Part shown: piece by piece, positions 1 to 64,000 of the stretch | Numbering within the stretch: the stretch's first letter is position 1 | How the letters are laid out: each line of letters starts with the position of its first letter | Assembly: GCF_006345805.1 (NCBI RefSeq) | Contig: NC_043007.1 | Coordinates: forward strand, 47,678,001 to 47,742,000 | DNA from: Octopus sinensis | Taxonomy: Eukaryota | Reading direction: 5' to 3' | DNA: 64,000 nt | The notes under the pieces: model-generated | Seen by the model: the letters and a program-made list of their open reading frames with translations, nothing else | Told to the model about the DNA's origin: nothing | The model's database searches: none | Made by a program: the position numbers and the translations under genes

Positions 1-277
1 ATAATATAAAACGATTCGACATTGAACTGAACGATTACTCATTCTTCTCACTTTTGACTTGCTCCACCTCAACAATAATCTGAAGCAGGCGAAGAAACCG
101 AAACTTCGAAATCAGTATTTAATCTTTTCCTTGGTAAAAGTTAAAGTGTGTGTGAGAAAGAGAGAGACTGTGTGTAAGCGCGCCCACGCATGTGTGTATG
201 TGTGTGTATATGTGTGTGTGTGTTTGAGTATTTACATATACATACATAGCTGTGTAGGTAGTCGATTCTGTGAATAT

Positions 278-460
278 GGACAAAAATATACATACATATA
301 AATATACATATACATACATACATATATATATACATATATATATATATACAATATATATATACATATATATATATACATATATACATATACATATATACAT
401 ATATATATATACATATATATATATACATATATACATATATATACATATATATATATAATA

Positions 461-491
<31 letters not shown>

Positions 492-535
492 ATATACATA
501 TATATATAATATATATATATTATATATATTTAATA
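278..535. repeat. Compound (TA)n/(TACA)n microsatellite
   Basis: Direct reading; explains the YIYI-type ORFs at 119-458. Confidence 0.95.
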
Positions 536-1059
536 TACTCTTGTTGCTGATGCTCTATTGTTCCTTTATCTGGGATGATAACACAGTTTGAAACCGTGCC
601 TTTTGTTACGTTTTAGGCTGTTATATGAATAGTTGTATTTGACTTTATTGGTTCCTAAGATCGTCACACATTAACTGACATTCCTACCTAAATACTTACA
701 TACGCATACAGACACACACACACACACACACAAATCTATTTTATTGCGCACTGTACTATATTACACTATATCATATTTTTGCAACGTAGATCTCGTCAAG
801 AATGACAGTATTTATTTGAGTATAGAATAAATTTTGCCAATAATGTTTGCGGAAGAATAACAACATCAGTAATGCATTACCTTATATACAAGACTTAGAC
901 ATTGTTATATCTAAGCAGATAGAAGTAAAAGCAATTAGAGAAAGGGATAGATATGTATATATGTTTGTTAGCATCTAAATAGATAGATAGTCAGACAGAC
1001 AGATACACTTTCTAATATATATACAAGGCTTAAAATTTTGATAGAGTGGCTAGACGATT

Positions 1060-2310
1060 ACATTGACCTCCAGTGCTCCGAAAGGACGAAACGCAAAGAA
1101 CGTGCAACAATCTTCCATCTCTTCTCGAATGCCCTTTGCGACAAGCATCTCCTCTCCAGCTTTATTTTCGTTTTCTGGTGGAAAAGGTAAAAGTTAACCA
1201 ACCCTAGGCTGAAGATGAAGATGCCCGTCACAATCCCTTTCACTCGCGTCTTCCATACACCTTCCTTCGCGATAGCCACTACTTAGAGGAAACAAGCCTG
1301 CTATTCCCTGTTCAGAGAAGCCGGCTGAACACTCTTAATTATAGACTCGGGTGACAGACGTGACAGCAGTTGCTCAACATAAACCCATAGCTCCGAAATC
1401 TTCGGACAATGCACAAGAGAGTGCAGAACAGTTTCACTGCCCTGCCTTCATCTTGGGCATGTTGGCGTAGATGAAGAATCATGCCTGTAGAGTTTATCCT
1501 GAACAGGTAAGACTCCTCGCTAATATTGCCATGCCAGGGACTTCTGGTAATTATCCATAGGGCCGAATGTTCTCCGGTACAGGTCGGTACGTTGACCGTC
1601 ATCGAAGCCCAGAGTTTCTCCTAGAGCATCGTCACACTTGAACTCTACCAACCCTCCATAAAACGACCAGGTAGAACTCCCGCCGCCTGCGTTGCCCGCC
1701 TGGAAGAGGAGCAAGAGTGCCTGACGGCACTCTGCTTTCCAAGCACCCAACTTCGGTCTACGCTTAATCCATGGGTTCAGTTCACTAAAGAGGTGAACCG
1801 CGAAAGCAACAGTCAGACGAACGGAGACCACACTTGCTTACCGTCCAGGTAAAGCCCAAGATCCCTCAGTTTCAACGCATTCCTGCGCTTTTTTTAGCCA
1901 TGGCACCCCCATCCCATCCTTCAGCGGTTGTTGGCAGCCAATAGAGCACCTTACAAGAGGTCCCCTGCTCCTCCGTAAAAAGCGGAAGAGTATGCGTTCC
2001 AGCTTGTTCAACCACGAATCTGGGCAAGGCTCGACGGTCAGACGGTAGGTAATTACAGATGCGATAAACACACCTGTTCACCTGCAACCTCCGCTCTCCT
2101 TTTCAGGGATATCTTCCGCTCACACTAGGTCTCGGTTAGGAGAGCCACCCTGCTCCCCACCTCGATCCAGTTCTTCTCTATCTGGAGGTCTGGACCAAAC
2201 CAAACTCCTAGCATTTTAACCGGTCAACCGTCCAACGTCTCACGACGTTATTGGGCGACATCGACTTGCTCCTCCGGGTGCCGAGTTACAAGCCGACGGA
2301 CTTATCCCGG
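1060..2310 (-). mobile_element. 5'-truncated L1/Tx1-clade LINE, ORF2 RT thumb and C-terminal region, frameshifted
   Basis: Minus-strand peptides KINRDKSVGL, MLGVWFGPDLQIEKNW, SWLNKLERILFRFL..PLVRCSIGCQQPLKDGMGVPWL and AIAKEGVWKTRVKG..KIKLERRCLSQRAFEKRW match my recollection of Tx1-like ORF2; GC/CpG-rich relative to flanks. Confidence 0.8.
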
Positions 2311-2589
2311 TTAATTTTTGCTCCTGCCCCCGCTTCGTAATCCCTTATTGCCTTACCTACCCATTGTAGGAGAACAAAAACCGAGATGGAGCACAAATTT
2401 TTGTCAGTGAATAGGCCGCAGTTTCAAAGCCACGAAAATATTTTGACACACGCTAAATTTAAATGTTGAAGTGAAACTAACGGTTATTGTGTGTTCTTAA
2501 ATGGCTTACAAACATCTTCCATACTGCAATTGTTTTTGTTGCGGCACACGATCTCGGATCAAGTCACTTGCTATGCAAGTACATCTTTC

Positions 2590-2597
2590 TATACACA

Positions 2598-2660
<63 letters not shown>

Positions 2661-2832
2661 GGAGAGAGAGAGGGGGGGAGAACAGTTAAAAAACTAAGCT
2701 TCTCCGCTCTTACAGTTTATTTCGTATCAAGGTAAATTGTTGATGTTTATTTAAACACCGATTATTCAACACGCATGGAAGCTTAGTTTTTTAACTCCTC
2801 TCCTCTCTCCCTATATATATATATATAGATAT

Positions 2833-2869
<37 letters not shown>

Positions 2870-3065
2870 CATACATACAGATATAGATATATATATATAT
2901 ATATACATACATACATACATACATACATACATACATAATACATACATACATACATACATACATACATACATACATACATACATACATACATACATACATC
3001 ATACATACATACATACATACATACATACATACATACATACATACATACATGCATACATACATACA
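2590..3065. repeat. (CA)n, (TA)n and long (TACA)n microsatellites
   Basis: Direct reading. Confidence 0.95.
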
Positions 3066-3172
3066 TAATTTGCTGTCTTCGACCCGGCAAGTTAGAAGCA
3101 TGTTGAATAGTGAACGAAAAAGCATGAAAGTATGACTTTTTCTTTCTATCTAACTATTTTGAAACATTTATA

Positions 3173-3879
3173 TACTAGCTGACGTACCCGGTAATTTCCG
3201 GCAAAGCGAGGCTTATCCCTTGGTTCCGTTCTCATAATTGTTTCACTATTCCAATAACAGCAATACAAAGTATGTAGACCTTAAAACGTTTTTTGTGCAT
3301 TTACAGAGAATATCGAACTGTCTTACACAGGATCTTCTTTTTAGGAATTCCCAATAAGTTATGAATACACAATTTGTAATAACATGACATTAGTTACCCG
3401 ATTGTAAGAATTCAAATAAAGTAGCCCTGAAAAGAGTTTTAATGCGTTCCTAGATTATATAGAATTTAGGAGGAAATACTAATAAGGTATGTATACTAAA
3501 ATCGTGAAATATGCTACGTAATAACAGGCTAATTAGTTATGAGATAATAACAATTCAAAGTAAATAACTCTGAAGAAGGCTTTTATGCGTTCCCAGAGAA
3601 TATTACCCTCAGCGGTGTTAGTGCTGGTATATTCATGAATAAGTCAGTAACCGAAATAAGTGGATTTATTGTTTAGGAAAATACTATTTACTTGTTTAAG
3701 GGTTGTACTGGACAAATTGCGAACATATCTCTAACAGTTCAAATACAAAGAAATAAGCATACTCAATTTGAGTTATACCAAATAATTTAGGAAAATGAAT
3801 GAGTTATTTCCCTTAGCTATATACTTAAGGATCCCTTCTAGGGGCGAATAGGTTATTTCCTTTGGCTGTTAAAAGAAAT

Positions 3880-3910
<31 letters not shown>

Positions 3911-4075
3911 CGACTTTTTTCAGCAATCTGAGTATGCCATGAGGTTTCTAGACATGGGTTCTACTCACGTGTCAAGTTTCACATCAAAATTGATAAAACG
4001 ATGTATGAGGAGTTAGCTACCAACTCCACAAACACACCCACAGACAAAATTTCCCACATACGTAATAGATATATG
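3173..4075 (+). mobile_element. Possible non-autonomous Helitron/Helentron-like element
   Basis: Begins TACTAGCTGACGTACCCGG and ends CACAGACAAAATTTCCC..(TA)n, termini resembling invertebrate non-autonomous rolling-circle elements; no coding capacity. Confidence 0.35.
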
Positions 4076-4135
<60 letters not shown>

Positions 4136-4289
4136 GTATACACATATATATATATACACATGTGTGTGTATGTATATATATATACACACACACATACACA
4201 CACACACGCACACACATATATACATAGATGCATAGAAGAATCAAAGGTTCTTCCCCAACCATTGGCTCGGAAGACCGGTTCCCGGAATC

Positions 4290-4462
4290 TGCAGTTTACA
4301 CATTAACCACCACCCTCACTACCGGACGGGATGCCGGTGCATTGCTGGAACAATGTGAAATTAAGTGTTTTGCTCAAGAAAACAACACATCACCCCGTCC
4401 AGGAATCGAAACCAGAATCTTGCGATCACGTGTGCAACAGCCTAACCACTAAGCCACGAACC
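4290..4462 (-). mobile_element. tRNA-derived SINE, family C, partial
   Basis: Head GTGGCTTAGTGGTTAGG..GGTTTCGATTCC followed by TTGAGCAAAACACTT; matches the copy at 5416-5740. Confidence 0.8.
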
Positions 4463-5062
4463 TCTCCATATGTGTGTGTGCGTGTGTATGCATGTATATA
4501 CGTATTCCTAATCGAACAGTGTCATAAATAATAATGTTTCTCCGTGAGAATGGATGTCATAGATAGCGACTGTTCCAACGCATATACTGTCATAAAAATG
4601 TGTAGCAAAAAAGCATATTACAATGAATCGAATGAATATAGCATTTAATAATGCGATCGACCGTAGAATTAGCTTCTATATTATCTCTTTTTGAAGAAGA
4701 ATTGTCCAAAACGTTAGATTTTTAAACTTTTCATACTTCGTAATAATCAACTACAAACTTTTGTGAATTAAATTTTTTAACAGAGACCACCACCAAGTGT
4801 CCTCCGATTCCTGATCTTATCACACAAGATCAGTCATTTACCTAATACCAACAAAATCCTGCCATCTAACATATCCTCCCTATATAACGTATGCCAATAA
4901 TTTCCAAAGAGATGAGGTTGTGTACATTGAAAAGGGAACAGAGTTTGTTATTTTTAATAAAATTGTGATAGTTTTAAACTTGTTAGTTTAAAACTTGTTT
5001 GGACAACACCATGACAAAGAAATATGAATTATATGGAATCCAAATTATAATTCATCTTCTTG

Positions 5063-5133
5063 TTAAGAGATGAAGATCTTGTAAAGCTTCACCCATATTT
5101 TGAGTGAGGGTCTAATTGAGAATGTTGATTTAT
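5063..5133 (-). CDS. Candidate terminal exon 5 of the minus-strand gene ((Y)KSTFSIRPSLKIWVKLYKIFIS*)
   Basis: Acceptor ctccttggtcgtcag|AT; phase 1 matches exon 4. One extra A in the A4 run at 5098-5101 would give PSLKNMGEALQDLHLLTRR* (stop ending at 5052), so the end is uncertain. Confidence 0.3.
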
Positions 5134-5415
5134 CTGACGACCAAGGAGTAAGCATTTAAATGGCTATCGAGCTGCTAGAAATAACAGCTGCAACATCTTT
5201 AGATACTGTTTCGTTTAAAAGATCAGAATATACATTGGTGAATGTATTACTGGATATACAAAAGTACGGGACAGTCATGTTTGGAATTCATTTGATCGTG
5301 GATCTACTCGATCAGGTATAGCTTCGGGCTAAACAGCAACAACAACTGACATGACACTCCATGAATGTGTAACACACAAACACACACGCACACACACACA
5401 CACACATGCACACAT

Positions 5416-5740
5416 TAAAAAAGACTCCGCCGGTTACGACGACGAGGGTCCCAGCTGATACGATCAACGGAACAGCTTGCTCGTGAAATTAACGTGCAAA
5501 TGGCTGAGCATTCCACAGACACGTGTACCCTTAACGTAGTTCTCGGGGATAATCAGCGTGAGACAGAGAGTGACAAGGCTGACCCTTTGAAATACAAGTA
5601 CAACTCATTTTTGCCAGCTGAATGGACTGGAGCAACGTGAAATAAAGTGTCTTGCTCAAGGACACAACGCGTCGCCGGGAATCGAACTCACAACCTTACG
5701 ATCATGAGCCGAATGCCCTAACCACTAAGCCACGCGCCCT
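5416..5740 (-). mobile_element. tRNA-derived SINE, family C, near full length
   Basis: A box TGGCTTAGTGG, B box GAGTTCGATTC, central GTCCTTGAGCAAGACACTT; homologous copy at 62537-62860. Confidence 0.9.
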
Positions 5741-5952
5741 CACCATGCACACATACACACACACATATGCATTATATATTTTTATTCTTTTACTTGTTTT
5801 AGTCATCAATCTGCGGCCATGCTGGGACAACACCTTAACGAATTTTAGTTGAACGAATCGACTCATATTTTTTTAAAACTTAGTATTTATTCTATCAGCT
5901 TCTTTTCCCGAACCGCTAAGTTACAGGGACGCAAACATACCAAAACTCTCTC

Positions 5953-5991
<39 letters not shown>

Positions 5992-6227
5992 GGGGGACAG
6001 ACAGACAGACAGACAGGCAGAAACAGACAGACAGACAGAGACAGACAGACAGACGGTGACAGACAGACAGACAGAGATAGAGAGGAAGGGACATACAAAG
6101 AGTGAGTATGTATACATACACACACACAGCATTAAAGTAATTGGTTTAGATAATACAATAAATTCTGGAATTCTCCCTATTTTTGATAGGATTAGGCGGG
6201 TAAGATATTAGTTTTTTACTTCCTTAC

Positions 6228-6329
6228 AGTTTAAACTATATGCCATATGGTCATGTACTAATGAATGCCATTTTGATCTTGCTTCATCAACAGCGCTAAA
6301 AGTTACGCCGATTTTTCTGGGAAGAATTC
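6228..6329 (-). CDS. Candidate exon 4 ((G)ILPRKIGVTFSAVDEARSKWHSLVHDHMAYSLN)
   Basis: Acceptor tatttattttatactcataag|GA, donor ACT|GTAAGG; 102 nt, phase 1 to 1, open frame. Confidence 0.45.
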
Positions 6330-6403
6330 CTTATGAGTATAAAATAAATAGCTTCGCACCTCATTTCTCGGAAAACCGATTTATTAACTACCACCAAACT
6401 GAC

Positions 6404-6449
6404 CAATTATCTTCGCAACATTTCTTGTCTTCTTCAGTGTTACGTATTC
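6404..6449 (-). CDS. Candidate exon 3 (EYVTLKKTRNVAKII(G))
   Basis: Strong acceptor tgtattatttctctgcag|GA, donor TTG|GTCAGT (alternative same-phase donor at 6392 adds GQFG); 46 nt, phase 0 to 1; 74-nt intron to exon 4. Confidence 0.5.
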
Positions 6450-6737
6450 CTGCAGAGAAATAATACACAAAATGGCAGCAGTAAGGCGTCTTCAGCTTCA
6501 GAATTGCAATTCTTTCACACTGCATATAAATACTCCACCGTCATTACAACAGTTGTCACTTTATATTTACTATGATAAAGCAAGGACAGAGCCAGTAGTC
6601 GAAATTACACTACAGCCACCTTCATGTAACACGTACGATCTAACGTGGTTCTGTTTCTGTATCGATATAACCTTGACTCTCAGTCCCTTCTTATACATCC
6701 TTCCTTTCTGACTCTCTCCGCCGAATCTCATACACTC

Positions 6738-7137
6738 GTAGGAGTGGCTGTGTGGTAAGTAGCTTGCTTACGAACCACATGGTTCCGGGTTCAGTCCCAT
6801 TCCGTGGCACCTTGGGCAAGTGTCTCCTACTAGAGCCTCGGGCTGACCAAAGCCTTGTGAGTGGATTTGGTGGATGAAAACTGAAAGAAGCCCGTCATAT
6901 ATATGTATATAAATATATATGTGTATGTGTGTATATATGTTCGTGTGTCTGTGTTTGTCCCCACCAACATCGCTTGACAACCGATGCTGGTGTGTTTACG
7001 TCCCCGTAACTTAGCGGTTCGGCAAAAGAGACCGATAGAATAAGTACTAGGCTTACAAAGAATAAGTCCTGGGATCGATTTACTCAACTAAAGGCGGTGC
7101 TCCAGCATGGCCACAGTCACATGACTGAAACAAGTAA

Positions 7138-7138
<1 letters not shown>
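6738..7138 (+). mobile_element. tRNA-derived SINE, family A, full length with internal microsatellite
   Basis: Head GGAGTGGCTGTGTGGTAAG..GGGTTCAGTCCC, CCTTGGGCAAGTGTC core, tail GACTGAAACAAGTAAA; many homologous copies in the window. Confidence 0.92.
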
Positions 7139-7175
<37 letters not shown>

Positions 7176-7399
7176 TATATATACATATATACATATATAT
7201 TATCTTATTTAGGGTTAAAAGTTCTATTGCCACCACCATCACCACTAGCAACAATAATTAAGGTCCTGACAATGATGATGATGACAATTAAAATATAAAA
7301 AAATCCCTGACAAAGGCTATTTACAACATTTCTAAAAATAGCCCAACAATTGCTGCCTCGGCCGGGGTTAAGATACAGGACTCTTGACATGTTCAACAA

Positions 7400-7740
7400 A
7401 GCGTGACGCCTAAACCAATCAGCTCAACCAACCAATCAGCTTAAGTAATTGAGTGATACTACACACTGATTGGTCAGAATACAGTTTGCAAAACATAGCA
7501 ATCTGGAGCCTACACAGCTGTATTTAAGGCACAGATTTAATCATCTCGCTATAGTCAAAAATTGTGAAGCATGAACCTGAAGATTGCAGAATTTAATGCA
7601 TGAAAATACTAGTTCAATCTGAATGAACATTTAACATTCTATTATATTATTTTATTTTATTATATTACATTATCTTATATTATATCATTATAAGATTGTA
7701 AATAAAACGTGAAAATCAGACAAGGTTGGAATTCCTTTTA
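7400..7740 (+). mobile_element. Probable solo Penelope-like terminal repeat with degenerate hammerhead motif (7571-7616)
   Basis: TGAAC-CTGAAGA-TTGCA-loop-TGCAT-GAAA-ATACTA-GTTCA: stem I (TGAAC/GTTCA) and stem II (TGCA/TGCA) present, stem III degenerate; CCAAT motifs upstream, AATAAA downstream. Confidence 0.45.
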
Positions 7741-7785
7741 TTAATATATTCTTCTATACACAATCACACACACCCGTATATATAC

Positions 7786-7816
<31 letters not shown>

Positions 7817-7851
7817 TGTATGTATGTATGTATGTATATACATATATAGAC

Positions 7852-7976
7852 GCAGGCGTAGCTGTGTAGTAAGGAGCTTGCTTCCCAACCACACGGTTCC
7901 GAGTTTAGTCCCACTGCGTGCCATCTTGGACAAGTTGCCTCGTGCCGACAAAACGGAAACTGAAAGAAAACCGTCA

Positions 7977-8066
<90 letters not shown>

Positions 8067-8174
8067 CGTGCCGCAGCCAAATTACTGAAACAAGTAAAAG
8101 AAAAAAAAAGATACATATGCAAATAGACAGACAGACAGATAGATAGATACATAGATAGATAGATACATAGATAC

Positions 8175-8260
<86 letters not shown>
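7852..8260 (+). mobile_element. Family A SINE, internally deleted, with long (TG)n and a following (TAGA)n array
   Basis: SINE head at 7852-7975, (TG)n about 7985-8065, tail ACTGAAACAAGTAAAAG, then (GATA)n. Confidence 0.85.
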
Positions 8261-8329
8261 AATATTTTGACGCCAGCTTCTGACTCACTCGCTACTGAAA
8301 GTAGTCGTACTTGCGTATTTTTTTACGGA

Positions 8330-9140
8330 AACGCACAGTACGAAACGATAAATGAAGAAGGACAATGGGAGACCTTTCGCACTGGGATCGATGTAAATGA
8401 CTAACTCTCTTCCCCGAAATTGCTGGCCTTGCGCCAAAATTTGAAACCAATATTAAATGAAAGTCACAATGCAGTGAGGGGGCAGAATCGTTGGCACACT
8501 GGCCAAAATGCTTCGCAGCATCTCGTCCGTCTTCATGTTCTGAGTTAAAATCGCGCAAAGATCGACTTTACATTTCATTCTTGCGGGGGCAATAAAACAA
8601 GTACCAGTTGAGCAGTGAGGTCGATATAATCGACTTATCTCCTTATCCGAAGTTACTGGCCTTGTGCCAAAATTTGAAACCAATATTAACTGGGAGACAA
8701 ATACTAAAAGAACTGTTTAGGTGCATCTATAGTCCCCCTCCTATCTCTTTGTTCACAGTACCATATAAAAGTCTTCACCGGCCATTAAGAGAAGCACTGT
8801 TCTGAAGCAAGGAAGTTGAAATAATTTTGAGTGGTGGCTACAAGTATTTCAGAAGTTTTTGAAGAAAGAACGTCCAAATATTAATAATTATTAGGTAAAC
8901 AAAATAGAACAAATTGAGTTTGTTATTAATATCATTTTCCGAAGACAGTGAGCTGACAGAATCGTTAGCACGTTGAACAAAAACCCTTAGCGGCATTTCG
9001 TCCGTCTTCGCGTTCTGAGATCAAATTCCGCCGAGGTCGTCTTCACCTTTCATTCTTTCGGAGCACTGGGGTTTATGTAATTGACTTACCCTTTCCCACG
9101 AAATTGCTGGCCTTGTGCCAGAATTTGAAATCGAATAAGC
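8330..9140. mobile_element. Cluster of family B SINE copies, mostly + strand
   Basis: Repeated GAATCGTT(A/G)GCAC, (AA)ATTCCGCCGAGGTCG and GAAATTGCTGGCCTTGTGCCAAAATTTGAAACC modules; the interval also spans candidate exon 2 (8762-8801). Confidence 0.8.
8762..8801 (-). CDS. Candidate exon 2 ((R)TVLLLMAGEDFYM)
   Basis: Strong acceptor ttcaacttccttgcttcag|A, donor ATG|GTACTG; 40 nt, phase 2 to 0, bridging exons 1 and 3. Confidence 0.5.
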
Positions 9141-9647
9141 TTGAAAACGAATAAACTTAATATTATAAATAACTGCTACGACAACACTTACAACGTCAAC
9201 AATTATAATTGGCTTCGAAATGGGAAAAAGTAAATAAACTACACGTGAATGTAAATTCCTTTCAAATTTTAAACACAAGCCCAGTAATTTTTGAAGGGAG
9301 GGGTAAGTCCATTACACTGACCCAGTACTTGACTGGTACTTATTTTATCGACTCCAAACAGATGAAAGGTAAAGTGGATCTCAGCGTGATTTAAACTCAG
9401 AAGATAAAGTCAGATGAAATGTTACAAAGCAGATTATCCAGCGTGGTAACAATTCTGCCTGTTTACTTTCTTGTCTAGAAACGTAAATTATAAACAGTAA
9501 ATAAAAAAAGCATATTTTCATAATGTTTATATTTCTGCTTCAATTTTTATGAATGTAAATATTACATATAATCAGAGCCGGTCAAGAACAAAACAAATTC
9601 GAATCAGAATATATCATCCAAACAGCAACCCATCACAGAACACTTAC

Positions 9648-9907
9648 CTGATAACTTCTTTGTTTGTTGTCCATAAATTCAAAGATGGTTTTTCAGAAAC
9701 GACAGATGGCGATTTACAATCCAGCGCTTCAGGAACTTGAAGTTCACTGGCAATTTTATTATTTTCCCCTTCAACATTATTTTCCACCGAACTACGACCT
9801 AATTGAGCATCTTGAGAGCTTTCTGTTACTAAACCATGTTCTTCCGTTTTTTTATCTAATAAAGGGCTTGACGTAGTATCTGTTACCAAACTTTCTGTGT
9901 CAGCCAT
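9648..9907 (-). CDS. First coding exon of an uncharacterised protein (MADTESLVTD...NLWTTNKEVI)
   Basis: AAGATGGC start context, 260-nt non-repetitive open frame rich in S/E/T, consensus donor CAG|GTAAGT, phase 2. Confidence 0.7.
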
Positions 9908-10299
9908 CTTCAATCAAAATGGCAGTGATGTTTATTTTCCGGGGGGCTTTTTATTGCAATTCTTTTCCTTTCTTTCTTGCTTCCCTGTTTGTTGGGTTAA
10001 GTTTTTTTGTGTTGTTGTTGCTGTTGGGGTTTTTTTCTCTCTTTTTCCTTGTTCACTTTTTACAATCTTGTAATGGAAAACAGAATTTGCCAGTGGCTTG
10101 GTTTGCAAGAAATTGTTTTATTTCCTTCCACCTTTCGAATAATATTTTGTACTAAGAGGTAGAAATTTTTTTTCACAAACTTACAAGTGGCACCGTGTGC
10201 TCAGTGCCTGTGTTGCTTTCTTCTTTCTCCTCGTGTGTCTGTACATGTGTGTGTGTGTACTCCGTGACATCTTGTGATGATATCGCTCGATATTGATGA

Positions 10300-11199
10300 G
10301 AAAAGAGAGTTTCTTCACAAACTTTGCAGGTGTCCGTCTCCCCCTCTCTCTCATTCTCTCATTCTCTCTTTTTCTTTCTCTCTCTTTCTCACTTTCTTTC
10401 TCTCTCCCCTCCCCCTCTCTTCCTCCATCGTTTTCCCTCTCCCTGTTTATATATTTATCATCTTTTGCCATAGCAACTGTCTAATTAACCTCCCAACCGA
10501 GTCTGTGTTTCATGTAGAACTATTTTCAGTTTCATTCCTCTCCTACTCTCAGCTTCCGTCACTCTGTTTTTTTTTTTTTTGGCTGTATGTATATATGTAT
10601 GTACGTATGTATGTATATGTATATACATGTGTGTGCGCGTGTACGAAAATATGTGTGTGTATGCGTAGACATGTTTGTGTGTGCGTGTGTGTTTTGTATC
10701 TGTTTGTTTCTTCTCATCCAAGAGAAAATAACTACACAGTCATATTTCATTTGTTTTATCTCAAATCCACCCGTCTGTTGCTTCTCGCTTCTCCTCCCCC
10801 ATTTCATTATCTTTCGACAGATGTGGCTGGGTGGGTGGGTTTGGTGGCGATGCATGTGCGCGTGTGCAATGCTTTGGTTTATTCACTATATTCTTTGTGT
10901 ATGTGTGCTCATGTCCACTTTATCTCTTATGCTTCCCCCACCCCCGATTTCCTTTCTAGTCTCTCTTTCAAATACTACACTACATTTTCCCTTTCATTCT
11001 CTCTCTCCTCGCCCTCACCATTCTCTACCTTTCCACCGATGTAACTATCTATCGCTTCCTCTTTCTCTTTTTCTCTCTTCTCTATTTCCACCTCTTTCTC
11101 TCTCTCCCTCTTTCTTTACCTTTCCATTTGTGTCTCTCTTTATCTTTCCATCTGTGTAACTATCTATCGCTTCCTCTTTCTCTTTTTCTCTCTTCTCTA

Positions 11200-11236
<37 letters not shown>

Positions 11237-11630
11237 CCTCTTTCTTTACCTTTCCATTTGTGTCTCTCTTTCTCTCTCTATCTTTCCATTTGTATCTCTC
11301 TCTTTCTCTCTCTTTCTCTCTCCCTCTTTCTTTCCCTTTTCATCGTCTCTCCTCTATCTTTCCATTTGTATCTCTCTTTCTCTCTCTATCTTTCCATTAT
11401 CTCTTCTCTATCTTTCCATTTGTGTCTCTCTCTCTTTCTCTCTCCCTCTTTCTTTCCCTTTTCATCGTCTCTCCTCTATCTTTCCATTTGTATCTCTCTT
11501 TCTCTCTCTATCTTTCCATTATCTCTTCTCTATCTTTCCATTTGTGTCTCTCTCTTTCTCTCTCCCTCTTTCTTTCCCTTTTCATCGTCTCCCCTCTATC
11601 TTTCCATTTGTGTCTCTCTTCCTCTTCCCC
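10300..11630. repeat. Polypyrimidine tract with a (CT)-rich compound minisatellite (about 120-bp duplicated units)
   Basis: Units such as GTAACTATCTATCGCTTCCTC (11041, 11156) and CATCGTCTCTCCTCTATCTTTCCATTTG (11341, 11463, and a variant at 11583) recur. Confidence 0.85.
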
Positions 11631-12160
11631 TCTCACGCTTCCATTCGGCCACACTGTTTCTCCCCATGGCCAATCTGTAATATATGCAACTCTTGCCACA
11701 TTAACCACAAACCGTTCTAAACGCTGTATCATAAATTATTCATTTCCTCATTAAATACTAAGTTTTTCTTTCTCTTATTTTCTTTTTTATGTTCTTAATA
11801 CGAGATCCCTGCAGACTCTTTCCCCGCTTCCTTGATGCACACCACACACCTGCCATTTGGTAGATGTTCTCGTTTCATTCGACTCCTTTCCCTAGCCAAA
11901 GCCCTGCCACTCGCTGCTCTGTTCCTCACTCGGATTAATGCATGTGTCCACTTCATTGACTCTTTAATGAACTGTTAATTTCGAGGAAATGATAAATGTG
12001 TTGTTTAAATGTGATCAAAGATTGAATAGTGGGTGAGTGGGGGGCAATTGGTTTGGGGAGGTAAAATGAGAAATCAGAAACAGACAGACAGACAAGACAG
12101 AGAGGGAGTGGTGGAAGTGGAGTAGGAGGAAGAGAAGGGAAAGAAAAAGAAGAGGAAGAG

Positions 12161-12315
12161 ATGATGATGATGATGATGAATATGATGATGCGCATAGGTG
12201 GTGTGGTGGTGGTGGAGGTGGTGGAGGCGGCGGCGGCGGCGGCAGCGGTGAAGGTGGTGGTGGCGGCGGTGGCGGCGGTGGCGGCGGCGGCGGCGGAGGT
12301 GGTGGTGATGGTGGC
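12161..12315. repeat. (GAT)n-(GGT)n-(GGC)n trinucleotide island
   Basis: Direct reading; strongly GC/CpG-rich. Confidence 0.9.
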
Positions 12316-13254
12316 GAGAGAGATAGAGAAAATAGTGAGAGTTAAGAAAAGCTTTGAAGCCGAATTTAAGTCTGTGAAATGAGCTTTCAATGGATCCTTA
12401 TCATTCGGTTAATGTATTCATTATTGTGTCTTATGTCGTGGAGAAAAAGAGAGGTCTAACGTTTCGGACATTTGTCATTTATCGAAAAGAGATAGAGAGA
12501 AATACAAATCTTTTCGCTAAGCTGTATAAATTGTAGATGAGAAAATGAGGTTGAGAAAATGTCTCGATAGCGATATGTGGAAAGTAAATGAGAAAGTTAG
12601 GGTGAGCTAATGAGTTGTGTGGATGGTGATGAGTAATGAAGAGGTTAAACAATGTAGGTGAATGGAAAATATGGTGAAAAGGTGATCAAAGTAGTTGTAA
12701 GATACCTTCTCTCTCTCTCTTATCTTAGAAGAGATAAGTGAGAGAGGGTTGAGCAAGGTGAGGAGGATAAAAACAAAAGCACATTACTCGATAAAACGAA
12801 GAGTGAGTGACCCGGCAATAATGGTTCTAAGCAATGAATAAATAAAAGTTCGTAAGAGAAAAATAAAACTAAATAATTGATAGTTCGAAGATGAAAAACC
12901 TTGCTGCAATTATGAGCAGATATCTCCAACATTTTACTTCTTCCCGCATAGTACAACTCCTACACTACTCACACCACTAAACAACACAACTACACACTCC
13001 ACCCACCGCACAACACACCTACACCTCCCACTCTATACAAACCACTTCCCACACTGCACTAGCCTTAGAGGACTTTGCAAGTATAGGCCCCACTGAAGAA
13101 TCCATACATATTCTTACCTATGAGTGTACAGATTGCTTCATGTGCAACTGAAGTTAGCACTCCTTTTGTAATATCAGTTATGCATGACAACAAGCAGTAA
13201 ATATGTGCCGATAAATATTAGATGTTCTTGTTGGGTGTGTATCCAATTTTCAAA

Positions 13255-13445
13255 TTTACTAAAGCCCAAGAGGGTGTAAGTCAATTATATTGAACCAAGT
13301 CTTCAAACTGGTACTTATTTTATTGACCATGAAAGGATGAAAGGCAAAGTCGACCTCGAAGGAATTTGAATTCAGATCGTAAAGACGGCGAAATGCTACT
13401 AAGCAATTTTGCCCGACATGCAAACGATTCTGCCAGCTCGACACC
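13255..13445 (-). mobile_element. Family B SINE
   Basis: Reverse complement of the GAGCTGGCAGAATCGTT..AAATTCC..GAGGTCGACTTTGCCTTTCATCC consensus. Confidence 0.85.
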
Positions 13446-13499
13446 TTTACAACATGTCTAATACTGATTTCAAATTTTGGCACAAGGCCAGCAACATGT

Positions 13500-13650
13500 C
13501 TAATATTAGTTGTATTACAAGAGTGTTCATAAAGAGGCTTTCTACTTCCATACTGAAAATATGGCCAACTTTGTCACTCTCCCGTATGTTTTCTACGAGT
13601 CTGTCTGATGAGTGTAGTATACTCTATCCTTCTCCTGTACATTTCTTACA
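13500..13650 (-). mobile_element. Degraded Penelope-like RT fragment
   Basis: Minus-strand peptide LVENIRESDKVGHIFSMEVESLFMNTLV resembles the PLE RT motif SLDVESLFTNVP. Confidence 0.45.
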
Positions 13651-13657
13651 TCAAGAT

Positions 13658-13915
13658 CAGTGGTTCCAAACCATTTTTTACCTATGGACACCTTTGATAC
13701 CTGTTTTATTCTACTGGACTCTAATAAACATTGGATGATTTTAAAAGTCCCATTATATTTTTATGATTTATCATTATTAAGAATGGTATCAAAAAAATTG
13801 TTAAAATATGTTTTGCGTATTGTAGAAGTTTAACCAATTTATTGCAGATAAATTTTAACAGTAAAATCTTATGTGGAGCCCCAAATGTCATGAGGACTCT
13901 GGTCGAGAACCATTG
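13658..13915. mobile_element. hAT (Charlie-like) MITE
   Basis: TIRs CAGTGGTTCCAAACC / GGTCGAGAACCATTG; flanks atcaagat / ttctagct match 5 of 8, near the NTCTAGAN target consensus. Confidence 0.7.
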
Positions 13916-15000
13916 TTCTAGCTGTTTAGCGATCCAGTCAAATTTTCGATCAGAATGGGTTATTTTATTTGTGAGTTTTTACGACACCATAGATATGTAC
14001 TTGCAAACGCGCCCTTAACGTTAAACGGAATGCAACTCATTTAAGTGTTTTGCATCGGTAATTAATTTATCAAGTTCAATATTCAATTGCGCAGTGTTTA
14101 TTTCTTAATCTTTATAGATTTCCTTGTATAATATAGTATATTGTTTATTTTTGTAATGCATTTGTGAATGTTGATTGTAACGAACATATTTCTCATATTA
14201 CTTTTACATATAACGATTTTATAGTCGTTCAACATATCCTGTAGAGCTTGTTTGATATTCAGGCTAAAGGTATTATTTTTTCGTTGTGGTTATTTCTTTT
14301 TACAGTACCTTCACACCGAAATAAATATCTTAGAATTAACGGCTAAAGAATTGTATATCTGGCGATGATGATATCATCACTAATAGCATTCTACCTATGG
14401 CCCTTACAGTCTACAATAAAACGCAGTTCAAAATAGAACATTAAAACCAAATACAATCCGAAAGAGAGAGGAGTACTAGAAACATTGATATATCAAGGAA
14501 TGTTATTACTCCAAAATAAGCTAAAAGGATAATAAAAAAATATGAAAACCATTAATAAATAGATTAAACGCAAATACAGTCCTATCTTTGAAACTTCAAT
14601 GTTCTAAAAAAAGGTTTTTTTTTTTCTAATGTGAGTGTGTGTGGACTGATATTGATATTGATATATTGTCAACAACCGGAAATTACAACATCACGACAGT
14701 GTCTACCACAAAACCACCTCAACCAATAAATGTTAAAATCTTATCGCGATACTTAGCGTCCTGTACATTGGCACAAAGAAATAAAATGATAGAATAAATC
14801 TATGATCGATCTAAATGACTTGGTATAATTATCATGTTGTCAGTGATAGCTGAGTAAAGATAAGCAAGTCCGGAATTATTAACGAGAGATAAATTCAAAC
14901 ACTTTCAGGTATTTAACACAAGTTTCTACTGGTTTCCATCGGTGGATGCTGGGTCTAGAAGTTTGGGCTACAGCCTAAACTGAACAGCTTTTAATATCTA

Positions 15001-15570
15001 TTCAAATTCCGCCGAGGTCGATTTGGCCTTTTATCCTTTCGGGGTCGATAAATTAAGTACCAGTTACACGTTGGGATCGATATAATCGACTTAATCCGTT
15101 TGTCTGACCTTGTTTGTCCCCTCTATGTGTAGCCCCTTGTGGGCAGTAAAGAAATAAGAAACGTTAGGACGCCAGACCAAAAATGCATAGCTACATTTCG
15201 TTTGTCTTCATGTTTCGCCGAGGTCGATTTTACCTTTTATTCTTCCGGGGTCAATAAAATAACTACCAGTTAAGCACTGGGGATGATGTAATTGACTTGT
15301 CCGCGCCCCCAAAATTGCTGGCTTTGAGCCAAAATTTGAAACCAATATCTATGCAAACATTAAGGCGGAGAACTAATAGAATCGATACCGCTCAGGGCAA
15401 AATGCTTAGAGGCATTTCGTCCGTCTTTATGTTCTAAATTCAAATGTAACCGAGGTCGACTTTGCCTTTCATCCTTCGGAATCGATAAAATAGGTACCAG
15501 TGAAGAACTGAGGATCAACGTAATCGATTCCTCCTCCAAAACTGCTGACCTTGTGCTAAAATTTCAGATC
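15001..15570 (+). mobile_element. Three head-to-tail family B SINE copies
   Basis: CCGAGGTCGA core at about 15012, 15217 and 15450; two different 3' tails. Confidence 0.85.
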
Positions 15571-16584
15571 AATATCTGTGCAAGTATTTGTTCGTTGAAA
15601 CAATAGGTTTCTTGAAGCATGACCTGTTGTGGTGATAGTGTGTTAATATAGAGAAGAGGCGTTATAAAATGTGTTGGAACCAGTTATATCAAATGTGATG
15701 GAGCATTAAGCTTCAGAAACAAAGAAGAAGGAAAAAAACAAAACTAAGATAACCATTTCTTTCGTGACCAGCTATTTGATTAAATATTTAAAAGGTCCAC
15801 ATAGTCATTCATTCGTGGATGTGGATGTGAGTGTAGGATTGCGTATGTATGTATGTGGGCGTTTGTGTGTATTCGCGTGTGTGTATAAGTGTGTATTAAG
15901 TGTGTATTATACTTATGTGCGTGTAGTGTTTCGTGTGTGTTTATGTGTATTATACGTGTCAGTGTGGTTTTGTGAATGTGTGTATCATGCATGTGTGAGT
16001 GTGTACTATGCATGAGTGTTTGTGGTTTTGTGTGTGTGTGTGTGTGTGTGGCTTTGTGCGTGTGACTTTGTGTGTATGGTTTGTGTTTGTGGTTTTGTGC
16101 GCGTTATACGCGTATGTGTGTGGTTTTGTGTATTATGGATGTTCGTTTGTGTGTGCATGCGTGCGTTACTAGGCGCCATTAAAGTTTCAAAGAGTGATTG
16201 TAAATAAACAACATTACTAACCCTAACTACTCTCCGCATAACAACAACAACGGTGTCGACGTCGATACCACCACCACCAACAACAACAACATGAACTGTG
16301 TCAATCCTATTCTGAACCCTTAATCTCTCCTCTACAAACCACGATAAATTACAAAGAAATGCCAGATAATGAAGCATAAACTAAGTTAAAATGAAGGAAC
16401 ACTTAAAAGGACATGTGAGGGGCACGAATTGTTGTCGCAGTATATTTCAACTGATCGCATACATTTTTTTTTCTTTATTCTTTTATTTGTTTCAGTAAAA
16501 GGACTTCGTCATGTTGGGGCACCAACTTGTAGGGTTGGCCGAAACAAACGGAACCCCAGGATTTAATTTAAGTTTCACACATTT

Positions 16585-17260
16585 CTGTTGTCTTTTCGAA
16601 GGTAATACTGAACTGCTATGTAACAAGATCGATTATTGGGACCGCCTTAAAGCCTTGAAACTCTACTCTCTCCAGCGCCGCCGCGAGCGGTACATCATTT
16701 GTACGATGTGGAGAATATACTGCCAGCATTGCCCAAATGACCTGAACATTAGTTTCAAGGTTCATCCAAGGCTGGGAATACGGGCTATACGTCCCCTGCC
16801 CAATTCAGGATCACAACACATAGGTACCCTGCGACACAATTTCTTTTCCTCAACAGGCCCTGCCCTGTTTAACGTTGTCCCAAAACTGATCAAAGAGGAA
16901 AAGGATCCCGTCACCTTTAAACGTGGTCGGGACAGATTTCTTCAAGGAATACCAGATAAGCCACCCATACCTATTTCTTTATTACCCACAAGGGGCTAAA
17001 CACAGAGGGGACAAACAAGGACAGACATAGGTATTAAGTCGATTCCATCAACCCCAGTGCGTAACTGGTACTTAATTTATCGACCCCAAAAGGATGAAAG
17101 GCAAAGTCGACCTCGGCGGAATTTGAACTCACAACGTAACGCAGACGAAATACCGCTAAGCATTTCGCCCGGCGTGCTAACGTTTCTGTCAGCTCGCCAC
17201 CCATACCTGGATACAACTCACCCAACAAGAACTCACTACTTGAATGGACCATAATACCAC
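16585..17260 (+). mobile_element. CR1/L2-like LINE 3' end (ORF2 C-terminus), interrupted by a SINE
   Basis: IDYWDRLKALKLYSLQRRRERY..GPALFNVVPK..FKRGRDRFLQGIPDKPPIP, resuming after the SINE as PGYNSPNKNSLLEW. Confidence 0.85.
16972..17200 (-). mobile_element. Full-length family B SINE with 12-bp TSD GCCACCCATACC
   Basis: TSD at 16960-16971 and 17196-17207; body is the reverse complement of 56321-56533. Confidence 0.92.
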
Positions 17261-17370
17261 AAAAACTTACAAAGGATTTAGATAATCCTATCAGATGGTG
17301 CTATTAAGTTAGACATGGCCTGGACCAACCTTTGGTCGAAACATATTTAAGTTTTATGTATATATATATA

Positions 17371-19370
17371 AATGGAGTTAAACGCAGGTGTAATTCAAAT
17401 TCTTTTACTTCCGACACATGTTTCGAAGATATCACTAGTATTATTCCAAAGGAATAAAATGGTGTGAAACAATGTAATCTTCTCTTCAGGGAAGTGTAGA
17501 AATGAAACTCGTCAATAAGACATTTTAACAGAAAATGATGGATATGTATAATGATTAATTGGACGCTATTAATATTGTTTCAAAAAAACTTTATAGGATA
17601 AAACGTCAGATGTAGCCTATGGAAAGGGGAGGGATAAAGTAGAGGAAAACTAAATAAATGAGAAGTATATGACTATATGTATATTAAATAAAACCTTATA
17701 TACTAGGAAAATATATATTTAGTGAATGTGAAATATAAAAAGAAAATTAATGTATAGATTATATATAATGATAGAGATCACTTATATGAACTAAGGGTGT
17801 GTTTTTGCCAATGTTTACATTGGTATGCACGCTCTATAACCGTGTTTAAAAGAAGAGTTTTAGAAAAAATAAAAAATAGTTCAGAATTACAGAGAAGACA
17901 GAATTCCTAGTCTTTATCCATAAGGTATCTAGATTGAGAATCAACCAATCTAAATTAAATTGTTTATTGTGGCCTTTAGATCCCAAATTAATTTACTAAG
18001 CCCTGTACTGTTACGTTTATTTCTATCCCTAAATGAAGAGTAATGATTAGAAATTCTTTTAGATAACTGGGAAGAAGTTCTTCCTATATAAAAATATACT
18101 TGATTACAAGTAATAATTTTACACTGCTATATAAAATTTTAAATTTTACAGTTACTTGACATAAACGTGATTCTGTTGTAATTGACTTCTGATACAATAA
18201 CTTTATTATTAATATTTCTAGAGGGATGGATGGTATTAGCTAAATTAACGTTAGTATTAGTTTATGTATTAATATTTAACAGGTTGATATTATATGAAGA
18301 GATAATTTGTAAGGGATTTTTAGTGTTTGAAAAACCAATCCTAACCGTATATGAGTTGATAATAAAGTAATGCCTAGAATTCTTTGGAAAATTCCTATTA
18401 ATAGCTTCACGAAACTGCAATGGAAGATTAGATTTAATTTACCTCACGTATGGAATAATTAACCAAATGGTTTTACTACTAGTTATCTTATTTTTAGTGT
18501 AATTATTTTTGAAAGACTTAAATTTACCTTTAGAATGAAAACAGGGGATTGAATAAGGGTTATCTCCCTTCGTCCGTTTTGTTTTGGTGTATAAATTAAA
18601 ATTGATATCTATAATTTCTTTACAACTAGATTTCATATCTACATTAGTAAAGTTAGAATAAGATTGAATGGAATCAATGTAGGTAACTTTCTCTGTATAA
18701 CATGCTTTAAGTAAGGCAGAATTATAAAATTCGGCTTTATCATTGAAAATGTCAACATTAGCAGATAACTTAGACAATCTCAATGAAATATTCTTAACTA
18801 AGTTCCTAGTAATTACCCTAGAATGATTACTGAATTTGCTAATATACTTAAGATTGGTCGATGGTTTATGGTATGGGAAGTAAGAGTTATTGTGTAAGTT
18901 AAGTGTAATGTCTAAAAAGTTGGCTTTCGTCATATCATCATCAAAAACGAAGCTTAAACCCATTCTTCGGAAAATTTTAACTAAATTATTCTTAACTTTT
19001 TGTACCTTTTGGTTGGAAACATTTTGGAGGTAAAATAAACAATCATCACGATATAGACCTCCATTAATGTTTTGGAGCTGTTCTGTCATTTCAAGGTGGC
19101 TTATCTGGTATCCCTTGAAGAAATCTGTCCCGAACACGTTTAAAGGTGATAGAATCCTTTTCCTCTTTGATCAGTTTTGGGACAATGCTAAACAGGGCAG
19201 GGCCTGTTGAGGAAAAGAAATTGTGTCGCAGTGTACCCATATGTTGTGATCCTGAAGAGAAGATTACATTGTTTTACACCATTTTATTCCTTTGGAATAA
19301 TATTAGTGATATCTTTGAAACATGTGTCGGAAGTAAAAGAATTTGAATAACACCCGCGTTTAACTCCATT
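17371..19370 (-). mobile_element. Penelope-like element, 5'-truncated, RT and GIY-YIG remnants, with 120-bp inverted terminal repeats
   Basis: ORF 18439-19137 has GLYRDD..NFLDITL..YHKP..YISKFSNH; downstream GRTSSQLSKRISNHYSSF..RNSTGLSKLIWDLK is GIY-YIG-like. 17371-17490 and 19251-19370 are inverted copies with 5 mismatches in 120. Confidence 0.9.
17407..17495 (-). ncRNA. Type I hammerhead ribozyme in the PLE 3' terminal repeat
   Basis: ACTTCC-CTGAAGA-GAAGAT-[long loop]-ATCTTC-GAA-AC-ATGT-GT-C^GGAAGT: perfect 6-bp stem I, perfect 6-bp stem II, intact core, GUC triplet, minimal stem III with near-palindromic loop. Confidence 0.8.
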
Positions 19371-19539
19371 TATTTATTTTTATGTATTATACAAAAAAAT
19401 TTCACATAAAACCGAAATTTCTACCTTTAAAAACAAGGAGTTACAACCTTTTACCTTGTGTGGTTTTTTGCTACCCTGGTGACTATTTATCTATTTATCT
19501 ATTTTTTCCATGTTATTTATTAACAAGGGAAAAATGGAC

Positions 19540-19553
19540 ACACACACACAAAC

Positions 19554-19633
<80 letters not shown>

Positions 19634-19906
19634 GTATATATATGTATGTATATATATGCATATATAATATATACATATATATATATATATATATAATATA
19701 TAATATATATATATGCATATATATATGCATATATAAATATATACATATATATATATGCATATATATATATACATATATATATATGCATATATATATATGC
19801 ATATATAAATATATACATATATATATATGCATATATATATATACATATATATATATGCATATATATATATGCATATATATATATATATTATATATATATA
19901 TATATA

Positions 19907-19937
<31 letters not shown>

Positions 19938-19965
19938 GCATATATATATATATGTGTGTGTGTGT
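19540..19965. repeat. (TA)n array with higher-order TGCA/TACA/TAAA periodicity
   Basis: Direct reading; source of ORFs 19382-20091. Confidence 0.95.
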
Positions 19966-20354
19966 ATGCCGCTTGTATTTGAATACTATGCAAATATTCT
20001 CTTTAAAAACTTTTCTTTTAATTTTTCCAAAATTTAATTGTTTTCCATAGTTCGTTATTATATATATGTAGAAGGTTGAAAAGGAACACACCAGTTTATA
20101 TATGTGGAAAAAAAATGAAGGTAGAAAATGCTAAAATAATTTTATAAAAAACATTTCAGTCCGGTTTCAGTCACTGAGACTTTTTCAACTGTAAGTATGG
20201 AAAACCCAAAAAATTTTGGAAAAATTAAAAGAAAAGTTTTTTAAAAGAATATTTGCATAGTATTATACAAGGGGCATTTTCCTTGTTTCTGCCAGTCTCT
20301 GTCTCTCTTATTTACTCTTGTGGGCTCAAGGTCATTGTGAATTCTTGGCAGGGG

Positions 20355-20465
20355 AGAAGAAGGAGAAGAAGAAGAAGAAGCAGAAGAAGAAGAAGAAGAA
20401 GAAGAAGAAGAAGAAGAAGAAGAAGAAGAAGAAGAAGAAGAAGAAGAACGAGGAGGAGAAGGAGG
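20355..20465. repeat. (GAA)n trinucleotide repeat
   Basis: Direct reading; source of the poly-Arg ORF. Confidence 0.95.
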
Positions 20466-22265
20466 GGGAGGAGAATGCGGGTGTAGTAGGATGTTAATTG
20501 GTCAAGTGCCCTGAAAGTGACTTTTTGTCGATGGTAGTAGTGATTGAATTCTTGAGATATCTCTTTTGAATGTATTGTTTATAATATTTGCATAGGTGTT
20601 ATTCTAAACAGAAGTAGTAGTAAAGAAAGGAAGGTGGTGGCGGAAAGGGAGAAGAAGAAGAAGGAGAAAGAGAAAGAAAGAATAATAAGAGAATGCGGGA
20701 CGGTATGATAGTAGTAGGATGTTAAATGGTCAAATGACCTAAAAGTGACTTGATGTGAATTACAGCAGTGATTGGGACTGTTTTTAATGAATTTTTGGGT
20801 ATCTCTTGAACGTATCATTTTTAATATTTGCTTGTGCGTTTGTGTTAATCTAAGGCAGTGATGGAAATGCCGTTTGTTGTAGATGCGTTCAAAAGGGGTC
20901 TGTATTTAGTAATAAAGAGAGTATTTTTACTAATTCGTTGGGTACAGGTTGTATTGTCCCTGAATTGGTAGAGGGGAAAAATTCTGAAGCTTGAATTTTT
21001 GTTATTGGCGCAAATGTCGATGTGTTGGCTGAATGCTATTTTTCTGTTTTAGCGAATTTTGATTTGGGATCTGTGCAGAACCTTCCTTTGACGTAGACTG
21101 TTTTTTGTTTTGTTTTGTTTTTTTGGCATGTGTATTGCTCTTGACACCCAGAGTAGGTTAGTGAGTATATCAGGTTCTCCGAAGCACATGTGAAGCTACT
21201 TTTCACTGTGAAACGTTGTCCCTGCTTGAAGGAGAACTCTGATCCCTCAATTAAATTGACGCATATCCCACAGTTGTGTCTTCCGCATTTTTTTACTGAC
21301 GGCTCCTCTGTTGTTGCTGAGCATATTCGGGCTTGTGTTAGGAGACTTTTCATAGATTTGCTTTTTATGATGGTGTGTGTTTGGAGGATTAAGTTCATTC
21401 TGTGGTCCTTTTTTTTTTTAGCAAGGGAATGTTTTGAAGGATGGTGTCGAAGGCTTCATTGCTAAGAGGGTTGTGTGTGGAGATGTATGGTGGGGCTTTT
21501 GTTTGTAAATACTTCTTTAATTTGAGACGTCTGAGTTCGTGGATGTTGAGTTGTAGGGCATGTTGAAAGTATATGTCAATTAGTGAACATGGGTAGTTCC
21601 TGGTGATGAGTGTATCCTCTAGTTCATGTAGTCGTGTATTTCTGGTGCTTGCATTAGAAACTATAGTACATATCCTTTTTGCTAGGTTGAAGGGGATATT
21701 CATTCTGGTATGTCTGGGGTGGCATGAGTTGAACGGTAAATATTGCTTGGAGTCTGTGGGCTTATAGTATATATCTGTTTCTGTCACGTTGTTAGATTTC
21801 TTAATGAGGATGTTGAGAAAGGGAAGTTAATGATGGTTATATTCTATCGTGAATTGGATGTTTACGTCAAGTCCATTTAAAAGCGCTTGGAATTCTTTAA
21901 GTTTCTCTACCTTTTCATGTCAAAGAATGAAACAGTCATCCAGGTATTTCTTCCAGTTATTTTCTATGTAGAGGGAGAATGGGCCGCCGTATTTTTCTAG
22001 AACCTTACGATAAAGACTAATTTCTAGATATCCCATGACTAGGTTGTCAAAGGAGGGGACCATTCTCCCACCCATCACAATCCCCGATTTTTGTCGATAG
22101 AAGTTGTCTTTGAAAACGAAGAAGTTATTCTCCAAGTTGAATTTTAGCCCTTTCATCACGAATTCTGTTTTCGATGCGATGTGAGAGTTTGTTGGCGTAA
22201 TTCTCTAACCAGAATTGAATTGCCTCTATTCCTAGGTCATGCGAGGAAAAGAATGATGTACCATC
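20460..22265 (-). mobile_element. Penelope-like element (Neptune-like): RT, zinc-finger linker and GIY-YIG, frameshifted
   Basis: PHDLGIEAIQFWL, YRQKSGIVMGG..WKKYLDDCF, DIYYKPTDSKQYLPFNSCHP, CGRHNCGIC..FTCASENLIY; two diverged 3' direct repeats at about 20470-20600 and 20690-20830. Confidence 0.9.
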
Positions 22266-22458
22266 TAAAGTTAAAGAAAAGTTGAAAGAATAAAAGATAG
22301 CAAGTATCCATATTTCAAATATTGGGATTCCCTTGACTACCGTAATTCATTCAGATTTTCGTATGAAATAAATAGAAAATATTATGGGAACTCGGTACAT
22401 ATTATAACTAAATCCAGTGTTGTACGTGAGTAGTTTCACGGATCATGTCAATCAGAAT

Positions 22459-22860
22459 CAGATTTTTTAATTAATTTTTTTAACTTAACAGTTTGAAACT
22501 TCAGCTACTGGCTGAATGTGTCAGAGGTTTTTCTATTCTGTAAATGAAAAAGTTTGGCTACTTTTTCTATCAGGTCATGCAACTACATATAGGCTCCGTT
22601 GTTAGTCTGTCTCACTAATAATTTTGTAAAAACGAGCCGAAAGTTGTTGTTCGCAAACAGCAGCAGTAACTTTCTTCAGCTGAATACACGTCATTGATTG
22701 GTTAAAGTTGCCCAAATACAACAACTTTAACACGAAATAACTTCTAAAATACAAAATTTTGTCGAAAATGTTAAGAGTAAACCGTGTTCTACGCGACACA
22801 TTCCATCAGTATACGAAATTTCAAAGTGTTTAGTTAAAAAAAAATTAATTAAAACATCTG
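22459..22860. mobile_element. MITE with about 70-bp imperfect TIRs
   Basis: CAGATTTTTTAATTAATTTTTTTAACTTAACAGTTTGAAACTTC..GAATGTGTC versus the reverse complement of 22795-22860; superfamily unclear. Confidence 0.65.
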
Positions 22861-23494
22861 TACTTCAGATCGAAAAGGTTCCTGCACTCTTCTCCTGAAT
22901 GCATAATTTATTATCAAATTTATATACTATGGCCCTTCGTTTTATGCTAGCAGCAATAGTATGCGCTATCATGTTTTATTTGGTTGTGGCTCATAGGAAT
23001 TTGCGCAAGTTTACTTTAACCTTCCAGCGCTCAAGGAGGGGTTCTTTTTGACAGCCGTAATGAAGCTGGGTGATCGACCTGCTCTAATCTGGTGGGGGAA
23101 CTTTTTGCGCTATAACGTGGTTAAGTATCTATTTAATTTTTTAACGCATAGTTCCGGTTCATCGGTATCGATATTGTTATACACAAGATCACTCCCGCAA
23201 ATCATCTCCTCAAATTTCTCTATTGTATAATCAATATTTACAAATGGATCCAACTATATCCATGCTACTTATAATGCAATCTGTGAGATTGCAGGAATAC
23301 CTGTAGTCTCTGAATCTGCAAGTGGGGTCGCCAGTGGTGCGGTGGCAGACATTCAGTGATATCTCTATTAATAAGTTCATGATAATCGAGAGGAAACATC
23401 ATAAACTCAAACTCACAAAGCACCAAAACAAGGAATTAAAATTCACAATACCACGAAGGGAGAGTGTCTTCTACGATAGCCGCGACCAAAACCT

Positions 23495-23780
23495 TTTGAG
23501 TGGATGTGGCAGAAGGAAACTGAAAGAAGCCTGTCGTGTATGTGTGTGTGTCTTTGTGTCTATGTTTGTCCCTCCACCCACCGCTTGACAACTAGTATTG
23601 ATGTATTTAAGTCGCCGTAACTCAGTGGTTGGTTCGGCAAAAAAAAACCCGATAGAGTAAGAACCAGGTTTTAAAAAAAAGTACTGGGGTCGATTCATTC
23701 GGCTAAACATTTCTTCAAGGTGGTGCTTCAGCATGGCCACAGTCTAATGACTGAAACAAGTAAAAGATAAAAGATAAAAG
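23495..23780 (+). mobile_element. Family A SINE, 5'-truncated
   Basis: GGAAACTGAAAGAAGCCTGTCG through GACTGAAACAAGTAAAAG. Confidence 0.85.
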
Positions 23781-24076
23781 AAAAGAGATTAGCCACTGTG
23801 AAAATAGGAAAATGGATCCTATTTCGTAAAATAAACAACATCCTAATGCTTTGGGAGAAGGATTCTTTTCACTATGTTATTTGCTGTGACTTACCTATAT
23901 GTAAACAACACCAGAAATTGGTACATCAGCAACAAACTACAATGGATGAAACAAGAGATCACAGTAATGATAATAACAGAAACAACTACTGCTTAGGAAC
24001 AAGTCAGCGCTGATCGAGCACGGCTATCATCAAAAGCGTTCCAGCTATAACCATCAAGTCTCTATGTATAAGTAGG

Positions 24077-24379
24077 ATTGTTTGTTCCTTCTCGAGCCAT
24101 CCCTGGCTCATTAGGGCTGGTTTCCCGGTTTCCTTGGCGTACAGGTTCCCCACCTGGACGGGACGCCGGTCCGTCGCAGGTGAGCTGCAAGATGCGGGAG
24201 GAAAGAGTGAGAGAAAGTTGTGGCGAAAGAGTCAGCAGAAGTTCGTCATTTCCGTCTACCGGAGCCATGTGGAGCTTAGGTGTTTCGCTCATAAACACAC
24301 ACATCGCCCGGTCTGAGATTCGAACCCACGATCCCTCGACCGCGAGTCCGCTGCTCTCACCACTAGGCCATGTGCCTCC
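24077..24379 (-). mobile_element. Young tRNA-derived SINE, family D, with a Meta-domain-like centre
   Basis: A box TGGCCTAGTGG, B box GGGTTCGAATC; CCTGCGACGGACCGGCGTCCCGTCCAGG..GAAACCGGG resembles the MetaSINE core as I recall it; CpGs intact. Confidence 0.7.
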
Positions 24380-24604
24380 ACATAAGCAGGATTAAACTTG
24401 AATATATTCTAGTTATATTTTTAAAACTATAAGGTACAATTGTGACAGATTTAGCAACTATTTCTCACTGGTCTAAGGTTCACGTAGAGGCAATCTTTCG
24501 TTGGATTGGGCATGTACTTTTATATTCTGTTTTTAGGCAAGAGCTTTTGTTTGATCTCCTTAAAATTATACCCTACTGTCTTAGAAAAAGAAGTAAAGAG
24601 GATC

Positions 24605-24756
24605 TGGCTGTGAGGTAAGTAACTTGCTTACCAACAACATGGTTCCAGCTTCATCCCACTGCGTGGCACCTTGGGCAAGTGTCTTCTAACATAGCCTCAG
24701 GCAAACAAAAACCTTGTGAGTGGACTTGATAGACGGACACTGAAAGCAGCACGTCG

Positions 24757-24788
<32 letters not shown>

Positions 24789-25040
24789 TGTATGTATGTA
24801 TGTATGTATGTATGTATGTATGTATATGTTTGTATGTCTGTGTTTGTACCCCCAACATCGCTTGACAACCGATACTGGTGCGTTTACGTCCAGGTAACTT
24901 AGAGATTCGGCAAAAGACACTGATAGAATAAGTACTAGGCTTACAAAGAATAAGTCCTGGGGTCGATTTGCTCGACTAAAGGCGGTGCTCCAGCATGGCC
25001 GCAGTCAAATGACTGAAACAAGTAAAAGAGCAAAAGAGTA
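24605..25040 (+). mobile_element. Family A SINE with internal (TATG)n
   Basis: Full alignment by eye to 6738-7138. Confidence 0.92.
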
Positions 25041-26766
25041 TGCCTGAATGATAAAATAGTCACAGCTGAAATTCCTATGATTGTGGGTGCAGCTAGGACA
25101 GGGATGACAAAAGACTAAAATGATAACTAGATTGAAATTCAGAAATCAGATTTAGTTCGAAGAAAGAGAGCGTCCATCTACCTAATCGATAATTACTTTC
25201 CTTACTATAATTATTTTATCATTCATCTTCTGTATCGCTATACAACTATGGCTAGTTTAAAATTTGTCAAGACGATGTAGGAACGATACAATAAAATATA
25301 AAATGGTCAAATAATTTCGAACTTACTTATTTCCCTTACTAGAAGTTATTTCCCATGAGTTCGAATTTGTGCAAGTTGCCTCCCTTGCTTTCATAACTTT
25401 ATATAAACGTTACGTTGCTATTTTGAGTTTACATAACCTGATAATCTCATTACGTTCTCTCTTAATACTAAATATGCTAGCGTTGACAGAGATTATTCGA
25501 AATATTTGGACATAGTTTAAGATCTTTACTATACTCTGCAATATGTCTGATGTTTCTGGTTGAAGCTGTTCCGATCACATTCTCCAACGTGTTCAGTATC
25601 CACGTACGTTCCACTATGCACTTCAATATACTTTTCTATAAGATGTATACAAATGTGTGCGTGTGTGTTGTCATTGTTCAGTATTAGATCAGCCACACTC
25701 GAATACATCTATGATCAAAGACATTCTACTTCTGAACACCGTGTACTTTTAGAACATATCATCAAGAACCACATTATCCATTGTACCATTTTTTTATGTA
25801 TATTGTAGGACGTAATGTCATAGAAATTTGGCTATTATTTCCAGCACATATTCGTGTACATCACTACAGCACCGTCCCATATGTGTGTATATTATTACAG
25901 CACTACTCTATATTTGTATATACCAACGTATCACCATCCCTATCAGTGTATATTACAACATTACCACTCCGTAACTTCTGTATCATCACTCCATTTGTAT
26001 ATATATATATTCCTATAGCACTACCCCATATCCCTATATACAACTGAATCATTGCCCTCTTATTTATGCATACCCACTCCATATATGGGTATACAACCTT
26101 CCCAGCCAGCAAAACCATATCAGGCCAATATCAAACCGCCTATATCAGTCCTACATCAGAAACTGTGTCGCTTTGATTTCAGTCCAATCTCATTTTGCAA
26201 CATGGCACAATATCGGGCCAACATATTCCCCAATGTTGGGCTGATATAGTTGGTCACTGGCAGTCCAAAGCCATTCTCAAGTCACCAACTTAACCTCTGC
26301 TTCTGTTGCATTTTTCATAGTCTTGTGAACAGCCCCTGAAATTAATTAATTATGCTACTTAAAAGGAGTTCTTAATGTGAGAATAACAAATGTGCTCACA
26401 TCCATTTACTCATGTGCTATTCACAAAGGCAAAACTCTACTAGCATAAATTACATGGATTTGACTAATTCTACAGTTGAAAACAGATACAAATACTCATA
26501 AACATTCACTACTGTTTTATGTCAGAAGCTACCAAAGCTAGTACATCCACTCCCCACACCCACAGTCTGGCTAAAACAGTACTCAAAGTGAATATTAATA
26601 TCATCATATACCCAACCCAGGGCCATTTTCAGTCCAATGACCGCAAATCAAAATTTTTTAAATGCAGTTATTTTCAATACACTATGAGCAAAGAATAAAA
26701 TGTATGCTCAAATGTAAAGCAAAATGTAGAATAATGGCCTTTTTGTCAAACATCAAAAGCAATTAA

Positions 26767-27220
26767 CAGGGTTCCTGCAGGTTTTTAAAAAGAAAATTGA
26801 AGGTTTTTCAAGAGTATTTTCAAGCTAGATTCAAGGACCATCACGACCACTCCACAAAAAATTCAAGAGTTTCCAAGGACATCCTTCTGATAAAACATAA
26901 CTATTTACATTGCTTAGGTTCTCAAATCATATTGTTTAAATATCACCCAATTGTTGACTAATGTGTAGCAATGTTTCCATGCCAGTGTTGGCAACACTGA
27001 TAAGGAAACATTGCAAATATGAATTCAGATGATTGGTTAAAATAGAACACTTTTCTTCTGTAGTACGGGGAGTGAACTGAATATAAAACTTTTAAATAAA
27101 AATCCAAAGTTTTCAAGGATTGCTGTGTGTCTGAAGAATTTTCAAGGGCTTTCCAGGCCTAAAATTTTACTTTTGAAATTCAAGGGTATTCAAGGAATTC
27201 AAGGACCTGCGGGAACTTTG
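26767..27220. mobile_element. Nested MITE, CAGGG terminus, 5-bp TSD ATTAA (hAT5-like)
   Basis: TIR CAGGGTTCCTGCAGGT / ACCTGCGGGAACTTTG; ATTAA at 26762-26766 and 27221-27225; about 10 TTC(A/C)AG subterminal motifs. Confidence 0.7.
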
Positions 27221-28195
27221 ATTAAGAAATTAGTAAGGTTGCAGCATGATTTTCATTTTTAGGGTTATATATGTGGGCACAGGCTTACCTGCATAAGGAT
27301 CTGCCAGCAATTATCCTCTCATATATAACATTTGGTATCTCAACATAGTGGTTAATCTCAATACTCTGAAAGCCAAACTAGCATATGTCCATTTTTCAAA
27401 GATAATTCTTGCATTTTTTCAGCAAAACCATACAGATACAGATATTGTAAGAAGTGGCTTGATGTGCCAGTTCTAAAGATATCCATATCTGTATGGTTTT
27501 ACCGAGAGAGTTCCAAGAAATTTCAAGCTGTGGGCCAGTTTGATTGATGATTTGGGTAAATGGTAAACATAGATCTGAGCTCTTTCAAAAAGATATAATA
27601 GAAAAATTGCTCGTTTCACCTCCAGAATGCATAAACCCCATAACATTAATGTCAATACAACTGCTTTGTTAACTGGTTGAGTGTTGGAAGCAACTGTTGT
27701 GGTTTTAAAAAAATGTGGATTATCAGCAAAAGGTCACAATTCTGCTAATATTGACAATCAATATATGATTGGCTGTTGGCTGCACAGCATATGTAATGAT
27801 GATAGCTCATCTTGAAAAATGTTCAAAAGCAGGTTTCTGTTTCTGAACTGATACACCTGCAAATACTGTTCCACCTGGGATGATTTGTTGAGTCATGCTA
27901 ACTGTTGGACAGCCTCACCTCTCGTCTGTGATATCTAATAGTTCAGCTTAGAAAATGTAGTGCTGCCGATGGCTATGTCGTCAGCACTTCATCCAGTAAG
28001 ATGAACTTCCTTACCTGAGTGGCATTATCACACCTGTGTAATTAGAGCACAGATATCAATTTGGGTTTGGTAGATATTGAATTGAGTTATTGGATATCAG
28101 CATATACTGATAATACACATATCAGCTCATCACTAGGAGATGGTTATTCAATTTGGGGAATTGGGTATACAAAGGCTGATAACTTTGATACTTAC

Positions 28196-30355
28196 TGTGA
28201 ATCACTGATGAAAGTTTCAACTGGCCAAATGAAGGTTTGCCTTTTTTGCCATACCAGTTATATAGCTTGCTTAACTTTCTGGTCAGGATGTTGCATACTG
28301 TGTCACTAGAATTTTTACCCCCAAGCACAACAAAGTAATTAACCTGAAAATGGATGGATTCTGTTACAAAGCTTTACACTCTACAAGCTAAATGACTGAT
28401 AATACATTCACACTTTATATTAGGAGAACACAAAAAAGCACAGCTGATATGAGAGTATAGAAAATTTGTCAATCATTTCAAACATATTTGAATTATAAAT
28501 TAGATGTAAGGGCTTCAACAATTTTGTTTTAATGACAGAGTGATAAATTTGGGTTGGTAAATATAAGGGCCCAGAAAGATATCTCATCATTAAATTATAT
28601 ATGGTGCACAAAGTCAATTTCAGAATCTAGGCTAGTTTGTGGCAAATAGTGACAACATACAAATAGGATCAAGGTTTGCAAATTGTTTATGCATATGATG
28701 TCCACTTGTCAGAGGATTTAAACCCTCTGCCATTCACTGACTTATCTTATTTTACCAGTAAAACAGAACTTGTAAACCACAGTACACAAGCACCATGTTA
28801 CTTTCTAAAGTTCCCGCTGGAACCTTAATCAAATAATCTTTTCAACTGAATAACAGGTTGATGCGCTTAAATATTTTTAATTACCATACATTCACAACAA
28901 ATCAAATCTGAAGTTATGAGTACTGAGATGAGCACACAATGATGGGTGTGAGTTTCTTTGGTGTGTGTGCGGGATATGGAAACATGCATGTGAAGAATGA
29001 AGGAAGCAATCGTCACATGTAAGTGGACAGATCAGTTAGAGAGGGACAGAGAAGTTATTAATGAACCAGCAGGTAAAACCATGAAAATGTAAAATGTACA
29101 ACTTACCATGTTATTTTGAACTGCCTATCACTTAACTTAGCTTCCAAAGCCTCAACATCCTCTTGACTCTCATAAGGGTAATGAATTGTGTTGGGGAGAT
29201 TTCTTGTCTCCGAAATGGAGAATGAGGATGGAATATGTTGAATTAGCTGCAGTATAGACTGCAGCATTTCCCTCTGCTAGGACTGTTCCTCTCAATTTTT
29301 TTCAACTGTGGTGAATAGCAGCTGATCCCGAACTGAAACAGAAAATAGAAAAAAAAAAGGTAGAGTTATGATATACTTGCTGAGTATACTTCATGACATT
29401 AGTAGTTTACAGATATACTGAGAATAACACATAATCAATAATAATCTCATTTCACATTTGCTTTCTGGAATCAGAGACATCACTAAACCAACAATCAATT
29501 ATCTGTAGCCTTATATAAGGTCTAGTATAGCACTAATATTTATTTGTCCTTTCTAGTGTGCCATAGTTAGGGGTAAGGGTCTCATATTTCAGAAATGGGA
29601 GTTATGATATCTATTTAACAGGGAAGTGGAACCTTGTTTCAGTGCCCCAGGGGCCTCTAGAATAGTAAAAGACACCAAAGTTAATATTACAGTATTATAT
29701 TCCTCATGCTAATACAAGCAAAGTTTTTATACCTCTTCACCCAAAAGAGAAAACGTCCAACATGGAGATGTTGTGGCTAGCTGAAGCTAAAACTTATGAT
29801 ATCCTCACACAAATATCAACAGACCAATTAGGATGAGTTATACAATTTATTGTTTTTAAGTAATCCTTTAGAAACAAGATAGGTTAAATTGGTAAAATTC
29901 TTGAAAATGCATTTTGTCTTTTGACTCTACCTTCATTTACCTGCCAAATATTTCTTAAGTAATGTAATTATGTATCAGGGTGAAAGCAAACATTTCAAAC
30001 ATAGCTCTCCATGAAATGACCCCAAGAGCTGCTTTCAAACACAGAATGTTTTATTTTTCTGTTTGTAAATAAATTTGAAACCACTTTCCACATACGCTAA
30101 AGTATACCAACGATATAATATTGTCTTACCATGCAACAACTGTTCAGATTTTCCCAACAAGTTGGGAGGAGCTACATTTGCACTTCTTTCTTTTGGCATA
30201 TAGTGAATGTCAGTTGGCTGTGGATATCTGCTTGGCTCTGGAGAAGACAAGCGAGGTTGAGATACTCTCTCTCTTTTGGAAGCTGAACGACAGGAGGTGG
30301 CTTTGGAAGCATCCGTCTTTGATACTCAGAATCATCATTTGAGAAAACTGGTGCC
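28196..30355 (-). pseudogene. Spliced DUF4806-domain gene, decayed (exons 30355-30130, 29332-29107, 28343-28196)
   Basis: Reconstructed ..EMLQSILQLIQ..LPNTIHYPYESQEDVEALEAKLSDRQFK/NNM|VNYFVVLGGKNSSDTVCNILTRKLSKLYNWYGKKGKPSFGQLKLSSVIH matches the DUF4806 pattern from memory; canonical GT-AG sites; 2 in-frame stops and at least 2 frameshifts. Confidence 0.75.
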
Positions 30356-32859
30356 CTATAGAAAATAAAATGAAAAATAAACAGGGAATTACATGTACTT
30401 CCTTTCACACAGTAAATAACATGGATATATGTTTGTCAAAACATAACCTTAGAACACATTGCAACTCGTACAAATGTTTATAATAAGCCTCAAACCTGTA
30501 GTGCTATCTATGGAAATTTCTGACAGCCTATCCACACTTTCATGTAAAAGGAAAGGTGGATGGTGAGTGGGGACTCAGAGTATCCTCAGGAACTGATATT
30601 CGGCCCTATTTCCAATGCAAATAATAAATTCAGCAAACATAGAGTGATCCTCACTGTCAGATATGTTGATAAACCCCAAGACATAAAAAAATAAATGAAC
30701 ATCTAAAAGGGATTCACTAATTATTAAAGAACTGTTTGTCTGAAATTTGTAGACAAGCTATCTGTAGCCCTCCTAATGATATCCATTTCTGTAGGATTTC
30801 ATTGAGAAATTTGAAATATATTTTGAGCTGTGGCAGGTTTATGTTGGTTTATTTTCTGTTTGTTTTTGGCTACGCGTACCAAAACGAATAATCTGTCAAA
30901 TGTTGATAACCATTCAATTATTAGCTTCAAATGTAAACGTCATAATGTTTGTTGATGCTTCAAAACAACGATTTTAACAACTTTTTTTCATCCTAATTTA
31001 ACGTAAATTAGAAGTTTGGATCCAAGTTTTGAAAATCGTGTGCACTATTCTAAGCATTTTTAGTCTTATTTACGACACTAGGTAAATCATGTATTTTTCT
31101 TTTCTTTTTTTTTTTAATTTTAATATCCTAACTTTCGACAAGGATATTGAATTTCCCTGGTATCGATATGGAAAATGAAAGGATTGCATTATGAGTTGCT
31201 TCCCCTGTCCCTGCTTGGGACACAAGAATATTCCGATGTGGAGTACTGTTAAAGAAAATCACAATACTGCTACAAATACAATTTTTTCTGCATGGACGAT
31301 GATAGTAGTAAACGGAACTGACAATGAAAAATTTTAAACATAAAATAACACCGTTTTGATGTATTGATGACAGGCCGATATCGGCAAAAAATTACCGATA
31401 TTCCGCTGATCACCCAATATCGGCCCGATATGGTCATGCTGGCTGGGTTACTACCGCTTTATTTGTATGTATATATTTACATATGCACACAAGCCATAGT
31501 TTGCTTTTGCATGGCTGACCCGGACCTAAACGACAATAATAACAGTCCTATATTATACTTCAGATAAGAAGCCAATTTCACCTTTTATATAACCCAATAA
31601 CTTTCCCACGGAAGGGATTGAAACCAGTCGTACAAACCAATGAATCACTCATCAGTTTCATTATGCAGCTACAGCTTGCGGTGAAGAATTATATTATTTT
31701 GCAGTACCTATTTAGAGCTACATAGACATGGTTGTTGCTATTTTAGTAACCTAACTGCAAGCACAATGCCTTACACCAACCGCTGATTTCCAACTGGCTG
31801 TTTGATTCCAGTTAGCTCAGTAATATGTTGAAGTAAGAGGAGCGGTACTCAAACTAACTTTCTAGATATATATTGACAATGAAAGCCTCGTAAATGAAGA
31901 AATCTTGCCCATGTATACAACCCCTCGTAGTTTTTAGCTACTTCGTCTACTGTCTTACATTGTTCTTAATTCTTGCTAAATATGGATCTTAATTAGCGAG
32001 TGTTCGTTATCCAACAGAACTGAGTTCATCTCTTGTAAACGTGCGAGTTTCCACATGGACGATTGCATTGCTAAAAATAACAACAAAATATCAGTATCGC
32101 TTTTCAAAAAAATCCACGGCATTATCATAAATATTACATGTAGAACATTGTTTAATTGACATAACTTTGGGGTAGCTTTCAGTTGTGCGCCCAGCGTTAA
32201 AATAATATTGGTGAGCACTCCTAAACCACGAGCAGTGTCAGGATACTCATACTGAGTTAGCAATGAGTGTCCAGTGGGTGGAGAGTCGATGCAATTCCGA
32301 AAGTGTAATATCTGAGACTGAGGTGGTGACCAGCACGGGCAATTGGAGCAGCAGCAGCATATTAGATGATAACAACAGCAGCGACAGCAATGGCAGCAGT
32401 CACACCAGCAGAGCATCAAGCAGCAGCGGTGACTACGACGACAATACCAACAGCTTCAATAGTACCGGCAATGTGTCCGGCAGGGCAGCAACTACAACCT
32501 TCTTGACAGCAACCGCGACACCAAGATCGCATCCAGCAATAGCAGCATCAATGACAGCGACACTGGCCACAGCATAAGCGGCAGCAACGGGCCCGGCAGA
32601 CAGCAGCATCAGTAGCGATAACAACAGCGGCTGTAACACCACCAGGACAAGAGCATAGACACGGAAATATGTCGGATCTACAGGCAGCTTGTTCAAGCAT
32701 CGACTGAGCAACCACGGGTCTTCCTTTCAGATAACCTCACGTCACAGGCTAGCTACGTATGGCGTTTGAAACTGGTGAGTACGTCATACATAATTTAACT
32801 GAGGATCTTAGAACAACCGGGGCCATAGCTCAACGGGTTTAAACGTTTTGAGCGAGATG

Positions 32860-33080
32860 GGCTACTCGACCTGAAGAAAATTCTAACTGGGCCCCACCTG
32901 CAAGGTCATGCACTGTTTATCTTGATATGAGATCACCATGTCGTGCACGTATGGTTGTGATGCATGTGCCTTTATCAGGCGAGTAGTCATGATGGATATA
33001 CTGGGTTTCGTATATTTACCCCAGTGTCACTTTGATGGCATGCACTGCTCTCTCACTCAATAATAATAATAATAATAATA
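32860..33080 (+). mobile_element. Unclassified retroelement-like 3' end terminating in (AAT)n
   Basis: Non-coding segment ending CTCTCTCACTCAATAATAATAAT; family not determined. Confidence 0.35.
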
Positions 33081-33327
33081 CTGCCACCAGCAATCCAAAT
33101 AACCAATATCATTACACACTCAACACACAATACAAGCTGTAATACAACACAAACTGCACCACACCTCGAGAAAAAAAAAACTAACGCAATACAATACCAG
33201 GAAGAGCTTGCACACTCCCAACAACAGAAAAGAACTCAATACTGCATACATTGGAAGTGTAGCAGGTGATGCAATAGAAATTTGTTTCAAACTACCAAAT
33301 GTTGAATAATTATATAACAACAACAAT

Positions 33328-33625
33328 ATGAGAACTAATAGAGAAAAGACCATCAAGTGGAAAGAAAAAGTCCTTCACGAAAAGTTTTTTCAACAAATAG
33401 TGGATGAAGCTGACGAAGAATCCTGGACATGGTTAAGACATGCTTTGCTTTTATTAATTTTTTTTAAGGAGACAGAACTGATTCTTGCTGGCCAAGAACA
33501 AGCTTTACATACTAATTCAATCAAGTGTAGCATTGATAAAACAGCAGCATCACCTTTGTGTAGACTATGTGGGAAAATCATCTGAGGCAGTTAGACATAT
33601 AATTAGTGGACGCTCAAAAATGACT
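33328..33625 (+). mobile_element. R4/Dong-clade (RLE) LINE fragment with C-terminal zinc knuckle
   Basis: WKEKVLHEKFF..SWTWL..KETELILAGQEQALHTNSIK..DKT..PLCRLCGK/SEAVRHIISG, the typical WxxKxLHG..AQEQAL..CRLC..HIxSGC block. Confidence 0.8.
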
Positions 33626-34641
33626 AGTGCTTATTTCATTGACCCTGAAAGGATGAAAGGCAGAGTTAATCTCGGTTGAATTTGAACTCAGATCGTAAAG
33701 CCGAAGAAATGCTGCTAAGCATGTTGTCCGGCATGCTAACGATTTTGCCGTTCCAAGCAGCGTGACCAGTAGTATGCCCATGATCTCAGATATTGCATTC
33801 AGATTCTTTGACTCCTGTGCTGAGGAAGGTGTTGCACCTCTGAGCTGCGGGCAGGAGATGAGGAATAATTACATTCATAAAAAATCTATGTATTAGAAAA
33901 CAACGACGACGATGATGATGATGGATGACCATGACGATGACGGTGGCTGTGCTGATGATGATGACCATGTCGGTGGTGACGTTAATGGTGAGGGTGATGA
34001 GGACGAAGATAACGATGATGCTGATGATGATGGTGATGGTATTGTATACAGTACTCAAATGCATTATAACCATATATAAGTAAGATGTAGTCGATTCTGT
34101 GTATTTAGTTATTCACATTTCGAAGTATATAATTACTGTTGATGTTGACATTGCTGTTCTAATTGTGGTAAACAAACAGTTTGTCATAATATTGCATTTA
34201 TATCTATTTTAAATGTAGGAGACTAAAAATAAATTGTTCTGACTTAGCTATCACTCCTACCAACACCTTTGTCCCTAGTATCCACGCCTCCCAGGGGTGA
34301 ATACCGCCCACTTTGTGAACTGTTGATGTAGTCCTTTTACTGACACCTTTTGTCGGTCTACTTTCGTTTAAGAAAAAGAGAATTTACGTGCTATTAAGTT
34401 AATAGAGGGAGATAACTTATAGAAGAGTTACGCCCCTTTATTAACTATTCTGACTTAATTCTTTTACTGTTGTTATATTTTGGGACAGTCATTTGCTTTT
34501 TTAAGGAGAAAAACAACTAGTTTCAAATCTCTGATTGAGATCTATGTAGTAACAGTACTGGATAGTAAAATTTATTTGCCAACATAACGTAGTAGTCCTG
34601 ACTAGGACTATGTTACTACCTTTAACCCCAGGAAAACATTA

Positions 34642-34808
34642 TTTTTCTTGCCAAAAAAAAAACACACAGGCTATATATTCGTTCTTCACTTGTTTATTAT
34701 TGTTCTTGTTTTATCTAATATCCAGACAATGGACAAAAGATAAAATAAGGACAATAATAAACGAGTAAAGAATGAATATATAGTGCGCATGTTTTTTGGC
34801 AAGAAAAA
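34642..34808. repeat. Fold-back element with about 70-bp inverted arms
   Basis: TTTTCTTGCCAAAAAA..CTATATATTC..TTTATTATTGTTCTTGTTTTATCT / AGATAAAATAAGGACAATAATAAAC..GAATATATAG..TTTTTTGGCAAGAAAA; 21-nt spacer. Confidence 0.8.
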
Positions 34809-34892
34809 GAAAAATGACAGTCCTGAAATATAACAATATGTTTCAACACACGGTTTCACATCAGGAATCCTTTCAATATATTTATTGTAATT

Positions 34893-35480
34893 AGAGGCGG
34901 CGAGCTGGAAGAATCGTTAGCGCACGTTTTGAGCTCAAATTCTGCTGAGATCCATTTTGTTTTTCATCCTTTCGGGGTTGATAAAGTAAGAACCAGTTGA
35001 ACACTGGGGTCGATAAACATCTTAGCCTTCTCCTGGAATTGCTGGCCTTGTGTCAAAATTTGAAATCAATATCTTTTTTTGAATAGGTCGATCAAATAAG
35101 TATCTGTCAATTACTGGAGTCAATGTAATCAACTTTCACTTCCTCTAAAATACTACTGTCCTTGTGCCAAAATTTGAAACCAATTGTTTATCTAAATAGA
35201 GCTGTGAGCTGGTAGAATGGTTAGCACGTTGGCTAGCACTCTGCCAAGGTTGACTGTGTCTCATCGGGGTTGATAAAATAAATATCAGTTGAAAACCGGG
35301 GTTGATGTAATTGACTTATTCCTGTCCTTAGAATTACTGGCCTTGGGTCAAAGTTTGAGGCAAATATTTTATCTAAATTCCAAGGTGCCAATCAGGCAGT
35401 ATTGTTACCATGCCAGAGAAAATGCTGAGTGGCATTCCTTCTCACTCATTACATTTCTGAGTTCAAATTCTGCTGAGGTT
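34893..35480 (+). mobile_element. Cluster of diverged family B SINEs
   Basis: GGCGGCGAGCTGG head and repeated TGGCCTTGTG(T/C)CAAAATTTGAAA tails. Confidence 0.75.
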
Positions 35481-36267
35481 GATTTTACCTAACAGCTATG
35501 ATTATCGATCCTTGGATTGATAATTAGCTATGATCAAAGCTGATTATCCATCTAAGAATTATTAATTAAAGGAGTAATTCACATACCTGTTGTTGCCAGA
35601 AAGTCTTCATAGCATCTTTTGTTGTTTTTTAGTTTGTTACCAGCTACAATTAATTAGACATATAATGAAAGACATTTCACTGTCCTATCTTTTTTAAGGA
35701 TATCAATGACTATTTCTAAATCATCTTTTTTCTTATTTAAGATAGTGGCAGATAATTTGAGGGAAATTTGACTATTGTGACTAGCAAATTGACTGAGTGT
35801 GCAGAAACAATTGTGTAGACATATGATCACAGACATTCCATCAGTGACTGTCCCGTTTTTTTTTAGAGGAATCAATTACTATATTTAACTCATCTTTTCT
35901 TTTTTTAACATGATAGTGTATAATTCAAGGAAGATTTGGCTGTTGTTTCTAGCAAACACAGCATCTTTTAAATTATCACAGTGCTGCTCTGAATAAAGTA
36001 GCTGTTGTGCCAAGAAGGGCATCAGACTGTAAAAAGTTCTGCCTCAACAAATTCTATTCTGATCCATAAAAACCACAGAAAAGTGGACATTAAAACAAGT
36101 AATGAGGGTTCTTACAAATTAGGGGCTTACCAATAAATTTTGCAGACCTTCCCTAACTGGTGAAGAAAATGTGATTGATGTTCAGATTGAATACTCAGAG
36201 TCTGACATTACATGCAGAGACTTGGATGCTATAGTTCTGAGAAAGAAGGATTGAGGGAAGTGTTTAA

Positions 36268-36470
36268 CCCTTTAGCATTCAGATTACTCTGTCAAAAGTA
36301 ATGCTTATCTATTCACATCATTTTGAATTGTTCATACTTTATTTTGTAGCATCAACTTTTTGATGATGTAATTGTATATTTTTAAAATGGCATTGTAGGA
36401 AAAGTATGAGAAGCTATATAAAATAGGTAGAATATTTGGACCAGATATAACTGGTTGAAACACTAAAGGG
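36268..36470. mobile_element. piggyBac-like MITE, 203 bp
   Basis: TTAA|CCCTTTAGCATTC ... GAAACACTAAAGGG|TTAA; TTAA TSD on both sides. Confidence 0.85.
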
Positions 36471-37569
36471 TTAATAAGGGATTAAGAAAGTGATGTAGAG
36501 TGGGGGTGACAAAAGGATGAAAGACTTCAAAAGACTTGAATAGATTTGGAACACTGATTGATGATTTCAAGTTGCTGGAATGATTGTAATAAAGACTGAG
36601 GCTAGAAATAGAGGATAAAGAGCATCAATGAGCTTTTGATGAAGTGCAAATCTTTGGCCAGTTTGGGATGATGCTCAGACTCTTTGAGTCTATAAATGGC
36701 CAGCAACTGCTCAGAGATAAAACAGTATATTGCTTCTGCCAACTCACTGTAACAGAATTAGAGGGAAGTCATTGAGTTTTGACAAATAAGTAAAAGCAAT
36801 TTACTGTTTAACTAACTTGAACAAACAATCGATAAGTTAATCGGATATTAAACCAATTAACTAATGATAAAGGAGTGGAATTGAACACGTGTGTGTGTGT
36901 GTTAATAATATTGGCATCGTGACTCTCCCTGACACAACAAAGTTTGTTTCAACACATGAATTCAAATAAAGAACCTTGCAAACCAGATACAATAATGAAA
37001 TATTGTTTAATTACGTGGAAATGCTATGTTAGAAATGCAATATTTTAGGTACTTTATTTGTTACAGTGATGCCTACACCCGACACACTATGACTGCCTCT
37101 CCTTCTTCCTCCCCTGGCTCCTACAGACTACCCAACCATGTCATATTTTCCTTTTGTCCCCCACTCCTGATGACTGCATTGGCCAGCTGCTTGCCCCTAC
37201 CCACACTTCTGGATCCCTGTTTCTTTCCCAGCTCATGGTTCTTGTATCATTCACCCTTCAACCCTACCCATTTTAGCAGTTTGCTTTCACCATCCCTTCA
37301 TTCTCTTTCCCATATAATCTTGCAAACCACCATCCACTCACTTCTACTCAGCTTGTGCCTTGTGGGACTACCTAGATACCTTAATACCATTATCTACCTC
37401 TTGCAACTCCTATAGATCATTTTCTTCCCCCACCTCCACTTTTCCCTACTAGATATGAGTAGCCATGCAGATCCTTCTACACGAACCTGCTCTTCCTCCA
37501 TCTCTCATAGTAATCCCCTTGTCCCCTAACATGAAGCTGAACCCCACACTTCATCTCCCACAGAGTTTA

Positions 37570-37970
37570 TACCCTTTTACTCTTTACTCTTTTACTTGTT
37601 TCAATCATTTGGCTGTGGCCATACTGGAGCACCACCTTTAGTCGAGCAAATCGACCCCAGAACTTATTTTTTTGTAAGCCTAGTACTTATTCTATCAGTC
37701 TCTTTTTGCCAAACTGCTAAGTTACGGGGACATAAACCCACCACCATCGGTTAGCAAGCGATGTTGGGGGGACAAACACAAACACATATATATACATAAA
37801 TACGACAGGCTTCTTTCAGGTTCCGTCTACCAAATCCACTCACAAGGCTTTGGTCAGCCTGAGGCTATAGAAAGAAGACACTTGCCCAAGGTTCCATGCA
37901 GTGGGAATGAACCTGGAACTATGTGGTTGGTTAAGCAAGCTACTTAACACATAGCCACTCCTACGCCTAT
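37570..37970 (-). mobile_element. Family A SINE
   Basis: Reverse complement of the family A consensus including (CTCTTTTA)n tail. Confidence 0.9.
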
Positions 37971-39577
37971 AGTTCATTAAACTGCATGATCTCAATAATG
38001 CAGTTGGTACAAAAAATACCCAATCCATGCTGTAGAGTGGTTGGCATTAGGAAGGGCATCCAGCCATGAAAACCATGCCAAAGTATACACTGGAATTCAA
38101 TGCAGTTCTTGCACACTTTGGATCCTGTCAAACCAAGCAGTTCATACCAGCATGGAACATGAATGTTAAATGATGGTGATGATGATGATGACGATGACGA
38201 TTAATTATGTGAAGGTATGTAGCCTAGTGGTAAGGGTGTTAGGATCATAATTATATTGTCATGGGTTCAATTCCAGAACTGAGCAGTACATTGAGTCCTT
38301 AAGTAAGGCACTTCATTTCACATTGTTCCACTATATTCAACTGAAAATGAGTACCAACCAAGTACTAATGCAGCTTTCTCTTCTTCCATCTGTCACACTC
38401 TGGATGAACTGATGGATCAATGGATGGGACAAATCAAGAGGTTGTTTATGTCTGCTAGCAACTGCATAGGCTCCTAAGACAATTAGAGAATGCATGATAT
38501 ATATTAGCCTTGCCATACTTATTCGTGGTGACATTACAAAGCCACCTTTTTTTGTTGAGGAGCAGTTTAGTCATTTCAACCAAGTCTAGTGTATGACTGA
38601 TATTTATTTTACGAACCCAAGAACAATGAATATCAAAACATTAACTGCAACAGGATTTGAACTTTGAACATGAAAAATCAAAACTACATATCTTTTGAAT
38701 TAATTTTGCATTTTTTTTTCCTGCTACTTTCATGGATTTCCATGTCTCTGCTGTCTTCTAATTCCATTGTTATGAATTTAAATTGGGAGCTTGATTCATA
38801 GTGAATCTTTCATTAGCTGTTAACACATTCATAGATGCCACCACTATGGATGTATTGCAGTTACTCTCTTGATAGAGCTTGCTGATCCTGATTGTTGATC
38901 TTCTAGGCTTCCTCCATTCAGTATCAATATAAGAAGCACCATTGTCTCAGTTGAGCTCTTCCACTACCTCTTCACAATGCACCATGCTGCAGTTCCAAGA
39001 CTTCACCTTATCCCTGACAAGGTAGCTGAATGGGTGCTATGCCTTGCCAAAGAGCACACATAACTGAATTAATTAATTAATAAGTGGAAAATACCAATTA
39101 ACATAAAATATTTAAGAGGAATGCATTTTCTGTTGGAATTTATGAGGAAAATACAGAATTTTTTTTTTAGCAAAATTAGTTATAGATATGTGGAAGATGT
39201 AATGTATTTATTTGTTATTTAATAACTGTTCTATGCTTACACTAATGAGCCAAGATATATTAGAAAAAGACAGAAGAAAATCATCATTATTCCTCATAAA
39301 TATATGCGTCATCATCATCAACATCATTATTTAAGATTTGTCTTCTATGTTAGCATTGGTGCACAATGCCGTCTTCAAAGTCCTCACATCCTGTCAAGTC
39401 AACCAACCCAAACCAGCACAAAAAATGGACGTTAGATGATGATGAATTTTTAAAGACTCGCTGTCATTGTAAAGTAGTGAAGAAGCATATGAGTAACTTG
39501 TCCTAATAATTAGAATCCATTCCATCTTTACCAAAATAGAAATAGTAAAATGAAAACAAGAATCATAGCAAGAAGCA

Positions 39578-39619
<42 letters not shown>

Positions 39620-41705
39620 ATTAAAGTTCTACAATGAAGTTTTCGTGGTTCTTCTGTAAAAGTATTTTATGTTTCATGTGTTATTATATATGTTAATGAA
39701 ACACTATGTTAACGAGATGATCATCTCATATGATGAAATTGATAAAAACATAACAATTGAATCTTGTCCAGTATGATTCACATGTGACACAGTGGGATAT
39801 GAAATTGGTGAGAAAGCAAGAGAGAGAGAGAGAGGAAAGAGAGAGAAGAGAGAGAGACACACACACACACAGGCAGGCAGGCAGACATCCAAAGAGGCAA
39901 GCCAAAATTAGATGAGAACTGTTGCTGTTACTGGGAACTCATTTCTGCATGAGAAAATAATTAACTTAATGAAGTCATTTGGAGAGACAAAGCAGAAAGT
40001 TAACGGAATAAAATGAAAACATGATTTGGATTTGATGAGGATGTGACCAGGAAACAGAAACTTACGAAATTATTAATGTTATTAATCTAGTTTTAATTAA
40101 TGTTGGTGGGAAAATGTTTAATGGTGATTTTTTTAAGAGAACATCTCAACCATGTCAGATACAAGCCAATATTAATGATAAAGTTTAAGGTAGCAAGCTG
40201 GCAGAGTTGTTAGCATGCCAGGTGAAATGCTTAGCAACATTTTGTTTGTTTTCAAATCCTGAGTTTAAATTCCACCGATGTCAACTCTGCCTGTCATATT
40301 TTCAGGGTTGTTAAAATAAGTACCAGTTGAGCACTGGGGTTGATCTAATTGACTTACTCCTCCCCTGAAATTGCTGGCCTTGTGCCAAAATTTGAAACCT
40401 GTATTACTGATATGGTTATCATCATCACCAGCAGTAGCAGCCGTTCAAGAATTTGGACCTGGAGATCTCCATTTCCAGCGACTTCGAGGGCCACCTCCCA
40501 GTAGTGTCGGGCATCAACGAAGAGCCCTCGACTACAACAAGATGACCAAAGTTTTTTTTTTTCCAATGTCTGGGGTCTCCCGCCCCTAAACCCTAGACCA
40601 TCACCTAATCACCCTTACCTGTCTTGTTGCTTAACAACAACAACAACAATCAGCAGCAGCACTGTCATCATCACCACCATCATCATCTTCTTCACTATCA
40701 TCATTTTAAATACATTCCCCATAATGGTTTACTTTGGACAGTTTTGATAGTATTCAAAAAATCAGAGGATCAGTATCTCATTATGGCTATGGTTGGATGC
40801 CCTTACTAGCCACTGTACAGGGTGCATTTTTTATGACACCAACACCATAGAGTTTGCCTTGTTATCAGCAAGACCAAAGAGCCCTCTCATGCAGTTTGTT
40901 GTCACTGCTCAAATCCATTACCACTCACTTACAGAGTGTATTGGGTACATTATGCAGCACCAGCACTGTTTAGGGTGCCTTGTAACTTGCAAAGTGAAAG
41001 AGAGATCTCATGATGTATGAAACAGATTTAATGTTATAAGAGGATGGTAGTGGAAGGGGAAACAGAGGGAACCATTGTTGGGGTAGGAGTAATGGAGATA
41101 GGGAAGAGGGGGAGGAGAAGAGTGAGAAGGAGAGACAAGCACGTAGTAATGGTAATATGGAGCATTGGATTGATAGACCCAGTGATGGGGTGGATCATCC
41201 TGTTGGACAGGTTGTCTGAGTCCAAGATAATTCTTATTGGAGTAAAGCAGGTTTATTGTTGAGAAAAAGAGGTAGGAGAAAAATGAACAGAGATAGTGTT
41301 AGGGAAGAGGATAATAGGAGAGAAAGGGAAAAGTAGTGTCAGAGAATTAATGGTAAGGGTGGTGGGAAAGGTTGAATGGGAAGAGACACAGTGGTACTTC
41401 ACTGTGGTGCTTGGAAAAGAGATTAAATGATGAGGAGGATTCAGGGTGATTCCTCAAACTCATACATCCAACAGAAGTATGATGACAGTAGAATAAGGAT
41501 GAGTGGGTAAAGGTTGCCAGAGTGCAATCTCTCCCTCCTCAAGCATCTTGACTCATAAGGAAAGAGGAAGGAGTATCCAGTGGCCTGGGAACAAAATTTG
41601 CTTAGTAAGTGAAAACCAGTGTCCAAATTTTTTTACATAAAATGTGATTTTTTTTCAATGTCAACATTAAAACAAATGCAGGTATAAAAATAGTTTTTAT
41701 TATTA

Positions 41706-42205
41706 TGAGGGTTGGCTGGAATGTTCATAGGCTGAGCAAGACACTCTCATGGAATGTGACCAAATGAAGTTCATTTCTTAACATAGTTCCTCTTACTTTC
41801 AACACACTTCCATAAGTAGTTGCAGTATTTGGATTGCACTGGTGAAGGAGCTATCTTGTTGGTCAAAATAGTCATCAACAGCACATAAGACATCATCATC
41901 ACAGTGATACTGGTGCCCAGCTGAGTGATTTTTCATGTTGGGAAACAGATGATAACCAGATGGAACCAAATCACTAACATAGGAAGGGTGATCAGCCAGT
42001 TCAAAACCAGTCGCACACAGCAGCCATTGAAACCAAGGACTTGTGTACTGAAGCATTGTCCTAATGAAACAAGATCCCATTCATCACTTTTTCTGGGCAC
42101 TTGGTCATGATAGCTTTTTGTAACTGCTTTTGCAAGTTGGCATTGAACTTTCCATTGATGTTATTATCATTTTGAAGATAGTCAATAAACACAATATTTT
42201 TTGCA
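41706..42205 (-). mobile_element. Mariner transposase C-terminal remnant with one TIR
   Basis: IVFIDYLQ..INGKFNANL..GILFH and GFELADHPSYVSDLVPSGYHLFPNMK (degenerate YSPDLAPSD); TA|TGAGGG end at 41704-41711. Confidence 0.9.
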
Positions 42206-42777
42206 TGGATGTATAGTATCTGTAATAATGTGAAGTATATTTTGTATATTAAAATGTTTAATTTCGGAAATTTATCAAGTGAAGCAAACATAAGCAGTAA
42301 AAATACAAATTACAAATTATAGTACATGACGAAAACTAACAAAAAAGAAAGAAAATAGTGGTGCTTGGTTCCAAAGGTATGATGAGAGGGCTCAGAAGAA
42401 GGATAGGAAAATGGGATAGAAAGGAAGAAAGAAAGAAAAGAATGAAAACTGAAAAGATAAACTGAGGGTCTGAAATGAATGCTAGTCAGAAGATGAAAAA
42501 AAAATGTCTTACCTACACACTGGTCAAGTAGAAAAAAGATGAGTGATAAAAAATTGGATGGTCTTTTGGTACCAAAAAGTGAAGAAAGTGAGAAAGAGAG
42601 GGTTGGGGAAGAGCAAGTAATAAGAAAGAGAGAGTGCAGAGAAAAAGGGAATAAAGATAGACAGTACATAATTGACAGAGGAAGAAATGGAAGGTAGTAA
42701 AGAGAGAAAGGCAGCAGATAGAAATAGATGGGGAAGGTTTTGTGCACAAGAGGAGATAGGAAAAGGATAGAGAAATG

Positions 42778-44280
42778 GATTTCGATTTTGATTTCACTTG
42801 CCTCAACAGGTCTTCACAAGCAGAGTTTAGTATCCAATGAAGGAAAGGTACGCATAAGAGGACTGGTTACACCCTTGGCATAGGCCACGAGGTTATGGTC
42901 TCACTTGGCTTGCCGGATCATCTCAAGCACAGCATATTTCCAAAAGTCTCGGTCACTAGTCATTGCCTCAGTGGGGGCTAATACTCAAAGGTCGTGCTTC
43001 ACCACTTCATCCTAGGTCTACCTCTTCCACAGGTTCCCTCAACCGTTAGGGTGTGGCACTTTTTCACACAGCTTTCCTCATCCATTCTCGCCACATGACC
43101 ATACCAGCGCAGTCCTCTCTCTTGCACACCACATCTGATGCTTCTTAGGTCCAACTTTTCTCTCAAGGTACTTTTATGCTCTATCGAGTATGCACACTGA
43201 CATTACACATCCATTGGATCATACTGGCTTCATTCCTTGCGAGCTTACGCATGTCCTCAGCAGTCACAGCCCATGTTTCACTGCCATGTAGCATGGCTGT
43301 TCGTATACATGTCATACAGTCAACCTTTTACTCTGAGCAAGAGGCCCTTTGTCACCAGCAGAGGTAAGAGCTCTCTGAATTTTGCCCAGGCTATTCTTAT
43401 TCTAGCAGCTACACTTTCAGCCCACCCTCCCTCACTACTGATTTGGTCACCTAGATAATGAAAGCTATCAAATACTTCTAGTTTTTCTCCCTGGAATGTG
43501 ACGGAAGTTGTTCTCTGCACATATTCAGTGTTTATTGCTCGTGAGCATCTGCCACATACAAAAACTATCTTCCCAGTTAGCCTTCCTTTGATATTGTAGC
43601 ACCTCTTATGTGTCCATAGCTTACACTGGGTACATCTTATAGAGTTTCAACCTATGCCCTTTCTACAGATTGAGCAGGGCCATCTACCTGAAAGGATTAG
43701 TGGTTTGCCTGCTTTCCTACATATTAGGACTTTGGTTTTAGCTAGGTTGACTCTGAGGCCTTTCGATTCTAATCCTTGCTTGCACACCTGAAACTTCTCC
43801 AATTCTGATAGTGACTCAGCAATTAGAGCAAGGTCATTAGCATAGAGGAGCTCCCAGGGGCATCTTGTCTTGAATTCCTCTGTTATTGCCAGGAGGACTG
43901 TGATAAATAGGAGAGGGTTAAGGACTGAACCTTGGTGGGCCCCTACCTACCCAAAATTCTTCACTGTACTCGTTGCCAACCCTCACCTTACTGACAGCAT
44001 CCCTGTACATGGCTTGCACAGCTCTCACTAACCATTCATCTATCCTTAGTTTCCTCATTGACCACCAGATAATGGATCGGGGATCCTGTCAAAGGCTTTC
44101 TCCATGTCAACAAAAGCCAGGTACAGAGGTTTATCTTTAGCTAGGTATTTCTCCTGCAGCTGTCTTACCAGAAATATAGCATCAGTGGTGCTTTTCCCTG
44201 GTACGAACCCAAACTGCATCTCATCTAAACTGATTCTCTCCCTAATTAGTTGGGCTATGACCCTCTCCATGACCTTGATA
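42778..44280 (-). mobile_element. RTE-clade LINE, 5'-truncated, RT to 3' end
   Basis: QFGFVPGKSTTDAIFLVRQLQEKY..LYLAFVDMEKAFDRIP; FHYLGDQIS; IRIAWAKFRELLPLL; 3' (AAATC)n-like tail. Confidence 0.92.
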
Positions 44281-44375
44281 TTACAAATACATCTATAAGC
44301 TGAACAGTAAAACTATGCAAGGCTTTTCTCAGGTTTAAAATGTGACATTGTTTTCATTATGTACATTCCAACAAT

Positions 44376-44427
44376 GAAGGAGCTGGTTTCTAATGAAGAT
44401 ACAATATCATTAGAAACCAGCTCCTTC
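44376..44427. other. Perfect 21-bp inverted repeat with 10-nt loop
   Basis: GAAGGAGCTGGTTTCTAATGA-agatacaata-TCATTAGAAACCAGCTCCTTC. Confidence 0.95.
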
Positions 44428-46075
44428 TTCATAGGAAGACTTTAAATAATTAAGAAAAGAAAAGAACACACGCACACTGGGTTTGGCAGAAGAGCAGTAC
44501 CTGTGGCCCTTGCAGACACTCCTAAATCAGAATGCCAGAGTGAGTGTGACAGAGGTTAATGTATATCTGTGACTTAAAACCATTCAGTTGTGTAGTCCTG
44601 AATGCATTCAATGATACCACTATGTGCAGCATAAAGGGTTTTACCTGAGTCTTGTGGAATATACCTTGCACGATTGACTGTGTTTAAGTTTACAGTTCTA
44701 TCACATGATTTTGGACTCAGTCCCACAGCATGGCACCAAAGTCTTGTGCATGGATTTGGTAGGTGCAAACTGAAAGCCCATAGTATGTGTGTGTGTGTAT
44801 GTATGCATAAGTGTGCATGAGTTCCTGTTTACATCACTTTGTCTTGACATCACAGAATATTTATAAATGAATGCCAATCATAAAAGCAGTCCAATTCATT
44901 TCCAATATTCTGCAAAAACATATCCTTTGATGAGGATATATTATCTTGTTTGGAAACAAGTGAGGTTTGATGACAGGAAGGGCAACCTGCTGTAAAAAAT
45001 TTGCCACAGTAAATTCATCCAACCCATTCAAGCGGAGAATAATCCTCCGACTTTCTTTACTTGCTTAACTTTCTATAAAGTGCATATTTTTGCAGGCAGA
45101 CATTTTCAGTTACGTGCATTATGATTATTTTGACAGGATTACATTAAAATTGCATTTTCTTTAAAGTGATGTTATGTTGCCAACTTAATGTGGCAGTCCC
45201 ATGAAAGGGAAGAATGCTACTGCTATTTAGCCCTAGGAAACCCCCGTTTCCAGTTGCCCCCAACACATTTTGTGTCCTTATGATTTCAAAGGGGAGATAA
45301 GCACCTCCACCCAGCAGTCAGAGACTAGTTTCAGAGTCATTGCTCATCACTTAAAGTAAAATCAGTGAATGTATTTCACTTGAAATCTATGTTTTCAAGG
45401 GTGAATAAGCATTTAACATCTAGCAAGCCATGCTACTCCAGAGGGGTGGAGAAGGGGAAAATTAAAATTTTGAAAATGTGTTTTGGGGGTTTTCAAAATC
45501 TTCCATTTTTATGTATGTTCCAGCTGGAAAGTCCGACAAAATTCAAACCAAAGATCCACTTTCTTAATACAAATTACTAAAAAAGAAAAAAAAAATTTAA
45601 ATGTTATTTTATTGTGTTTGCAAAAAAACTAATTTTACATACCTCTCTTAATTCCAAAAGACCCTCAACCACATGTTCACTTTGTCACAGATGTGCTGGC
45701 AGAGTGGAGGGGTGTTTATTTATTTATCTATTTATTTTTGAAAATTTGAAATTTTACATTTTTCTTTCAGAATCATAATCTCCGTATTTTTCTACGTATT
45801 TCGCCAAAAACAATTTCTTAAAAAAAGTGAAAAATTGGGGAGTGGGGTGGGGTAGGGGGAGTTAAAATTTTGAAATACTGACTTCTTTTATTTTTTTGCA
45901 GATTCAGAATCTCCGCAGTCGAAAAAGTAGGTTTCTGTAGAACCCCCATCTCCCCCAAAATGACCTAAAAGGGGTGCGGTCCATGTCCTTTACTTCCACC
46001 TTTCGATTCTTTACATTATATAATACTGATGTTTCAAATATATAAATCTGAAAAACAAAGTGAAAAATTATTTAT

Positions 46076-46166
46076 ATTATTTACATTCGACGGATATTTG
46101 TCCTCATCTTGTTTATTGTTTACACAACAAACAAGATGAATACAATATCCGTCGAATGTAAATAAT
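46076..46166. other. About 90-nt hairpin with 38-39-bp arms
   Basis: ATTATTTACATTCGACGGATATTTGTCCTCATCTTGTTT / AAACAAGATGAATACAATATCCGTCGAATGTAAATAAT; 2 mismatches and 1 gap. Confidence 0.9.
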
Positions 46167-46431
46167 GTACATAAATTCCTCATCCCTTAAATATAGAACT
46201 GTAAAGTGATAAATGTTAAAACTTTACGATAGTTGACGTTCACAAAGTCGGGTCTGATATGAAAGGGGGAAAAGAATGAATTGAAACTCCTCCAAAGATT
46301 ATTTTTCTAAGTTTTATTCACATGATTGTACACTATCGAAGGCTGCAAGATGTTTAAAAGTTTGTTTTTCAGAGTTATAAAGGAACGACAAATAAAATAT
46401 ATAAAACAGTCAAAGAGACAGCTACACGAAA

Positions 46432-47123
46432 GGGTAAATATAAAGATGTTCACCCATGAACTAAAAAAAACAAAAACAAACCAGCCTGCTGGGTGTTAAC
46501 AAGTAGGTAGAAGACGAATATGAAAAAAAAATTGCGCTAACGGCGGGGGGGCTTTCGGAAAATTCATAAGATCCGATTTTACTTTGAAAGAAATCTTTGC
46601 AGAAAGGTGAGTAGATTGATTACATTGCAATCGCAGTTATGTGACATTTGGCTGTTATTTCTAGCATGTGGTTAGCCTGCTTGAAGGCCTGGTGGTATAT
46701 ATATATATTTATATATTGCTGAAAATTGAAATTTTACTAACAAATTTGTTTCAGAATCGTAATCTTCGTATTTTTGTAAGTATTTCGAAAAAAAAAATCG
46801 GAAAAAGTGAAAAATGAAGTGTGAAAGGAGGGAAATGAAATTTTGAAAATGCGAGTTTTGAATTTTTTCTTTTTTTCAGAATCGGATCCTCCATAACTAA
46901 AAACGTGGGATTTCGTAAAAAAATCAATATATATCCATTTTAGCGAAAGTTATGACGGAAAAATCGGATCTTGTGAACTTTCCGAAAGCCCCCCTCCCCC
47001 ACGCACACACACACACCCAGGGTCGTTAGCGCAATTTTTTTTTCATATTCGTTTTCTACATACTTGTTAACACCCAGCAGATTGGGGTTTTTTTTCAGGG
47101 GGTGAAGATCTTTATATTGACCC
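46432..47123. mobile_element. Non-autonomous element with about 150-bp TIRs, GGGT...ACCC termini
   Basis: 46432-46580 is the reverse complement of 46959-47123 (CTGCTGGGTGTTAACAAGTA, TTGCGCTAACG, GCTTTCGGAAA, AAGATCCGATTTT); no clear TSD. Confidence 0.75.
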
Positions 47124-47499
47124 ACAAAAGCCGGTCAAATATGTGTGCGTGTTTAATACACGTATTATATATATATGTGTGTGCGTATATAATACACGTA
47201 TTTTATATATATATGTGTGTGTGTGTGCGTATATATATATTTATATATGTCTGTGTGTAGGTTACATATATATACAGTTGTTAGTTGAGAATGGTTTTAC
47301 TAGAAGCAGATGAATTTACAAATAATAGCGTATAAATATTGAGTTAAAAACACTTTGGACAGAAAACCTCAGAGGTTGTATGTATGCTTATAGTGACAAA
47401 GAAGGGAAAAGAGAAACGAATGACTGAAAGTCAATCAGTGACTAATAAACACATTGGAGAAGACACGCGAGATCACCGACATTTGTAAACAATTATGAG

Positions 47500-47585
47500 A
47501 CGGAAATGAGATATCGCATGCGCTGGCGCACGCGTACTGGCCCTCACACTTTGTCTCTTTACTCCTTCTTTGTCACCGGAAGTTG
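47500..47585 (+). promoter_or_regulatory. Putative MEMO1 core promoter: two NRF1-like and two ETS-like sites
   Basis: CGCATGCGC 47515-47523, GCGCACGCG 47526-47534, CGGAAAT 47501-47507, CCGGAAGT 47576-47583 in a CpG-rich patch about 550 bp upstream of the ATG. Confidence 0.55.
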
Positions 47586-48132
47586 AACTATCATTACTGA
47601 AACGGTGACGACAACGACGTTCCCCTCTTTATTTTTTATTTCAGTCTAGTTTTGTTATATTTTACATGGAACGTCGTCTACGTCGTGTCGGCTCAATGTT
47701 GTGATATTACATCTATTTTCTTCGAAGTTCAACATTCACTCACAGTCAAACTCGCACTTAAAGATATTTTAATAATATATCAATGGTCTTTGGTTGTTTA
47801 AATCTCTTCGGGGGTTTTACAAATCTAGAAAAATAGATATTTACATTCACCGTTATTCCTACTACACTAGTTGTAGCTGTCAACAGGCTTACCTTGATGA
47901 CACTACTTCTGCTGCCCACCCGGCGGCTCTCACTCACATAAACGGTACCACTAGCAGCACCACCACCAGCAGAACCGTTCCCACTGTCGCAACTGTTGCC
48001 TTCTTCCAACCGATCCACACGGCACTGTCGTTCCTCAGTCACAATAATTCCCAAACCCTGCTGCTGTCCATCCTTTTGCTAGTGGTACCGCTACTTTTAC
48101 TGCTGCTACTCTCTTCACGCCTCTTTCAGAAT

Positions 48133-48184
48133 ATGTCCAAGAAGCGGGTAGCCACCCATGCTGGAAGCTGGTATTCTTTGGATG
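48133..48184 (+). CDS. MEMO1: MEMO1 coding exon 1 (MSKKRVATHAGSWYSLD)
   Basis: HAGSWY is the conserved N-terminal motif of the Memo/AmmeMemoRadiSam family (human REASHAGSWY); donor GATG|GTAAGT, phase 1. Confidence 0.93.
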
Positions 48185-48215
48185 GTAAGTAAAAGTAACA
48201 CACACACACATATAT

Positions 48216-48247
<32 letters not shown>

Positions 48248-48770
48248 CCCACAACTCTTGATCGCTGTAGACTTTTATGTAGTGCTTATATATGTGTGTA
48301 TGTATAGTTATATCTGTGTGTGTGTGTATTCTTTGGCTGACGTTTGAAAACGCGAAGCTTTAGTAAGTGAGATTTTGTTGTAATCGAAGTCTATACTCTG
48401 TGACTATGTATTGAATCCTGCTCACTCAATTTTATATTCCAGCGTGTCATATATAAGAGGCCGCTTAAGTGGTGTTTTGTGTAGCAGAAAGTATGTTACA
48501 GTAGAAAGGGGGCTCTTTAACATATATATAGGTGTGTGTGTACACATATATACACACATACACGTTAATATGTATATCTGTAAATAATATAACCATAAAT
48601 CCATTGTTTGAAAAGTTGTGTAGACTAGTCAATTTAACAGATTGATAGATTACAAGATGAAAAGAAGATAATCGTAGTTTTTCTAAGATCATTCTGTGAA
48701 GAAATTATGATGTGACTAACGCAGTAGAAACATATATGCATATGTGTGTGTGTATGTATGTATGTGTATT

Positions 48771-48822
<52 letters not shown>

Positions 48823-51294
48823 CACATTGTATTTGACTTCAATAGGTTTGTAGAATGAAATGTATTACCAGATATAATTATTTTCAGATAATTAGAATAA
48901 GAGACTGCTTGAAAAATCATTTTCCTACAGGTCTTTGTGTGTGCTTGTATGATTGTTAGTTCGTGTGGAAACTTGCCAAAATGTGTAATTTCTTAACAGT
49001 TTAACAAAAATTTCCTTTGTTATTTCGTCTTCAGTTTATAAAATTAATTTGTTGTCTTTTTGATCCTTAATATAATTTTTTTGAACATAGCATTTAATAC
49101 CTACCAATAAGTACTTTCTGAAAGTTCTGTCTTTTATTTATTTTAGATAATTTTTTAAAAAATAATAAAATAATTTTGTTCAAATCGCGTCACATTGTTT
49201 TGATATGTTCTAAAAAGCAAAGAGATTTAGTTTCTAATAGAAAGCTTGTTTGTAAATATATTTAAATGACTAATTGACAGTTTGATTTATAAAGATATCT
49301 TAGTCTACTCTACTTCTTTGTTCTCTCCATTTCCTCTTAAAAACCCCTTCCACACAGGAAATATCTTATTATTTTGGACTTGCTTCCAGATTTCTCTTGG
49401 CATTATTATTTCTTTGTATATATATTTGTTCCACTTCACTTTCTTTGTTCACCCGTTGGTTATATTGTTTCAATGTGCCCCCGTTTCTCGTTCTGATGAT
49501 GACTAATTACACTTAGATGTATCATATAATAATAATAATCTTGACGTTTATTCCCCCCTCCCCATTTCTTTTTTAAATCCTCTTCTCCCGTCTTCCTTCA
49601 GTTTCAATGACAAGTGCTTGCAATTATCTTCGCATATTATTTGAAGAATTTTCATTCCTTTCTTTTTGTTGTGGCTACTGCGGTAAACTCTTTAACTCTT
49701 TTTCTCTTGTCATTGCTTTTGACCGGAGGTGTAGATGTGGAACTAATTATAAACCATGGTGTACCGCAGCGCAAAAGCGCTCTAATTCCATATACATACC
49801 ATTTTGTGTCTCTCTGTCATGTATACTACGTACACACACACATGTATATATGGTATGTTGGATTAATCGTTAAGGTGTTTTAAACAGATTTGGAATTAGT
49901 CCACTCCCACCTCCTCCCTCAGTTATACTTGTAGGAATGTTTACTCTCTACTAATTGATAAGAAAGTATTCATAATTCCATTCATTACATTTGCGGATGT
50001 CTTTCAGAATGGCATAAACGTTCTCGCCTCCCTCTTTTTCTTTCTTTTTTTTTATTAATTCTAAAGCTTAACATCTACTTCGGCATGATGTTATTATTGG
50101 AGAAAGTCAAGACTATTGAAAAGGTTGCAAGACGCAACGAAAATTTTAGGAAAATAAAAATAAGAAATAAGTGGAAATTTTACCGGTGCGTGTGTTACAT
50201 TATAAGGCACTAAAAGAGAATGACTCTCCCCAGACACAACAGAATATGCTTCAACACACGAACTCATATAAAGAATCTTGCAAACCAAATCCAAAAACGA
50301 ATTATTATTGGAGTTTTTGCAATAGCTGTCCTTCGAAGTCCCTTAAATACATGGGAAGCGAAAGGTGTTACGGAAGTGGGAGGGGAAAATATTTTAATTG
50401 AAAATTTGGAGGAAAATAATTTTCGAACTCATAAATTACGGACAAAAAAAAGGGTGGGGTGGAATTACTCTTTTTCTTTCCTCTGACTATGGGAACTTCG
50501 GACGGCTATTCAAACTGATCACTGGTTTGCGGGCAATTTGATTTTGTAATTTTCTTCATGCTTGAGTCTCTAAAATAAGTACTAGTAAATATCATTCAAC
50601 TTGGATTCAGTATGCTATGAAACCTCTTTGAAAAAGATTGGTCTTTTATTTATATATATTTTTTTAATCTCATTTCCCCAGTATTTGTTAAATCGGCGAT
50701 CTGTGTGTTTGTGGTTCTCGTCATCATTTAACGTCCGTTTTCCATGCTGGCACGGTTTGGACGTTTAATATGACCCATCGAGCCGGTGGAGGAGAGGTTT
50801 CAGCACCATTGTCTGCAATGGTATGGTTTCTACGGCATCCAGCCTTCAAAACCATTCCAAAGCGAACATTGGACAGAGAAATGGAGGTCATACTTTCTGA
50901 CTAGCCACTTTACATGATCGCTCAACCTTCTAGAAATAACATTTTTTGTTTTTTAAGCCAAAGAGATTTTTGTTACCAAAGTTACAAGAAATATAAACAA
51001 TACTGGAATCCTAATACATTCATTATAAAAAAATATTAGTGATTGATAAAGAAAATTTGTTGCTTTCACCATTCGTCCCAGTTTCTCGCAGATCACACCC
51101 TAATGTCTTAAACATACATTAGAAAATTAGGTATTCAGCACACCATGACTAAAAACAGTATAATAAAACAAGGTTGTCACAGATGGAACATCTTTAAGTT
51201 TGTTCAGTCAGTTTAGAGCTAAACAATTTGGAGTTCACATCTTACTGGACTTGATTTTGCCTTTCTTGTGCCTATGAAATACTCTCTTTACTCT

Positions 51295-51700
51295 GTAATA
51301 CTCTCTTTACTCTTCTACTTGTTTCAGTCATTTGACTGTGGCCATGCTGGAGCACCGCCTTTTAGTTGAGCAAGTTGGCCCTAGGACTTATTCTTTGTAA
51401 GCCTAGTACTTATTCTGTCAGTCTCTTTTGCCAAACCGCTAAGTTACGGGGACATAAACACACCAGCATCGGTTGTCAAGCGATGTTGGGAGACAAACAT
51501 ATACACACACATACATACATATATATATATGCATATATACGACGGGCTTCTTTCAGTTTCCGTCTACCAAATCCACTCACAAGGCTTTGGTCAGCCCGAG
51601 GCTATAGTAGAAGACACTTGCCCAAGTTGCCACGCAGTGGGACTGAACCCGGAACCATGTGGTTGGTAAGCAAGCTACTTACCACACAGCCTCTACTATG
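51295..51700 (-). mobile_element. Family A SINE in MEMO1 intron
   Basis: Reverse complement of the family A consensus. Confidence 0.92.
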
Positions 51701-53449
51701 CCTATCAAAGTTTTTTTTTTTTTTGTTGAGATTGAAATTGATGGCTGCATATAGAAAACATATATAGTTTTATATTATATTTACTGAGAGACGATCCCTG
51801 ATGGGCTATTACACTTCAAAACGTTTGTTACATTGGACCAGTGGATTGGCCTCAAAGTGCTTTCAGCTTGTGTCACTTGGGCTGATCAGTTGGTCCAGGT
51901 GTCACAAGATGGTTAATGAAAATTTAGATTCTGTGTTCAAATCCCAGCAGGGTTAAAACAATCAGCGACGCTGCAATTTAACAAAATTTTTTCACCTCAT
52001 TTATTTGTACATTACCTTAGACCTAAGTTAATGTTGGTGCAGAACCCAATGTGTGATTTTTTTTCCAAAAATCATGGGACTCCTCTTCTGTAGACTATTC
52101 CCACCTCCTTAATTTTAACCTTTTTTTTTTTTTTATACCAAATCTCTTAGGAGGTACAAAAACATTGATTTCAATTGATTCTAAAAATAATGATGAATTT
52201 AATAAAATAACTTTGTCATTTTTAAGCTAATATTTGGAACAAAGTGTGAAATTTTGATACTTCACAATAGGAAGTTTGTATCATAAAACCAGAGGCAGTC
52301 TTATCTAAAAACCCGAGATGATCACAGCTGGATTACCTTTTCTCATGGGTCTTTTTAAAAACAGAGCAACAATAACCCTACTGCTGTAGAACACCTCTGA
52401 AGTTCTTGTTAGACTATCTGAGATCCCAGTGCACTTGTCTGCTGGCAGTGAGTACTCCCTGTTCATTCTAATGTTTATTACATCTGACCCCTTTGTTTTT
52501 TGCTTCATAGACGGCATGTTCTCACCCTCTCCTTGATCTTTCTCATTCAACTTTTTAGTACACACTGACGGACTTCATTCTTTTCATTGCTATTGAAAAT
52601 AAGTCTCTTTTCAAACACTTTTCTCCATGTCATCTTGAGTCGGTTTTACAATTTAGAATAATGTGTCATACCTTTTTCACTGGATATTAGCAAACATGTA
52701 TTTTCCCACCTCTCTGCCTGTCTCACTCTCCTTCTCCTCCTAGCTATGTAGGGTAATTCTCTTGCTGTTATTCTCTGCTTCCCACTTTTTCTACTTCCAA
52801 AACCTGTTGCTTCAGAGCTCTTATGTAGCCTTATATTTGTTCCACTCTTTCATTACCCCTTCACCTATCTGATGGACCTCTTCCCCAACTGTAACTGATC
52901 AGTGGCTGACAGCTGGTTGTTCTTTAGGAATGTCCAGTTATTCTCTATTTATATATTGCATTATGTTATAATGGCTTACCCCCCACCTCTCTAAATAAGC
53001 ATTATTTAGAAACTATTGTTCATATAGCCTCCCTCTTGTTGAGAATTGTTTCCCTAACTTCTTCCATATTAATGAGCTTGCTTGCTTAAAACTCTCATAC
53101 CAACTGGAAGGGTAGAATTTTTTTTTTTTTTTTGAAATTGATGTTAGAAACAAAATTATTTACACTGCAGAAGCACCCCCAAGAACATTTCATATCTTAT
53201 ATCAGTGCCATAACCTCCATATAGACACTGATGTAAAGGTCTTGGCATTTCTTGCTGACACCACCGAAGTCCTTATCTGTTCATGTTATTTGTTTTGAAT
53301 ATTGCTTACAAAATTGAATCATTTTCTTAACTGCTTTTATGTCCAAGTCTAAAGCACTTTGATCTCAGTTCTTCTCTATACTAGATATATTCTTTTGCTG
53401 TGCTGATATTGATAGTAGAAAACTAGAAATTCAGAATAATTAAATACCG

Positions 53450-54490
53450 TTTCAAATTTTGGTACAAGGTCAGTAGTTTTAAGGGAGGGGTTAAAGTCAA
53501 TTACATCAACCCCAGTGCATGATTGGTACTTGGTTTTATCAATCCCAAAAAGGATGAAAAGTCACCCTTGACAACATTTGAACTAAGAATGTAAAGAGCA
53601 AAAAGAAATACCTCTAAGTATTTTCTCAACACAATGATCATTCTAACAGGTCTCTACCATAATAATAATTCTTTCTACTGTAAACACAAAACTTAAAATT
53701 TGGAGGAGAGGCAGATAATCAATTACATGACCCCAGTAATTTAAATAATGATTTCAAACTTTGGCACAAAGCCAGCACATACGGGAAACAAGTTAAGTTG
53801 ATGACATCGACCCATTGCTCAACAGGGACTGATTTTATTGACTCCCAAAAGAATGAAAGGTAAAGTTGACTTAACCGTAGTGAAATTTGAACTCAGAATA
53901 TAAAGAGCCAGAAGAAATGCTGCCAAGCATCTTTCTGACACATTAATGATTCTGCCAGGTTGCTGCCAAAATAATAACAGCAATAATAATGGTTTCAAAT
54001 TTTGGCACAGAGCCAGCAGTTTGGAGGAAGAGGTTAATTCAATTACATTTACCCCTGTGCTCAACTGGTACTTATTTTATTGGCCCTGAAAGGATAAAAG
54101 GCAAAGTTGATCTTGGTGGAATTTGAACCCAGAGCATGATGATAGACCAAATACCACTGAGCATTTCTTTCGGCATGCTAACAATTCTGCCAGCTCACCA
54201 CTTTGATAATGACAATAGTCTTTGTTAGAGATATACATATTTGTTTATGGCTGAAGCACACTCACACCTGACATCAATCTTTAATAGACAACAGATGTTG
54301 CAACAGACCACATTGCAGCAAGCTGGCAGAAACATTAGCACACCGAGCAAAATGCTTAGCAGTATTTCAACTGTCTTTATGTTCTGAGTTTAGATTTTGC
54401 CGAGGTCGACTTTACTTTTCATCCTTTCGGGGGTCAGTTAAGTACCCTCCCCAAAAATTTCAGGCCTTGTGCCTAGAGTAGAAAAGAATA
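53450..54490. mobile_element. Cluster of family B SINEs (minus copies 53450-54200, plus copy about 54320-54490)
   Basis: Repeated TTTCAAATTTTGGCACA..CCAGC and GAAAGGCAAAGTTGA modules, then a plus-strand CCGAGGTCGACTTT copy. Confidence 0.8.
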
Positions 54491-54679
54491 TTTGGCACTT
54501 TGCAAGTGTAACCTATCAAATTATTGACCATCATCTGCTAAAGTAGGTCAGTCAGTCTGGTGGATTATGAAACAAAAAGAAAAAAAGTGTTTCATTTGTA
54601 ATGTAAGCAAAATACTGAGAGTCTCCTAAAATATAATGTGTATCAGCAAAATATTTCTTTGATAAATCTGTAAGTGCAG

Positions 54680-55258
54680 GCATTGCTCTGTGGTTAAAAA
54701 CATCAATTTGCGACCACAGGGTTTCAGGTTCAGTCTCACTGCACAATCTCTTGAGCAAGTGTCTTAAACTATAGCTTCAGTGTGACCAATGCTTTATGAG
54801 TGAATGAGGTAGATGGAAACTGTGTGGAAGCCTGTCATGTGTGTGTTTGTTGGTTTGTTTATGTTCCCATAACTTACTAGTTCAGCAAGAGCACAATAGA
54901 ATAAGTACCAAACTTAAAATTAAAAAATAAATACTAGGGTTATCTTCAGCCAAGTCATTTCGACTAAAAATTCACGTTAATGCCCCAGCGTGGCTATAGT
55001 CTAATAACTGAAACAAGTAAAAGATAAAAGGTTAACATGGATGCATTCAAATGACTGAAACAAGTAACAGAAAAGGATGCAAACAATGCAAATTTTTTCA
55101 TTAAGCATGGCTGTGTGGTAAGAAGTTTGCTTCCCAACCACATGGTTCCAGGCTCAGTCCCACTGTGTGGCACCCTGGGCAAGTGTCTTCAGCTATAGCC
55201 TTGGGCTGATCAAATCCTTGTGATTGGATTTGGTTGACAGAAACTGAAAGAAGCCCAT

Positions 55259-55353
<95 letters not shown>

Positions 55354-55420
55354 GTGTGTGTGTTTGTGTTTACGTCCCCATAAATTGTTGGGGGTCAGCA
55401 AAAATAAAAGTACTAGGGTT
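54680..55420 (+). mobile_element. Two tandem family A SINEs
   Basis: Heads at about 54685 and 55107; internal (TG)/(TA) repeats. Confidence 0.85.
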
Positions 55421-56320
55421 GATAAAAATGAAAGATATGACAGGAAACCTGATCTCTACTATTTATTTAAAACTATCACCTAGTCTACTTTAGTAATACA
55501 GGGAAAGGAGATCATGTAAAAATTATGTAATAATAAAGCATGATTGTATTTTGGGTGTTTTCCTTTTTTGAATTTATAAAACTATTGAGAAGTGCATAAC
55601 AAAAAGAAGTAAATTGAAGAAATGTTACTATTGATTAGATGAGCCGTAACACTATTTGATCAGTGAGTATCATGCCCGTATATTCTAGCTATGTATATTG
55701 TATTCTGTTTTTAATGTACTCTCATCTGTGTTTTAAATTTTGCATAAGAAAACCTTATTTCAAATGAACTGCAAACCTACATATGACCGCCAGAATTTAC
55801 TCAAATCCAGAAGGAATACTCTGTTAATGTGTCTGAGGACACATTATGCCTGAAAATAAAATCCTGAATGTTTTTGATCTGCTCGATCTGTACTGGACTG
55901 AGTTAAACAATGATAGTAAAAGTAATTGTAATGATATTTGTTCCAAAAGGGGCAATTATTGCTGTATGGTCAAGAAGTTTGCTTCTCAACATTGTGGTTT
56001 TTGGTTCAGCCCCACTGCATAACACCTTTTTTAAGTGTCTACTGTAGCCACTGGCTAACCAAGTCTTGTGAATGAATTTGGGAGACAAAAATTGAAAGAA
56101 TCCTGTCGTTTGTGTGTATGTATATAATGTTTGTGCACCATGTGCTTCACTTGAAAACCTATTAGCTACAAGCTGTGAAGTTCCTTCTCATTTCCCTATC
56201 ACAAATTGTCAACAGGCTCTGTGCTTTTGAATATGTGTGGGATAAGAGATTCCTCGTTTGAAAAATAAGTAACATTTGGTCTAAATTTGTGGTGGTGAGT
56301 AGGCGGTATTAGGAATGTGG

Positions 56321-56533
56321 TGGCGAGCTGGCAGAAACGTTAGCACGCCGGGCGAACTGTGTAGCCGTATTTTGTCTCCCGTTACGTTCTGAGTTCAAAT
56401 TCCGCCGAGGTCGACTTTGCCTTTCATCCTTTCGGGGTTGATAAATTAAGTACCAGTTACGCACAGGGGTCGATATAATCGACATAATCCGTTTGTCTGT
56501 CCTTTTTTGTCCTCTGTGGGTAGTAAAGAAATA
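56321..56533 (+). mobile_element. Full-length family B SINE with 16-bp TSD GGTATTAGGAATGTGG
   Basis: TSD at 56305-56320 and 56534-56549. Confidence 0.93.
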
Positions 56534-57668
56534 GGTATTAGGAATGTGGCTCAGGCACCAATTTAGGGCTGTAACCTGAAAAAGTTTGGGAACCACTGGG
56601 TTAGATCATTTTGAAGACTAAACTTGAATCCAAGAAGTGTTGTATTGAAGGCTAAAAACAAATAAAAGCCAGTAACTATACTCAACAAACTCTCAAGGCT
56701 GTATGAGACCAAATAACTGCCATTAAACTGTTGTTTTTAAGATACTGTATATAATAAACTGATGTAATATATACTCAAAGCACTTTTTTGTGTTCTCTCC
56801 AAAAATATCGCTTGTTTGGATCTCACAAAGCTTCTTAATTGATTGTTTTTAGATACAATTAATTATTCAAACATTGCAAACTGCTTTTTACTAATTCTTC
56901 TCAAATGATGATTCCTTGATATGTTCTAAATAATGATTGCCTTCTCTCTTTCTCTCTTAAATGTGATATGTTAATGAATTCTTTAAAGCCATTAGCAATG
57001 TGAGATGGTTCTATCTGGAACTAACAAATAGCTTAACAGATCAAATTTACCCATTGACACTATAAACATGTCTTTTTTTTTTTTATTCAAGTTCAGATCA
57101 GATAACATTCACTCCTAAATTAAAAAGTTATCTTAAATTATTGTTTTATCTTTTTCTTTTTCTTTTTTTAAAATCATTGAGAGGAAAATAGTTTTAAAGC
57201 TGTGTGGTTTCAGTGATAGGTAGGGATAGATTGGATTGGCTCTTAAATTGATATTTTTAAAGAGTAAGTCGGAGCAGGTTACATGTAATGGGAGGTGGGG
57301 ATGAGGCAGCTGCATTGTGGAGTGTATCAGTCCATCTTAGAAAATATTCGTTATTTCTCTGTGATGTTATGATGATGATAATCTCTCCTGTCGAAGACAA
57401 CGTATGAATGTTCAGCTTTTGCCAAACAGCCTGCATAAATGATTTGTTTATAGTGATCAAGTGTTCATGCCACACATTGGCTCACTCTCTCCATCAAATT
57501 GATGTTGTCTGAACAGGTGCATAGTGTACCACATATTGGGTGTTGAAGTGATTGCATCGCAATGTGAGATAGTGTTTTTCTCAAGAACAGTGCACCACCC
57601 GGTCTAGGAATTGAAATCACAATCACTAGATCATGTGTGCAACACCCTAACCATTAAGCCATGCACCC

Positions 57669-57705
<37 letters not shown>

Positions 57706-57879
57706 GTAAAAATATAACTTGTATTACCGACCATGTGTAGATATGGTTATGTGGTTAAGAAGTTTGCTTTGTGACCATGTACTCTGTTTCAGTCCTACTA
57801 ATGGCATCTTGAGAAAATGTCTTCTATAGATTCAGGCCAGCCAATATGCAAGCATGGAAAAGTGGATGTTAAAATGATG

Positions 57880-57919
57880 CGTGTGTGTATATGTCTATAC
57901 ATATATATATATGTGTGTT

Positions 57920-57975
<56 letters not shown>

Positions 57976-58168
57976 CATACATACATACCCAAGCACATAT
58001 ATATACATACATACATACATACATACACACACATATATATATATATACATACACACACACATACACACACATATATATATATACATACACACACACACAC
58101 ACATATATATACATACATACATACATACACACATATATATATATATATACGTACATACATACACACAC

Positions 58169-58247
<79 letters not shown>

Positions 58248-58260
58248 TGTGTGTGTGTGT
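57880..58260. repeat. Compound (TA)/(CA)/(TACA) microsatellite
   Basis: Direct reading; source of ORFs 57798-58346. Confidence 0.95.
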
Positions 58261-59220
58261 ATTACTGCCTTTCTGACTATTACTTCCAACAAGTGAAGTC
58301 GGCTTTCTCTGTCCCTCTCAAGCCGTTTTCAAAGCGTTCAAAATAATTTTTCTTTCATTCAGGCTTAACAGCCCTTAATGTTTGTGTTACTGTTATTCTC
58401 CTTGTCCTGTCTTTTACTGTTTTTTATTTGTATTGTCTTTACTGTCCTGTTTTTGCTACCACTTTTACCTCTCCGCAAAAAATTTCAAATTTTATTTAAT
58501 TTGCTTTGCGGGAAGGTCTGTTTCCATGAAGTCGTGTCTCGACTTTACCTTCAAAACACGGAGTAGATGAAACAGAGGTGGCTGAAGAAGGGGAATTTTC
58601 CTTGTGTTGTATGTCTTTTACTCTGTTTTTCCGCTGTTTAAAAAAATGTCCGTTTCCTTGGTTTTGTTTTTATGTTTTCGTTTTTCATTGTGTTCGACGT
58701 TTTTTTGGTGTCCTGTACCCATATATGCATGTATATATACATATAGATGTATGTACGTACATATATGTATGTATATATGCATATGTTTTATTTATTATTT
58801 TGTTATTATATATATACATATATATATATATATCAGATAAAACAGAAAGTCAAGAGACTGTTGTGATCTGTATTGGCAAGACTTGTATTATTTAGAAGTG
58901 ACAATAGTAGTACAGTGAAATTTCCCTGCAGAATTGCATATCCAGTGTTTTAGACAATCCACCTTCAACATAAAATTGACTGGAGGCAATTAAAATGACA
59001 AATAGTTTTCCCTCTCCTGTGTTTGAGAAATTGGCTGCAACTGATGGGGAATGCAAAACAGCCTGACCCTAATGTATAGACAGGAAGTTGTAGGAGGGAG
59101 AAGCTGGGTGAGAGAGACAGAAAAAAGGAAAAAGGAATAGAGAAAGAGAAGCAGGTGAGAAGGGAACAGGGCTGAAGAATAAGAATGAGATATTGAACTA
59201 AGAGAAGGTAAAATATTCAT

Positions 59221-59720
59221 TTAAACTCGCAGTGATGAAGTACCAAGTTTAAATATGAAACGTTCTTGTGTATGTGGATCCATGGTGTGCAGAGATGCTG
59301 CACACTGATAAGCAGGTAATGGAATGGCCCATTGTGTTGAAGTGGATGGCAATATGTTGGCTTGCCATACATTGTAGTCTACTTCATGTGTGCTCCACAA
59401 AGCAATCTGCAAGACAACAACCAGTTTCTCCAATATACTTCAGAGTTTGTGAAAAGTGCTATAAATGAGGCTGGAAGGTATGCAATAGAAGTTTTAGGTA
59501 ATGTGTTACTATGAGTTTGGCCTATTGAAGGTTATAATGTTATTAATGTATGGGCAGATGTTGTATCATCTGTTAGCACACCTAAAAGTGCCTGGTTTTA
59601 TGTGGTTGGGTACTACGGAGCATCTAACTAGGAGCTTACTGAGGTACTTATTTTCTTTAATGGTGAAGTGTTGCCTGAAAGATAGCAGTTGTAGGATCAG
59701 AAAGTAGGATTCGGTCTTTT
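59221..59720 (-). mobile_element. Degraded Penelope-like zinc-finger/GIY-YIG 3' fragment
   Basis: KPGTFRC..NICPYINNITF, YIGETGCCLADCFVEH and RFIFKLGTS motifs. Confidence 0.75.
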
Positions 59721-62381
59721 AATCTACACACTTTGCAACCTTGAGGCCTAAAATAGTTGCCAAAAGAAATACAATAGACAGATTGGGGATAAGAATAATA
59801 TAAACCAAAAGCAGATTTAGAAGAAGAAACAGTAGAGCTGGTAAAAAGTGGAGAGAACATGCTGTTTTGGGGGGTGGGGAGGTTAGGGCTGAGGCTATAA
59901 TTGAAAAGATATAAATCTTGTACTCAAAAAATCCAAGGTTTTCTTTTTTTTTCTTCCTGTCTTTACTGCCAAATGTTCATTACATCTATTGTGAGTGCAC
60001 CACCAGTACAAATTCCCATGAACCACTTTCTTAGTCATATTGTGCCTAGATTTACTACACTTTTTTTAGGGATCACAACCTTTTCTTTGAAATAATATGC
60101 AGCATCCGCCTCTGTTTTCGATATCTCCTTTAGACTGTTACAGTTAAATGACTTGGATGCAGCCATTCTAGGCTTTTACCAACAAGTAAAAAGTAAACAA
60201 ACACAGAAAAACTTCACGAAAGACAAAAAAATTATAAAAACACAAAAATTTCACAAAATATATGTAAAATATTACAAAAATTCATGAAAAATACCTTAAA
60301 TAAAATTCTAATTGATATAAGCACAGGTAATGTACATTTTATAAAGTTTGCACAAAAATAACTAAATCGAAACATGTACAAAGAAGATTCAGCACAGCCA
60401 GGCAAAATAGAACTCATAAGTTGCCATATGTTGCTACGGTAACTAGCTGTTGATTGGCTAAAATTACACAAATTTTCCAACTTCAATTCCAAATAACATC
60501 AGATTCTTTAATTTATGAGATAAAGAAATTGGTTGAGTGTAATCAAAATTCCGAACACTGTCCATAGCCCAACTTTGAAAACAGTCTGAGTAAAATTAAA
60601 CAGATTTGATTTTGTGACTCAATCTAACTAGATCCGAAGAAGAAATTGGAAAATCCTGACCAAAACAGAAAAATTCTAACTTAACAAAAAATATAGAAAG
60701 AAAAGGTTCTGCTTTCCAAAGCCAAAGGATGTGTTTTTAGCTGAGGTGTAATTTTATAATTAACACAAATTGAAAATTTAAATTTCGGAACATAAGACTT
60801 ACCACTTTATTTGGTGTATGGTCACAGTTCAAATGGGGGTACAAATATATGTGTGTGTGTGTGGTTGGGCCTTTAATAGCCTGGGATCAATTTAAGTTTA
60901 ATCATGCAATCATATACAAACATACCCAAACACATACTTATCAGCCACTCCCATAAGACAGTTTCATTCAAAATTCTGACCACCATTCTTTATATATTTG
61001 CACACATAAAAGCTTTTTGCTTTTATTCATTACTTTTTTTTTCTTTTAGTCATCTGTCACTATTCATCTGTTTTTGTTTTTGGAGTTTCACTTCAGCGAC
61101 ACCAGTTACACATGGTACCAGGAATTTGCTTGGTGTCACCAAAGTGGAAAGTTATTTTTAAGTTTCTGAAAATTTGAAAGAAAAAGGCATGGTCTTTTTT
61201 TTCACTGTCAGAGATGTGAAAATATGGCTACTACTCCTAAATTTCAAATGAAACTTACCACAGTTGAGGGTCTTCAAGCACCCCACCCCCAAGTCTCTTA
61301 ATGCCCTTCTAGCACTCCTTTGCTCCAAAACACCCTGCCTCAGGCTCCAAATGGCCTCTGTTGAGAAACTTTATTCTAAAGCATTTTTGTGTGTGTGTGT
61401 GTTGAGCAGAAAAGTGTCTCTGCAAGAATCTTTATACCTGAACATTTTTGTGAACACATATGGAGACACAAGATGTTGGCTTTACTGTCTACATGGAACA
61501 ATATTGGTTATAATGTAAAAAGTAATTTTTGTGTTTTTTCATTTGATTCTCCTGTTACGATGGAACATCTTGCAATCTTAAAACAGCATATTTAAATAAT
61601 TTAAAAAGGAAAGAAAAATACAGTGTCTATTTCATTGATTAATCTTAATGATTTTTCATGAGAGACAAACGTGTTCACTCAAGAATACACTTGTGCTTTA
61701 AAGTCAGCTATTGATTTTTGCTATTTTATGTAACACGTTTTCACTATTGTACTGAACACCAAGATTTACTCAGTCGAAAAGCTGTTGCTTTTGTTTGTAA
61801 ATACTTGTTTCGGTCACTCCTTCTCTTCTTTGTTTCATTGGAAATGAATGTGTATTCTTTAGTATGAAAAGTTACTTCTATAGCTTTCATTTTGTTACAT
61901 TCAGGTCTAACATTGGCACAAGACCATTCCTTTTGCGAGAAAGAAAATCAATCAAATACACCCCCACCCCAGTACGCAACTTATCCCTTATTTCATTAAC
62001 CCCAGAAGGATGAATGGCAAAGTTGATCTTGGCAGGATTTTGAATTCAAGACATAAAGGGCCTTAACTAAATACCACAAAGTATTTTGTCTGATGCTCTA
62101 CAGATTCTGCTAATTTGCAGCTTTCATTTTATAATTTTATTTTATTTATTTTTGCGTGGGGTCTTTTTTTTTTCTTCTAAAATATGCATTTTGACTCTTA
62201 TAACATCATCATTATATGAAGTTTTATTCAGACATTTTGAATCAGTGTTTTCTGATATTTAAATACTTAGAAATTTCTACCAAGGTTCCTTGAACAATTT
62301 CCTTTTTGCTATTTCATGAATAAGTGTTTGTTTTATTTTTGTTGTATTTTCATATCTCAATGAATGTTCTATTTATTCCAG

Positions 62382-62463
62382 CTGATGAACTTAATAATCA
62401 GTTGACACAATGGTTATCAAAAGTACAAGCAGTCCATTCTCCAGCCAGAGCTATTATTGCACC
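62382..62463 (+). CDS. MEMO1: MEMO1 coding exon 2 ((A)DELNNQLTQWLSKVQAVHSPARAIIA(P))
   Basis: Acceptor atttattccag|CT, donor ACC|GTAAGT; 82 nt, phase 1 to 2; aligns to human [27 protein letters not shown]. Remaining exons lie beyond the window. Confidence 0.95.
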
Positions 62464-62536
62464 GTAAGTTATTCTATACAACAACTACCACATTGGTTTT
62501 GCAAAAATTTGTACTTCTTTATTAGCTAATTAGTGA

Positions 62537-62860
62537 AGGCATGTGACTTAGTGGTTAGGGTATTCGGCTACCAATCGTAAGGTCATAAGTTCAATTCCTG
62601 GCAACACATTGTCTCTTTGAGCAAGACACTTTATTTTATGTTCCTCTAGTCCACTCAGCTGGCAAAAATGAGTTGTACCTGTATTTCCAAGAGCCAGCCT
62701 TGTCACATTCTGTGTCATGCTGAATCTCTCTCTGAGAACTATGTTAAGGGTACTCATGTCTGTAAAGTGCTCAGCCACATGCATGTTAATTTCGCAAGCA
62801 TGCTGTTACATTGATCAGAGCAATTGGAACCCTTGTCATCATAACAGAGTGCCAGATTAG
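62537..62860 (+). mobile_element. tRNA-derived SINE, family C
   Basis: Plus-strand homologue of 5416-5740. Confidence 0.88.
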
Positions 62861-64000
62861 CTAATTAGCATACCCTTACTATCAAATGTAGTAGTGATTA
62901 TTCTAGTTCAGCATTTTTTGGATTACATTTTCAATATTTTAAATGAATTTTTTTTTCCTGTTATTTTAGACTTTTAAGCTTTTGTCAATGTAAAGAAACT
63001 GCCCAAATAGAAAGTGAAATTTGGTTGGCTGGAAATAAAAGAAGCCTGATCTCTATGTGTCTACACGCACACAGATATACAAGGTGTGTACAGTCTGACC
63101 ACCTATTGCAATATCTGGGTACAGTCTGGTGGCTTCAGTTGTAACTATTGGCCTAACCTATATACACAGAAACACATTTTAACATCTTTTCCATCCTTGC
63201 ATGAGGCACCTGAGAGTAAGCTGGAGCACAGTTCTCTATGATTGGGTGCTCTACATAACAAACCTTACCTGCTTCTAAGCAAGGTAATAATTTCCCAGTT
63301 TGTTGACTATCAAACAGCCTAAAGATGGATATGCAGAGAAGTGGATATAAATGACACCAGTTGAATGTGCTTTCTGTTTTAAAAGATTATGCAACATGTC
63401 AAGAAGCCCAGATATGCTTTGTGGCAGGTTGCAAGCAAAAAACACTGTATTCTTGCAAGGCCTTTTATTTACAACCAGCAAACACACTTAGCATAAGCAG
63501 AAATATATATAATTTTGTCATGCTTGCATGCAATTCATTAGAGCAGATTTTCTGTAGCCAGATGCCCTTCCTGTTGCCAATCCTCACCTGTTTCCTGCCG
63601 AGATAATATTTTCCCACATTCTTTTGATAGTAAAGCTTGTTTTTGTGACTATCATGTGATGTTAAGACAAGGAAACACAAATTTACACACATACACACAC
63701 ACTTGATGAACTTGTTTCTATCTACCAAAATCCATTCACAAGGCTTTGGTTGATTCAAGATGTGCCACACAGTGGGACTAAACCCCAAAACTAAGCGGTT
63801 GAGTAGCAAACTTCTTAACCACACCACTACACCTACACCTATATATCACGATTTAATGACCATCTTCCATGCTGACATGGGTTGGATGGTTTTACAAGAT
63901 CTGAGAACTGTTTTGAGCTGCAATGTCTACTTTGGCATGCTTTTTACAACGAGGTACCTTTCCTGACTCCAACCACTTCACAGTATACTGGGTGCTGTTT

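What the first reader, a model, noticed from the sequence alone, without database searches (positions are those of the whole stretch)
26101..31447. Complete CCCAG-ended transposon whose only recognisable cargo is a spliced DUF4806 gene
Seen: matching 31-bp TIRs, TT duplication, CCGATAT subterminal arrays and at least three exons of a DUF4806 protein; no clearly recognisable transposase. From memory, CCCAG ends with 2-bp TSD characterise animal CMC/EnSpm elements. Inference: DUF4806, of unknown function, is the accessory (TnpA-like) DNA-binding partner for the subterminal repeats, and this element is a deletion derivative that kept only it. This gives a defined protein/binding-site pair to test.
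Basis: partly seen in the sequence, partly recalled or inferred. Interest (0 to 1): 0.7.

Follow-up and report, generated by a model that had tools for sequence, protein, structure and literature searches.

The report
Dead octopus CACTA-type transposon, BEN-gene remnant
This is a dead, internally deleted copy of a known kind of animal "cut-and-paste" transposon. Its intact relatives in clam, scallop and sea cucumber always carry a transposase gene plus a second gene for a predicted DNA-binding protein (DUF4806, a BEN-type domain), so there is now a concrete protein and binding-site pair to test.

Summary
Window 26101-31447 is bounded by 31-nt inverted repeats (27/31) starting CCCAGCCAGCA and flanked by TT/TT. 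CCGATAT-type motifs pile up at both ends. Four minus-strand exons of a DUF4806 gene lie inside, and there is no transposase.

The gene is a wreck: three in-frame stops, one frameshift, and both ends missing.

Complete relatives share the termini and a 2-bp duplication. They are a clam element (9.6 kb, AT/AT), a scallop element (10.9 kb, AT/AT) and a sea cucumber element (13.3 kb, AC/AC). Each carries a roughly 660-710-aa transposase with the published motifs of animal CACTA-related (TRC) elements, followed on the same strand by an annotated DUF4806 gene.

An Octopus sinensis copy still holds a decayed transposase, part of the gene's first domain and 1.1 kb that the window copy lacks. The window element is therefore a deletion derivative.

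The termini nearly match Hydra EnSpm-4N1_HM, so the element type is known. DUF4806 models as a BEN DNA-binding fold.

Every lineage has a palindrome at nucleotides 17-31 from each tip. Its half-site differs by lineage (TCGG in molluscs, TTGG in sea cucumber). Whether the BEN protein or the transposase binds it is untested.

The parts
26099..26100 (.). Left copy of the 2-bp target-site duplication (TT)
   Evidence: Sequence reads AACCTT|CCCAG. Relatives have 2-bp AT, AT and AC duplications.
26101..26131 (+). Terminal inverted repeat at the 3' end of the element (relative to the internal gene): CCCAGCCAGCAAAACCATATCAGGCCAATAT
   Evidence: 27/31 complementary to 31417-31447. The first 11 nt are identical to the clam element's tip.
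26117..26131 (.). CpG-decayed palindrome ATATCAG-G-CCAATAT at nt 17-31 from the tip
   Evidence: Same position as ACATCGG-C-CCGATAT (clam 3' end), ATATCGG-G-CCGACAT (scallop 3' end) and ACGTTGG-G-CCAACAT (sea cucumber 5' end).
26101..26254 (.). 3' subterminal region with decayed motif copies starting at 26117, 26125, 26142, 26210 and 26241
   Evidence: 5 loose motifs in 200 bp against 0.125 expected.
26245..26250 (.). Internal deletion junction. About 1.1 kb is missing, including the end of the DUF4806 reading frame.
   Evidence: Window 26176-26245 matches L008 17249-17180 and window 26250 matches L008 16083. L008 and L001 continue the frame (..TASDKNGGRKRR..).
26250..26335 (-). DUF4806 pseudogene exon D (C-terminal tail), truncated, with a stop at 26277-26279
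   Evidence: tblastn with P0005: AVHKTMKNATEAEVKLVT*EWLWTASD, 50% identity, E 2e-4. The acceptor AG and reading phase fit exon C (read).
28196..28343 (-). DUF4806 pseudogene exon C (core of the BEN-type domain: VNYFVVLGGKN..YNWYGKKGKPSFGQLKLSSVIH)
   Evidence: tblastn hits from about 30 family members, E down to 1e-13. Part of the PF16064 hit.
29107..29332 (-). DUF4806 pseudogene exon B (coiled-coil region and start of the domain). Stops at 29292-29294 and 29277-29279, frameshift near 29125.
   Evidence: 74-79% identical to octopus proteins P0002, P0003 and P0004. Stops are seen in the translation. Only the shifted frame gives ..AVQNNM|GTAAGT as in P0003.
30130..30325 (-). DUF4806 pseudogene exon A (Ser/Pro-rich linker). 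The upstream limit is uncertain.
   Evidence: 89% identical to P0002 residues 22-57. The donor G|GTAAG is phase-compatible with exon B.
30866..30876 (.). 5' deletion junction (about 30871). The transposase gene and the first-domain exons of the DUF4806 gene are missing.
   Evidence: Homology to O. sinensis L008 stops at window 30871 = L008 10426. L008 has a transposase remnant at 7088-8181 and a first-domain fragment at 9874-10038. O. vulgaris L001 shares the window's junction.
30872..31447 (-). 5' terminal region of the non-autonomous subfamily
   Evidence: Continuous 80% match to L001 up to its tip. No match in L008.
31375..31431 (.). 5' subterminal motif array. Exact CCGATAT/ATATCGG copies start at 31375, 31378, 31395, 31417 and 31425. 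Includes the palindrome ATATCGG-C-CCGATAT at 31417-31431.
   Evidence: Positions from the tip (17, 25, 47, 64, 67) match the clam (17, 25, 28, 47, 63) and scallop (17, 25, 28, 47) 5' ends.
31417..31447 (-). Terminal inverted repeat at the 5' end of the element: CCCAGCCAGCATGACCATATCGGGCCGATAT on the minus strand
31448..31449 (.). Right copy of the 2-bp target-site duplication (TT)
   Evidence: CTGGG|TTACTA.

Best explanation
Shown: the 5,347-bp element is a dead, non-autonomous, internally deleted copy of an animal CACTA/EnSpm-related ('TRC') DNA transposon. Full-length members of this lineage carry two tandem genes on one strand. The first is a transposase of about 660-710 aa. The second is a protein of about 270-390 aa built from a small beta-rich first domain, a disordered linker, a long helix and a DUF4806 (BEN-fold) domain.

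The ends start CCCAG and insertion duplicates 2 bp. Each tip carries a 15-nt palindrome at nt 17-31, followed by arrays of the same half-site.

In the octopus lineage one deletion removed the transposase and the first exons of the second gene. The window copy and an O. vulgaris copy at another locus share this junction, so the deleted form itself spread. A second deletion, in the window copy, removed the end of the gene. CpG decay, stops and a frameshift followed.

Inferred, about 50% likely: the BEN-type protein binds the palindromic half-sites as a dimer and brings the transposase to the ends. This would parallel TnpA in maize En/Spm or the Myb-like protein of PIF/Harbinger. The transposase would then cut at the CCCAG tips.
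For: Ends, motifs and exons in the window.

Complete relatives:
- Clam L003 5897-15508, AT|CCCAGCCAGCA..CTGGG|AT. Intact 688-aa transposase ORF, then the six-exon annotated DUF4806 gene P0039.
- Scallop L009 4199-15126, AT/AT.
- Sea cucumber L010 3592-16869, AC/AC. Intact 663-aa transposase, then P0015.
- Firefly L006 and L007: same gene pair, two copies 98.7% identical.

Transposase: it carries the DeMarco TRC signatures, namely motif I, D-x-PA..CxxC and box A LDYMHLVCLG. Three members give sub-threshold DUF4218 hits on the same profile stretch.

Deletion-derivative status: O. sinensis L008 keeps a transposase remnant (E 6e-70), a first-domain fragment and the 1.1 kb absent from the window.

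Literature: Hydra EnSpm-4N1_HM has the TIR CCCAGCCAACATTGAC and a 2-bp duplication. Aedes TRC has CCCAGTCAAC.

BEN fold: the AlphaFold model has pLDDT 86, and the 13 best PDB matches are all BEN domains, most of them solved in complex with DNA. Probability is up to 1.0, target TM-score up to 0.73, rmsd as low as 2.0 A. DUF4806 is called a BEN subtype.

Site architecture: the palindrome is at nt 17-31 in molluscs, sea cucumber and firefly. The half-site changes symmetrically, TCGG/CCGA to TTGG/CCAA. No Pfam DNA-binding domain was found in the transposases.
Against: No binding data exist.

Foldseek E-values for the BEN matches are weak (0.05-1).

Transposases commonly bind inner TIR sequences themselves, and the first ~190 aa of this one contain a conserved helix-rich stretch that could do so.

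Pfam Transposase_21 does not hit these transposases, so the CACTA link rests on published motifs, sub-threshold DUF4218 hits, termini and duplication length.

The firefly copies lack a recognisable 5' inverted repeat.

The crinoid DUF4806 gene lies next to a different transposase-like ORF, not this one.
Confidence: 0.75

Rival explanations
1. The element's identity is the same, but the transposase itself recognises the palindromic half-sites. The DUF4806/BEN protein then does something else, such as repressing or timing transposition, tethering to chromatin, or importing the transposase into the nucleus.
For: The palindrome lies inside the TIR (nt 17-31), where many transposases bind (established knowledge). 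The transposase has a conserved N-terminal stretch..W...NI.H.A...LL..L....LPKD.RTLL.T. BEN proteins in animals are mostly repressors (own knowledge).
Against: No recognised DNA-binding domain was found in the transposase. The second gene is retained in intact form in every complete element examined. The octopus deleted subfamily kept part of it, though that may be accidental.
Confidence: 0.35
2. The DUF4806 gene is a captured host gene (a passenger) with no role in transposition.
For: DNA transposons do capture host fragments. DUF4806 genes also exist apparently alone, for example the tick loci with several isoforms and the zebrafish chr4 genes.
Against: The same gene order and strand, transposase then DUF4806, is seen in two bivalves, an octopus, a sea cucumber and a firefly, with transposases 41-50% identical. 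A single capture kept intact across phyla implies selection within the element.
Confidence: 0.05
3. The element belongs to another superfamily with CCC or short-duplication ends (piggyBac, PIF/Harbinger or ISL2EU), or the inverted repeat is chance.
For: piggyBac ends also start CCC (own knowledge). A single 2-bp flank match is weak (p = 0.072).
Against: The flanks are not TTAA or TWA. Four independent elements show 2-bp duplications (0.072^4, about 3e-5). The relatives' transposases carry TRC motifs. The tip pattern was absent from shuffled sequence. The termini match a Repbase EnSpm entry.
Confidence: 0.02

Closest known systems
Hydra Spongebob_HMa (Repbase EnSpm-4N1_HM), PMC4298943
   Same: TIR CCCAGCCAACATTGAC against the window's CCCAGCCAGCATGACC: 1 mismatch in nt 1-11. 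Clam L004's end matches 13/13. It also has a 2-bp duplication, a size of 5.8 kb, no usable transposase, and is classed as a TRC/CACTA element.
   Different: Different phylum. Its internal content could not be read here, so whether it also carries a DUF4806 remnant is unknown. DUF4806 is strongly expanded in Hydra genomes.
SmTRC1 and the Aedes/Tribolium TRC elements (DeMarco et al. 2006, PMC1636069)
   Same: CCC-started TIRs and a 2-bp duplication. The Aedes TIR CCCAGTCAAC bounds a 9.2-kb element. The transposase motifs I, CxxC and L/V/I-D-x-L/M-H-x3-L-G are all present in the clam transposase.
   Different: That paper describes alternatively spliced transposase transcripts. In the sections read, it mentions neither a separate DUF4806/BEN gene nor the palindromic subterminal motif.
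Maize En/Spm (CACTA) with TnpD transposase and TnpA subterminal-repeat binder (established knowledge)
   Same: Two element-encoded proteins, subterminal repeat arrays in both orientations, and frequent internal-deletion derivatives (dSpm/I) moved in trans.
   Different: CACTA tips and a 3-bp duplication. TnpA and TnpD arise by alternative splicing of one transcript. TnpA is not a BEN-fold protein as far as I know, and its motif is a 12-mer unrelated to AYRTCGG.
PIF/Harbinger: transposase plus Myb-like DNA-binding protein (established knowledge; mentioned in PMC12730594)
   Same: Two separate genes, with the small protein binding the ends and recruiting the transposase. This is the nearest mechanistic analogy.
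   Different: Different transposase superfamily, a 3-bp TWA duplication, and a Myb/SANT fold rather than BEN.
BEN-domain transcription factors (Insv, Elba/Bsg25A, BANP, BEND3, BEND6, NACC1)
   Same: Best structural matches of the DUF4806 model. Several bind short palindromic or CpG-containing sites as dimers (own knowledge).
   Different: These are host regulators, not transposon genes. Sequence identity is 7-20%. Profile and sequence searches against PDB sequences found no significant match.

Membership tests
Animal CACTA/EnSpm-related (TRC) transposons, CMC group | TIRs begin with CCC (DeMarco 2006) | tested here: met
   Both ends start CCCAGCCAGCA. The same holds in clam, scallop and sea cucumber.
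Animal CACTA/EnSpm-related (TRC) transposons, CMC group | 2-bp target-site duplication | tested here: met
   TT/TT in the window. AT/AT, AT/AT and AC/AC in three complete relatives. Chance per element is 0.072.
Animal CACTA/EnSpm-related (TRC) transposons, CMC group | Repbase rule for non-autonomous elements: same duplication length and termini aligned over nt 1-11 with at most 1 mismatch to a classified element (PMC4455052) | tested here: met
   CCCAGCCAGCA against Hydra EnSpm-4N1_HM CCCAGCCAACA gives 1 mismatch, and both have 2-bp duplications.
Animal CACTA/EnSpm-related (TRC) transposons, CMC group | Autonomous members with the same termini encode a transposase with TRC motif I, D..CxxC and box A [LVI]-D-x-[LM]-H-x3-L-G | tested here: met
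   The clam transposase matches all three by regular expression. The firefly transposase, the sea cucumber transposase and P0036-38 match the D..CxxC motif and box A. The window copy has no transposase.
Animal CACTA/EnSpm-related (TRC) transposons, CMC group | Pfam Transposase_21 (PF02992) / DUF4218 (PF13960) hit | tested here: inconclusive
   No PF02992 hit at E<=1. DUF4218 is below its cut-off of 27 but consistent across members: 25.1-25.9, 21.6 and 13.6 bits on profile positions ~11-84.
Animal CACTA/EnSpm-related (TRC) transposons, CMC group | [quoted passage not shown] | tested here: inconclusive
   CDKC follows the second Asp (ICDAPA). The only H-x3-H (HSGYH) lies before it, and the catalytic E could not be assigned without a reference alignment.
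Plant En/Spm two-component system | CACTA tips and a 3-bp duplication | tested here: not met
   CCCAG tips and 2 bp.
Plant En/Spm two-component system | An accessory protein binds the subterminal repeats | not testable with these tools
   Only indirect support: a BEN-fold second gene and conserved palindrome arrays.
DUF4806 (PF16064), BEN-type domain | Pfam score above the gathering threshold | tested here: met
   27.5 bits against 25 for joined exons B+C. Intact relatives reach E 3e-24. Single exons do not score.
DUF4806 (PF16064), BEN-type domain | BEN fold | tested here: met
   Tested on intact relatives, not on the window pseudogene. Model pLDDT is 86, and the top 12-13 PDB matches are all BEN domains. 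E-values are weak.
DUF4806 (PF16064), BEN-type domain | Sequence-specific DNA binding | not testable with these tools
   Needs EMSA, DAP-seq or SELEX.
piggyBac | TTAA duplication | tested here: not met
   Flanks are CCTT and TTAC.
PIF/Harbinger | 3-bp TWA duplication and a Myb-like second protein | tested here: not met
   Flanks are CTT and TTA. The second protein is BEN-like.

The most novel reading that the evidence does not exclude
The DUF4806/BEN protein is the end-recognition subunit of a two-protein transposition machine shared by a metazoan-wide branch of CACTA-related transposons. It binds as a dimer to the palindrome at nt 17-31 and to the subterminal half-site arrays. It has co-evolved with them: TCGG in molluscs, TTGG in sea cucumber, TAYGG in firefly. 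Stand-alone DUF4806/BEN genes in flies, fish and ticks would then be domesticated copies. That would make these transposons one source of animal BEN-domain regulators.
Probability: 0.4. Interest if true: 0.7.

Novelty: new member of a known kind. Interest (0 to 1): 0.5.

Why it matters
The element in the window is ordinary: a decayed non-autonomous copy of a transposon type already in Repbase.

Following it up gave two results. I found neither described in the searchable literature: no paper combined 'BEN domain' with EnSpm or CACTA, and none of the three DUF4806 papers read describes it as a transposon gene.

First, DUF4806, a BEN-type domain, is the conserved second gene of this transposon lineage in molluscs, an echinoderm and a beetle.

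Second, the ends carry a palindrome fixed in position whose half-site sequence differs between lineages.

Together these supply natural protein and site pairs with built-in specificity swaps. That makes a direct test possible of how animal CACTA-type elements recognise their ends, and of where some BEN-domain regulators came from.

Tried and rejected
- A six-frame, stop-masked Pfam scan of 26260-31250 found nothing.
- tblastn of relatives' transposases against the window found nothing.
- A profile search for the first domain of the DUF4806 protein in the window and in L001 found nothing.
- A search for a paralogous empty site in the window, using joined flanks with 0, 1 or 2 TT, matched only low-complexity sequence.
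- Sequence searches of the transposase and of the DUF4806 profile against PDB sequences gave no significant hit.
- The fold search of full-length P0039 did not identify the first domain.
- The 5' TIR of the firefly copies was not found, nor was that of the O. sinensis copy. The second end of the O. vulgaris copy was not found either.
- Look-ups of P0001 and P0034 found no record.
- Pan et al. 2023 is not in the held library, so it is cited only through papers that quote it.
- L002 (P0036) is an isolated transposase fragment without ends.
- Alternative duplication lengths (3, 4, 8, 9 bp) were read from the flanks and rejected.
Full report
**1. What is in the window**

The stretch 26101-31447 is bounded by 31-nt inverted repeats that are 27/31 complementary. 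A degenerate 21-nt version of the tip occurs only at these two places in 64 kb, with none in 100 shuffles. The junctions read AACCTT|CCCAGCCAGCA... and ...TGCTGGCTGGG|TTACTA, so only TT is duplicated. Longer duplications of 3, 4, 8 or 9 bp do not fit.

All six exact CCGATAT in the window lie within about 110 bp of the tips. Allowing CpG decay (CTGATAT, CCAATAT), there are 5 and 6 copies in the terminal 200 bp, against 0.125 expected. Two of the four TIR mismatches are CpG-to-CpA changes in the left end.

**2. The gene**

On the minus strand there are four exons with phase-compatible GT/AG borders, read:
- A: about 30325-30130
- B: 29332-29107
- C: 28343-28196
- D: 26335-26250

No exon alone reaches Pfam. 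B+C joined score 27.5 bits on PF16064 (cut-off 25). A full HMMER search found 35 homologues, and 26 of the 33 scanned carry PF16064.

The copy is broken:
- TGA at 29292-29294
- TAG at 29277-29279
- TGA at 26277-26279
- A frameshift near 29125. Only the shifted frame gives AVQNNM before the donor site, as in O. sinensis P0003.

Searches support these defects. A six-frame Pfam scan and tblastn with relatives' transposases found no transposase.

**3. Host and other octopus copies**

The closest proteins come from Octopus bimaculoides, O. vulgaris and O. sinensis.

An O. vulgaris locus (L001) holds a copy 80-89% identical. Its tip is TT|CCCAGCTGAC.., its flank is different, and it carries nested mariner-like and SINE-like insertions.

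An O. sinensis locus (L008) holds a fuller copy:
- a decayed transposase at 7088-8181 (E 6e-70 to the clam enzyme)
- a fragment of the gene's first domain at 9874-10038
- the DUF4806 exons
- 1.1 kb, including the end of the reading frame (..TASDKNGGRKRREKK), that the window lacks between 26245 and 26250
- the 3' tip at 17276

Homology between the window and L008 stops at window 30871, whereas L001 runs on to the tip. The window and L001 copies therefore share one deletion that removed the transposase and the first exons, and that deleted form spread to at least two loci. The window copy has a second deletion at its 3' side.

A MetaClust protein (P0004) joins a transposase fragment to exon B. 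This is probably another deletion derivative, or a gene model reading across both genes.

**4. Complete relatives**

| Host | Locus and span | Size | Tips and flanks | Transposase | Second gene |
|---|---|---|---|---|---|
| Clam, Ruditapes philippinarum | L003 5897-15508 | 9.6 kb | AT\|CCCAGCCAGCAGCACTATATCGGGCCGATATCGG ... CTGACTGGG\|AT | intact 688-aa ORF | six-exon DUF4806 gene P0039, same strand |
| Scallop, Mizuhopecten yessoensis | L009 4199-15126 | 10.9 kb | AT/AT | present (frame change near 9200) | P0007 |
| Sea cucumber, Holothuria leucospilota | L010 3592-16869 | 13.3 kb | AC/AC | intact 663 aa, 45% identical to the clam's over 687 aa | P0015 |

Two firefly copies, 98.7% identical, have the same gene pair and a CCCAGCAAAC 3' tip, but no recognisable 5' repeat.

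Four independent 2-bp flank matches have a chance probability of about 0.072^4.

**5. Classification**

DeMarco et al. defined animal 'TRC' elements of the CACTA superfamily by three things: CCC-started TIRs, a 2-bp duplication, and transposase motifs I, CxxC and L/V/I-D-x-L/M-H-x3-L-G. They give CCCAGTCAAC as the TIR of a 9.2-kb Aedes element.

The clam transposase matches all three motifs. Three family members give consistent but sub-threshold DUF4218 hits. Transposase_21 itself does not hit.

Hydra Spongebob_HMa (Repbase EnSpm-4N1_HM) has the TIR CCCAGCCAACATTGAC and 2-bp duplications. By Repbase's rule for non-autonomous elements, the window element falls in the same superfamily. The kind of element is therefore known.

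**6. The second protein**

An AlphaFold model of the clam homologue P0005, built with 22 aligned sequences, has pLDDT 86. Its 13 best PDB matches are all BEN domains, most of them solved bound to DNA: Bsg25A, BANP, BEND3, BEND6, NACC1 and Insv. Probability is up to 1.0, target TM-score up to 0.73 and rmsd as low as 2.0 A, although E-values are only 0.2-1.

Full-length P0039 gives the same result. It also shows a confident beta-rich first domain (residues 1-81), a disordered linker and a long helix.

This agrees with reports that DUF4806 is a BEN subtype. DUF4806 is also strongly expanded in Hydra alongside transposon domains.

**7. The sites**

In clam and scallop the half-site AYRTCGG/CCGAYRT sits at identical distances from the tip:
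- 3' end: 17, 25, 36, 51, 62, 119
- 5' end: 17, 25, 28, 47

The octopus 5' end has 17, 25, 47, 64, 67. All 5' ends share GCGG(A/T)ATATCG(G/A) at about nt 42-53.

In the sea cucumber the palindrome is at the same place, nt 17-31, but reads ACGTTGG-G-CCAACAT. The arrays there, 9-11 per 200 bp, use TTGG/CCAA. In the firefly the central GG-N-CC is again at nt 22-26 (ATTATGG-C-CCGTAAG).

A position-fixed palindrome whose two halves change together points to a dimeric sequence-specific binder that co-evolves with its site.

**8. Mechanism and its limits**

Shown: element identity, the two-gene architecture, deletion-derivative status and the site architecture.

Inferred: that the BEN-type protein is the binder, and that it recruits the transposase.

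The main rival is that the transposase's own N-terminus binds the sites and the BEN protein regulates something else. I put the two at roughly 50% and 35%.

A crinoid DUF4806 gene lies beside a different transposase-like ORF. Tick DUF4806 genes have several isoforms. The gene therefore also exists outside this exact context.

**9. Verdict**

The binding claim is plausible but untested.

The window element itself is a dead member of a known kind. The added value is the conserved BEN-type second gene and the co-varying palindromes in its intact relatives.

Noticed in passing
window 27419-27505, 30773-30833: Inside the element's long intron there is a 40-nt-armed near-palindrome (80% complementary, 7-nt loop). 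One arm recurs as a 61-nt direct repeat (75%) at 30773-30833. It is also present in the O. sinensis copy. It may be a small nested inverted-repeat element.
   Followed up: no
window 18439-19137 and 21036-21787, minus strand: These are the longest non-repetitive ORFs in the window (232, 120 and 130 aa). By eye they look like retroelement remnants, for example a Cys-rich stretch CGRHNCGICV.. and YKPTDSKQYLPFNSCHP. Pfam found nothing at E<=0.01.
   Followed up: partly
window 41799-42080, minus strand: A 93-aa ORF (..HPSYVSDLVPSGYHLFPNMKNH..) resembles the C-terminus of mariner-type transposases by eye. There is no Pfam hit.
   Followed up: partly
window 24078-24395; L001 29612-29997: The ORF at 24078-24395 contains ..RSEIRTHDPSTASPLLSPLGH. 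The roughly 385-bp insertion that interrupts the O. vulgaris copy translates to ..SKPRSYDHESAALTTGPLH. By eye these look like the same short-repeat family. They were not aligned at the DNA level.
   Followed up: no
window 25846-26026: The element sits next to four degenerate copies of a roughly 32-nt unit (69-75% identical), and the window as a whole is rich in AT/AC/ATAC microsatellites.
   Followed up: no
L001 31845-32811, 36799-37497, 39475-40941: The O. vulgaris copy is interrupted by a mariner-like transposase ORF. It is followed by fragments that look like IS1595/Merlin-type and hAT-type transposases (by eye).
   Followed up: no
L005 10001-11893 and 15518-17917 (crinoid Antedon mediterranea): Here the DUF4806 gene lies 3.6 kb upstream of a 799-aa ORF with C2H2-like fingers and a GDNLG..CRYC motif. 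This is a different, possibly Chapaev-like, transposase. Pfam found nothing. DUF4806 may partner more than one transposase lineage.
   Followed up: partly
P0034 cluster (tick Ornithodoros turicata): Several tick loci encode full-length DUF4806 proteins, each with multiple annotated isoforms. This may indicate expressed or domesticated copies.
   Followed up: no
L004 2630-6791 and 10178 (clam): This second clam locus has a transposase C-terminal tail at its start, two partial tandem DUF4806 gene copies, and a 3' tip CCCAGCCAACATT.. that matches the Hydra Spongebob TIR over 13 nt.
   Followed up: partly
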